A stretch of DNA of 64,000 nt from Sarea resinae (lineage: Eukaryota): contig JAPEUD010000003.1 in the NCBI GenBank assembly GCA_026026165.1, positions 310,001 to 374,000 of the forward strand, read 5' to 3'. Both the position numbers and the translations under genes were made by a program. Positions 1 through 64,000 of the stretch are shown in pieces (positions within the stretch are counted from its first letter, which is position 1; each line of letters starts with the position of its first letter). The notes beneath the pieces are model-generated. The model was not told the origin of the DNA, ran no database searches, and saw nothing but the letters and a program-made list of their open reading frames with translations.

Positions 1-1026
1 CTGTATCGATTTCAGATATATCACCGATGCGATTACGCCCGAGGAGGCGCTTGAAATGCTACGGAAGGGGCAGGAGGGCAAGGCGGACAGAATCAGGGAC
101 GCCGAGAATAATCGCGCTGTGCCCGCTTATACGACAAGTGCCGGGTGGTTGGGCTACGGAGAGGACAAGATGAAGGCCTTGCTCGAAGAGACGCAGAGGA
201 ATGGCTACAAGTTCTTCAAGTTGAAGGTTGGAGGCAGTGTCGAGGCAGACCGGCGCCGATTAAAGATCGCGCGAGACGTCATTGGCTACGATAAGGGCAA
301 TAAGCTGATGGTCGACGCCAACCAGGTCAGTAGAAACCTCCCTGTTAGACTAGGAATGCTTCGTTCTAGGACCATCGATGCGCTTCAACTACCTCTCAAA
401 GCGAATCCTGACTAACTTCTAAATCTGCATTCTTCTAGATCTGGTCTGTGCCTGAAGCTATCGACTACATGAAACAGCTGGCGGAATTCAAGCCATGGTT
501 CATCGAAGAGCCCACGTCTCCCGACGACATCCTGGGCCATAAAGCGATCCGCGAAGCCTTAAAGCCGTACGACATCAGCGTGGCGACAGGAGAAATGTGT
601 CAGAACAGGGTGATCTTCAAGCAGATGCTTGCCGGGGGTGCCATTGACGTCTGCCAGATCGACGCCTGTCGCATGGGCGGCGTCAACGAGGTCCTTGCCG
701 TACTATTAATGGCGAAGAAATTCGGCGTGCCCATTGTCCCTCACAGCGGTGGCGTTGGTCTGCCGGAATATACGCAACACCTGTCGACCATAAATTACAT
801 CCTGCTCTCGCACGTCCCGAGCGTACTGGAATATGTCGACCATCTCCATGAGCATTTTTTCCACCCGGCCGTCATCACAGACGGATATTACGTGACGCCC
901 ACACAACCAGGGTATAGTGTTGAAATGCGACCAGAAAGCATGGAACGATTTGAATTTCCTGGTGGGGAGAAGAGCTGGTGGAGGAGTGAAGAGGCCAGGA
1001 GCATTCTAGAGGGTGTCAGAGTTTGA
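1..1026 (+). CDS. gaaB: L-galactonate/L-fuconate dehydratase (enolase superfamily, ENOSF1/rTS-like), 5'-truncated by the window edge; intron 326-438
   Basis: Motifs AYTTSAGWLGY, FKLKVG, MVDANQ|IWSVPEA, FIEEPTSPDD, TGEMCQN, QIDACR, PHSGGVGL, EYVDHLHEHF. A GTCAGT..CTAAC..TAG intron joins ORFs 56-415 and 448-1026 in frame. Confidence 0.88.
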
Positions 1027-1252
1027 TAGGGAGAAGATATTCTCATACGAACACGAATGCGAAAACATATATATAGAGGCGTCTTGAAGGGCGACAATAG
1101 ATAGATGCATATACATGTTTAAGAGCCTATGATACAAATCCAATACAATCTTGCTACTACGACACCAATTTCCTGCAAAATTCCCGACAGCCTACTCAAC
1201 CATCAAGAGGAACTCAGGCTCTCGTTGTCTCCATGACTAAAAGGTAGCAAAT

Positions 1253-2047
1253 CTACCACCCTTTCCTTCTCATCTCCTCCACCTTGGAAACCATGGCCTG
1301 GAAGCCAAGCTTGAACTTCTTCCGCCAACGCTGAGACTTTAGTCTCTTTCTCCTTAGACCCGGCCGTTCGTGAAATCTCTGCGCACTGGCATCCGTCCTG
1401 ACGCTGTTCTTGTTGCAATTGATGTCCAAGACCCTCAACGATCGCCCAAGATCCATGCCCTTGCCGGGGTTGACCTGGACGGTTCGGCCGAGGCTGGGCC
1501 CGAGACGCATGGGCGGTGCTGCCGGCGGCTTGGGAGGTTCGGACGCGAAGATATTTCTGGACACCTGGGAGCTAGCATTGGGGTCGAGCATGCGGGAGGT
1601 GTCGAAGCGGCTGCGTTGCGAGAGGTAGGAGCGGTCCAAGTCGGAATTGAGGTTCGCGGCCGAGTTGCCGGGTCGATTTCCGGCTTGAGCATAGCGGGAG
1701 GAGAAGCGGCTCGTACGGCCAGTGTTTGATGCAGGGCGTTTGATGTCGGAGAGGAGACTGTCGAGCGTCTCGTCCATGGACTTGGCAGAGGAGGATGAAG
1801 AAGCGTTGCCGGATGGGTCAGGGGCCGTGGACGACGACCCTTGCTCTTGCTCTTGCTTGAGCGGTCGACTTGTCATGAATGTTCTACGGGCGGTGATTGT
1901 CGAAGAGCAAGAGGACGTCCCGGCCATCATTGATGTGGCTAGGAGACAGGGACGCCATGGTCTCGAGCAGGCTGATGGTGCGATGATGGCGGACCAAGGC
2001 GACACTGACGACCGCAGCAAAGCGGCGCCGACTTGTCGAAGGTCCAT
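1253..2047 (-). CDS. MRP21: Mitochondrial small ribosomal subunit protein bS21m
   Basis: C-terminal S21 domain (GRTVQV..DLGRSLRVLDINCNKNSVR..QRFHERPGLRRKRLKSQRWRKKFKLGF..RRKGW). The Ser/Arg-rich N-terminus from ATG 2047 resembles a presequence. Confidence 0.88.
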   Translation of the reverse strand: MDLRQVGAALLRSSVSPWSAIIAPSACSRPWRPCLLATSMMAGTSSCSSTITARRTFMTSRPLKQEQEQGSSSTAPDPSGNASSSSSAKSMDETLDSLLSDIKRPASNTGRTSRFSSRYAQAGNRPGNSAANLNSDLDRSYLSQRSRFDTSRMLDPNASSQVSRNIFASEPPKPPAAPPMRLGPSLGRTVQVNPGKGMDLGRSLRVLDINCNKNSVRTDASAQRFHERPGLRRKRLKSQRWRKKFKLGFQAMVSKVEEMRRKGW

Positions 2048-2474
2048 CGCGGACGTGGCCGCCGTCAGAAGAGGTCTCTTTCGAGATATCGTCCTGCTCA
2101 ATTGAATGAGATGGCCGTCAGGAACAATGGTGTTGAGCGATTGATGCAAGACTCACTGGTCGACGATAGTTGCATGGCATCAAGAGCACGGCAAGGTCAC
2201 GGTGGTAGCAGACTCGCCTCGACTTTTTGTGACGCCGCTTTTCGCTTCGAGCTTTTGCGACAAGAGCGGCAAGCGAACCTGATTGCTCCCAGTGTTGAGT
2301 GCTGAGCTTCACTCTTCACGGGGAGAACACCGGCAGCCTACCTACATCGCACCCCAATTACAACCTCCACGTCGACAAGCTCTTGACTTGACAGAGTCAC
2401 ATCTTGCGCGCCTTTCAAGCCTCGATCCAACTCTCGACCAAGCCAGTCCTGCTCCGCTGCCTCTACTCAGAGCC

Positions 2475-5172
2475 ATGTACAATCCATATGCAGGTAAGCT
2501 CGAAAGCACGACTTCTAATAAAAGGCGCCCATTCTCTACGCGCACTAACCTTCATACCATTCACTCTCGTCCGCAAAACCTTCAGTGTCTTTGACTGACA
2601 TGATGACCTTTGTACAGCGCCGCCCTATGGCCGGCCTCCGGGGTTTGCTGGCTTCCCTGGCCAGCAAGGCGCTCCTCCAGGTATGGGAGCTCCCCCAGGA
2701 ATGGGTACGTATAGGCTCTCTATCAGCATCCTGAATAATATTGATGGCATCTATCACAGCTCTTCCTCCTGGAATGGCTGCGCCAGGTACTGCTGCACCT
2801 CCAGGCATGCAACAATCGAACACTCCGCAGCCTGGCGGACGCGGCCCTCTCCAAGGCTTTCAACCTCCGGCAAATATGCCCAACATCAACTTCGCTGCTC
2901 CAGTCATTCGTCTCGGAACGACCGGCCCAGGAAAGCCTTCGACACCTTTGGGCGGGGCAGGAGGACGGAAAGATAGCGGTGCCGACATGGGAAGTGGGCG
3001 CCCGGGGCTTGGTGCAGGGTCTGGGGGAATGGACCAACAGAGACAGGCGATGAGGGACAGCATGATGAGCCTGTTGCCGCCAACGAAGGAAGAACTTGTG
3101 AGGACCGTGTTTGTTGGGGGGATTACTGAGGGCGTGGGAGGCGACGACGGAGTGGAAAGGATACTACGATCTGCGGGGAATCTGCGACGCTGGAACCGTG
3201 CATTGGACGCTGACAACAAGCCTTGCCGGTTTGGTTTCGCAGAGTTCGAAGATGTGGAAAGCTTAGGGACAGCGGTTGAAGTCTTGAAAGACATCGAAGT
3301 GCCGGTGAAGAGACAAAGTCCAAATGCCGTAAAGAAAGAAGAGGATGGGGATGCCAAGGAACCCGAGAAGAGCACATTACTTGTGAGCATTTCATGATTC
3401 TTATCGTCTGACTCAGGCGCTCATATCTCACAGGTTATCGTCGATGAGAACTCCCTGAACTATCTCGAGCAATACCAGGCATCCCGCGGCGACGAGGACC
3501 CTGCCGTCCTGCAAGCTCGACTCGATGGTGCCAAAGCTAACCTGGCAAAAGTCCTCCACGACATTTCATACCCTTCTGCACTTGCACAGACTGGCGACTT
3601 CTCTGCCTTGGATAAGGACGGTGATACTGCCATGCAAGATGGCGAGATAAAGCCCGATGGGACTCTGGCCGAAGTTGTCACTATCCCCCTCTCAGTCGAC
3701 GACGAGCTTTCGGACATCCCTGCGGAAATGCGTGAAACAGTCGCCCAGGAGATTGCCAATTTCCGAGAACGCAGCAACCGTCGAGATGTGGAGCGGCTGA
3801 AACGCGAGGAGGAAGCCGAAGCTCTGGAACGTTCGAGGGGCGCGTCTGGCCCAAGGGCTAGCAGGCTTGCTTCACCGCCGCCATCAGCACCGAGTGGGCC
3901 TGCAGGTGGCGCAAACGGCGTTCCGGTCGGCCCACGAGACCGTGGAATTCAAGGCGCCCCTTCGGGACCAAAAGGTTTCCAAGGCCATCAAATCCCGAGA
4001 GATTATCAAAAGGGCGTCTCATTTGTCAATGGCAGCGGTATCAACGGCGCTGCATCTGCTGGCTGGATCAACCGCGAAGACGAGGATAGCGACGCAAGCG
4101 ACGAAGAACTCGAACGGCGGCGCAAGGACAAGAAAGAAGCCGAGCTCGAAAAGCTGTACCTGGACCAAGAGCGCCGCTGGCTCAATCGTGAACGCAGTCG
4201 CACCGCAGCCGTCGAACGTGAAAAGATCCGCGAAAAAGAAGACGAAGGCCGTCTCGCGCTCGAAAAAGAAGCCGTGGCCAAACGTCTCCGCGAATGGGAT
4301 GACGACGTCGAAGCCAGCCGCAAGGTCGAGGAATACTACGCCGACCGGAGCATGTGGATCCGCAACCGGCTCGCCTTCCGCACCCGCGAAATCGAGCTCG
4401 ACGAGCACGACCGCGCGGCCGAGGACCGCGAACTCGCCCGCGACTCGGCCCAGAAAGAGCACGCGCGGGGCATGGCCGACCAGTTCCTGGCGCGCCAGGC
4501 CGAGGAGCTCGAGCGCTCCCATGCCGCGCCGTCGCGCGAGGCGCCGCAGCGCTTCAAGCTGTCGCTGGGCGCAGCGGCCGCGGCCCAGAAAGCCCACACC
4601 GCGACGCAGGCGCCGCGCCGCTCGGCGGCCGAAGTCGAAGGCCTGCTCGAAGACGAGGAGGACGTGGACGCGTCGACCAAACGCACGCTGGTGCCCATCC
4701 AGTTCGACTCGGCGGCCGAGGCGTCGGGCCTGTCGGACGAGGAGCGCGCGCAGGCGGCCCGGCAGCTGGCGGCGGATATCCCGTCGGACAAGGACGGCCT
4801 GTGGAAGTGGCCGGTGCGGTGGGAGTTTGTGGACGAGACGGTGCTGGGCGAGCAGCTGCGGCCGTTTGTGGAGAAGAAGATTGTCGAGTATCTGGGCGTG
4901 CAGGAGCAGATGCTGGTCGAGGTTGTCGAGGAACATGTCCGGAAGCGGGGTGCGCCTGGCGACTTGGTCGACGCCTTGGAAGGGGTGAGTCTTTTTTTCT
5001 CTTATATTTCCCCTTGCCCCTTTCATTATGGAAAAATTGAAGGCGCACTTTTGCTAACATCGCCTTTCTCTTCACGTAGGCCCTCGACGAAGAGGCAGAA
5101 GTGCTCGTCAAGAAGCTCTGGCGCATGATCATCTTCTTCTCCGAGAGCGAGAAACGCGGCCTCAGTGCTTGA
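2475..5172 (+). CDS. SNU71: U1 snRNP-associated PWI-domain protein (Snu71/RBM25/Usp107 family); 5 exons (introns about 2494-2617, 2705-2759, 3384-3432, 4985-5079)
   Basis: Pro/Gly-rich N-terminus, RRM-like RTVFVGGI..CRFGFAEFED, charged coiled coil, and C-terminal PWI domain (LRPFVEKKIVEYLGVQE..EG|ALDEEAEVLVKKLWRMIIFFSE). Canonical splice sites give a continuous frame. Confidence 0.9.
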
Positions 5173-6333
5173 TTGCGGCGTCCATTAATTGGTCGTCGGA
5201 ACCCTGTTTGGCTATCTACCTATCTCTCTACCTATTCTTTTCATTCCCACCTGACCACCTAGAATTCCTTCTCTCTCTGTCCATTCACATCTACTTTGTC
5301 CGCTTCCTACCTGCCCAACACCACCAACACCACCACCAACACCTCCTCTTCCTCCTCCTTCTCCTTCTCTTCCTCTCTTCCTGCCCCACCAAACCCCCTC
5401 CTATCCATCCATCTCGCTCTCTCCCCTGTCCGATCCTCTCCATGGAGGCGGTCCTCACTTTTCATTTGGGCGCTACTAGGAACAGAACAGTCAGGCTCCG
5501 TTTCTCTTCGGAACCTTTTTAGGAGTGAGACGATAAAATTCAAAGAATCAATCAAAAGAAAAGAAATTCTCTAGTGGGATTTCCGATGGAGCTTTTCATC
5601 TTCTTCTCATCCGGCTGATCGGGGTACCCATCCATGCCTTGGTTGCGTGTGTGTTCGTGTGTGCGTGTTGATGTGTAGATGTGTAGATGTGTAGACGTGT
5701 GTGTGGGTATGTGGGTATGTAATAGGTACGGACGGCGGCCCATCAAAGTGACGCCACAGAAGTATGTGTCTGACACGTCTGAATCCCTTTCTCTCTCTCT
5801 CTCTCTCTCCCTCTCTTCCGCCCTCTCACTCTCTGTCAGTGTGCCTGTGTGCCTGTGTGCATGGCATACAAGCGTTTGTACGAGCTGCACGGGTAGGAGA
5901 ACATGTGCCTGATGCCTTATATGCTATACACTATATGCCACGAGCTGTATATCCCCATCCTCCATCCGCCCATTCCCTTCCCGTCCCTTCCCTTCCCGTC
6001 CCACAGGAGCAACCCATTTGTACATGCCCATCCCCATATACTTCATAGACCCCCGTGATTGTCCCTCGGGTATTAATATACAAGGAAGAAGTTACGGCAT
6101 ATGGCATATACATTTCTTTTTATTTCCTTCGGAACCCTTGACACAGCACAGCGCAGTACGGCACAGAGAGAGAGAGAGAGTAAGCAAGGATGTTTGATAT
6201 TGGGCTTTGAATTCAAGGAAAAAGGATCGACGACGATGGGGACGGGAGGAAGGAGGGGCTGGTCTGTCATGGGCCATAGGAATGGTGGTAGATCCCCGGC
6301 TGGGATGGGCTGGATGGATGGACGGCTGTCCGC

Positions 6334-8230
6334 CTAGCCGGCCACATGCGCAACCTTCAGAGGATGGGCCTCGGTGTTGAAGACAAACGACTGCGCCGCA
6401 CCGGCCTGGACCTGCCACGCGGCGTCCTCGGTGTGGATGAGATAGGCATACTTCATGACCTCGGCGAAGAGGAAGCTCTCCTGATTATCGAGCGGCTCGC
6501 CGCCGCCGGGGACGTTGACGTCGGAGATGGCGGTGAAGCCGGAGCCCTGGCGGGCGGTGGCGTTGATGGCGACGAAGGCGTCCCAGGCCCAGTCCTGGTA
6601 CGTCGTGTTGCCCGTGACGCGGTAGGCGTAGTAGTAGCTCTCCAGCACCTCGGGCCGCAGGTCGTAGATGGCGTCCTCGATCCAGAAGCCGGCTGCGTCG
6701 TAGAAGGCGCTCTGGTTGGCCGGCAGCGTGGTCGTGTTCCACGAGAAGATCTCTGGCCCGATGCCCGTCGCCGTCGCCGCGTACGTGTCGTGGCAGCCGT
6801 TGACGAGCTCGAGCCCGAACGAGACGTAGTCGGGCCGGTCGAGCACGGCGCCGCCGAGGATGAAATTGCCGCCGTCGAAACAGGTGAGGTGCTCGGATTC
6901 GAAGTCGAGCTCCGGCCCGTCGTACATGGCGAGGAAGGTGAGGTCGGGCCGCGACGACGGGTGCGAGCTCAGGTTGCGTATTGTGCTGTCGGCCGCCAGC
7001 GTCCAGCGGTCCTTGTAGGCCCCGAACCGCGTGCTGTCGTACACGTACATCTTGAGCAGGTATTCGTAAAACGAGTCGTCGCCGCCGCTCCAGCCGCCCG
7101 ACGCGTCGACGAAGAGCCCGCTCGTGATGTTGACGTCCGTGCCGACCAGGCCTGGGAAGGGCTCGTCCGACGCCGGTTGTGGGTTCAAGAGGTAGGATTC
7201 GCCTTTTTGGCTGAGCGTGGCGTATTCGGGGTCGCCTGTCAGGTCCGAGAGATGGGTCCCTGTGTGTTTGTGTGAGCGTGCATTTTCGGGTTACTGCATT
7301 CCGGGAGAGGAACAAGAAAATAGGAATGGGCCAGTCATCTTTCTAGACAGTCTGGGGATGGGGTAGATACAGGGTTGATGCAGTCGGCGAGTGCCAAGCA
7401 TCGATATTGGTTGAACGGTTGCGGATCTCGAAAGAAAGAAAAGTGGGCGATGAAAGAAACAAAGACCTCTGTACGCTCATGAAAGTCTATTAGATCATAT
7501 CACTCACATTCTAGCACGAGACTCCCAATCGTCGCCAGCCCGTTGGTAGCGCTTCCGTCGTTAGTCTTATTGTTGATGTTGAGATTGTTGCTGGGGATCC
7601 CAGTTGGAGTGTCAAAAGCATATTTGAGGACATCGGCGAGAGATTTCGATTGAGTCAAAAGAGCGTCAACATTGGACGACTATGATCGTTAGTAAGACGC
7701 CACATATTATAACTCCAGATAATTACATTCGTAGTCATATTCGCCAGGGGCCCTGTAAGCAGATCGTAGGCAGAAAGCATCCCTGCCATATACCGAATGG
7801 TCGTCTCGAAAAGACTGACTTGCGTTGTCGTCTGGTTGAAATCGATGGTGGGGATAAAGTCTAGTATCTCGTTGACGATTTCTGGTATCTCCATGACGAG
7901 CGCGGTACTGAAAGCATCAGCGGCGCTTGCGCCCCAGCCATTCCTACAGTAGAGCGTTAGAGACATCGTCTTCAACCCATCCATTCCGCCTCACCTGGAA
8001 TCGCCATAGGTATCCGACACCGGATGAAGCTCGTCATGGGGAAAAGCGTATTTGTAGTAGCCGTCCCACGCGAAAGTGAAGGCTTCTTTGACGGCGTCCG
8101 CACGAGCTTGCGGCGAAGTGACATTGCTCGTCGGTGCCTGGCGCCTCAACGTCGAAGAATAAGGGAACGCGCATGCTCCTGAAAAGAGAGCGGCAGCCTC
8201 AACGGCCAGAAAGAGTGTAGAGAAATGCAT
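6334..8230 (-). CDS. Secreted class I alpha-1,2-mannosidase (GH47); 4 exons
   Basis: Signal peptide [23 protein letters not shown]47 motifs [77 protein letters not shown]. Confidence 0.93.
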
Positions 8231-9574
8231 ATTGTTATTTGGAGCTATCACCTATGAAATCGCAGCGGTTGGTCTATAAATGAACGACGAAGAAGGAGCG
8301 GAATGACCAGATTGGATGCTGGTCTTGGGGTAACGAGCGTCAAAGCATAGGCATACGGAGAAGCTGATTTCAAGCTTTAGAAGAGCGCATGACCGAGAGA
8401 CAGATGCAAGAAATGCGGTTCAGAAGGAGGCACGGGCAGAGATGAGCATTCGAATGATGCCGTTCGCTTTTCAGCGGGGAGGAAGGTATGATGTGCAATG
8501 CCGGCCAATGGATGTAACCATCCGGGGTCAAAAGTGAACACGCGGGAGAAGAGGTAGAAAAGTAGACCACGCGAACACGCGAACACGCTTTGATTAGGAT
8601 GCACGAGATCATCCATTTGAACTGCTTGATGCAGATGGTGCGAAGACAAAATAGGGAAGCTTGAGCTTATGTTGAACGTTGCCACAGGGCTACCTCGTAG
8701 TCGATAGATGATAAGCGGTGAATTCGACGAAAACAGCAAGAAGCCGAAGAACAAGAGGAGGTTAACGAGATTGATGAGATTAGGGAGATGAGGGAGATGA
8801 AGGGACCGCCGATCAGCAACAGTGCGAGGAGCGAGGAGTACAGCGTACAGCAGTACTCTGCACGCAGTACGAGATACACCCATGAATGATCCATCCTGGG
8901 ATATACCATCGTGATCATATAACCTGGTCAGTGATGATAACGACCATGGTAGGGCATGTAATGAGTGATCTGTATATATCTGTGATGATATAGACTTGAC
9001 GTGTAGGCATCTCGAAGCCTGGAAGATGAAGATGGGGATGAAGACGAAGATGAAGACGACGCGGATGAGACGAGAGGCGATGCTCGCCAGCCGCCACGCT
9101 GCCAGCTGCAACAACGTGGCGTAACTGGACCTCGAGATGTCCGTCCTTTCGTGCGTAGGGAGCGTGGAAGCCGCCCTGTGATGTTTACTCAACAACCTCG
9201 GGCGGCCAAGGCCCAAGGGCAGTGGACGACCACCGCGACGTGGCTGTCGCCCGATCATGAGGCATCAAAGTCACCGCGACGAGAAGAGAAGACGGGCCCG
9301 ACGCCAGCGCGTGGCGTCCCGACTTTCGTCTACGTGATGACGGCGCTATTGACAGTTTGAACCCGCATCGCGAGTATAGCAGTAACTACGGACGTAACTA
9401 CTGACGACCGATTACCAACGATGCACTCTCGATCTTTTAGACCTCGTTTCTTCCCGTCTCTAGACTCTAGAGTTGCCCTCATGTCAGCCTTCTCCAGACT
9501 TCTTTTCTTCTTGCCTTTTGCTGCCATTTTTTCATCAACCGCACCGACAGTCCTCGCGCTGCGGTCACTACAAG

Positions 9575-10905
9575 ATGGACGATAACAATGCTGCCGCCGC
9601 CGATCAATCGTCTGTGTCTAATACTTCGCGGGTTGTCGATTTCACCACTCCGTTGGATCTACGGAGCCTGAACGGAAAGAGTGTCCTCATCACTGGCGGA
9701 GCGGTCGGGCTCGGAAAGGCATTTGCAGAGGCATTTGCGAAGGCTGGGTAGGTTTCAAGTGAATGTTTTGCTTTTGGACAGAGCCTGCACTTCGAGCTCT
9801 ACTCTCATTTGGCTGCTCGAGCTGTATTGGCTCGATCGTCTGACAGACTCAATATCCCTACACTTTATGAACATTTGCAATCACATCTCATGATCCTCGT
9901 TTTTTCTCTTTCATTTTCTCTCTCAGATCTTTCTGCTTTCATATTTCTCCGTTCAGCTTGATATTGATAAGCAGCTGATTTAACAAGTGCATATGTAACG
10001 ATCACGGATATTCGATTGGAAGATGGAGAAAGGACGGCCGAGGAAATGAGGAATGCTGGCTTAAAGTCCGGGTCTACGATTCCCACTGCCATTTTTCTCT
10101 AGCTGACGACTACAGTGTCATCTTCGTCCAAGCAGACGTGACTGATTGGGACGCCTCGGTGGCTGCCTTCAAGGCGGCCATTCAATTTTCTCCCCACAAG
10201 GCAATTGACATCGTTGTGCCAAACGCGGGCTTGACCGCTCATTCTCTCCTGATGGAACTGAAGAATACAAAGCCTTCACTCGAGGTCGACCCGGAGCGGC
10301 CCCCAATAAATACCATCGAGGTCGATCTCATTGGCGTCTACTACACCGCCAAATTGGCTCTGCACTATTTTGGGCTGCCACCATCGGAGAATGCACCCAA
10401 GGGCAAGAAACAGATCGTCTTCATCAGCTCTCTCGGGGGATACCTCGAATTGTCAGGACTGGCCGATTACATGGCAAGTAAGTTCGGAGTTAGGGGGCTA
10501 TGGAAGGCATTGAGGAGTAGCATCACCACTCTGGGGATCCAAACCAACTTGATCGCGCCCACGTTTATGAGGACTCCCATGACCAAAGCTATCGCCGCAG
10601 ATCTAGAAGCCAAGGGAGTCAGATTTGGGAGGATTGAGGACGCCGTCGATGCGATGATGCGGTTGGCCAGTGACGATCGGATTGATGGTAAGGCCTCTCA
10701 TTCAGATGCATGAATTCGAACTAATGGATGGCCACGACGTGCAGGTCGAGCAATCGCCGTGGGGACCGGTGGAAGTTTTGACCTGCGGGATGACTTTGAT
10801 GGTATGGACGCAGGGTTCGAGATCCGCGAGTATTGCAAGAGGGAGACCAGGTCGGCCCAGATGGCGGCCGTCCTCAGAGCATCGCACATCAAACCCGAGG
10901 AGTAG
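9575..10905 (+). CDS. Short-chain dehydrogenase/reductase (classical SDR); 4 exons
   Basis: TGGAVGLG Rossmann motif, DVTD, VPNAG, catalytic YMASK. The last exon reads through to TAG at 10903-10905. Confidence 0.9.
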
Positions 10906-12570
10906 GGGTGCCGTGGCGACAGGGTTGGGGCTGGGTCCAGGGCCGGGTTATGTATGCTGGAAGGAACTGTACAGTGTCTCGTTATCAGGCGTATGCTCTG
11001 TCCGTCTGAGCCGGGCAGGAGGGACTAAATAGACCATGGATTCATCACTCTTAGACATGCAGGCCCGCTATCTGTGACCATCTATTATTATCATGAGAGA
11101 CGTGCCAGAAGTCGTGCTGGCACGGAGCAGGGTGGTGAGGGGGACCCTGCTAGAGCCGAGGGACAAGACGATAAAGACCCGTTCGGGTAAGGGGGGGGGC
11201 CCGTGGATCCAGATTAGCGCATGCCCGCTCTCTGGCGAGGTGTGCATCAGTCACCAGGGACTTGCGATCGAGGTAGCGTCTCCGCCGTCTCGATGGCGCC
11301 GAGATACTTTGATGCGAGGTCCTCTCTGGATTGTTTGGTCCACCCTTCTGACCATGGATCCCGTCACCATCGACCCTCTCGGAGCTGGTGGTTATCGATA
11401 AGCCACCTAGTAAGTCGAGCGGGCACCTCGGAGTGGCGAGGGACAGGACAAAACACCCCACCATGTATACTTCATCAGGTAGACAACAGGAAGGGACGAG
11501 AGATGGAGAGATGGAGAGATGGAGAGATCTGGCCGGCATGTGAATCATCAGGTGTCGGCTATCATCTGAAGAGAAGAGAACCTGAGCTCTTAGGCAATTA
11601 TTCATTGATCAAGTGGAAGGGAGAGCACTACGAATTACTGAGGTGCGTACTCCAATCGATGCTCGACCTCCCTGGAATGCCGCATGACTGCCAAGGCCCA
11701 AGTGGACAGCAGGACAGCAGGACAACAGGACAGCAGACCAAGAACTTCCATGTTCCCTCCCTACCTCCCCTCCCCTCCCACCCCCCCACCTCTGTTCTCT
11801 CTTCTCTTCCCCCCCCTCGCCTGCCTTCCGCCCCTCTTCAGCCACGAGCGGGAGAGTCGACTCCCTCCTGAGAGTACTGACGTGAGAGCCGGGCAACCTA
11901 ACTCAAGTGTCGAGCTGTAGAGTAGAGTAGTCTGGCCTCGATCCCCACTTTACCCGTCTTTGGCGCCTCGTAGTTCGTGATTCGCAAGTCGGCCGTGCTT
12001 CGTACCTTAGTCGGCCAACCGTCATTCCCGACTACGGTGTCGACCTTCACTGGATCAGGAAAGGCAGATACACTTCAGTGCCAGCACCGGCTGCCATTGC
12101 ATTGCCATCTCAACTCGATCGCGCCTCATCATCGAGCATCCACGGTGCCAGTCGAGATCTTGCCTCTTCTCCACCCCTTCTGCCCTCCTCCTCCTCCTTC
12201 TCGCTTTCCCTCCTCCCCTCCTCCCCTCGTCTCTAACGCCTGGTCCCTTTCCTGACCTGAATCCCATCTCCTTGCACGCGACACCCCATCCATCTCCTCC
12301 TTCCATGCTCTGCTCTCCACACCCTCACAGACGCTCTTCCATGCTTCAATTCTCACTCCTGTGAGATCAACCCGTTATCGCGTGTCCCACGTCCAGCCGT
12401 TCTTCTTATCGTCAGAACGCCTGCCACGGACGACGATCTTTGATCAGAAAGACTGTATATATGCCCCCGTCTCTTCCTCTTGTCGGGATTCGTCAACGAC
12501 AACAGTAACAACATATCTGACTATCCACCCTCCTCAAGTCTCAGCTGGCCGTAGACCAAAAACTGCCGCC

Positions 12571-13338
12571 ATGACGACCAATATCACCAACACCCCTAAC
12601 ATTGACCCTCTGCCCATCTACTCCCGCGACCCAGACAGATCCTCGATCCTCTCTGACGCCCCGTCCTACTCGTCGGAAGCCCCCTCCTACCACTCTTCCA
12701 GCACGCACAACCACCATCATCCACCTCCTAGCTACCACCACCATCATCGTCATCGCAACATTGACGCCAACAATAACAACAATGACGAAATAAACAACAG
12801 CCCACCGCGGCAACCCAACCCCTACTACGCCCCCGGATTCCGCCCCCCGCTCCACCGACACAACAACAGCATCGCCTCGGCGGTCGAGCAACCGGGCTTC
12901 AACTTCAACATCTCGCAGTGGTCGTCCCCACACAGCTCGCACCAAGCGCGCCACTACCAAAACGTGGCCCACCGGCGCGCCAACGTGCTCGCCGAAGCGG
13001 AGCGCATCGTGCGCGACGCGGCCGTGCCCAGCGTGGTGGTGGCGCCGCTGAACACGGTGACGACGCCGCCGACGTCGGTCGCGCCGGCCAGCCCGCACGA
13101 GGACCCGGACCTGGTCGGCCACGAGGCCGCCGAGCGCACCCGCATGCGCCGCCTCTACATGCAGAAGTGCGCCGACGAGGAGGCCCTGCGCCAGGAGGGC
13201 AAGGCCTGGGATTTCCTGCTGCAGCAGATGGCCGACTGGGGCGAGCGCGACCGCAGCTGGAAAAAGTTCCGCAACGACGTCGTCGGCTCCCGCGTCTTTG
13301 GCCGCAAGGTCGGCTTGAGGAACTGGAAGGATCTGTGA
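12571..13338 (+). CDS. Conserved hypothetical protein (Pezizomycotina-type), intronless
   Basis: GCCGCCATG start context and strong codon bias. Blocks HYQNVAHRR, EDPDLVG and EEALRQEGKAWDFLLQQMADWGERDRSW resemble an uncharacterised fungal family as I recall it. Confidence 0.75.
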   Translation: MTTNITNTPNIDPLPIYSRDPDRSSILSDAPSYSSEAPSYHSSSTHNHHHPPPSYHHHHRHRNIDANNNNNDEINNSPPRQPNPYYAPGFRPPLHRHNNSIASAVEQPGFNFNISQWSSPHSSHQARHYQNVAHRRANVLAEAERIVRDAAVPSVVVAPLNTVTTPPTSVAPASPHEDPDLVGHEAAERTRMRRLYMQKCADEEALRQEGKAWDFLLQQMADWGERDRSWKKFRNDVVGSRVFGRKVGLRNWKDL

Positions 13339-13693
13339 ATGTCCCCGCCCTACGCCCTTTTTTTTCGTCTCTCGCGGGACGGTCTCGGCATGCTCTGGTT
13401 TTATTGGTTTGAGGGGCCGTGGGATTGGGATCCGGATCAGGAATAGGAATAGGGGGTCTTAGAAGGATCTAGCCGGCAGGACAGACAGGCAGGCAGGCAG
13501 GCAGGGCCACAGGATCAGGACTTACCGTACGGCACTGGGCTGGCCAATTACCCCGGTCTTCTTTTCTTTTTTTCTCTCTATCTGTCTCGCCATCTTACTA
13601 CTTCTTTTGTCTTTAGATCTCTTACCCATCATCATCATCATCTTCTTCTTCTTCTATCTTTTCAGGGTTTTGATTTCTTTCGATCGGCGGTTT

Positions 13694-13700
<7 letters not shown>

Positions 13701-13752
<52 letters not shown>
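13701..13752. repeat. (CT)26 microsatellite
   Basis: Perfect dinucleotide run. Confidence 0.95.
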
Positions 13753-13755
<3 letters not shown>

Positions 13756-14429
13756 CTAGCATGCAGTTTACGCAGGTAGATAGGTAGGTAGGCAATTGGA
13801 CTCGTGTTATCTCATGTTTATAATTCATGCCATCAAGCTTGATTTCGCTGCCCCTATCCCCCTACCTCCCTTGTCCCCTGCTCATCCAGCAAACCTAGAA
13901 AACCCATAATCTGCACCCTCTCCCACCCCCAAAATAGAAAAAGGCACCTTTGACATGCCCATTCATGGCCGCCTCGCCCAACCTCGCTACCTGGCCGTCC
14001 CCTTCCTCTTCCCCCCCCCTCCTCTCCCTCTCCCAGCTTTCACGTGCGCACATCTGAACGAACGAGCTCGTCCATGCCCTTGCCTGCCCTACCCTGCCCT
14101 TCGACCTCCTCCTCCTTGCTCCTTCTTCGAAGAATTCAGACGTGTAAGCGGCGCCCGGACTCTAGCTGGCGTTGGCTGTCGTAAAGAACCGAGTGCGCGG
14201 CGGTGTTGAGGCGAGGCGGAAGCAAGGAAAAGGAGGAACGGAAGGAAGGTCGGAAGAGGCGCAGGATGAGGAGGAAGAGAGGGGGGAGAGGGTGGCGGGT
14301 TTTATTTCTAGAGAGCCACGCCAGGAGAGTTTAGTACGATCATGGCTACCTATCCAGCTCAACTTAGCTAGCGAGGCGGCGGGAAGAGCCTGGCCACGGC
14401 ACCGACGACGACGATGATGATGATGATGA

Positions 14430-16042
14430 TCATGATGACGACGACAACACCAGCAGCAGCGAAGTCAGGACTACGGCAATAACGACGGATCGAATGGGCT
14501 CGTCTGTCCTTGTTCTGCTCCCGCGGACCGCCGAGGCCGCACTCGCCTTCTTCGTGGAACGGGCCGCAGCGCCTGAAGAGGAGGTAGGAGTAGACGTAGC
14601 GAAACTCACCTTGGAGCTCGAAGACTCATCAGAAGCGCCCTTCGGCGTCCCTTGGCCCACGAGCGGCAGCAGCAGCGAGAAGACGGCCTCGGCGCCGGGG
14701 TCCGGGGCGTCGTAGTCGATGGTGAAGACGCTGACGCTGCTTTGGCACCCGGACGACACGATAGCGTTTTCGCCAGTCAGCGACGTGTTGCCGTTGATGA
14801 GGCTGTTGGTGCCCGTATCGGCGGCCGGCGTCGTCGAGCCCATGCTGAATGTCCCTGAGGATGCCGAGTAGATCAGTGTGTTTACGCTTGCGCCGCCTGT
14901 GATGCGTGAGTCGTAGAATGGTGGCGAGATGCAGGATGTGTCAGTCAGCGAGGATATGACTGGGTAGTTGACGCTGTTGTATTTCGAGAGATGCGAATTG
15001 CGTTAGTTGTGGAATTCCCTTTGTGTTGGTTTCGAGAAAGGAGCAGGTTGGCAAGTTGAGACTTTTAATGAGAAAGGAGAACAGGGATAAAAGGGAGTGA
15101 TATTTGCGGGAAAAGGAGAAGGGGCGAGAGAGGAAGAGGCCTACCTCAGGCCGTATCCATCTGGAAGGAGCTGTTTTCCAATCGCGGCTTTGGCTATCTG
15201 GTTGACGAGGTTTGTGCTGAGATTGGCGGCGATGGTAGCGGGGTCCGGATACCCGCTTGCCGTCGATTTATTGAGTTGCTTGTAGCTGCGTTGGCCTGTG
15301 TTGCCTGCGGAGAAAGCAATGCCGGGATAGCCTCGTGATACGGCAGAGTAGCTATATCCGTCGTCACTACCAGAAGAGGAACAAATGAGACACAAGGGTG
15401 AAAACCTACGTTCCTCCTATGGTACCAGACAAGGTGTAGAGGACTGGTCCGGCGTTGTCGCCGAAATTGGGACCTCCCACTACAAGGTCGGGCTTTTTCC
15501 CGTTCCAATAATTTGGGACGACATAGTCGAGGGCAAAAAACGTGCAGGCTGCGGGTGTGCCATCAAAATACCAGATATGGTCGTCTGTGGGGTCCGTTCC
15601 AAACTGTGACGGGTCAGATATGATAAGACACTCAATTCACTCCGGTGAAAACTTACTGATGGGGCGCCCTCAGGGATGATATCGTAGTCTCCCGCGGTCG
15701 TCAGGTTGGCCGTGGAGGGGATGCTGATCTAAAAGGGAGCATTGTCAGAAAGGCCGGTGCCTTTTGAGGCTTTGGTCAACTTGCCGTTCCTCCTTTACCT
15801 GAGTTGTCTCGGACAGGGGCAACGATCCAAGCTGTGAAAAAGATAAGCTTCCTCTTTTCTTCCTTCTAGTTCGGGGAAGGGTACTCACCGTTGTGGCCAG
15901 CGGCATTGAGGAGCCTGTAGAATTCGCGGATATTGGCCGAGGCAAAGCCGTCGTCGTTATTCACGATGATATTGAGACTTGATGCCGCCGAGGCAAACAA
16001 GACCACGGTCGCGGCAATGGTGTTGGAAGCCGTGAAATGCAT
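14430..16042 (-). CDS. SurE-family 5'/3'-nucleotidase / acid phosphatase, secreted, with a GPI-like tail; 6 exons, one GC-AG intron
   Basis: Signal peptide followed by LNIIVNNDDGFASANIRE, WIVAP..NSGKG, DGTPAAC, PDLVVGGPNFGDNAG, YTLSGTIGG and GIAFSAGN (SurE motifs). Ser/Thr/Ala-rich linker and hydrophobic C-terminus. Confidence 0.88.
15729..15784 (-). other. GC-AG intron (donor ACG|GCAAGT) in the SurE gene
   Basis: Only this donor keeps NSGKGGT|ISIPSTANL in frame. The nearby GTAAAG donor gives a frameshift and stop. Confidence 0.8.
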
Positions 16043-16975
16043 CGTGAAGGGATCGGAATGCGAAGTCAGAATGAAAGAAGGGAAGGAATCAACAGTTGCT
16101 TCAAGGGATGCGTTGAGCCAGGGTTAGGGGACAGATAGATATATGGACATCCGCAACGGCTGCCCTAGCTACCTGATATCCAAAACTCTCACGCGGTCGA
16201 GCAGGCAGCCATCTGCCATGGTCAAGGAAGTTGCAATGCGGACGACCACGGTTATGGGGCCGCGACAAGTTCGTGACAGGTTTGAAGCAGAGGGAGGCGT
16301 CTGAGCCGCGCTGGCTCTCTCGACGGAGACTCATAGTATGTGTGATCTTAGGACGGACCGGCATGACGAAATGGTCCAGAAGAGCAAATGGGAGAGGCAG
16401 AGTGACTACACCGCCCGGCGAGAGCGACCACGATTGGCTCGAGGGAGCTTGTCGAGCTGGTCGAGCTGGTCGAGCTTGTCAGGGTCACGGTTCGAGGGGC
16501 GTGGACGGAGTATGTACTCCTACCCACCGAGACTGGGGATGCGGGCAGACAGGAAGGTAGAGCGACTCCTTCGTACCCCGATCGGATCGACCAATGCTGA
16601 TGGATGTCCGCCGAACAATTCCAATCAGCGACACACGTGTTGTCACGACGGTGGAATCCTCGTCGGCCCCCTAGAGATCTATTCTGACTACAGAGTACAG
16701 AGCACAGAGGACTCCGTCCGAACGGATCCCTTCACAGGCTGCAAATGGGGGGCATACCGTTCTTGGAGCCGGAGATTCCATCCTTCCGGGTATGCATCGC
16801 CGATGGAGAAGAACCTAAACAACCACAACTCCTTCTGTGATTGATGTCACCTCCTCATGTCTTTTGCTCTTCCTCTTCGATGTCCCTCTTTTCTTTTCTT
16901 TTCCTTCTCGACTTCTTCGTCCGAAAGACCTGGTCGAGAAGATTATGCTGGGCAACAAAGTCTGGAACCGGCATC

Positions 16976-18395
16976 ATGAGTCCTACAAAAGATAGACAAC
17001 TCCTACTACGCTTACCACAAGAGCAGGAGAGTCTACCGTCTGATTGAGAGTATACTTCCTTGGAACCGCGCTGGGCCGTACTTCTCGGAGGTGGTTCTCA
17101 ACCTTGACGCACTAAGCCTTATCGGGAAACATGATATACAGAAGAACACCAACAGTCCAGTTCACACGAAGCTTCTGTACGCCCATTTGTACACTTATCC
17201 CAATCAAGAATTCTTCTGGAGAAAGCAGACTGATAGATCATGCACTTTCGAAACACTTTCAATGTTGACTGATTTCAAGCCGATACCTATTTGCGTCATC
17301 TTGTGCTCAAGGCAGAGCACTAGGAAGAATTGAGCAATATTAACAACGGCATCGTTTGATCTCCAACGTTAGCATAGATACTCTTGAATCTTCGCTCCGT
17401 CTTGAAACTTTGGTTTTCGTTTTTTCCTTGCGCGAATAAAATGTCGGAGGCATAGAAAGACTATTTCCTATTCCTAGCATACGTCTTTCGAGCAGTCTAA
17501 TGAGAACACATTCTTTATGAAGTGATTTTACCATCTGAGCGCAAGAAAAATTGCTGTTTCTCATCAGGTATATAATGCTTGTGGAATGCTGCTCGCGAAC
17601 ACGTTCCGCTTCTAACAGCGATTTAGAATGCGCTACATCATCCGCACTGGAATGTCCTCCTCTCGCGAGACCGACCTCGCACTCGCCGCCTGCGTCTGCG
17701 CGCCTGTCTCTACGACGCGCAACCCAAAAGCGTGCATTGGGCCCGTCATGGTGAGCGCTTTTAATAATATCTCCGGACCTTCGCCAATTCCGGAGCACAA
17801 CCAAGACTGCGACCGCTTTCTAGATATCATCACCAGGGCGGTCGACAAAGCGGTACGAGAACGAAGTGATATGGACCCCGCCGCCACATCTGAAGAGACG
17901 CTTGAAGGAGTCAAGGCACTCCAGACTGGGAAACAGAAGCGGAGGATCTGGAACTTGAGCTCTGGGATCAAGAGGGTCTGGGTTGGGATTCAGAGATGGA
18001 CCAGATAGGCCTCTGTGATCTCGGACAGATGCTATATACGAAGTACTTATGACCAATGATTTGCTGCGTAAAGTTTTGACTGACTCACATTGAACTCAGG
18101 CATACGAATCGTGCGATAGCGTTCAGAGCTTGACCACGCGGCGAATATTCATTCTCTGGTGGAAGAAGGCCTTGCTGAGGACTTTAGGGATGACCAGGGA
18201 AGTGTATTGGTGACCCAAGCAGAGATCGGTACATATCAGCTCATCTTTCTTATTTCCACGTTCGATCTGACAAAATTTGTACCTAGGAACGTGACTGGAT
18301 GCCGCTATGAGCATCATGCATATGAGGATGTGCAATTCTCCTTTGAGATGCCGAAACCATGGCTAATGGGGTCTGAGATGGAGTTTTCGAGATGA
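16976..18395 (+). pseudogene. Probable decayed gene with an N-terminal F-box-like motif
   Basis: ATG..LLLRLPQE, then a frame change at about 17024 to RRVYRLIESILPW (LPxE.R..IY pattern). Downstream coding-like segments (17628-18008, 18159-18395) are in different frames with stops and intron-like signals. Confidence 0.35.
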
Positions 18396-18839
18396 GTGTG
18401 GATGCATTTTATTTGGAGGGGCTTGGCTGGGATGCACTTGGTTGGACAGAGCCGGGCGTTGGAGCGCAATGATACCAATATCCTTGATTGTGTTTTGCAT
18501 AGATGTATTTTATCAACGAATCCTACGTCTAGATTTTAGGAAGACGGAAGGATAACAGGATATTAAGTCAGGTGGTTCAGGGTTCTTAGTAAACATCACA
18601 ATTTTCATGGAATTCGATCATTTTCAAGATAGAGAGAGCATTGAATAGCATGCCTTGACATCACATTTCGTTGCACTGTGTCGTACCGTGAAGGTGTGGC
18701 CTCGCCAGTGTTCGTTATTCGTGCATGGCATGCCCCTAAAGGCCGTCTTGTCCGAAGTGAGACGTTCGACGAATCCTGTAAATCGGCCAATTTATGCCCT
18801 TTTTTCGTCGGACGTCTTAGCATCTGCGACTCTGTAATA

Positions 18840-18905
18840 GTGTGAAGACGGTGCCAAAAAGGTGTTAAAACAGTATCAAACTGGCAGTGAAACGGCATTA
18901 TGATG
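18840..18905. repeat. Degenerate 11-bp tandem repeat (about 6 copies, consensus roughly GTGTCAAAACG)
   Basis: gtgtgaagacg / gtgccaaaaag / gtgttaaaaca / gtatcaaactg / gcagtgaaacg / gcattatgatg. Confidence 0.55.
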
Positions 18906-19228
18906 GATTTGATTGAGTATGCAACTATCTGTGGGGAGAACCTTGCGATTGAAAGGCCCACCATGGTGATACGGAGCCAGGACAGGCCAAGTGAGAGACG
19001 CTCGACCATATTTTATCAAAGACAAGGAAGGTTTGGGGGGTTAACTCTATTGAACGTCTCTCCATCGCCACGAGAGCACTGAGACGTTCGACCCTTTTTC
19101 CAAGAAATCAAACGCAGTTTTGGACGTTTTTCGTTGAACGTCTCAGCCGTCAGAACACTGCTGGGGTGTAGCTAGTATTGATGCATCGATAGATCCACGG
19201 ATGTGAGCGCTGAGGGAACATGAGTCCT

Positions 19229-19420
19229 CAACTTTCAAGTTCCTAAAGGCAAACTTTGAATTCCCTCGAGGCAAACTATGAAGTCCCTAAAGGCAAACTC
19301 TGAAGTCCCCGAAGGCAAACTCTGAAGTCCCTGAAGGCAAAAGTCCCTGAAGGCAAACTTTGCCCTTTGCCCGAAGGCAAACTTCGCCCTTTGCCCGAAA
19401 GCGAAGTTCACCTTTTGCTC
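19229..19420. repeat. Tandem direct repeats: six copies of a 22-mer (AAACTCTGAAGTCCCTGAAGGC, the sixth shortened to 16 nt), then 2-3 copies of a 24-mer (AAACTTYGCCCTTTGCCCGAARGC)
   Basis: Units start at 19229, 19251, 19273, 19295, 19317, 19339, 19355, 19379 and 19403. Most junctions read AGGCAAAC. Confidence 0.93.
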
Positions 19421-19757
19421 TGAGACGTCCGACGATTTTTGACGCAAAAGTAGTTTTCGTACTTTTTCGGTCGAACTCGTGAGACGTTCAACGATTTTGT
19501 GTCAAAACCTCCCAGCTGCCCCGTGAATGCCCCAGTCTACCTAGGTACATACCTCAAGTAATTATGGGTTCTGGGACAAAAATCGTCGAACGTCTCAAGC
19601 AAAAAGGCGGTTCTCTTGAGCCTTGCTTTAGATTTTCTATGGGATTGTGCCTGAAAAGTGAGGTGAACCTGACGGAAAGCAAAATATGCTGAGACGTTCG
19701 ACGACGATATTTGCTAACAATTGAGCTCGCACATTTTCCGTCGAACGTCTCAGTCGG

Positions 19758-19801
19758 ATCAATGTTTAATCAATGTTTAATCAATGTTTGATGAATGTTT
19801 G
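19758..19801. repeat. AT-rich 11-bp tandem repeat x4 (ATCAATGTTTR)
   Basis: atcaatgttta atcaatgttta atcaatgtttg atgaatgtttg, starting 4 nt after the last IR arm. Confidence 0.9.
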
Positions 19802-20153
19802 GGACGCAGTGTGCGTGTAACAGTTTTAGGGAGATTTGGGCTGTTTCCTCGCGCAAGATGGTTGCATGCGAGAAAATTGCTAAATGAAGACGTAGAGATA
19901 TAGCCTAGGTAGACACATTTATGTCCCAGTAGCAAGTGCAATAGTCCTAAAATAAAAGGCCTTGAGTCTCGTTTTGTTCGAGTAAATGTTTATAACAATA
20001 ACACCGCGCCTATGGTTCCCTAAAATGACTCGACCAAGAGAACCACCATTATAAAGGTTCCGACACCAAGGATAGACAATCATTCTCGTATGCTTGCCGC
20101 ATTTCGTGAGCTGCTATAAATATATTCGCTGAATTTCACACCAGTCCGTCCGT

Positions 20154-22875
20154 TTACTCCTCAACGATCTCTTTAAAACTACTTTGTCGTCTATCAATGC
20201 CTCTCCCCCCTCTTTCCCTCCCACTCGCACTCCTCTCCACTCCCGCGCCAGAATGTTGACTTTCCGATCCCTCGCCATCGACTGAGTCATGCGCAGACGG
20301 AAGAGGCGGGCTAACAGGGCTCAGGAGCGCAATTTCAGATTGCAGGCTCGAGACTCTTTCTCTGCCGCTGGCGCTGTCAGGCGTGATGGTAACGTCTGGC
20401 GAACGTAGACTGGTCGCGGAGCTGAGGCTCGATGTGTTGCGAGAGTGTCGAGGGCGTGGATTGAATGTGGAGGGGTTAGAAGGTTGATTCATGAGGTAAC
20501 CTGTCGTGGGGGAGTCTGGGAAGGCTGAATTGGTGGAGCTTTTCGAGGTGGCTCTGTTTGGGTGAAGTAGTGGATTGGAGATCTGACGCATTGGAGGAGA
20601 GGGAAGTTCTGAGGGAATGGATGTGTCTAGCTCGTGTGATGATATCATTAGCATAAATGTCTGCAAGTGCCCTTACAGGTTCTTCAGCAACAATCGATGC
20701 AAAAGCCTTACCAGGTAGTTCATGAATTTCACTGCTACCGGCCTCGTGCGTATCACTTGTCGGTGCTAACGAAGCGTATCCAACGGTGCTAGCAATGGTA
20801 CCCTCATCGCCGGTTGTACCTTCCGTAGAGGTGATTGTCGGCGCCTTACCCCCTACAGGAGGGGTTCCATTAACCCAGCTCATAATGCGTTGCCGATTAC
20901 TATTCGTTCCTGCATGGCTGCTTCCATACGTCCTCTGGTAGCGGTGTCGATACCAGAGGAGCATGCAGAGAATCATAGCTGTGAGGACGATAAGACCTAC
21001 CACAACGCCCACAACAGGGCCGACCCAATTTGGAGTTCCGTGATGATGAGTTGGAGGGGTTGGGAAGACAATCGTGCTCCTTGGAGGACTTGATTGGGTA
21101 GAATTGGCCGGTACAGAGGGATAAGGATAAAATGAAGGAATGGTTTTGCTGTAGCCTACACCAAATAGAGATGAGAGGGTGGGATCACCCCATGTGTTTG
21201 GGCTGGTGGAAGTGGCGGCACCGAGAGCGCTGTGTTGGTTAGCTTTGTCTAAGATTGTGAGAAAGGAGGGAGATTGGGATGCCTTACTTTCCTCCGATCC
21301 TCTTCGTGACTATATCCGGAACCTTGTACTCGGACCACACGTCGGGATCGTAGGAGTCCTGAAATTCTAAGGTATTGAGATTAAAGATCTGGACGATGTT
21401 GTTGCTCAGACACTGGTAGCTGTTGGCTTCCTGGGGCACGCCGCCTACAACAAACATTTGATCTGGATAGACCTTTGCACATTTGTGAGAGTCTCTTCCG
21501 TGAGTAGAGTTCCCCGTATATGCCTTGAGCCAAGTGAAAGATGGGACCGAAAGAATGTAGACATCGTCTGAAGGGTCACTAGAGCTATTGAGCCCATCGT
21601 ACCCACCATAAAAATAGACGTTATGGGAGGAGCTGTCATTAGCTGATGCTAAAATAGAACAAGCCCTTGTGAGTTGTGGTGGATAGTCGCCTGTCGTGTT
21701 TTGTAGGTACCTGTGAATTATCAAGACATAGTTCCTTTGCGTGCCCAACTCACTTACCAGTTCTGAGACGCTATATCGTAGATTGCAATTTCTTTGATGA
21801 AACCAGGGCTCTCGTTTTCCTACAGAGCAAGTTGAGCAATCGGGGACTAGCTAAGTAGATCAGAATAGAACTTACGCTTTGCGTGATCTGTTGGCTATCT
21901 TCCATGAGATAGTATGACTCGGGGTCGACCACTCCGCCTATAGCAAGGAGAATTCCTTGCTCAGATACCGGTACCCAAACAAGTTCAGCATTCGCTCTCC
22001 CTGGTATGTTCGATGGCAGAGTAACATTGGACCATTGCTCGTGACGCATGACGGACATATTGACTGATATGAAGGAATTCGCAATCGTTGTTGCATTATA
22101 CTCTGGCCGGCCTTGAACTCGAATTTCCCCCCAGTCAGCTCGCCGCATGCCACTGAAATAAAAACCCATGTTTTCAGAGGGAACATTGACGCCGGCTCCA
22201 CCAGTCACATATGTCGTCATGTTACTTGGCAAGAGGCCGTCGTAGAAGCCAGCAGTCCAAGATTCTCTATATGGTCCATATTGATAACGTTCATACCCAA
22301 GGACAGATGTTGCTGGAGGTGGACTAAGGCTATCAGTATCTCGGATCAAGCCCCCGTACAGATAGAACTCGTCAGTATTTGCAAACATCATCCCATCATA
22401 GTAGTCAGGGGCTAAATTGTTGCCCGCTCCGGCGGTCTTCGGCAGAGTGGTGAAGATGTCACTGGCATTTTGGGATGTGTTGAAAGGACGAGTGAAGTTC
22501 AACGCATATAGGACCGAAGTGTCCTCTGAAGCCTGTTAGCTGGGAAAACGTGAGTACAATCGAAGAGCTACCAGGCTGATCAACAGCGCCCACAGAGCCG
22601 TTTGCAAACCCGGGCAGAAATCCTAGCCATCCGCCATCCAAATATAACGTATCCCTGATGACAGCGGCTTGGGAAGCATTAGCATCATCTCATACTACCA
22701 CGGCCGTCTAAGATGATTTACCCCGAGGCTGCTGCCACCAGCATAAACTGGTATTTATTTGATTTGGCTCCCAGTCTCGACGAAAAATGGAAACTTCCGC
22801 CTCAGGTAGAGGCTCTGTCGTAGCCAACGGCCAGGGAGCGCAGAAAGCGGCAAAGAATACCAGTAATTTGTACAT
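20154..22875 (-). CDS. Type I membrane protein with a kelch/galactose-oxidase-like beta-propeller ectodomain; about 7 exons
   Basis: Signal peptide MYKLLVFFAAFCAPWPLATT. Kelch-like motifs LYLDGG, YLYGG, LLAIGG, YFYGGYDG..DDVYILSVPSFTW and MFVVGG. TM segment VVGVVVGLIVLTAMILCMLLWY followed by RHRYQR, then a Ser/Pro-rich tail. Confidence 0.85.
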
Positions 22876-24977
22876 AGTAAAACATAGGTTGGAAATCTAT
22901 GCAAAGGTGCGGAGCACCCACGACAAATGGTCTTATGAGAATTGCATAGCATAAGACAATTTGGCCTGGCTGACGGTGGGATGCAAAATAGAAATATTTG
23001 CCACTTGACAGGCCGCATATAGTAAGACGAAGGGGAAGCTACAATCAGATAGTGCACCCTTCTTCGAGAGATGGAGCGGCTCTGCTGTCGGAAATTGTTC
23101 TGGGAGAACAAAGACGGCACCCATCAATAGCCTATTCCTGGCAATCTGAACGGACCCCTCTATCACATCTTCAGCCTTGGCCAAAGCCCCGCATCTAGAG
23201 CTGCAACTAGTGGGAGACTATGGCCAGCGGATGGATGCATGGGTGAGACTTCTTCGTCCGGGGGTGGCACCTACTCGCCGGAATGAGATTGGCTATGTAT
23301 GGCCACTCATCAACTGTGCCGATTCTCGCTGCAGCGGCGTGACTTGTTAAATACCCGATCCGGCGCTGTGGTTCGATCAGTCAATCACTGACTTTGAGCT
23401 GGATGCCTGGCTTCAATGACCCAAGCTGTTGTCGGGACGTTGCTCGTAGAAGAGAAGAATTGGCCATAATCCAGTCCCTCGAGTTTCGCGGACTCGGCAG
23501 CCTCGAGTGATCGCCGCAACGATATCAGTACCAAGATCTCAATGTAGCACAGTTGAGAGACGGCATTCGTCAAGCATTCTGTATTCCCCGAGCCTCTGGG
23601 TTTGCCTGACCGACAGAGCCGGCCTGACGGAACGGAAGTTCAATGCGCATAACATTGGACATCTAGACGGGGGAAGAGTAGAGTGAGAGCCTGGAGGTAG
23701 TATTCGTCCCCCGTAAGCAGGCAGCAACTGCTACTTGCAAGCAAGGTGGCAGAGGTGGCATCAATGATCCATGATGCAGATAGAAATGGTGAAAGGCGGG
23801 AGGCCTGGACATGGAACATCGAGGCCTTGGCCCTGCCCTTGCCCTTCTTTTTCGTGACTTTGGTCCAATCCCAATGCACACAAATCCACGATCCTGCCGA
23901 CTCGCGTAACACAACATGATGCTCGAGGCAACCATGGCCACCACCCACCACCATCTCCAACCCTGAAATGCCATCCCCAACCCATCAATTCACCAACATG
24001 TAACCGTCTTCAAGCCAATACCGATTGACGACTCGCCCCCGCAACGAGCCATTATGTCTTCACTTGTTATGGTTCTTCGCCGACATCATGCAGCTTTGGG
24101 GGCCACCCACCCTGCCATCGCGTAACTGCCACAACATAAGGCGTTCAGCTCAATATCCCACAATGTGTCGCGGGTATCCAACGTACAGAAATTCACTCAC
24201 ACCCCGCTGGCAGTGATATCGACTTGACAGTCTATGGCTTTCCCACATGGCCTCGGGCCTGCAAAGGCCGCGTCTTCTCTTTCCTTCTTCGTACAGCCAT
24301 TCCCTGCATCCACATGGGTTCCTGTTTACATGATGCTTTCTTACCGTTCCGGACAAGTGTTCAGACTTGTCCAGTCCCCGATGCTTGTGCAGTCCTGCTT
24401 TCTCCACCCCGTTATGTTTCTGCACGGTACCAGTCATGGAGCCATTGGCGTTATTCAGCACAGATATTAATATTATACGTTTTGCTATCGATACTCGGTT
24501 CTATCGCATCTGCGTCTCTTTGATCGGGTTCCCTGTGCCGACCTGCATCAGCTTCAACCATGAGGCTGACAAGACTGCTTGCCGAACAAGTCTTCCTTCG
24601 TGTCTCTACCGCAAAGGACCACTTCTTTTCTCTCACCTGGCCTTAGTTGATTAATTCCCACTTCGAGAATTCACGACTCCGACTTTCGTTGAGGATCGAT
24701 GCGTACATGCCTTCGCTCTCTCTCTAGCATCGAATTTTGAGACATCAGTCAGATTTGGTGGGTAATTGAACCCCTCGATTGGAAGATTACGCCAGCGAGA
24801 CGATTGATATCGCGGATCCAGTGTTCAAAGTCGCCCTATTTTACCCTATGCAATAGCCAATCGGTCAAGGGGCTGCCTTCGCACTTGCGGCATCGCAGAC
24901 CTCATACCAGGGACGATTACAGTCGTTATCACGCTCAATACTGATACTGATAGATCCCTAAATCTGTCGTTATCAGG

Positions 24978-27900
24978 ATGCGCTCTCTTTTTCTATCAAC
25001 TATAGCTGCATTGCAACTTTCAGGGGTGCTCGGTGACTCTGCAAGCGGCAATTGGACATCCTCCACCGCAAACCCACTATCAGGGACGACGGTAGGCGTA
25101 TCTCCATCGCAGTTTCCGGAAAATTGACTGATCTTCTTGCGTTCTAGACGTTATCCGGCGATACTTCAATATGTGGTACAGCCACCGTAACCTACATCAC
25201 GACTACCACGGTCTCAGGCGTGGGGCAGACGGTGACCGCTACGTCAACGGAATTCTCTACAGTCAGCGAGACAATTACACAAAGGTGGGAAGATTTGGTG
25301 ACATTATTTCTCTCCAGTGCTGAAAGGGACTATTAGCATTACGGAATCCTCGAGCTCATTAATTGCTAGCTCAACGCTCTGGAGCTCGTCGCCTGCGACT
25401 TCGACACCGTCGGTTCTCCCACCCCCAAGCTCAACTCCGTGGAGCTCATCATCTGCGGCTTCAACGCCTTGGAGTTCTTCTTCTGCGACTTCAACCCCAT
25501 GGAGCTCTTCCTCTCCAACATCAAGCTCTTGGAGCTCTTCCGATGTAAGCTCAACACATTGGAGCTCCTCGCATCCGAGTTCGACTTCATGGAGTTCCAC
25601 AACAAGTCAGCAGTCTTCGACCAAGCCAGCCACAGTCTATAATAATTATACTGTGACTGATACAACCACTGAGTACTGCACAGTCAGTGAGACGATTACT
25701 CAAAAGTACAGTGCTTGTATCTGTATAGGATTCTCTTATTGACTGTTTGCTCTAGCTATACTGTAACTCTTTCACCAACAAGCAGGCCCACTACAATCTT
25801 CAAAAATTCAACTGTGACAGAGACTGAGACCGACTACTCTACAGTCAGCATACCGTATACACAGAAGTACAGATTTTCCTCCATAAACCTTGACCGAATC
25901 TAACAGAGCTAATAACAGTTTCACCTCCACGATATCTTCGAAGTGCTTGTCGACCCCGTATCCGAACGAAACTATCACAAGTACGACTACGGAGTACTGT
26001 ACTGTCAGCACAACAGTCACTCAGAAGTAAGAGAAGCATTCATTTTGCTCAATACTACTTTCCTATGCTAATCTCGTCTTGCAGCTACACGACAACTCCG
26101 ACTCCCACTGGTTGGCCAAGTACAAAGTGGAGTAACACAACAGTATTGTAAGAACCACGATCCCACCTTTCTTCGAGACAGTAGGCTGACAATCACAAGC
26201 ATTACTGAAGTATGGACTGTTGATATCTATAACACGGTCACGGATACGACCACTGAGGACGTCCTCACCACTACTACTAAAGACGTCGATATCTTGAGCA
26301 CGCTTACTGAAACCATTTACGACACGACTACAGATGATATTTACAGTACCACCACTGAGGACATCTACAGTACAACTACAGATGATATCTACAGTACTAC
26401 TACGAAGGACATCTACAGTACCACCACGGATAATGTTTATATCACTTTAACAAAGAATCTTTGGAACACTACGACCGAGAAGATCTACAGCACGATTACT
26501 GAAGACATCATAAGCACCGTGACTGAAGACGTTTACATTACGACTACGGAAGATGTCTACTCCACAGCTACAACAAGTATCACCGATAGCTTGTTCATTA
26601 CAACAACAGCGACCGACGATATATATAGCACTGATACTACCACTATTACTGATGATGTTTTTAGCACAATTACTTCTATTACTACTGATGAAATCTTCAG
26701 CCCGGTTACTACAACCGCTACGATTACGACCACGGATGATGTCTTCAGCACAGCTACCATCACTACTACCGATGATGTTTACAGCACTGCGACAACAACT
26801 GCTACGACAACCGCGACAGATGACATCTACAGCACAGCTACAACAGTCGCTACAACAACTGCCACACTCACAACCACAGACAATATCTACAGCACTGCCA
26901 CAACAACTGCCACAACAATTACTACAGATAACATATACAAAACAACAACCGAGACCGATGAAGACTATAGCACAGTCACAACGACAGATGATATCTATAG
27001 CACAAAGACAACTACAGACGACATCTTCAGCACTCTTACAGCAACTGATACAATCTACAGCACTGCTACTACTACTAATGATGTATACGTCACGGATGCA
27101 ACAACAGTAGATATTTACAGTACTGTGTCGACAACTCTAGATGTGACAACAACTGATTTGTGGGCTCCGCAATATTCTTAGCTTTAAGAACTATTTCATT
27201 GACAGGTCTTAGCGTCCTGAGTCCGACTACCATCGAATTGATAAGCACGACAACGCAAGATATTTACACTACTCAGACCTCGGAGATTACGACGACTCAA
27301 TTGTAAGTCTTTGTTGTCTTTTTTTCACCTCACCCCTCGGGTCTCCGCTTGCGTCGATTTTTCTTGAAAGAACGCTCGACGGAGGAATCTTACGATTTTT
27401 TGGCCGAACAAAGAAAAGAGGCGAGCTATTTGCAGGAAGCCTTTACTAACGAGCCTTTTCTTCTCAGCACTACGGATTATGTTACAAGAAATGTCACCTC
27501 GATATTCACGTCGACTTTCTCATGTCAGTAGAGTCGGATCTCACAATCGAGTAGCTTGGCTGATTTATCTCAAGACCCCGTAACGACTACTTCCACCGTT
27601 GATCATACGTCCATTGTTAGCGAAATATACTAGTAGGTATTCTGATCCATAGCCTTTCGTGAAATTGACGGTCATCTAGTTCAACAACCACTGTGCTGGT
27701 AACTACAATAGTTCCCACGACTATACTCATAACCGTTCCCACGACGGTCCCTACAACGATCCGCACGACGATTCCTACTACAGTCGCTACAACAGTCCCT
27801 ACTACAGAAATTGAAGACGTGACAACCACGTCAGACATATACATATATAGGAGCTCGGTCTACACGTCGTTCGTTTCTTGTGAGTAGATACCTAGGTTGC

Positions 27901-30900
27901 AATTAGTCAAACACTGACACATTAGCAGTCCCGGTAACATATACAGTGACAACTTCCGATAGCTTTCCCATTACAGTTGTCTCTTAGTAAGTGGAACATT
28001 CCCTCATCATGTTTGTCGGTCCTACAAGAGGACATCTCTCTTTCATGAAAAGAGATTCATACCACAACATCCTAGCATTGATAGAAGAGAAGGTTTCCCC
28101 TGCGCTTCCTTTGCTTTACTTCGATTTCTGTCTTTCAAATGAAGAGAGGACTTGGCTAATCGCTTATGATATTCCAGCTCAACAACGACTTCTGTATATA
28201 CGTCAATAGCTACGTTGACTGCCACCACGACCGAAGAGCTCACCACGACGGTGGCAAGTGGATACACTACTGTAGAAACAAGCTATATTGATATTGTTTC
28301 GCCGACGACTACTACTGTCGATATCACCGATTTCAGCACGATTGATTACACTACGACAGCTGTTTCAACATCAACACTGACGTCTGTGGTTGAAGGTGAG
28401 CTTATATAAAGAACTAGAAAGCTCTAATACTAACAGCAATACCAGTTATCATAACCTCAGCGACTACGGTCTCAGGTTCAGTGTCGACTGATATAATTAC
28501 GTACGTTCACTTGCGTGTGGTTCTTTATCCGAGCTAATTGCTGGAAGTTCTTTATCAACTACGTATATTCCTACCACCGTGACTTCAACTGCAATTATCG
28601 AATCTATATGTAAGCCATAGCTTTTTACATCTTTGGACTTTTTATGCGTCTCGATTTGATCTGAAAGTTTCTTTCGTATTACGTCTCCAAATCACCGGGT
28701 AGCTTGGCAAATCCTTTTACCCTTAAGTGTTTTACTAGAGCGACTATTGCTAGCACGATTCTGACACGGGTCTTTAGCTCCTACTACTATTATCGAGCCG
28801 ACTACCATAATGAAGACTACACTAGTAACGGATGTAGTAACTTCCCTCACCACCGTAGCCTCTGGTCTTGTTTACTCAACCAGTTATACAACTTCATATA
28901 CGACCGTATACAGCTGCGCTCCCAATGTTACCGGATGTGACATCAACAGCACAAAAACAGTTCCTGTCACGGTAACGGCAGAGACTATTGTCCCTACGAC
29001 CATCTATGTCCCTGGTTCTACTTTAACGGTAACTTCTACGACTGAGGAAGTCCTTCCACCTTCAACAATAACAATCTCGGACGATGTCACTCGTACAATT
29101 CCCGCGACCACTTACTACGTGACAGGCACTGAAATCATTACTGTTCCTCCAACCACCATAATTGATACTGAGACCTTGACTTCTATTCAAATCACTACAT
29201 TCGTGGAGACCACAAGCTTATTTGGTCAAACTGATACGATCACCGCGTCAGGGCCCACGATCACTGATACTCTACCGGGAACTACAGATGTCATCACTTT
29301 ATCTGGTTCAACCGTGACAACGTCGGTGCCCGGTCCTACTGATATCATTACCCAGACAGAAGACATTACATTGTCCGGCTCGACAGTAACGACATCGCTT
29401 CTTGGGCCAACAGATTTTGTTACAGCGACAGATGACATCACATTGCCCGGCTTAACGGTCACCACGTCGATTCACGGGGCTACGCTTATTGGTACGACTA
29501 CAGACTATATCACCTTATCCGGATCAACCGTGACAACATCACTACCAGGGGTGACGCTTATTAGTACCAAGACTGAAGACATTACGTTGTCCGGTCCAAC
29601 AGTGACACTCTCGTTGGCTACGGTAACGAAGATCAGTACTGAAACGGCCACGACAACTCTGCCTCTAAGCATAATTACAGACGTCATTACTCAATCGGGC
29701 TCGATCGAGACGACTACACTATCAGGAGCTACGGTCGTCGTTACAGACACAGAAACAGTCTCAGGATCTACGGAGATTACTACTGCAACGGACACAGTCT
29801 CAGGGCCCCCGGGAATTAGAACTATTACCGATACAGTCTCGGGATCTTTGGGAATCATCACCACTACAGACACAGTTTCAGGGTCTGCTTTGACAACTAC
29901 TGCAACGGACACGGTCTCAGGATCCCTAGGGACAAGTACTATCACCGACACAGTCTTTGGATCTACAGTAGCAACTACTGCAACGGACATAGTCTCAGGA
30001 CCATCGAGAATCACGACCGTCACAGATACAGGATTCCTGGGAACCAGAACCATTACAGATATAAGTTTGGGAACTTCTGGAATCAGTACTATTACAAACA
30101 TACTCTCGGGACCTACAGCAACTACTACTGCAACAGACATAGTCTCGGGATCCACAGGAGTCTCTGACACAGTCTCGGGTTCCACAGGAGTCAGCACCGT
30201 CACAGATGTGATTTCCGGATCTACTGGTATCATATCTGCCCCTACAGATACTGTCATAGTATCTGGAGCTACCTCGATAGCGACCGATTATAGTATGTGA
30301 AATGCTCACCTTGAAAGTCTTTCTAGCTAACCCTCGATAGTACCTGGTACTGTCTTTGTTACTTTACCCCAGATTACGGTCACTCAGTCCGGTAAGGGAT
30401 CATTGGCGTTGGCTTTCTGTGACCATCGCGGATGTCTGACTTTCTTTAGCAGCTATCGAGACAGTTTTCGTTACTCTTAGTGGGGGCTCGTCCAGTAAGT
30501 GATATCAGTCCTGATTGACCAGAGCCTTTCGTCTAATATGAAACCAAAGTGATCGGCGCCACCTCGACTGAAACGTTGACCGTCCCCGTAACAACCGCCA
30601 TTACGGCTTCAGTCTCTGGCGGCACGACATTATTGACATTGACCGGCTCGGAATCAACGGGGACGACAATACCTGGCACCCCAACAACAGGCGTCGCCTC
30701 AACTTCACCACTTACCACTCTCACAACAAAGATGAGATCTGATTTAGGAGCAGGCCCTCAAACTATCACCTTTACTTCCTTAGAACCACTTCCTTCGATT
30801 GTTGTATGCCCCAAACTCTACACAAATCCAACATACAACCCAGTAAGCTCTTTGCCTCGCAATTACACATGGGGCTGTCCGCCGGCATACCTCTGTGAAC

Positions 30901-32115
30901 CTGCCAAGGTTGGCTGCGACATCTGGGAAGCACCTCCGGATCGAGGCTATATTTGCGATCCCAGTGACTGCCAGCCTGTCACGCCGCTCAATTCTCCGCA
31001 GATGTGGGGCCCAAATATCACATCCAACGCCACAGGGAATTACACGTTACAAGATGACTACTTCAATCTTGACCCCGAGAATTTTGGCCTAAACTTCTCC
31101 ATCTTCGTCCAAGAGACTGTCGTCGTTCAAGTTGAAAATCCTCCTAACAAGCACAAGCGTGGGGCAGCCAGAAGTTTCCTTAGCCGATTCATGAAGAGAG
31201 CCCAGACCGCGCCTCCAGCTTGCTTCGCCGATTGCAGTAAGTCTTCCCTATCCAATTTTGTCTCCTCTTAATCCATTTCTCAACATCAACCTGAATGCCA
31301 CTAACTCTTCACACATAGACGCTTGTGAACTTGAAGCTGAATCCTCTGGTAAAACACCCGCGCTATGCTCGCCTCATAGTGCATTCTTCTCAGCCGTGGG
31401 CTCCTGTCGTGACTGCATTTCTCTCCACGCGGGATCCCAGTCTCCTATCTTCCAGTCGATAGTCCAACCAGATATTCAGCAGTTCTTAGACTTCTGCTCT
31501 GGATCCGAAGTATCGATGAATGCCCTTAGTTCCACAGCGTCTTTGCAGCCTCAGAGTGAGATTTCTGGATCGTTGACTACGGGACCCAGCGCGGTTATGG
31601 CGTCGCCGGCGAGAACCGAACAAAGTACCACAAGTAAAATTAGTGCAAGCACTGCTAGCAAGATGAGTACGACGAGCATATCGAGCACAACGAACCCCAC
31701 GAGCGCAAGCAATGGAAACAGCCAGACGAGCATCACATCAGCTAGCACGGAGACGTCAACCACAAGTGCAGTCTCCACGAGGTCTTCGTATTCGAGCACC
31801 AGCGGCCGAACATCTAGTACAGGTGCTCTTGAGAGTACGACTTCAGCGACTACAGCATCCACAGCCACGTCTAGCACAAGTTCATCAGCTACAACATCCA
31901 ATAGCGCCTCCTCCCCGACTTCTTCCAGGACCAGACCAACAAGCAAGAGCACAGGCACGAGCACAACTAGCACTTCCGCTTCTCACCCCACCTCACGCGG
32001 AACGACGTCTGCAATAGCTACGACGACTAGCTCCAGTGGCTCGAAAGGTAGATCAATCAAGCTTTGGAACTTGGGTAGTGTTCTCATTGGGGGGATGTTT
32101 TGGTTGATAATGTAG
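24978..32115 (+). CDS. Very large Thr/Ser-rich GPI-anchored cell-wall glycoprotein (adhesin/mucin-like); about 20 exons, roughly 1850-1900 aa
   Basis: Signal peptide MRSLFLSTIAALQLSGVLG. Nineteen GT-AG introns (donors near 25092, 25284, 25706, 25867, 26027, 26148, 27160, 27303, 27524, 27633, 27880, 27987, 28396, 28501, 28609, 30293, 30392, 30495, 31237) give one open frame. Several tandem repeat families, two Cys-rich domains separated by KR sites, and a hydrophobic C-terminus (LWNLGSVLIGGMFWLIM). Confidence 0.82.
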
Positions 32116-33018
32116 GCCGGAACTGGAGAGTTGGACATCTACAGAGTAGAGTAGTTCGTTTGCTTGCCGGTGGACAGTAATGGGACTGATGAAGGGGAAA
32201 GGAGAAGGAAAGACGCAATCGCCTTTTTCCTATTGTGGATTCATTGTCCTTTGTTTCTTCCTCTCATTCATAGGATCATTCTCGTACATGCTTGGGGGGT
32301 TTTTAGGAGTTCGTATCTAATAATCGCGTAAAGGAGCTGCTATATAGCAGGCAATTAGGCAAGGCTCGGCTGGCGTTGAATATAACAGTCTTTTTGGGGC
32401 TCAGATAGGAGCTGTTTTGTTCATGCTTGCAAGGGGCCTTTCTTTGAAGTTCCAAAGGTGGGAATCGAATTCGAAAATACTTTGGATCCATGATCAAGAT
32501 TTCAAAGTCTTTGGGTTGATTGGGCAAGGTAATTGCACACAATGTCTCTATGTGATCACTCATCCACTCTGCTGGAATGATGCTAGTAGTACTTTTATGT
32601 CCCGAAACCCGGGGAAAAGCGACAATGTAGATGTTTCTCCGTTGCTGAGTACTCCGGAGCAGCAGAGGATCGATGGACTTACACGATCAAGGCAAGGCGG
32701 TAGTCCGTGCTCTGCTAGGTACAATGGTGAGGTGATTGCCGTTGAAAAGGCCATATTATTCCAACATCTGAAGAATTCGATACCACCTTGAAGATGCCTT
32801 GAAGATGTCGTGTCCAACATTCTTGGCTCGGCATCCTTGCTTGAGTGCCGCGAGATTTCATGGGCAGGAGAGTCGTTTCAGGAAGGTCCGGAGTCGGTTG
32901 GTCCCTCGATCGGGCTAGAACCCTCCTCACTAGAGATCCCGAAGTGTTACCCTGCCATCTCGTCTAAGCACTGTCACTCTCCCCTCCCGCTGTGCCCCTG
33001 AGCCGCCATGTGGTCATG

Positions 33019-33042
33019 GTTGTTGTTGTTGTTGTTGTTGTT
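33019..33042. repeat. (GTT)8 microsatellite
   Basis: Perfect trinucleotide run. Confidence 0.9.
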
Positions 33043-33489
33043 ATGGTGCTCTCGAGAGGGCGATCCAAGGGAACTCGATGATCATGAACGGCTCAATTGG
33101 GTCCGATCCTGCCACCAACCGTGAAAGAGAGTGTCTTTGCGCGGATCTCAGCATGCTGATCTCGTCGGTGCCGTGTGCAGACTCGGCTTCAGGATGTATG
33201 TGAGGTTTTGGGGTCCTTGGGGTCCTTGGGGGCCATGGGGGCCCTCGGGCCTTCCACTCCCTTCACGGTCTGTGACGGTGGTGGTGGTGGCACCATGACC
33301 AACTTGATTGTACGGATCGAAGGCACGAGCTTACCTGGCGTTTCACCATGACCAACGCCCTACGCTCCTTGGCGTGGTGATATAAAGCCAGCCATTCCGC
33401 TGTTGTCTGCCGTCTATTGTCTCCCTCGATCAGTCAATGCCATGGTGCATGTGAAGTGGTGATCTGTGTCTTCTTCTTCCGAACCCATC

Positions 33490-34930
33490 ATGACACTTAC
33501 CAGTTTCCTCTGTGTCGCCCTTGGGGTGACGGGCATGGCCGTGCCAGCTCTGGCTCAATCCAAGGCCGTCTTTGCTCACTTCATAGTACTTTCACACCTA
33601 CAAACCCCTGTTGCAGCAACTGAACTTACGTAGCCCTTCAGGTCGGCAACTCAGCCGGCAGCACGTACGACGATTGGGTCGACGACGTGACCAAAGCCAA
33701 AGCGGCCGGAATCGACGGCTTCGCCCTCAACATCGCCGCCACAGACACGTACACGGACACGTCTCTCGAAAACGCCTACAATGCCGCCAACTCCGTCGGG
33801 GACTTCAGCTGCTTCCTCTCGTTTGACTACCAGTCCGAAGGTGCCTGGGACGCCTCGACCGTCGCGGACAAAATCAACACTTACTCGGGCTACCCGGCGC
33901 AGTACAACTACACGGACAACCAGCCGCTGGTGTCGACGTTCGAGGGCGGCGATAATGCCGGCGACTGGGCAACCATCAAGTCGCAGACGAATTGCTTCTT
34001 CATGCCGGAATGGAGCAACCTCGGCGTCTCGACCGCAGCCTCGGAGTCCAGCATCGACGGTCTGTTCAGCTGGGCCGCTTGGCCCGATGGCGCAAGCGAT
34101 ATGACCACTTCCACTGACCAGGACTACGTCAATGCCTTGGACGGGAAGCCGTACATGATGCCCGTGAGCCCGTGGTTCTACACCAATCTGCCGCAATGGA
34201 ACAAGAACTGGCTTTGGCGGGGCGACGACTTGTGGCATGACCGCTGGCAGCAGGTCATCGATCTGCAGCCGCAGTTAGTTGAGGTATCTCTCCCCTTCTT
34301 GTCTTCACCCTGCGCTCATCACCTCGATTTCGCCCACCCCAACAAAGCAGAGGCTAACTTCCCACCAAGATCATCACCTGGAATGATTACGGCGAATCGC
34401 ACTACATCGGGCCAATCCGCAGCGCCGGCATTCCCTCGGGTGCATCTTGGTACGTCTCCGGCAACCCACACGACGCTTGGCGCACCGTGCTGCCCTTCTA
34501 CATTGCACAATACAAGAATGACAATGCCTCGATGCCCGCTATTTCTACGGAGTCCGTCACGGCGTGGTACCGACTCAATCCGGCGTCCTCTGGCTCCGCA
34601 AATGGCACGACGGGCAACACCGCGTCGCAGGGCCAGACGACTGTAGATCCGGGCACCGTGGACGTGGACGCCGTCTTCGTGTCCGCCCTCGTTGCCACCC
34701 TCCCCGCCACGGTGGCCGTCAGCATCGGCAGTGTGCAGGTCGCCAACTGGACGGTCGAGTTCGAGGGCGTCAGCCATTGGAGCGTGGCCTTTGGCAGCAA
34801 CACGGGCGACGTGAGCGTCGTTCTGGAGAGATCGGGCTCGCAGGTTGCTATAGTCAATGGCGCGGCTATCACCACTGATTGCACGAATGGCAATGTCAAT
34901 TGGAACGCTTGGGTCGGTGACTCGACGTAG
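33490..34930 (+). CDS. Alpha-1,3-glucanase (mutanase, GH71); 3 exons
   Basis: Signal peptide followed by KAVFAHFI|VGN, AKAAGIDGFALNI, FLSFDY, PLVSTFEG, DGLFSWAAWP, YMMPVSPWFYTNLP, E|IITWNDYGESHYIGP and NWNAWVG. TATAAA at about 33381. Confidence 0.93.
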
Positions 34931-36369
34931 ACTGGCTGACTTTGTCTTTCTGCTTAGCGCAGGCTTTTGTTTTTCGTTCGTGTCGTATATGTGTAATCGC
35001 ACGTCTATCTTCCAATGCGAAAGAAAATAAAAGAAACGATTCCAATGAAAGTCAAGCAAATAAAACAAACAAAAACCGCCCAGAGTCCCCTCGCTCTCCT
35101 CTTGTCGCTTTCTTTCTGCCCAACCCGCGCTCCTTAGACTGCCCACTCATCAAATGACCAACCGACTAACCCACTGACCTCTATGAGAAGAGGCAGGCAG
35201 GCAGGCAGGCACGATCCTTCAACCGTTCGTTTCCTCGTACGGTGTGTACAGCACCAAAATCAAATCAAAGCCGGCAATAGGGGTCCTCTTTCCCTCTTTC
35301 TCTCTTTCTTTCTTTCTCTCCTTCCTCTCTCCTAACTCATGCCTTCTTCTCTGGGTAAGCACCCGCCCACTCGCCGCCCTCATCAACACCGATACTGAGA
35401 GCAAGATCGCCGAAACGGCCGAAATCAAAACGCACGACCAGCTCGATTCGATCTACCTACCCACGTACCTACGTGCCTGCCTACCTACACACGTAGCATA
35501 TCCATCCACACAAATTTTCATGCTTGTTTACTTGCCGTACCTACCTACCTACCTACTATCCTGATATCGTTGATGTCTGTTTTACCTTCCCTATCTTCCC
35601 CATCCTTCCCGTCTTCTCTTCCCCATGTTTATACTAATGGATCTCGCCTTTGTTATTGTTGATGATGTTGATGTCTGACTGGCGTTCGTTCCTTCCCCCC
35701 TCCCTCCCCCTTTCCCCTCCCCACTTTCCTCTTCTTCTAGACAAGCCAGAAAGGAGCAGAGCAGACCAGACCGGCCTGAATACCCCCCTCGCGGTTTTTA
35801 TCTCTCTCCCTCTCTCCCTCTCAAAATCTCTCTCTCTGTCTCATTGCCAACACATTGACCCTCACGCTACCACGCCACAACATCAACGACAACGACGACA
35901 AGACCGTACTCGATCCCATCACCATCGCCATCGCCATCACCATCAATCATCATAATCAATCATAATCCCATTGTTGATTATCGGCGGCTGGCTGGCTAGC
36001 TGGCACATGATACAGACAGGCCCACGTACATCGACGAAGAGACCAGACCCGCACACCAAGCACTCGAACGGCTGGGTTTCTGTTGCTGCGAGGGCAGAGA
36101 TATTCAGATTTTGAGCATTTGGATTGGCAACGTCTCATTGCTTTTTTCTGTTTTGGACTTCTCTCTTTTTTTTTTGGACTCTTCAGGCTATCCTACTACG
36201 TTTCCCTGCTGGATTGCCCCCTACTTCTTCCTCTTTCTCTCTGTCTAACGCTTCCTTTCCTTCTACTACTTCCTCTTTGTCTCGACCTATCTCCTTTTCC
36301 TCTCCTAACTCACCCTTTTCTCCTATTTCGATTCCTATAAACCACATCCTTTCCTACATCCAAGCCATC

Positions 36370-37651
36370 ATGCGCCGTCAATCTGCGCCCGAAGCCTCGC
36401 CACGAGGCCGCTCCCTCTCCCTTTCGAAAGTATTGGAACGAATGGTATCGACGGGAATGCTTCCAGACGGCTACGCTGGAACTCCGAAGAAGGGCAACGC
36501 CAATATAGCTGGGAGTCAGGTAAGCGAACAACCCACGCAGCTCTTTCCTCGTGTATCGAAGGTGAGACAGCTAACCATTGTGGTTTCTGGCTCGTCTGCA
36601 GCAAGGAAAGCCATTCCCCTCACCAACAAAAGTAACACACGAGAACGATCGCTTGATCGTTCGTGCGCCGAACCCGTGGACTGGCAGGATGAGCCCTGAT
36701 CAGTCCCCCTTTTCCCCATCTGGGACCCAAAACGCCATGGCAGAGCTGCAGCGCCAACGTCACCTGCACGACGGCAAAGACCCGGAATTAGTAATGGAGG
36801 TGTATAAGCAATGCCTGCCCGGATTTCGAGTACCGAGCCAGCTTGAGATCGGAACTTGTGTTTTCCAGAAGCATATCACGGTGCCTGAAGGGCCACCAGT
36901 GATGCAACCTTTGTTGAGAAAGGAAATACCAACAGTGCTGCCCGTGCTTTGTGACGAACCGCCAGCCATGACGCCTGTCTTGCAGCCGGTCTTGAAGAGG
37001 AAGCCAATGGCAATGTCGGCGATCCTCAGAAAGGAATTGAAATACCGTGGTAATGACAGCATGCCCGGGGCCTGGCCAACTAGTCACTGGAGCGTCTTTG
37101 GGAGCTGCGGAGAGCTGAATGCTGTGGTCAAGCGCAAAGTGCTTCAAAATGTCGGGACGGCTGGAACTCAAGGGCCGCCTGGGAATTGGTTTGGCGGCCC
37201 AATAGGGACCTTGTGCGACGCGACGGGAATTACCCACAGGAGCGCGTCGTTTGGATACCAACCCAGGAAGAGCAGTCTTGGATTTCGTCGCACCGTTCAC
37301 TTTGAGGGGGATCGATTAGCCGAGAGTCCAGGGAAATCAGCGGAAATCAATGTTCTCCTCGTCGTATGCGGCATCGCTCTAGTGTTCATTTCCGGCCTCA
37401 TTAGACTCACGGAACATGTCCGTGGTAAGGTTTTGGAAGCGTCAACACGTCCTTCCAATACTAATGGGGCTCATCGTTCAGCATTAGAAGAGCCGCAGAA
37501 AGACATGGGCTGGGTCCGTGTGGGGAAGGCCGCTCTCGTCATAGTGCATGCGACCAACTTATCAAGCAATATCCTGAACGCTTGGCTGAACGGTCTGAAT
37601 TTTTGTTTCGAATTGGTATCGGCTTTGGACTCATTGGACGAATTCCCCTAA
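36370..37651 (+). CDS. Hypothetical protein (no recognised domain; one possible TM segment); intron 36520-36601
   Basis: GCCATCATG start. A GTAAGC..GCTAAC..CAG intron joins exon 1 in frame to the 357-codon ORF. Hydrophobic stretch INVLLVVCGIALVFISGLI. Confidence 0.55.
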
Positions 37652-37963
37652 TGTTTTCTCCCAGCACTCGGTCGTTCCTTGGTTTGGAGACATGCCCACT
37701 TGGATCGTGGACTATTGGCGAAAGACTCGCTCTACATAATCCAGGCGTTTGTTTCTTGGTAGGTTAGGGTAAGAGTTTCTTGGTGCACGAAGTTTTAAGA
37801 CTTTAGCAGTCTTCTGTATGCTTATCCAGAATGAAGCCTGACGATCGTACGCGGTGTCCTGCGCCGAGTTACGAGGTTAAAAGGTCGAACCTACCAGATT
37901 CAACTGGGTCTCCGAAATGGCCAACGAGCCCAATGTGAATGTTTTCGTATTGCTCCGCTCGAT

Positions 37964-39428
37964 TCATGGATTGGAAGTAAAACCGCCTCTGAAACGAGAC
38001 GCACTGAAAAAGATTAGTTAGTGGTAGATTAGAGGGCCGACAAATTTGGGACTACACACCGACTATCATCCGCTCCAATCTCGGCAAATTCTAGCCACTC
38101 GCCGGTGATAGCACGTTTCCAGAGTCTTAATCTTCCATCATCGCCGGCCGAGCATAGTACGTCGCCTGGACGATCATCAATTAGCGATGATCCATGTTTG
38201 ATAAAGAGTCATTACGAAGCGTACCCTGACGATTAAAGCGTACTCTCCATACCCCAGCCCTATGAGCTGCAAGCGCTGCTACCTCTTTTACCACGTGCTT
38301 CACATGGTGGCCATCGCCCTCCCCATCTCTGCTAGCTCCATTTGCCTTCATAGCTCCTGCAAGTCCGGCACCTATGCCCGAAGGAGGATTTCGACTTCCA
38401 CGAGACTGTGCAGCTCCAGAACTTTTGGTCTCAGAGTTTGGAACAGACATATACTGTTCCGAAGTCGGCTCTTTCTCTGAGGTGAAGGGCGTCCGAACTT
38501 CGAAGATTCGAACGAATCCATCCTTGCTGGCGGTTGCGATGAGGTCATAGCCACGGACAGAGCCTCGGGCCCAGTCCACATCCCGCACTAATCCGTGATG
38601 ACCTGTCAATTCCGCAGCTGCGTACAATTGATTCCGCTTGTTTGTGCGGTAGACCCTAGCGGAGTCCATTCCTCCCACAACGAGAGAGAGAGCCTTCTTG
38701 TCCAGCCCGGCCATGACAGCAGTATAGCATGGAAGAGCGTCGTGATGAAAGCAGACCTTGAAACTGGTCTCTTCACCACGAGCGGGAAGACTGCAAACTT
38801 GTAACTGATCAAAGAGCTGCCAGTTGGCCAGAGAGTCGGGATCAGAAGGCTCGTAGATGCTGAGCAGGCCGTCCCGGGAAAGGAGCGCGATCCAGGTTTC
38901 GAGTTGAATGTTCTTCATATCCAGGGAGACGTAGGGTATGTGAGACGGCGACGTATGCGAATAGATACATTTGAATCGTCGTCCTGAGTTTGGAGGTTCG
39001 GTTGTATCTTCTTCCCAAAGTTTTAATTTACCATCCTCACCAACACTGCCAAGCACTTGACCCATATAAGGACCGTTCCATTTCACCTGTAGCATTGGAA
39101 AAATCAGCACGGTCATAATGAGTGCGAGGCTTGGGTTTCACGGCGATTCTTGCGGTGAAGCAAAAGCTGTACTTGCTCTGCTCATCTACAGTGTAATATT
39201 TCACGTCTTTGAGACAAGCAAAGCCCCAGAACTCACATCTATGACCTCGGCATCATGAGCCCTCCAGGTATCTACCAGCTTCCACTCGTCCCCTTGAACG
39301 TCCCGGACCTTGAGTCGGTGGTCGGAGGAAGCTGTGACTAGGCGGGTACCGTCAAGGTTATAGTCCACAGCAAGTACGAGATCTTGATGTCCATTTTCGA
39401 ACGTATGAAACCCATTGGGGGGCTCCAT
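37964..39428 (-). CDS. SEH1: Nucleoporin/SEA(GATOR2)-complex WD40 protein Seh1
   Basis: GHQDLVLAVDYNLDGTRLVTASSDH, WRAHDAEVID|VKW, GEDGKLKLWEED, GHHGLVRDVDWA..YDLIATASKDG, LCSAGDDGRLRLWK. The 3' end is 37964 if the last intron is spliced, otherwise the stop is at 38029-38031. Confidence 0.88.
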
Positions 39429-39680
39429 GACTGATAGCTCGCGATTGCAATTCGAATGGAGTTGAAGTGATCGAGGTGGTTGTGAGATTGAATCGGACTG
39501 CCGAATGCAGTAAAGGTGAGGGCGGAGACTCCCGTTGTCGCATAGCTGTACCGCAGTAGCTGTAGCTTCACGCCGGGTAAGCTGCCCGTAAGCTGGCCAT
39601 TGAGGTAACTCGTCTATAGGTCTAGGTGTTCGGAGTTAAGGCCACATGTGCATAAGAGCTTCAACTCTACGAATTCAATC

Positions 39681-41230
39681 ATGGCGGCCGCCCTGAGCAG
39701 GGCTGAGACTTTGTCTCTTCTCTCGTTATCTGCAGCCTGTGTTGGAGTATTGGCCAATACCTTCCATGGCGACGGCGAGCCTCTAATCGCCTCTTTGGCC
39801 TTCAGTGGCATTGCCTTTTCGTTCAGCTACTGCCTCATCCGATGGCTTGGAGACACGTTCATGAAGGCCGGCTTCAGGGGCAGAGACATGTCAAAGACCA
39901 AGAAGGTAGAAATGTTCGTATTAGCCTACAGTAGACCCTCGCATTAGCGCACCTACAGATTCTCCATATTCCGACTTTATAAATATGATCCATGCTGATT
40001 GTATTTGCTCTTGGTAGACCGGAGACTATGGGTGCTGTTTGCGCCGTGGTCTATCTTCTAGTGATCATGGTCTTCATACCTTTTCCGTTTTATAAGGATA
40101 TCGTCGCGGCAACTTCTGGCGGGGGCAATCGAGATGTTGTGCTGGAAGTGGAACAGGTGGAGACTGGGCGGTTCTTACATCTCTTTCCACATAGCAAGGC
40201 GAGAGCGCATTCTGGTTGTGCTTTTCGAACAAAAACTGATACCGTTGAATAGCTCGCATCATTTCTCTCGGCCATTCTCTCTCTTCAATCCGTGGTCATC
40301 TTGGGCGTCGGAGACGACCTTTTCGACATCCGCTGGCGACACAAGCTGTTCATTCCTGCTTTCGCCGCAATTCCTATGCTCATAGTATATTTCGTCGATT
40401 TCGGAGTAACAAGGGTTGTGGTACCCTTGCCTCTTCAACAATACCTTGGCGATTTGGTCGATCTTGGGTGGCTATATTACGCCTATATGGCGGCCATCGC
40501 TATTTTCTGCCCGAACAGCATCAACATTCTTGCTGGTGTCAACGGCATCGAAGTCTCACAGTCCCTTGTCATCGCCTTTCTACTGGTCATTAACGACGCC
40601 TTGTACCTCGCGCCCATCACCAAATACCCGCACCCAGCCACGGACTCACATTTGTTCTCTCTTTACTTCCTGCTGCCATTCATTGGGGTGTCCGCCGCCT
40701 TGTGGTTCCATAATTGGTATCCCGCAAGAGTCTTTGTCGGTGATACTTATTGCTATTTTGCGGGCATGGTATTTGCAGTTGTCGGGATACTGGGGCATTT
40801 CAGCAAAACTCTACTTCTCCTCTTCGTCCCGCAGATCTTCAATTTTCTATATTCAGCGCCTCAGCTTTTCCGAGTAGTTCCCTGCCCGCGCCATCGACTT
40901 CCACACTTCAATGCGCGCACAGGTCTGCTCGAACCCTCTACCACCAAGTATGCGCTCCCACCTTCGACATTGGTGAGCCTGGCCCTGAGGACGCTGAGCA
41001 GAGTGCGGCTGCTCAAGATCGAGTCGAATGCGGACGGAGAGATTGTGGAGTCCTCCAATTTTACGATACTGAACCTGTGGCTTGTCTGGTTTGGACCGAT
41101 GCGGGAGGATAGATTAGCGATGGGGATCTTGGCCATGCAAATGGTTGTCGGATTATTGGGATTGGTAGTACGGCATCGGCTGGCGCTCTGGGTGTTTCGG
41201 GATGATAACCTCAAATGGTCTGAAGTTTAA
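39681..41230 (+). CDS. ALG7: UDP-GlcNAc:dolichyl-phosphate GlcNAc-1-phosphotransferase (GPT); 3 exons, second intron GC-AG
   Basis: GRDMSK..PETMGAV, GVGDDLFDIRWRHK, FCPNSINILAGVNGIE, NWYPARVFVGDTYCYFAG, HFSKTLLLLFVPQIFNF, PCPRHRLP. Confidence 0.95.
40199..40252 (+). other. GC-AG intron (donor AAG|GCGAGA) in ALG7
   Basis: Splicing restores FPHSK|LASFLSAIL. Branch-like ACTGAT is present. If unspliced, the acceptor TAG is an in-frame stop. Confidence 0.8.
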
Positions 41231-41404
41231 GACGTTGAGCTGTAGAGTAGACGTACTATGATACTCGTATATTCCGATTCACTGTTATCATTCTCCGACT
41301 GGACCGACAAGCATTGCAAATCCAACTGCCCTAAACTGTAGCGATCTACAGCAGAGAGGAGCAACGGTGCTGGCTGGAGATAGGCCCCCAAGTACTCTGG
41401 AGTA

Positions 41405-41414
41405 CCGCCATCGG
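41405..41414. promoter_or_regulatory. Leu3/LeuB-type site CCG-N4-CGG (CCGCCATCGG)
   Basis: Exact everted CGG pair about 500 bp upstream of the LEU1 ATG. Confidence 0.5.
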
Positions 41415-41691
41415 CCCCCAAACCTGGCCCATGTTTGATCTTCTACCAGGGAAGGAAGGCCAAAGACGATATTAACAATGCGGGGTCGGGGGTCCTCAGT
41501 CCCAAAGCTACGGAGTAGGTCCCGCTCTCAGGCCATGTGCAGGCGCAGGGTGGAGAGGAGTGGAGTGGAGTGGAGTGGACTGCGAGGTCGGATTGCGCTT
41601 ACTCACGGCGTTACAGCGGTAGGCGTTAGGAATAGAAGGGCGTTGATTCGTGGGAGAAGTCGATCGGTGACGATGGAGCGGAAGCAGATCC

Positions 41692-41702
41692 CCGATCCCC
41701 GG
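41692..41702. promoter_or_regulatory. LeuB-type site CCG-N5-CGG (CCGATCCCCGG)
   Basis: Everted CGG pair about 205 bp upstream of the LEU1 ATG. Confidence 0.45.
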
Positions 41703-41907
41703 CGCCTGCCCGCTTTCCGATATCGCACTACCACATCTCGACATTCCAGGCTGGATGAGATCAATATCTCCAATTCTACAGTTCATATTTGATTCAATCT
41801 CGCTCTTCCATCTCGCATCACATATCTGGTCTTATCTCAATCCGGAGGGAACAGGAACAAGAGAAAAAGGAAGAAAGAGCTCAGCAGCATACGACTGAGA
41901 GGCCATC

Positions 41908-44406
41908 ATGCCTTCAGCAGAGAAAAAACCCCAGACGCTGTACGACAAGGTCTTTCAAGATCATGTCGTGGATGAGAGAGACGACGGAACCATCTTGCTT
42001 TACATTGGTATTTCCTGCTCACAAGAATCATCCACGAGCGAAGCCACTAATATCTATTCAGACAGACATTTGGTTCATGAAGTGACCTCACCGGTAAGTG
42101 ATAAGGTAGTGGGGGCCATGAGCATTCCTCCTTACTAATCGCCTTGAACAGCAAGCTTTCGAGGGACTTCGAAATGCCGGTCGGAAGGTTAGAAGGCCTG
42201 ACTGCACCCTAGCAACTACAGATCATGTATGCCTTCCTTGATCTAGCACGAAACCAGCAAATACTAACACAACCAGAACGTTCCCACGACGTCGAGAAAA
42301 AATTTCAAGGATGTTGGCACTTTCGTCGAGGAGGCAGATTCCCGCACCCAATGTCTTGCCCTCGAGGACAATGTCAAGGAGTTTGGACTCACTTATTTCG
42401 GTCTTGGGGACAAGCGTCAGGGCATCGTGCACATCATCGGGCCGGAGCAGGGTTTCACTCTACCAGGCACAACGGTCGTATGCGGTGATAGCCATACCTC
42501 GACGCACGGTGCCTTTGGGTCTCTTGCTTTCGGTATCGGAACCAGTGAGGTGGAGCATGTCCTGGCGACGCAGACGATCATCACGAAAAGGAGCAAAAAC
42601 ATGCGCATTCAGGTCGATGGAGCCCTTCTACCGGGGGTGAGCTCCAAGGACATCATCCTACACGCAATTGGAGTCATCGGTACTGCCGGAGGCACAGGTG
42701 CAGTCATCGAATTCTGTGGCTCTGCCATTCGTAGTTTGAGTATGGAGGCACGAATGTCGATCTGCAACATGTCTATCGAGGGAGGCGCAAGAGCTGGTAT
42801 GATCGCACCAGACGATATCACGTTCGAATACCTCAAGGGCCGACCTCTAGCCCCCAAGGTCGATAGTGCCGAGTGGAAAAAGGCCGTCAAATACTGGTCG
42901 AGCTTGAGGTCTGATGAAGGTGCGAAATACGACATCGACGTCTTCATTGACGCCAAAGACATCGTGCCTACTGTTTCGTGGGGTACATCACCACAGGATG
43001 TCGTGCCCATAACGGGCGTAGTCCCTGGTCCGGATGACTTTGAAGATCCAGACAAGAAAGACAGCGCCAGGAGAGCTCTCGAGTATATGGGCCTCAAGGC
43101 GGGGACGCCAATGCAGGATATTGTGCTCGACAAGATCTTCATCGGGTCTTGCACCAATGCTCGAATCGAAGACTTGCGTGCCGCAGCACACATCGTCGAA
43201 GGCAAAAAGGTCGCACCAAGCCTGAAAAGGGCAATGGTGGTGCCCGGCTCAGGCCTTGTCAAGCAGCAAGCCGAAGCCGAAGGTCTAGATCAAATCTTCA
43301 CGGCTGCTGGATTTGAATGGAGAGAAGCAGGCTGCTCGATGTGTCTAGGGATGAATCCCGATATTCTCTCTCCTGGAGAGCGATGCGCCAGCACCTCGAA
43401 CCGAAATTTCGAAGGCAGGCAGGGAGCCGGTGGTAGAACTCACCTCGTATCGCCCGCCATGGCGGCCGCAGCAGCTATAGTCGGCAAGCTTGCGGACGTC
43501 CGAAATCACGCGCCCAAGTCGGCCGTGCAAAAGACCAAACCGCAAGTCAACGTCGCGCCGGAAGTGGAAGATCTCGACGACGACGCCGACCTCGACCGCA
43601 TCCTCGACATTCCCGAAGACGACGGCCACACCACTAAAGCCTCCTCCACCGCTCCCGCCTCGGCCTCAGCCGGCCTGCCCCCCTTCACAACTCTCACCGG
43701 TATCGCCGCCCCCATGGACCGCGCGAACATCGACACGGACGCCATCATCCCGAAACAGTTCCTCAAGACGATCAAACGCACGGGCCTCGGCTCGGCCCTC
43801 TTCAACGACCTTCGCTATAAACCCGACGGCACGGAAAATCCTGATTTCGTCCTCAACAAGGAGCCCTACCGGCACGCCAAGATCCTCGTGGTTACCGGCC
43901 CGAACTTTGGCTGCGGCTCGTCGCGCGAACACGCACCCTGGGCCCTCCTCGACTTCGGCATCACCTGCGTCATCGCCCCCTCGTACGCCGACATCTTCTT
44001 CAACAACACCTTCAAGAACGGCATGTTACCGATTGCCATCCCCTCGGCGACGGACCTCGCGCGCATCGCCGCCGAAGCCAAAGCCGGCCGCGAGATCTGC
44101 GTCGATCTGCCGAATCAGAAAATCACGACCGCCGGGACCGAAACCGAGACGGTGCTGGCTCACTTCGACGTCGAACCCTTCCGAAAACACTGCCTCGTCA
44201 ACGGTCTCGATGACATCGGCCTCACCATGCAGATGGAGGATAAGATCCGTCTGTTCGAGCGACAGAGGACGCTCGAGACGCCCTGGCTCGATGGCTCCGG
44301 CTATCTGAAGCCCGGATACAGGAAGGGCGGCGCTGTCAAGGTTGATGCTGTCAAGGTGCCGACGACGAATCGGGGCGAGGTCAAGGGCGAACCATTGGAG
44401 TGGTAG
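41908..44406 (+). CDS. LEU1: 3-isopropylmalate dehydratase (fused large and small subunit); 4 exons
   Basis: [106 protein letters not shown], final PLEW. Confidence 0.97.
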
Positions 44407-44902
44407 TTGTGGCCGTGGTCGTAATGAATAAGTGCGTGGGTGCGTAGCTAGGTGCGCAAGACGGCAAAGTGAATAGGAAATAAAAAACGATTCGAATTGC
44501 CTTGGCTTCATCTTCGCTTGGCTCGGCCTGGCCTGGTGGATTTTTTTTTCGTTTTGTTCTTTCTTATCCTTGCTATTGTATATGCCGATGCATTATGATG
44601 CAATCCGATATGATACAATATGAACTGATATCATATGATACGATTTGATACGATACGATGGATCCTAACCAAAATTTCCCCCTAATCAAAACCCATTTGC
44701 TCGGATTCTCAATACGACGTGAAATACAATGAAAAGTTCTAGTCCGTGTGCTGAGCTATGGTAGACAGACAGGCAGGCCGACAGTACCAAACAGACACGC
44801 CAGTCCAGACACGGCGATTCTAGTCCCAAGTAGCCCGATCTGTTATCATCCAAAGTGCACGCGGCTTCCAAAAAAAAGGCAGAAGAGGAAGAGGAAGAAG
44901 GG

Positions 44903-44939
44903 AGCCAGAGCCAGAGCCAGAGCCAGAGCCAGAATCAGA
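44903..44939. repeat. (GCCAGA)n hexanucleotide microsatellite
   Basis: About 5 perfect copies plus a degenerate copy. Confidence 0.85.
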
Positions 44940-45373
44940 ACCCCTGAAACTTGGAACCGCGGGACCCCCAGAGTCCCAGAAGCACGTTTGGAAGCTTTGA
45001 AAGAGAAGAAAAGGGGAGAGACAGAGAGAGAGAGGGGAGGAAAGGAAAGGAGAAAGAAGAGAAACACAGCCTGCTCGCCATTCGCCATTCGCCATTACCC
45101 AGATCCTTCTATGGATTTTCTTGGTTTGTTTGTTTGTTCTTTTCTTGTTTTCGTTTTGGAAACTTATAAGAGAAGAGGCGGATGGCCTTTTCTTGTCGCC
45201 GCCGCCCCTTCATGCCCTCTATCCAGTCTACGCGGTCAATACTGACAAGGATGATTAGGGCCGAGGAGAGAGGACCGGGGGAGGGTTCTAATTAGGTGAG
45301 ACGAGGGCAACGACGAGACGAGACGAAACGAGACAGATGATATGTTCTACATACGCAGCGGCAGCAGCAACAG

Positions 45374-47032
45374 CTAATAATACCTCCCCGTCTGCCTTCT
45401 CAGGGGCGTACTACCGCTCGGATAACCACCTCCACCACCAGAGACACCACTACGCTGTTTCAGCAAGCCAGAAGCACCACCGCCGCCACCACCACTATTA
45501 CTCCTCTCTCGCCTGACACCAGGGGTGCCGTTCCTGCTGTTCTCCTGCGAATACTCGGCATTGCGCAACCAGTTCCTGCTCTGCGGGAAGGACTGCTGGG
45601 ATGTCGAGTGGCGGAGCCCCCCCGCACCACCACCTCCGCCGCCGCCGCCGTGTGGACCGTGGTTCTCGTGCGACGCGTGGTTGGGGTTGCTGCCGCTGAT
45701 GAGGTAGCTAGCCGTGGCGGAGCGTTTGAGGGGCGAGTTAGCATGCGAGTAGACGCCGAGACTGCCGCCATCTCCTAGCCCCGGCCCTGGTCCTGATCCT
45801 AGGCCCGTGGATGAAGAGGCAAATTGCGGCTGTCTCACGGCCGTGCGTGGACGGATTGGGGTCGAGGCCTCCCGTCTGTGTACAGGGGTTTGGAACGTTG
45901 GATTCGTGCCCGTCGCCGCTGATGAAGATGACGATGAGAAGGACGTGTTTCGAGCAGAGGTGTATGTGGAGCGGTCGACGCCATCTGGGTCGGCGTAGCG
46001 CGCATAGTTGGGGTTGGGGTTCGTGTGGAAGCCGCGGTTGATGATGGTCGTCGGCGTGTATGTGTCAATTTCATCTTCGATTTCACCGTCGTCTTCGACG
46101 TCGTCGTCGCCGGCGCCGGTCCCTGTTGAGCGGTACCGTGTCGTGCATTGGATGCCTACGTCGCGCACTTGGGGCGTCAGACGCGGATGTACGAATTTGG
46201 TGTCGTACTCGTTCAGCACCTCCTTGTGGATGAGCGCCGTATCTTTGGTCTGCTGGGAGAAGGATTGTTGAAGCATCATCAGCTGGGCTGACAACAAAAT
46301 GGCGAGGGAAATAGCTGTTACGACCGTGACGCTGGGCCGGGGGTCGTAGGGCGCTGTTGGTAGGAGCAGACAATACACCACGATATGCGCTGGGCTTAGC
46401 AGACAGAACATGCGTAGGCAGATGGGTGTTGGGTCCCAGACGGCCAACTCCCAGACATCGCGAGTGGCGTCCGGGTGAGAGCGAGCGTTTGCAGAAGCGG
46501 AGGAGTTGGCAATGATGTTTGAGAGGAAGCGGAGGGGAGACGAGGAGAGTGGGGAAGAGTCGACTGGGGTGCGGTGAGCGGACGGGGTAGTAGGAGCAAC
46601 GTCGATGGGGGCTTCAAAGAGCCGGTAATGGCGCTTGCGGTAGAACGTGTAGAAGGCGTTGAGAAGAGAGAGTAGGATCAGAAAATGGACGATAAATGCT
46701 GCCTAGAGCCAGTATAACATCTCGTCAGCCTCTTTTATTCTGTCTCAAGGGGAACGATCACCGACCAGCCAGCTCAGCCAACCGCCACCGCGTCCGCCTT
46801 CGTCCCCAAAAACATCATCTGATCCTTTTCTTGACCCCGAATTCCCGCTATTTGCTCTCGCGACGATAAAAATCAGATTGAGCGCCGTTCCCACTGGCAG
46901 CGCGTAGTCTCGGGAAAAGTCCTCCCAGTCTTTTGAATCGATCTCCTCGGACAGCCAAAGCAGGAAATCCAAAGGGTTCAAGTATGCCTTGACACGCTCT
47001 ATCAAAGGCCGGCGGCGCACAAGCCGTGGCAT
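45374..47032 (-). CDS. NUR1: Nuclear rim protein Nur1/Mug154 family; 2 exons
   Basis: MPRLVRRRPLIERVKAYLNPLDFLLWLSEE, RKRHYRLFE..TPSAHR, DVWELAVWDP..LFCLLSPAH-like segment, KEVLNEYDTKFVHPRL. Low-complexity tail. Confidence 0.85.
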
Positions 47033-47609
47033 TGTGAATCGGAGCAAAGAAATGGAATCGATGAGAGAAAACGGAACGGACGAGACGAGTCAGGATGAAC
47101 CAGATGGCGTTGTATGTCAGAGAGCAAACATGAAGGGCGTGCTGGACGTGGAGGTCTGTTTATATGACCATGGCGGTTTTTGTTTACCTGCTGTAGCTAT
47201 GCGTTTGAAAATGGAAGCTACGTCCGTTGCCGCCACTAGAGAAAGCTCATCGCCAGGGCCGGCGAGGGTGGCATAGCAGTACGGACTTGGAGGTCTAGAT
47301 TCGCTGTAAATGATAGGCACAATACCTCGAATCTGGTACCTTTTCTGGATCTACTCCACACTTGGCCTCGCCGGTACCTTAACGTAGTAGTACTATGGCA
47401 TTGTAGATAGTAGGCTTCGACGTTGATAGATCATCATATCTGCAATATCACCTATCGGCGCATGCTCATAGTCGTCTCACGAATCGTTCAGTCTATTCTC
47501 TCGCGAACCCGGTTGAAGCCATCTCCATTCAAGGATCCACCCTCCCCGGCATTCTGGAGGGTCAATAGTATTACGGGCGAGCACTCTTCGCGCACATCCT
47601 ACGTCGAAG

Positions 47610-48224
47610 ATGGCAGCTCCTCCTTCAGCATACAAGGATCGAGAATTCCTGGCGGTCATCGGCGATGAGGTATATTCAACCTCGACTTTCTGCACTTTCT
47701 GCACTTTTTCCCTCTCTGAAGCGATCTTGGAAGCTCACCAACGATCCCTTTACAGGACTCAGTAACGGGGCTCCTCCTCGCTGGAGTTGGCGTAAGAAAC
47801 TCCCCATCCAGAGCACCCAAGCAATTCCTTCGAGTCTACCATTGGTGCGACGGCATCTTCGTGCAGCCACTGACTGTCTACAGCACGTTACGCAACCTCC
47901 CGATGCCCAGAAGAATTTCCTAGTCGTCGACGCAAAGACCGAGACCTCTGCCATCGAAGCAGCCTTCGACCGATTTACGGAGGAGAGGAAGGATATCGCC
48001 ATATTGCTCATCAATCAGCATGTCAGTGACCTTTGATCCTGAGCATATGCGACGAGATGTGCTAATGGAATGTGTATGGGTAGATTGCGGAACGCATACG
48101 ACATCGCGTGGATACATATACAGCTGCCTTCCCGGCTCTGCTAGAGATACCTTCCAAAGAGCATCCTTACGACCCAGAAAAGGACAGTGTGTTGAAACGA
48201 GTGAGGAGATTATTTGGTGAATAG
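47610..48224 (+). CDS. VMA7: V-type H+-ATPase subunit F; 4 exons
   Basis: [72 protein letters not shown]. Confidence 0.95.
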
Positions 48225-48567
48225 ATTATCAGGCGGATATCAAAATACAGTGAGATTGCACCAAGATGTCGCAATAATGGAAGGACAGCACTGGCCGCTC
48301 GTCAGATGCCAAACGATTTCGATATGGGCTGCAGCTGTCTGGCCTGGGACAAATCTTGTTTCGTAATACCATTTGAAATGCGCATTGTAGACCTTCATCA
48401 TTATATACTTTATGAGAGTAGGCAGCATCGATTATCAAGATGCGAAAATGAGCACCAGCAGACATATGAGGTATAACAACTAGGCACATGTAGAAACCCT
48501 TCCTTGCTCCAGGTCACAAGATCGTTTCCAGCATACCCACCAGCACTTCCTATCCATTCACGTCGGT

Positions 48568-49228
48568 TCAAAAGAAAATTCCGTTTCCAGTTCTTGGGAA
48601 AACCACGGTGGCTGTAAGGCAAGTGATCTTCTCGTTGTCCACGTTGTAGACGTCGGCAAGGACAGTGTATTTCCCCTAGATGGTGATTAGTATTCAAGTC
48701 TCAAGAGAATGTCTTCAGATAGATCTCGTACCGGTGGAATCTCCTTCGGTAGCTCAACGTCCTTGGTCACGACCAACTTCCCCTTCTCCAACGGACACTC
48801 CATGTCGACATTCTTGACCTGCTCGCATAGGTCTGCTCTTTGGTTGATCAAACGAATCAGGCCGTACTTGACTTGAAGATTGACGTAGGCGCCCTCCTCG
48901 ACACGTTCGTGTAGAAGTCCGGAAGCCTCGATTGTCAGGACCTGGCCACTTTAGGATGATCAGATGTCAGCTACAGAGTCACCGATCTGGCAGGGCGTGC
49001 CAAAGGGGAAACATACGCTTGTGGCGGGTTCGGGTCTAGGTTGACATGATCTATTTCCAAGATATCATCGGTCGTCTTCTGGCAAAATTCGAGAGGAGAA
49101 TCGCCAGGAACGCGGAGATCGGTGTCGTCATCTAGGATATGCAGCGTCTCTCGGGAGCTGGCGACGGTGGATTTCGAGGCGACAAGAGAGGCGAACAAGA
49201 AAGCAAGGAGGCTCGTGGAGAACCTCAT
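48568..49228 (-). CDS. NPC2: ML-domain phosphatidylglycerol/phosphatidylinositol transfer protein (NPC2 homologue); 3 exons
   Basis: Signal peptide, VPGDSPLEFC, LDPNPPQA|GQVLTIEASG, VKYGLIRLINQRADLCEQ..ECP, LPKEIPP|GKYTVLADVY..ITCLTATV. Confidence 0.92.
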
Positions 49229-51661
49229 CGCAGCGACAGAGATGAGGGCGTTAGGTTTGTGTCTGCTGTGGATCTTATCGTCGCTGTCGTTGTGGTTGCC
49301 GTCTTCCCTGAGCTCTCGCAGCAGGTAAGGTGCTGGTTGGGGTAGGCAGGTAAGGTAAGGATGAAGGCCGGGCCCTGGTCACAACATCGAAGGTGAACCA
49401 GTTGGATAACGAGGTGGGGAGGCTGAACTGCCAAGCGAGACGTCGCCTCGGTCGGCGACCTTTCCTGCTACGGAGTATGGCGGTATGTACGACCAAGTAC
49501 CTTGCAGGTACAGGATATGGCCGCGCATGACCTTCTCGTGCTGGCTCGAAGCGTCCACTTGGCTAGCCTTCCATGACGGTGGGTACTCTACAAATACCTC
49601 CATGGACTTCTACCCCATCTCGTACCTACCTTACCTACTCGTACCTTCGTACAGCCACCTCATTCATAGGTTTATCGTTGCATTTGCGAATTCACTGCCA
49701 GCCTAACGCATCCTCGACGATGGTGAGGTCTTGATATTACAATACAGCGCAAAGGCAAGAATCAGATATGGTCACATCTTGCACATGAAGGGGCGTCCAT
49801 CAGATGGATCGATACATCGTCTTCAGAAGATCAGTGACGATCTTCGATCCCCAAGGAAACCCTGAGTGTCAGATAAGGTACGGCGACAGAGAGGTATCTT
49901 ATCTTCGTACCGGTGGTTGGCGAGCACCTCATTCACCATCTCCGGCAAGGCCTGGAGGTCACATTATTCATGATGGTGAGTCGGCAGACGGCCACAGGTG
50001 GTCACAGGTGACCGCCAACACTCAGAGCGTCAAGCGGCCTCTTCTTGCTTGCTCTCTTATATCACTCACCCATACATATCCAGCCAAATTCATCCTCTCG
50101 GCGGAAGCCCGTCTTCACTTCCCATCTCGACGTCTTTCAAGGCCGTCAGTGTGGATCGAGTCAGCTCGAGGGACACGACCGTCCTTCCATCTGGACCTGA
50201 TTGCCCACGATGCCGCCACGGCCAGCTCACGCTCCTCGGCCAAGAGGCAGACCAGGGCACGGCGACACCGTCGGTCATACTCTGGCGCACAACAACAATA
50301 ATGCACCTGGCGGACGGAGTACGGAGGTACGGACGGAGACGCCCCTCGTCAGTGCCGTCCACGGGTGCCCTCCACTGCCGCTTTCAGGCTCCCAATTCCC
50401 ATCCACCGCACCACGAATAAGAGGTGCCTCGGTCCCGGATGGCGCTGGGGTGCCGGAAGTACCTGCCGACCACCGCCAGCCGTGAGGGTACGAAGATGAG
50501 TAATGGATGACGGGATACTGTCTCTCAGGTACCTCCCTCTTTCTTCTTCCTCTCGCCGCAGTACCTGACTCTCGAGTACTCCAGTACCCTCTCTCTCCTC
50601 TGCTCTCTCCTCCCTCTCCTCTCTCCTCTCCTCTCCTTGTTCCTCGTTCCTTCCCTCTGCAACCGGCTTCATCTAATCCTGCCGCACTAAGGACACATCT
50701 AGCCATAGCGGCCCAGTCTGCAATCTCAACCCTCGACAAGCCAACGAGCCAACAAATCAGCGAGAGCCGACCCGGCAAAGCGATGTAAAGATGACAAGCA
50801 CACACCAGCATCCAGCACCACCATCAGCGCCGCTGCCAATGCCTCTCTGGCCAGATGAAAGCGACCGAGACTCGACTCGACTCGACTAGACACGACGGAC
50901 GGTACTCGCCATGTACCTGTACGAGTATCCTTCTCCCTTTGCCTGGAGACTTCGATGCGAAGTCCATGCTGATGGTGCCCCAGTCGGTACGTGGTCGGTA
51001 GGTACCACCTGCTGCTGAACTGCGTGCGTCTCTCGTCAGACGAGATACCTCACCCTACCGTATCCACCCCTATGCCGTCCCGTACTGTACCGTACCATCA
51101 ACTCACTCCTCCCGCTGCTGCAGTTCTCGCTCGTTCTCAGCTGTGAAGGAAACTAAACGGTCCACTCCACTCACTCTCAGTCACTGATTATTCACTCTCA
51201 ACCTTGCCTACTCGACTTACTGCTACTACTACTACCACCACCTTGCCTACCTACGACCTTGACCTTTCCACCTTTCGCCCTCCTCATCTACTCCTCTCTC
51301 GCTCTCGTTCGCTCCCTCCTCACCTTCTCACCCTCCATTACAGATCTTCGAATTTCCAGAACGGCGCAGCAGCCTATCCCATCCACGTCCTACATATGCT
51401 CTACTGATCTAGGACCCGTGGAAGACGACGTCGCGTTCATCTCTCTCAGCTCGCAACTCCGTCTTCGTTCGTTTCGAATTCCTCCATCAAGAGCCTCGCC
51501 CGACCACTCGCCGCCGTTGCTCTTTTTCGCCGGGTATCGCCATACCATAGAGTCTCTTGCCGTCACCCTCGTCCTAGCCGTCATGCGATACAGGCCTTGA
51601 GAATACTGATTCGGAACTCACTGTCGCATCTACGAGCCACGACGGGGCCGCTCATCAGATT

Positions 51662-54600
51662 ATGAACGAGCCCTCTCCATCTCTGACCTCGCACACTGCG
51701 CCCGCTGTCGGTCCTGTCCCTCCATTCCTTCCATCTCCTTCGTACCTCACCAACGGAGTGCCTCCCGGCCCCGTCAGCGGGCCACAAGAGGAGGACGAGC
51801 CGTACACGATCAAATGCATCTGCAATTTCCAGGACGATGACGGTAGCACGGTCTTTTGCGAGAGATGCGAGACGTGGCAACACATTGAATGCTACTACCC
51901 TACGAGGGATGTACCGGACGTGCACAATTGCAGAGATTGCGAGCCAAGGCCGCTCGATCAGCGGCGTGCGACGGAGCGTCAAAGGCGACGGAGAGAACAA
52001 ATCGATGCGGGAGAACGGAAGCCAAAGCGACCGGCGGGGAAGAGCCATAAGAAGAAATCAACTCCGAGCATCACACAGTTGAACGGGTGGACCTTGCCTG
52101 ACAAGCAGGACGCGGGTAATGCGTCGGATCGTGCGAGTGACAGTCCACGCGAACAACCACCGCCTGCGAAAAAGCCCAAAACGAGCCATCGATCCTCGAG
52201 TTCGATCAGTTCTCAGGCCGGTACTCCCGGCTTAGCACTTGACTCACGGAAGCGAACAGGATCGTTGCCTCGAAAAGCCCGAAGTCCTTCCAAAGTCCCC
52301 GCGAATCGCAGCCTCAATGGTGTGGGCGACGAACTCTACACTCTTGATTTCATGCGACTCTATCGTGAAGACAATGGCGACGTTCCCTTGCAAGCCAACC
52401 TACACAGCAACATCGCCATCACAGGCCAACTCTCCTCTTGGATCTCGGATCCCGAGGCATTAGCGCAAGCCACGGATGGGAAAGCACCTGCTGAAGTATT
52501 CCAACGAGTTGATCGACCGATCGACTCTCTGCCTCTTCCCGAGGTTTCCAAACACGAGAAAGGCGATTCGAGCCTCCTGTGCCACGGACTGAATCCGTTG
52601 TGGAAATATCTTACCGTCAACGCCTTCGTTCCCGAAGGTTCTGTCGTGGGCGAACTGAAAGGGACCATTGGACACTTACAAGAATACTATCAATCGCCAA
52701 CCAACAAGTGGCATTCCTTACGGCATCCCGAGCCCTTCGTCTTTTTCCATCCTCAGCTCCCCATATACATCGACACGCGAACAGAAGGTACAAAATGTCG
52801 ATATGTGCGTCGGTCTTGCCGACCCAATATGGATCTGAAGACCCTCATAAGCAACGGCGTGGAGTACCATTTTTGCTTCTTCGCGACGGAGGATTTACAA
52901 CCAGGGACGGAGATCACGATCGGCTGGGATCTAGACGACCAGGTTCAGAAATATCTCTATCGTTTCGTTCGGCCAGCTGAAAGCCTCGGCGTCAAGCAGG
53001 AAGGTCTCGGTGAAGCAGAGGAAGAATACATATCAACATGGGTCGGCCGGGTGTTGGCAAACTTCGGTGGCTGCGCTTGCAATGGGCCGCAACCGTGCTT
53101 GCTTTCCCGCTTCGATCGTCGAGGCGCAAATCATCTCGAGCCTCCAAGACCTGTACCTCTCGATGCACCTAAACCGAAAAGGTCTAAAAAGGGTCGAAAT
53201 CAGATTTCACCACCGAGCACCGGGCAGGCGACCAATAGTCGAGCAGGGAGCGAGGGTGTCAATGCGAAAGAACACGAAGATGACCACGAGGACAGCCGAT
53301 CGACATCCGGCTCTGTGAGGAGCAAACCACGCAGTCGCGACATCACGCCTTTGACACAGATCAGTGAGGGCTTGCCCGGAAAGGTGCCCGAATTGTCCGA
53401 CCGCGAGAAGAGAAAGATCGCGGCTCTCGAGAAGACCTTTGAGCAGCTTGAACAAGGTGAAAGTGCGCACAAGAAGAAGAAGCGCCACAGTGGAGGGTCA
53501 AATCTGAATACGCCCAGCACAGCTACTTCTGTAAGGGCAGCCAAGGCGCGCAAGGGCAGACAAACAATTACTGACGAGCAAACGCAGAAGCAGCTGGGTC
53601 ATTCTTCCACGACAGATCACCAATCTATTTCAAGTGCGCCTCACAGACCTCGTTACGTTGATGCCGGGACTTCTCGGAGGCAGTCTGGCTCACCAAGTGA
53701 ACCATCGCCAGTTCAGTATCGCCCAAGTCCAAGTTCAGCCTCACCGGTCTCTCGGCCACTCCCTCGGGATGATCAGGACACTTCTTCTCCACTCCCTAGC
53801 CCCATCTATGCCGATTCGTCTACGCAGACTGATCCAGAGGGTGATGTTTGGTACTATTCCAGTGCGGCTCCGAAGCGGAAAATGAACATGTCTTTGACCC
53901 AGCGGCTCTTAACGCGATGTCATGAAGACAGGCTTCGACTTGAGGAGAGAAGGAGGGCGCGGGATGATCCGGACCGGGCCAGTCATGGATTATCTGCAAC
54001 AAATGCGAGCTCACCGATAGATGGGTCGTCGAAGGATATGCTGGAAAACCTACGGGCAAGTCCACAGATGGACCAGGACAAATCTTCCGATGGCGACGTG
54101 CAGATGAAGGACCGTGATGCCGAGACTTCTTCGAGACTAGGCAGTGATTCCCCTGACCTTGGTCGAAGTCCAGGCCCTCCAGATGGTCTCAGTCCGATCT
54201 CCGAAGCCATTAACAATCCAATCAAGCCACCACCGCCGCCATGGCCCTCAGCACGTCCTCGCTCACCCGATTCTGGCCAGTCTCCTACCTCGTATCGATC
54301 AGCTGGTCTACGCGTCCAACTCCCTCCAACTCCTCAATTTTCCAATCACTCTCCCTCTACTGCTTCAGTCGCTGGTACGCCTACTTCTTCCGGCACCTTG
54401 GTCCCTCAGTCGCCATTCGGGATTGGGGCGAATAGTTTCGCACCGCCATTCTCTCCTTCAGTTATTAGCAGCGTGCACCCGAGTCCTATCAAGAAAAAGA
54501 TCAGCTTTAGCGACTATGTCAGTCGCAGGAGCAAAGCCGAACCCCCGGGTACAGGTGCAGCCACCGCCGCAGCCGCAGCCGCAGCGGCTGCCACGACAGC

Positions 54601-54784
54601 AGCGATGTCAGAAGCGGCAGACAAGAGCTCGAGCGATCCGACGTCTGCCAACAATGTCGTCAAGGCAACTGTTGGTGACTTGCCGGATGACGGGAAAATG
54701 CAAGGTGTGGAAAGCGAGACAGCGGCCAATGCAGCGACTACAAGCGCGGAGCAACCCGCATCTACCGAATCGAAGATTTCCTGA
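51662..54784 (+). CDS. SET3: PHD finger + SET domain protein (Set3/Set4 family); probable in-frame intron 53531-53587
   Basis: PHD finger YTIKCIC..DDDGSTVFCERCETWQHIECY..HNCRDC. SET-like IDTRTEGTKCRYVRRSCRPN..EITIGWD. Long disordered C-terminus. Confidence 0.88.
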   Translation: MNEPSPSLTSHTAPAVGPVPPFLPSPSYLTNGVPPGPVSGPQEEDEPYTIKCICNFQDDDGSTVFCERCETWQHIECYYPTRDVPDVHNCRDCEPRPLDQRRATERQRRRREQIDAGERKPKRPAGKSHKKKSTPSITQLNGWTLPDKQDAGNASDRASDSPREQPPPAKKPKTSHRSSSSISSQAGTPGLALDSRKRTGSLPRKARSPSKVPANRSLNGVGDELYTLDFMRLYREDNGDVPLQANLHSNIAITGQLSSWISDPEALAQATDGKAPAEVFQRVDRPIDSLPLPEVSKHEKGDSSLLCHGLNPLWKYLTVNAFVPEGSVVGELKGTIGHLQEYYQSPTNKWHSLRHPEPFVFFHPQLPIYIDTRTEGTKCRYVRRSCRPNMDLKTLISNGVEYHFCFFATEDLQPGTEITIGWDLDDQVQKYLYRFVRPAESLGVKQEGLGEAEEEYISTWVGRVLANFGGCACNGPQPCLLSRFDRRGANHLEPPRPVPLDAPKPKRSKKGRNQISPPSTGQATNSRAGSEGVNAKEHEDDHEDSRSTSGSVRSKPRSRDITPLTQISEGLPGKVPELSDREKRKIAALEKTFEQLEQGESAHKKKKRHSGGSNLNTPSTATSVRAAKARKGRQTITDEQTQKQLGHSSTTDHQSISSAPHRPRYVDAGTSRRQSGSPSEPSPVQYRPSPSSASPVSRPLPRDDQDTSSPLPSPIYADSSTQTDPEGDVWYYSSAAPKRKMNMSLTQRLLTRCHEDRLRLEERRRARDDPDRASHGLSATNASSPIDGSSKDMLENLRASPQMDQDKSSDGDVQMKDRDAETSSRLGSDSPDLGRSPGPPDGLSPISEAINNPIKPPPPPWPSARPRSPDSGQSPTSYRSAGLRVQLPPTPQFSNHSPSTASVAGTPTSSGTLVPQSPFGIGANSFAPPFSPSVISSVHPSPIKKKISFSDYVSRRSKAEPPGTGAATAAAAAAAAATTAAMSEAADKSSSDPTSANNVVKATVGDLPDDGKMQGVESETAANAATTSAEQPASTESKIS

Positions 54785-55420
54785 ATGCCTTTTTCTCTTT
54801 TGGAGTTCGCCTTTCATTTGTTCTGATGATAGCGGAAAGGAACTTTGTTGGGTTTTATCAGGTGGCTGGCTTGGCTTGGCTCGGCTGGGCTTGACTCGGG
54901 ATGGCTTGACTTGGCTTGGCGCTCGGCTAGGATGGGAGGGGATCCTCATTGTGTTTGGCTTTGTTTCTTTTCGTCCATGGGGTAGTGACTGATATCACAA
55001 AACCTTTCGAGATGGCGGGCGGGCGGGCGGGCAGGGGTGGGGTCGGTGTGCCCGCAAGGGGCGGATGGGGCGTACTTAGTCTAGCTCTGTTTATCTATTA
55101 TCATCTCTACTTCTATTCTACCCGGCTTTTTCAAGTCCTTCTTGGACCAAGATTAACTACTTGAGCAACTACTTGACTACATCTATTACTACTAATTGCA
55201 GTCCTACTTCTACTGTCATATCACTTCTTGCTATTGTACTAGTATTTTCTGCTCTTTCTCTTCCCTTCTTGTCCTCTCCTGTCTTTTCCTCTTCCTCCTT
55301 CTCCTCCTCCACTTTCTTCTCGTCTTCCTTCTCCTCTCCCTCTCTCTCCCTTCTCTTCTTCTCTCCCTATTATAGTCTATCAATCCCCCTCTTTTCCCTT
55401 TCTGAAAGGTCATAGAACAT

Positions 55421-55490
55421 AATACAATACAGTACAATACAATACAATACAATACAATACAATATAACACAACACAACACAACACAACAT
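55421..55490. repeat. Compound (AATAC)n/(AACAC)n pentanucleotide microsatellite
   Basis: About 14 tandem pentamers. Confidence 0.9.
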
Positions 55491-55696
55491 AATATTAGAC
55501 GAGTCGAGATGAGATGAGATATAGGGGGGCTTAGTCAGATAGGTGAGGTTCAGGTCAGGTTCAGGTTATATAGGCCAGGTTGGTCAGGTTAGATATATAG
55601 GTCAGGTCAAGTAAGAAAGACCGGGCCAGGGCAGAGCGAAGGTGGGTGGAATTTTGGGCCTTACGACGTAGAGTGGATATAAACGTAGATATATGT

Positions 55697-55727
55697 AGAT
55701 GTGGATGTGGATGTGGATGTGGATGTG
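55697..55727. repeat. (GATGTG)n microsatellite
   Basis: About 5 tandem copies. Confidence 0.85.
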
Positions 55728-56162
55728 ATTTCAGACGAATTACACTTCCCCTTCCCCACTATTCCGGCTTCGCTTTGCCTATTCATTCCGTCCGCGCTTC
55801 CTATCTTCCTACCCCCCCCCCCCTTCTCTCTCTCTCTTTCTCTCTCTCTCTCTTTCTTCCCACTTGCCTACCACATGCCCACCAGCCTGTTGTGTTCGCG
55901 TAGGCCATGCCATGCAATCGCCTCATCACTGATTCTCTTTCACTCTTTCGCCTGTTCCTCTTTCGCCTGTTCCTCTGCTCTGCTGCTCCAGCTTATCCCC
56001 ACCGAGCACCAGGCAAGCAAGCGAGCATGCACACGCAACGCAACGCAACGCAATCCCGTTTTCATGTGCATCTCTCACTTCACATCACGTCACATCACAT
56101 TGCTTCATGTCATGCGTCCATCACGTCCGACCGGCCAATCTAGTCCAATCAATGACCACGTC

Positions 56163-59100
56163 TTAACCGCTGAAGGAGAACTTGCGGGCCTCGAGCCGGC
56201 CGAGTCCTTCGCGTGGGGCGACGTTTCGGCGGCGGTAAGAGGCTGTGAAGTCTGTGACGAGAGGTTAGAGAGATGACAGAGGCGCGAGAGATAGTGAGAG
56301 ATGGGTAAGGTGTGTGCAGTGCAGGGAGAAAGAAAAGGGCAAGCGAAAACTCAATTCTCAATCAAAGGAGAAATGAGTAGTATGACATAGCAGTCAAAAC
56401 ATACCTTGAAGCAAGACCCTGACTCTCCTCTTATCATGCTCCTGAACGCGTCTATATGAGCCATACAATTAGCGCCCCACACATCATCACGAAAGTGTAC
56501 GAAGAGGGCAGAGGAACGAGCAAAACACGTACAGATTCAGCTGGTCCAGCACCTTGGTCGCTTCCTGCGGAGTCACGGACCCAGCAGGTAGCATGCCGAC
56601 CGTCGTCCTCGTCCACGTGATGAATTCCTGCGGTAGCAAGTCGGCCAGCGCAAGTATCACACCCGAAGCGTCCGGTACGCAATCACGCGGGAAATGATAC
56701 ATCAGACCCGTCATGACGCGCTGGACGAGCAGCTCGCCTTGCGTGGAGAGAAGCTGTGTGACGGCAGCGCGGATTTCTGGCTGGTTGGCTGGGGCAGTGG
56801 TGTTGCCTTGGACCTCGGAGTCGGTGGGAAAGGAGGAGCGCGGCGGGTTGTCGGTACCGTAGGCGATGAAGTCTCGGAGGTAATGCAGGGTTGCGGTTAG
56901 GGGCGCTTGTTGTTCGAGGGTGAGGGCTGTGAGGGCGGCAGAGAAGATGTGCGGATTCAGATTGGAGGAGATCAATTGACTGGGATAGTAGCAGAGGGCA
57001 TCGATGAGGAGGCGGAAGAAGTCTTCAATGACTGATGGAGCAAACTTATTAGTAATAGTCTAAGAAGCTTGACGACTGCTTACCATCGGGAAGGTCTTCA
57101 GGAGGGAGGTCGTTAAGCGCTCGGAGGAAACTCGTAGCCTGCTGCTCAAAGAAGTGATAGATGGCGTCCGTGGTAGTCTGATCGACGAACTCGGCACCTT
57201 CGGAGAACTCTCGCACGATGGAATCTGTTGCCCATAGGAAGCAACCTTGCTTTGAGGAGGCAAAGCCAGAAGCAAGTTTATTCGCCAGAGCAGGGAGTAA
57301 GGGCGTCATAGCTGTTCGATATGATAGAACCATATGCCTCCAGCAGCGACAAACACGTTCGATTATCGGGACAAAATCGTTAAAGTTATCGGCAATAGTA
57401 GCTAGCACGGGGAAGATCTCCTGACAGTACTTGACCGCGGGATTGGCTTCCGATGGCGGAACATATGGCTGAACCCATTGGATGAAGATGGTGAGTAATT
57501 GCAATCGATCTGCGCAAGTCGTTAGGTTGGACACATTTGAAAAAGAGAGACCACCTACCAGCCAATGCCAGCTTTCCCTTCTCATCCGTAGCATTGTTGG
57601 CAAGCTCCATCAGTCTTCTCATTAGAGGATCGCAATACAGCTTCAGCGTGTCGTAGACACGGTCAATTGGTTGCACAGAGACGACGGAAGCTACCCCCTC
57701 TGTGACCTCTTCCTGACTCGCGTTTGGCAGATTGTCGATAACAGACTCATAGAATTGCTGCAGCTGAGTCACATGGTCTTTCAAGAGGTCTTTGCAGTCA
57801 TTGCACAAGAATCTCATCGCCAAGGCCGCAGCCCTGACAATTTCTTTCGAGCCATGTTGGAAAGCCGAGATTATGTAGTTGAGTTCGGGTTGGAGGAATT
57901 CCGGATGTTCTGAGGTCCATTCTGTGTATCGAGCCAAAGCCATGACCGCCTGGAAACGGACCCTCTCGTGGTTCGGCATCTGCACGATCAAAGGCATCAC
58001 CTGAGGAAGGATAATATTTTCCTCTCTTGAGACCATGCGACCCATTGCCCGCATACTGAACAACGGAGCCTCGAGCTGCTGCCAGTGCGGTACCTTGTCA
58101 TCTGACGCCTGCGACCCATAGGTTGCCACCCAGCTCTTGATAAGTTCGAAAGATTTCCCGAGGCAGTCAGTAACACCGATGACTTCGCAACAGTCCTTGA
58201 GAACATCTCCTAGTTGATGCCGAAATTCTCTGAATTTCTCCTCTTGCTCTCGATCGCCGTCGAAAAGATCTGTTTCGTTGCCATTGTCTGGCGTGGGAAA
58301 TTCCAGATGCTTTATCATAATGTCCACAAGCTTCGAAAATACATCAACGTACTCCAATCGCGCTTGCATCCACCGGTCAAGTACAAGTAGTTGCTTGAGT
58401 TCATACCAGAAGAGGAATGTGAGCGAAATGGCGTCTAAGTCCTGATCTCTGGCAGCGCATTCCAGGATCGCTTCAACCAAAACTCGAAAGTCTGTCGGCG
58501 CTCGTGCGATCAGAACGGCCCAGGATTCGCCTGCCTCTGAAAATAAACGAGTAAGGCCCTTGAAGGTGTCCAAATCCTCGGACTCGGCTGCTTGGGCAAT
58601 CTTTGGCCTCAACTCAATGACACGGGGATAGAGGATCTGGATGACTTCGAGATATTCGTCCACGTCTCCTCTGGTCTCTTTGAACATGGTGCACATGCAG
58701 TCAACTGCGGCTTCAAATGAGGATTCCGTTGAAAGCGCACTCATGACTACTCCGAGAAGGGGGGATTTGGCTATGTCGGATACCGATACTTCACCAAGCC
58801 AGGCTGTTATGCACTCGAAGAGTTGTGGATCCTTTGCTGCGGATTCTGGGGAAACGGAACTCGTTAGATGGGCCTTCGAGATAGCAATGATTACATACCA
58901 GAAGATTGGGAATACTGAGTCAATAGGGCTATCACTTGGTTTGCGTTGTTCTCCAGTAGTTCCGCAGTTCTTATGGCAAGTTCGTCCTCCTAGCAGCGAA
59001 TAGTGAGTTAGATTGGACTTGGCTCCAAGTCGCCATGGCCTGCTGCTGAGGTGGTCGGCGAGGAATTGGGCTCCACATACTGTCAAGGTAATCTTCCGTC

Positions 59101-59694
59101 CGCCTGAGACTTCCTCGGGCAAGATTCGTAGGAATTCCAATATACAAGGCACACTCTCTGCATCATTCCCCAGAGCTGACAATACCGTTTGAAAGACATC
59201 TTTCCATTCCGTCATCTGTATCGCCAGGTGCGCAACACACACACACATCATGGTTCGTACTGGTTTTGGGCCCGCCCGGTATGTTTTGAGAAGTGATAGC
59301 AAAGTTTCCCGTAGGCCGGGCAGAGATTCATGGGGTATCTGTCCTATGTCGTAGATAATCTGTCCATGTGAGTAATCGCACAACATGCGCATTTGGCTTG
59401 GCCTACCTTTCCCTTCAATGTGGTTCCTGCAAAGAGTTTGGCTTGAGGATCCGCCTCCCCAGACTGCAATATTGCGAGCGCCGCTGTCCAAGATTCGGGC
59501 TATGATTCGACAACTCAGTTAGCATTGAGGAGAACGGCGGTAGCGGCGCGTTGAGAGCTGACTGTTTTCTGGAACGAATCGAGGAACTCGTGAGCCTGGA
59601 TCTTATGTGATCGATCCGCATTTCCTTGCAGAGTAGCCATGGCTGCTAGGACAGGCGCAATGGCCTGCTGTGCTGCCGCTGCATCAGAAGCCAT
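56163..59694 (-). CDS. MTR10: Importin-beta family nuclear import receptor Mtr10 (transportin-SR); about 9 exons
   Basis: AHEFLDSFQKT|PESW..KLFAGTTLKGK|IIYD, ILEFLRILPEEV, FREFRHQLGDVLKDCC, WQQLEAPLFSMRAMG, ERVCRCWR, PD|VIEDFFRLL, final DFTASYRRRNVAPREGLGRLEARKFSFSG. Confidence 0.92.
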
Positions 59695-60267
59695 GATGGG
59701 TCTAAAGGTGGAGCGCAAGCAGTGACAGCGAGAGATTCGTTGAATGAGGACAGACTGAGAGTGAAAGGTGGTGAGGCCAAAGACAGAGAACAGAGGATGA
59801 ATCTATTACTATTAGGGATCAATGAGATGAGAACAGAAGAGCCCTGTCTGGCGGGTGTGCAGCTCTCGAGGACTAAGGAATCCAATTTGATGTGCCTGAA
59901 TACCTGTCTGTACCCGACTCTTGACCCTACACACCTCATACAAACATAAATGCAGCGTGACGGACTTTCCCACCCCTCCCCCACTAACAACTCTCGCGCA
60001 CCGAGACGTTACCCGGCGTTCGCAATTCGACATTCCTCTTCACCCTCCACCGAAGCTGTGCAATAGTAGAGAAGCTGGCACTCTTGCGCGCACGACTCTT
60101 TTCTGCTCTTCCTTCTTCGCAACCTCGCTCCTACCGTATCGCTCCCTTTCCTCTACTCGAGAGTCAATTATCAAGGAAGCCCAGGGAAGCCTAAGGTGAG
60201 GACCGCATCTCCAGTCACGGATCTTCGACTTTCCACCCCCAGGCCAACGCTAACCACCTTTCCAGAT

Positions 60268-60671
60268 ATGACTGGCCGCGGCGGTGGTGGTGGCCGAAAG
60301 GTCCTCCTCCCTCCAATCAACTTCATCTTCAAGCTCCTCCAACAACATTCGACTGTCCAAATTTGGCTGTACGAGCAGCTCGCAATAAGAATAGAGGGGA
60401 AAATCCGGGTATATATACACGTTGACCGCCATTCGAAGATCCTTGACACTGATGGTTGCGATCTAGGGTTTTGACGAATTCATGAACTTGGTCATTGACG
60501 ACGCGGTGGAGGTCAGACAGCCCACGAAGACGGATGGTGAACAGAGGAGAGACTTGGGTAATTCGACCCTGAACCCCCCGCGCAAGCTACGTGCCTGGAG
60601 CTAAAATGTTTGCAGGCCAGATATTGCTGAAAGGCGACAACGTTTCATTGATTCAAAGTCTACAAGGATAG
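60268..60671 (+). CDS. SME1: Small nuclear ribonucleoprotein SmE; 3 coding exons plus a 5'-UTR intron at 60196-60265
   Basis: RKVLLPPINFIFKLLQQHSTVQIWLYEQLAIRIEGKIR|GFDEFMNLVIDDAVEV..RRDL|GQILLKGDNVSLIQSLQG. Confidence 0.95.
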
Positions 60672-60789
60672 AGGTGGTCATTTTAAATCGGTTAGAGTGT
60701 CTTCGGTGTTAAGTGGATCAATCAAAACTGTCACGGTTGGAGCTTCTATATTTTCAATTGAGGATGCCGTCCAACTAGGCGGACAGCAA

Positions 60790-61621
60790 TCACGTCTTTG
60801 CTCTCCGAAGTGTTCCGTCACCGACGGCTAAAGCGTCCAATCGTCGATCCGTCGGGTCCGTGGGGACTAATTCATGATCAGGCAAGAGCTGCTCCTGAAG
60901 CGCCAGCCCCACTGTCAAAGCATGCATCAGCTCGATCTCCCTTCATACGCGGACTTCTGCCTACCAAGAAAAGGCATTCTCGCATTTTCCCCATCCTTCT
61001 CCTTCCTGGTCTCTTGATAGAATTGCAGAAAACGATCGTAATATCCTTTACCGTGGCCTAGCCTGCCTAGCTCATTATCAAAAGCCATTCCCGGCATGAC
61101 TATCATATCTAACCCGCCCTGCCCTACTCCAGTCCCTACCCTTTGATCCTCCAGCCTGGTAGCCCCAAGACAATTCGCCCTGACAGCTATCGAATCATCG
61201 CTTGGAATAGGAATGCCCCAGCTATCTGGCGCAAAAGAATCGTAGTCGGCCACCGAATGCAGAGAAAGCATATCCATGACCGAGACCGATTGGCCTTGCG
61301 AAGGGGAGGCAATTCTGTGCGTATAAGGAATGAAGACTCTCTTTCCGTTCCGTAGCGCATCATGGACAATAGGCGCAGTATTGATCTCGCCAGCAGGCAT
61401 GGACAAGTAGATGCTGATCCGCCTGGCGGCTTGATACTCTGGTGACGATAAGATGATACTGGAAACTGTCTGCGCTACAACGAGATATATTAGTCCTCAC
61501 CCCTTCCAGCAATGCGATGGCTGAGCTGACATTGGGACGCGACTGATTCGGCCGAGATGTCCTGTAACGCCCTGCGGATCTGCTGTCGCAGTTCCTTTTT
61601 GGCGGCCTTGAGGCTCGCCAT
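60790..61621 (-). CDS. FAU1: 5-formyltetrahydrofolate cyclo-ligase; 3 exons
   Basis: MASLKAAKKELRQQIR, RISIYLSMPAGEINT, WGIP, LDMIVMPGMAFD..RLGHGKGYYDRFL, VGLALQEQ..VPTDPTDRRLD. Confidence 0.92.
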
Positions 61622-62082
61622 GATGCCCACCAGCACTGTAGGAGGCAATCCACAAAGATGCTGTCTTCACTTCTTCATCTCATCCAAGCCAGAAACCCCG
61701 GATATGTATATTGGTCGGACGCCAAAGCTTCGAAAGATCTTTACTTGCTGCTCTCTGCCTTACTTCTTCCTACTTCCCCAGTCTGTTCTATAAAAAAGTG
61801 TTGCGTCAGTGATCGGGTCAGGCTGCCGTAACCAATTACGACCAGGACCCCTTTGCTACTCGACCACTCTACCCGCTACAAGTACTGCGCGATCTGCAAT
61901 AAAGTCTCGGTACTTTGACGCCACCCGTCCACACTAGCGAAATCCCGTACCCTTACCTCCCCTCTCTCTCTCAATACCTGATTCTGCCATTCCAATTCAA
62001 CCTCCGCCATCCGCATCCTTTAACGATCCCCATCACCTATCGTCGCTCGTTTCAACCCTCTCTTGTCCTCAACCTCACCGAC

Positions 62083-63092
62083 ATGGCGCCTCTGATATCC
62101 TTTAAAGGCGTTCTCGTAGCCTGCGCTGTTCTTCTTGCCACCGTGTCCGCTCAGACCGACTCACAGCTCGTGGGAACATGGACGACCAAGTCACGCAAGG
62201 TCCTCACTGGCCCGGTACGTGCTCTATATATAATTCAAGCGCATGACGACGCCCGCGATATCTGCTGGGGTCGCCATGATGCTCACCCAGCGCCCATTCA
62301 ACACGAAGAGAGGACATGCAGCTGACCGAGCGTGCTTAGGGCTTCTATGATCCGGTGGGAGAGAAATTCATCGAGCCCGATCTCACGGGAATCTCGTATT
62401 CGTTCACGGCGGATGGCTTCTTCGAGGAAGCGTATTATCGAGCTATCTCCAACCGTGAGTTTCCCTATCGCAATCTTCGTCGAGCTCATCCTGATGATGA
62501 CGGCCGCCAGCAACCAACCCATCGTGCCCATCGGGCATTATGCAATTCCAGCACGGCAAATACACAGTCGCGTCAAACGGATCCCTTCTCCTGACCCCCT
62601 TCGCCGTCGACGGCCGACAACTGCTCTCCGAACCCTGCGAAGCCACCAACGCAGTCTACACGCGATACAACCAGTCCGAGATCTTCGAGGTACGCCTGCA
62701 ATCTGCATTCTCTCCCCCTCTCTCGAGAAACACTAGCACCGCTAACACGCAAGAAACTCCCACAGCGATACGAAGTCCAGACAGACGGCTACCACAACGT
62801 GCTCCGGCTAAACCTCTACCAATTCGACGGCACCCCGATGAACCCCATGTACATAGCCTACAAACCGCCACAGATGCTGCCGACGCAGACTCTGAACCCG
62901 ACCGCCACCGCCACTGGCGGCACCACCTCCACAGGCAGTAGCAAGGTGAAGCGCGGCCTGGCGGAGGAGGTCCCGAGACCGCTCAACTACCGCGTCATGC
63001 AGAAGCGCAGCGGGGTCATTGACGCGGATAAGTGGTGGTGGTTCGGCGTCGGCATGACCGCCCTGGGCGGCGTTACCTATTTCTGCTTCTAG
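62083..63092 (+). CDS. ROT1: ER membrane chaperone Rot1; 4 exons
   Basis: Signal peptide, [85 protein letters not shown]-terminal [15 protein letters not shown]. Confidence 0.94.
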
Positions 63093-64000
63093 ATTGGCTC
63101 CGTCTGCTCTGGGTTATATCTCGTCTTATCGTGTCATTTCTGAAGAGAGCTTATTACAAAAAAGAAGGCGACGAGACAAACTTTCATCATGGCCACCTCG
63201 GAGGAGCACAGACGCAGCGGAGGAGAAGCGGAGGTTGGGGCTATCTCATAGAATGACTTTTTCACGCTCAGCGGACACAGGGGGCGGGGGTGTTTACATA
63301 TCGGGATTTTTCTTTTTTCTGTTTTCGATCTCGGGTTTTTCTTTTCACCATTGCGTGCTACGCCGCCATTCATCCATCCTTCTACCTCCCATCGTTCCCC
63401 ATTTCTCTTTCTACGTTTTCTTCGTTTTTCTTTCACATCTTGATGGGCGTTCTCGTACTTTTCTTCTTATCTAGGCGTTTTTCCCGCGTGCGCGAGACAA
63501 ATGTTTTTCTCCCTGCCTTTTTCTCTGCTAAGCTAGATGGCTACATACTGAACCAGCTACTCAAGTGGGTAGCTGAGCTTATATTGCACCATTACCTTAC
63601 CTTGCCTCTTCTTACCGTGCCGTACCGTATCTGACCTTACCCTACCTTATCGTAGGTTCAGTAGGGCTCCTCTTATGAGCCGCGTACAGTAATGTCTGAT
63701 ATGAGTACCAAAAGCCATGGATGGATAGATGGACGGATGAATAGAGAAATCTCATCCTGTCTCGATACCTAGAGGATCGAGATGCTGATGTAGCCTGTGA
63801 TAAACAAACAGCCCATTAGCTTCCAATCTGCTCTGCTGCATAGATAGGAGAATCGCAGCCTCAAAGATAGATCTGTGCTCTGTGCCATTCATTCATTCGT
63901 TCATTCATTCAGACAGGCCTATGGTTGTTCCTCAAGAAGTAAAACACCGAAATCGAAATTTCCGTGGCTCTTTAGGATTTCAACAACGTTATTTTTTCAT

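Follow-up and report, generated by a model that had tools for sequence, protein, structure and literature searches.

Bacterial REP/BIME/REPIN sequences are short palindromic words arranged in inverted pairs around less-conserved spacers, which build mosaics behind genes with as many as twelve copies, lack target duplications, and are associated with the RAYT enzyme. Integron attC sites have lengths of tens to about 140 bp. In fungi, mimp and Guest are MITEs, and members of the named fungal MITE families (EFT, mimp, and Guest) are about 100 bp or more in length. The EFT families of Epichloe are degenerate fungal MITEs (PMC3227409), and the symmetric stwintrons of the Xylariales are reported to insert seamlessly, without flanking duplications (PMC8469720, PMC12403724).

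In the 64-kb window considered here (the whole stretch of DNA that was analyzed), the word TGAGACGTTCGACGA occurs twelve times at positions 18758-19752, six times per strand, in a strict left/right alternation that yields six units. Our best explanation, to which we assign a probability of about 0.5, is that this array represents a six-copy pile-up of a 50-66-bp MITE/REPIN-like selfish repeat downstream of a gene. Selfish, transposon-like DNA, rather than a regulatory or integron-like array, is the most likely identity of the array; an origin of the transposon type had been among the options of an earlier reading made from the letters of the DNA (hereafter the sequence-only reading), and we retain it.

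The units are similar to fungal MITEs in that they are short, non-coding, and apparently multi-copy, have terminal inverted repeats (TIRs) that are their best-kept part, have degenerate interiors that fall into sub-families, and collect in intergenic DNA near genes. All six units in the window have TIRs as expected of a MITE, and they also agree with one in size (58-118 bp) and in being non-coding. However, they differ from the fungal MITEs in being only 50-68 bp, in having no target-site duplication, and in being packed in same-facing arrays. As a consequence of the missing duplication the element fails one of the defining features of a MITE and should not be filed as one, though it is MITE-like in behavior. 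The likeness to the REP/BIME/REPIN sequences is one of architecture, with a short palindromic word in inverted pairs, variable spacers, mosaics behind genes, and no target duplication. In this case the difference lies in the host, which is a eukaryote rather than a bacterium based on an SDR protein that groups with those of the Ascomycota and on fungal protein families, and in the 15+15 pattern of the arms having no matches (0) in a prokaryote genome collection.

There is also some resemblance to the symmetric introns and stwintrons of the Xylariales and to introner elements, which are likewise fungal, have an intron size of about 60 bp, have inverted-repeat ends, and lack flanking duplications, whereas those elements reside in genes and are spliced and the units here are intergenic (PMC8469720, PMC12403724, PMC9860276). 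A GT start, using the preceding G, is possible in three of the six units. The words GAGACG and CGTCTC have no occurrences in the main texts of PMC8469720 and PMC12403724.

The conserved inverted cores around a variable center, the size range, and the ability to form hairpins are reminiscent of the attC sites of integrons, a comparison also made by the sequence-only reading. We reject it, as the gaps between the units are non-coding stretches of 0-275 bp without gene cassettes, no integrase family was found in the 35 window ORFs scanned, and the host is a eukaryote. The accompanying proposal that the arms are the sub-terminal repeats of a CACTA or hAT element fared no better, since there is no CACTA end (the ends read TGAGACG), duplications of 3 bp and 8 bp are absent both around 18758/19752 and around every cognate pair of arms, and the units are of unequal age. 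A tRNA-derived SINE or an Rfam RNA family was rejected as well: covariance models gave no Rfam match above noise (the best being mir-249 with 19.5 bits relative to a gathering score of 70, E 0.83) and ARAGORN identified 0 tRNA genes in the window. In the openly accessible main texts on fungal foldback, palindromic, and MITE elements neither the motif nor the architecture is described, and the three papers in which the two 12-mers occur do not concern fungal repeats. The family may be catalogued already in repeat libraries.

Genomic Context of the Array

The window comes from the nuclear genome of an ascomycete and is densely packed with genes. Of its 61 ORFs that are 160 aa or longer, 35 were scanned with Pfam, which identified aconitase, GH47, GH71, Rot1, an importin, and other families, and its SDR protein groups within Ascomycota clusters. 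No transposase or integrase family was found among the 35 ORFs. The stretch containing the array is intergenic and GC-poorer than its surroundings (0.45 vs. 0.50-0.57).

A Kelch-repeat gene is located on the minus strand at 19882-22535, with matches to Kelch families (E 4e-10, under the curated cut-off) and with RNA contigs, and because one RNA contig reaches 19882, about 130 bp from unit 6, the array can be placed just downstream of the 3′ end of this gene. The RNA evidence comprises the contigs of a single run (X2), a wood-decay metatranscriptome of a relative with 96-98% identity, which were found at 18431-18607 and 19882-20627; in the Kelch gene, RNA contigs skip a 58-bp intron from 21229 to 21288. 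No X2 contig lies over the array, which is uninformative as to transcription or splicing of the array, and there were no array matches in runs X3 and X4. The RNA contig at 18431-18607 has six differences in 177 bases and contains no recognizable ORF or family, and this stretch could belong to a UTR or to a non-coding transcript whose end is about 150 bp before unit 1. One ORF of 135 aa (18605-19012, minus strand) does span units 1 and 2; it has no Pfam match.

The gap between units 3 and 4 is occupied by a repeat (19230-19418, of interest here as context only) in which five copies of a 22-bp unit continue into 2.9 copies of a 24-bp unit. The 24-bp unit is itself partly palindromic (GGCAAA..TTTGCC), and its last copy constitutes the bases just left of unit 4 and is mirrored just right of unit 5, the arms of this mirror around units 4-5 being 39 nt and 79% complementary. 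An 11-bp tandem repeat (19758-19800; 3.9 copies, 93% matches) begins 6 bp after unit 6. At 25302-30300 there are long, Ser/Thr-rich, internally repetitive ORFs (e.g., 26072-27181 and 28765-30300) that have no Pfam family and look like fungal cell-wall or adhesin-type repeat proteins.

Structure of the Array and Its Six Units

The ends of all six units in the window are inverted repeats of 15-16 bp, (C)TGAGACGTTCGACGA. With up to two mismatches allowed, the 12-mer GAGACGTTCGAC matched the window at 14 sites, of which 11 lie at 18759-19751; the mean in 100 shuffles was 6.6, and no shuffle reached 14. The one arm of the array that escapes this search is the right arm of unit 4, as a consequence of a 3-nt deletion. 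With the 15-mer and up to three mismatches there were 11 matches in the window, ten inside the array (2.53 expected). When up to four mismatches were allowed, the rest of the window was at the level of shuffles and there were no left/right pairs outside of the array, in agreement with the earlier remark that the motif was not noticed elsewhere in the 64 kb, and a search of 18300-20299 for further decayed units with up to six mismatches identified none beyond chance.

The units in the window are about 58-68 bp long, plus one of 118 bp, and all are oriented here on the plus strand. Unit 1 (18758-18819; 62 bp) has no mismatches in its left arm and two in its right arm, which is preceded by a T-run, and an RNA fold with a z-score of -5.5. 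Unit 2 (18994-19061; 68 bp) is the most decayed, with three mismatches in the left arm, five in the right arm, and a fold z of -1.5, and its outermost T...A is replaced by A...T on both sides. Unit 3 (19080-19145; 66 bp) has two mismatches in the left arm and one in the right (fold z -5.3), and the spacers of units 3 and 4 are homologous (z 4.2). Unit 4 (19421-19478; about 58 bp; fold z +0.6) has one mismatch in its left arm, and its right arm, which carries the 3-nt deletion, abuts unit 5 head to head, creating a near-palindromic junction that is the site of that deletion. Unit 5 (19480-19597; 118 bp; one and zero arm mismatches) has two ends of the T-run type and a stem of 19 nt at 95%, extending to about 22 bp. 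Unit 6 (19690-19752; 63 bp; zero and one arm mismatches) is the youngest-looking of the six and has a perfect 15-bp stem (19689-19703/19739-19753). The twelve alternating arms, the positions of the six units, the deletion in unit 4, and the stems of unit 5 (long) and unit 6 (perfect) had all been described by the sequence-only reading and were verified in our analysis.

A Second Array and the Interiors of the Units

When metagenome contigs were searched for a two-arm pattern that tolerates transitions, 66 loci were obtained, one of which, L022, is a second array. L022 is a fungal-looking contig of 14.9 kb (GC 0.52) that has ten arm matches with up to three mismatches in 1456-2549 (0.18 expected), which represent about seven units of 43-58 bp; TRF detected no tandem array on this contig. 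The array is situated between an AP-endonuclease-2/xylose-isomerase-like gene and a sugar-transporter gene, and the two genes appear to converge on it, judging by the matched profile positions. There is no homology between the flanks of L022 and those of the window at the DNA or the protein level. The contig may derive from the same or a very close organism, and it is therefore uncertain that it represents an independent lineage.

The sequence-only reading held that the spacers of the units differ beyond a loose T-tract/A-tract character. That is not the case, as the five short spacers of the window are homologous, aligning better than all 500 composition-preserving shuffles (0/500 reach the observed mean). 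The within-array alignment of the L022 spacers likewise beats 500 of 500 shuffles. It had also been remarked that spacers aligning well with each other would speak against the novelty of the array, and on this point the outcome is mixed, as the alignment of the spacers exists but is weak. A T-run follows most of the left arms, and the right arms, when read inward, are followed by an A-run and a short common stretch; the short spacers of the window comprise T-runs and a common subterminal stretch beside the right arm. The similarity of the spacers exists only in direct orientation (z 3.6 and 6.0, as against -2.9 and 2.2 when inverted), from which it follows that each unit is a complete, polar copy, and within an array all of the polar units point one way. 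When the spacers of the window were compared with those of L022 no match was found (427 of 500 shuffles were equally good). The two arrays are different sub-families that have their ends alone in common.

The DNA between the units is informative as to how the arrays grew. The linkers of the window are mutually unrelated (all |z| <2), on which grounds we rejected tandem duplication as the origin of its units; the six are better explained by separate arrivals. In L022, the linkers of the neighboring units Cb and D are homologous (61% identity, z 5.6), as are those of units E and F (57%, z 4.1), with the remaining pairs at z <2, indicating that local duplication of a unit together with its linker added copies to this array.

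Decay of the Arms

Substitutions were counted in 24 arms (11 from the window and 13 from L022), a set that omits the right arm of unit 4 and the left arm of Cb in L022, both of which have been destroyed outright. There were 48 substitutions, 32 of them transitions and 21 of them changes of CpG to TpG or CpA at the three CpGs of the arm, and some changes recurred independently (G11A eight times and C13T six times). The number of changes per arm varied from 0 to 5, which implies that the copies are of different age. Two observations of the sequence-only reading are upheld, that most arm substitutions are transitions (11 of 16 in the window) and that the arms are better conserved than the interiors. 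What was concluded from the conserved arms, namely selection on the arms and their spacing at the locus, is not supported, since the arms are decaying by CpG transitions (21/48 substitutions).

Nor are the left and right arms coupled; they change independently. In an alignment of ten units (omitting unit 4 and units C and Cb of L022), 86.0% of the cells were paired relative to 84.4% in shuffles, and 64 of 500 shuffles were as good. The same alignment contained two double-sided pair changes in the stems, as in shuffles, and the covariation score was reached by 116 of 500 shuffles. Selection at the locus is thus not apparent: once inserted, the arms decay, mainly at CpGs, without covariation. 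For annotation, the lesson is that conserved arms with drifting spacers need not imply selection at a locus, as the same pattern arises from piled-up copies of differing sub-families and ages.

Another idea is that a DNA-binding protein of the host, such as a boundary/insulator factor or a regulator, docks at the arms and that the array is a functional intergenic element. We consider this explanation unlikely. It would account for a 15-bp word that is far better kept than its surroundings, and for both arrays being downstream of genes, with that of L022 between genes that converge if the profile positions are a guide; however, the arms decay at CpGs and in some cases are destroyed, the spacing is irregular both within pairs and between them (0 to 275 bp between units), the homology and polarity of the interiors are those of copied elements, and the motif is missing from the rest of the gene-dense 64 kb. 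The arm word does contain GTTCGA, which we take to be the core of the RNA polymerase III B-box, but by eye the agreement with the B-box ends after six of 11 positions. As GTTCGA is all that is shared with the consensus, the idea of a B-box bound by TFIIIC is kept as no more than a minor alternative.

Dispersal in the Source Genome

When contigs of run X1, the probable source run, were aligned to the region, the fit was partial in ten of the 13 that aligned. Two records from other contigs match 19118-19146 plus 19729-19753, and 19413-19448, and are unlike the window beyond these positions; the part that is shared consists of one arm with up to about 13 adjacent bases. In general, other contigs share at most about 36 bp with the block and then diverge. 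Other loci have a left-type arm, 18 different letters, and a right-type arm, or a right-type end, 13 letters, and a left-type end, the latter arrangement indicating that units adjoin each other elsewhere too, and in one record two right-type ends are about 350 bp apart. Summed depth increased from 370 to 500-678 in the bins that bear arms, with no rise in the bins of the 22-bp tandem repeat, and the 22/24-bp tandem repeat showed no extra depth in other source-genome contigs. The number of copies in the genome can be stated only roughly, as it was judged from contig fragments. The repeat family is dispersed in the source genome, and the element, being found at other loci, is not single-copy; a single unconserved, untranscribed copy had been named by the sequence-only reading as an argument against a function.

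An improbable alternative is that all of the roughly 1-kb block constitutes a single composite, non-autonomous transposon of a foldback-, CACTA-, hAT-, or Mutator-like kind, in which the 15-mer would be a repeated sub-terminal binding site for a transposase and the outermost arms the true ends. The two arrays are indeed of similar size (about 1.0-1.1 kb), each opening with a left arm and closing with a right arm (18758/19752 in the window and 1456/2549 in L022), the first left and last right arms of the block agree at 14 of 14 positions, and both the adjacent arms at other loci and the two right-type ends about 350 bp apart could belong to a larger element. However, the block has no flanking duplication (for the left arm of unit 1 and the right arm of unit 6 there is only a 3-bp match at a shifted offset), the similarity to other contigs stops after at most about 36 bp, the arms are all that the two arrays share, and the units are unequal in decay and therefore in age.

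Target Sites and the Mode of Spread

We propose that the array was built by a very short non-coding repeat with inverted ends, which would act like a miniature inverted-repeat or foldback element or a eukaryotic look-alike of the REP/REPIN sequences. The ends would be needed for propagation and would thus be constant along an active lineage, while the interior would drift into sub-families; a copy that has landed would no longer be maintained and would decay, mainly at its three CpGs. The apparent conservation of the ends would accordingly come about because spreading continues only in lineages whose ends are intact, and not from a need for them at the locus. Copies would collect in intergenic DNA downstream of genes, in the window by repeated insertion beside earlier copies and in L022 also by local duplication of a unit with its linker. 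We infer from these features mobility itself, an enzyme that recognizes the ends, and a preference for sites beside earlier copies.

Several results run counter to this selfish-repeat explanation. Flanks of 2-10 bp at four offsets were compared for target-site duplications, and none was present at the cognate arm pairs of the window, including those of the near-perfect units 5 and 6; in L022 there were only A/A (3 bp) and D/D (2 bp), which are at chance level, and none at unit G. The duplication is therefore missing even from the youngest units (5, 6, and G of L022). An autonomous partner or transposase is absent from the 35 window ORFs that were scanned, and the uniform orientation within an array is not predicted by random independent insertion. 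As there is no target-site duplication, the spread of the repeat was probably not by ordinary staggered-cut DDE transposition, and the route could be either via an end-recognizing enzyme that leaves no duplication or a copying-in of units during break repair.

A more specific, and doubtful, version of the first route is that the family is the fungal counterpart of the REP/BIME-REPIN sequences, i.e., a hairpin of 50-65 bp with fixed polarity and no target-site duplication, which would spread as structured, perhaps single-stranded, DNA via an enzyme that recognizes hairpin ends rather than a staggered-cut transposase, and whose mosaics behind genes might act as a two-way stop or boundary signal. 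The second route would dispense with a transposase altogether: hairpin-prone repeats would cause replication breaks that are repaired by copying ectopic members of the family or by template switching, and clusters would grow where copies already exist. The lack of target-site duplications, the clustering of copies next to copies, the local duplication in L022, and the head-to-head junction of units 4 and 5 with its small central deletion, as expected of an unstable palindrome, are each consistent with such repair. We nevertheless judge it quite unlikely, since ends that are sharp at the same base in unrelated loci favor an end-recognizing enzyme.

Very unlikely, lastly, is that the units give rise to hairpin RNAs, whether as clustered small-RNA precursors or as structured RNA modules. 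In its favor are the RNA folds of four units, which are much more stable than those of shuffles (z about -5; not so for units 2 and 4), loops whose T-richness is confined to one strand, and several arm mismatches in units 1 and 3 that by eye would be G-U wobbles on the plus strand. Against it, there is no covariation in the stems, the mismatch of unit 5 would be a wobble only on the opposite strand, the DNA hairpins of either strand fold equally well, and the best Rfam score is far below its gathering score. The composite transposon, the protein-docking array, and the hairpin-RNA cluster all fit fewer facts than the selfish-repeat explanation. If the family is as it looks, then few inverted-repeat elements of such shortness have been reported from fungi, and the lack of the target duplication that defines ordinary MITEs would, if our explanation is true, point to an unusual way of spreading. 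The family is in addition a small and easily traced marker for the build-up of hairpin repeats behind genes in eukaryotes.

Other Matches to the Two-Arm Pattern

The other 65 of the 66 metagenome loci were rejected, based on their base composition, number of arms, and flanks, as chance or unrelated matches, mostly bacterial palindromes. For instance, L053 is a hairpin between genes that read by eye as those for ribosomal protein S15 and PNPase, and at L031 a perfect palindrome stands by itself in DNA of bacterial appearance. A scan of viral contigs gave a single match, L001, which is a palindrome within an ORF and was attributed to chance. The L001 ORF (115-567, minus strand) encodes 150 aa, and its start resembles what we take to be a nuclease motif of the GIY-YIG type.

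Two further sets of loci contain palindromes of other kinds. Loci L010, L014, L015, L023, L034, L041, L045, L062, and L066, on contigs whose GC is low to middling, have in common another palindrome, which is nested and built on GAGACGCCCAAC / CTGGGCGTCTC words and is apparently a separate repeat family, probably bacterial, that was caught by the degenerate pattern. Loci L047 and L060 are about 19 kb apart on contig VAPK010206857.1 and contain one 73-bp palindromic unit twice (L050 was noted alongside them); the contigs of these three loci are AT-rich (GC 0.33-0.34). The interior of one copy in the L047/L060 pair is the reverse complement of that of the other, and the pair may be the two ends of an element of roughly 19 kb.
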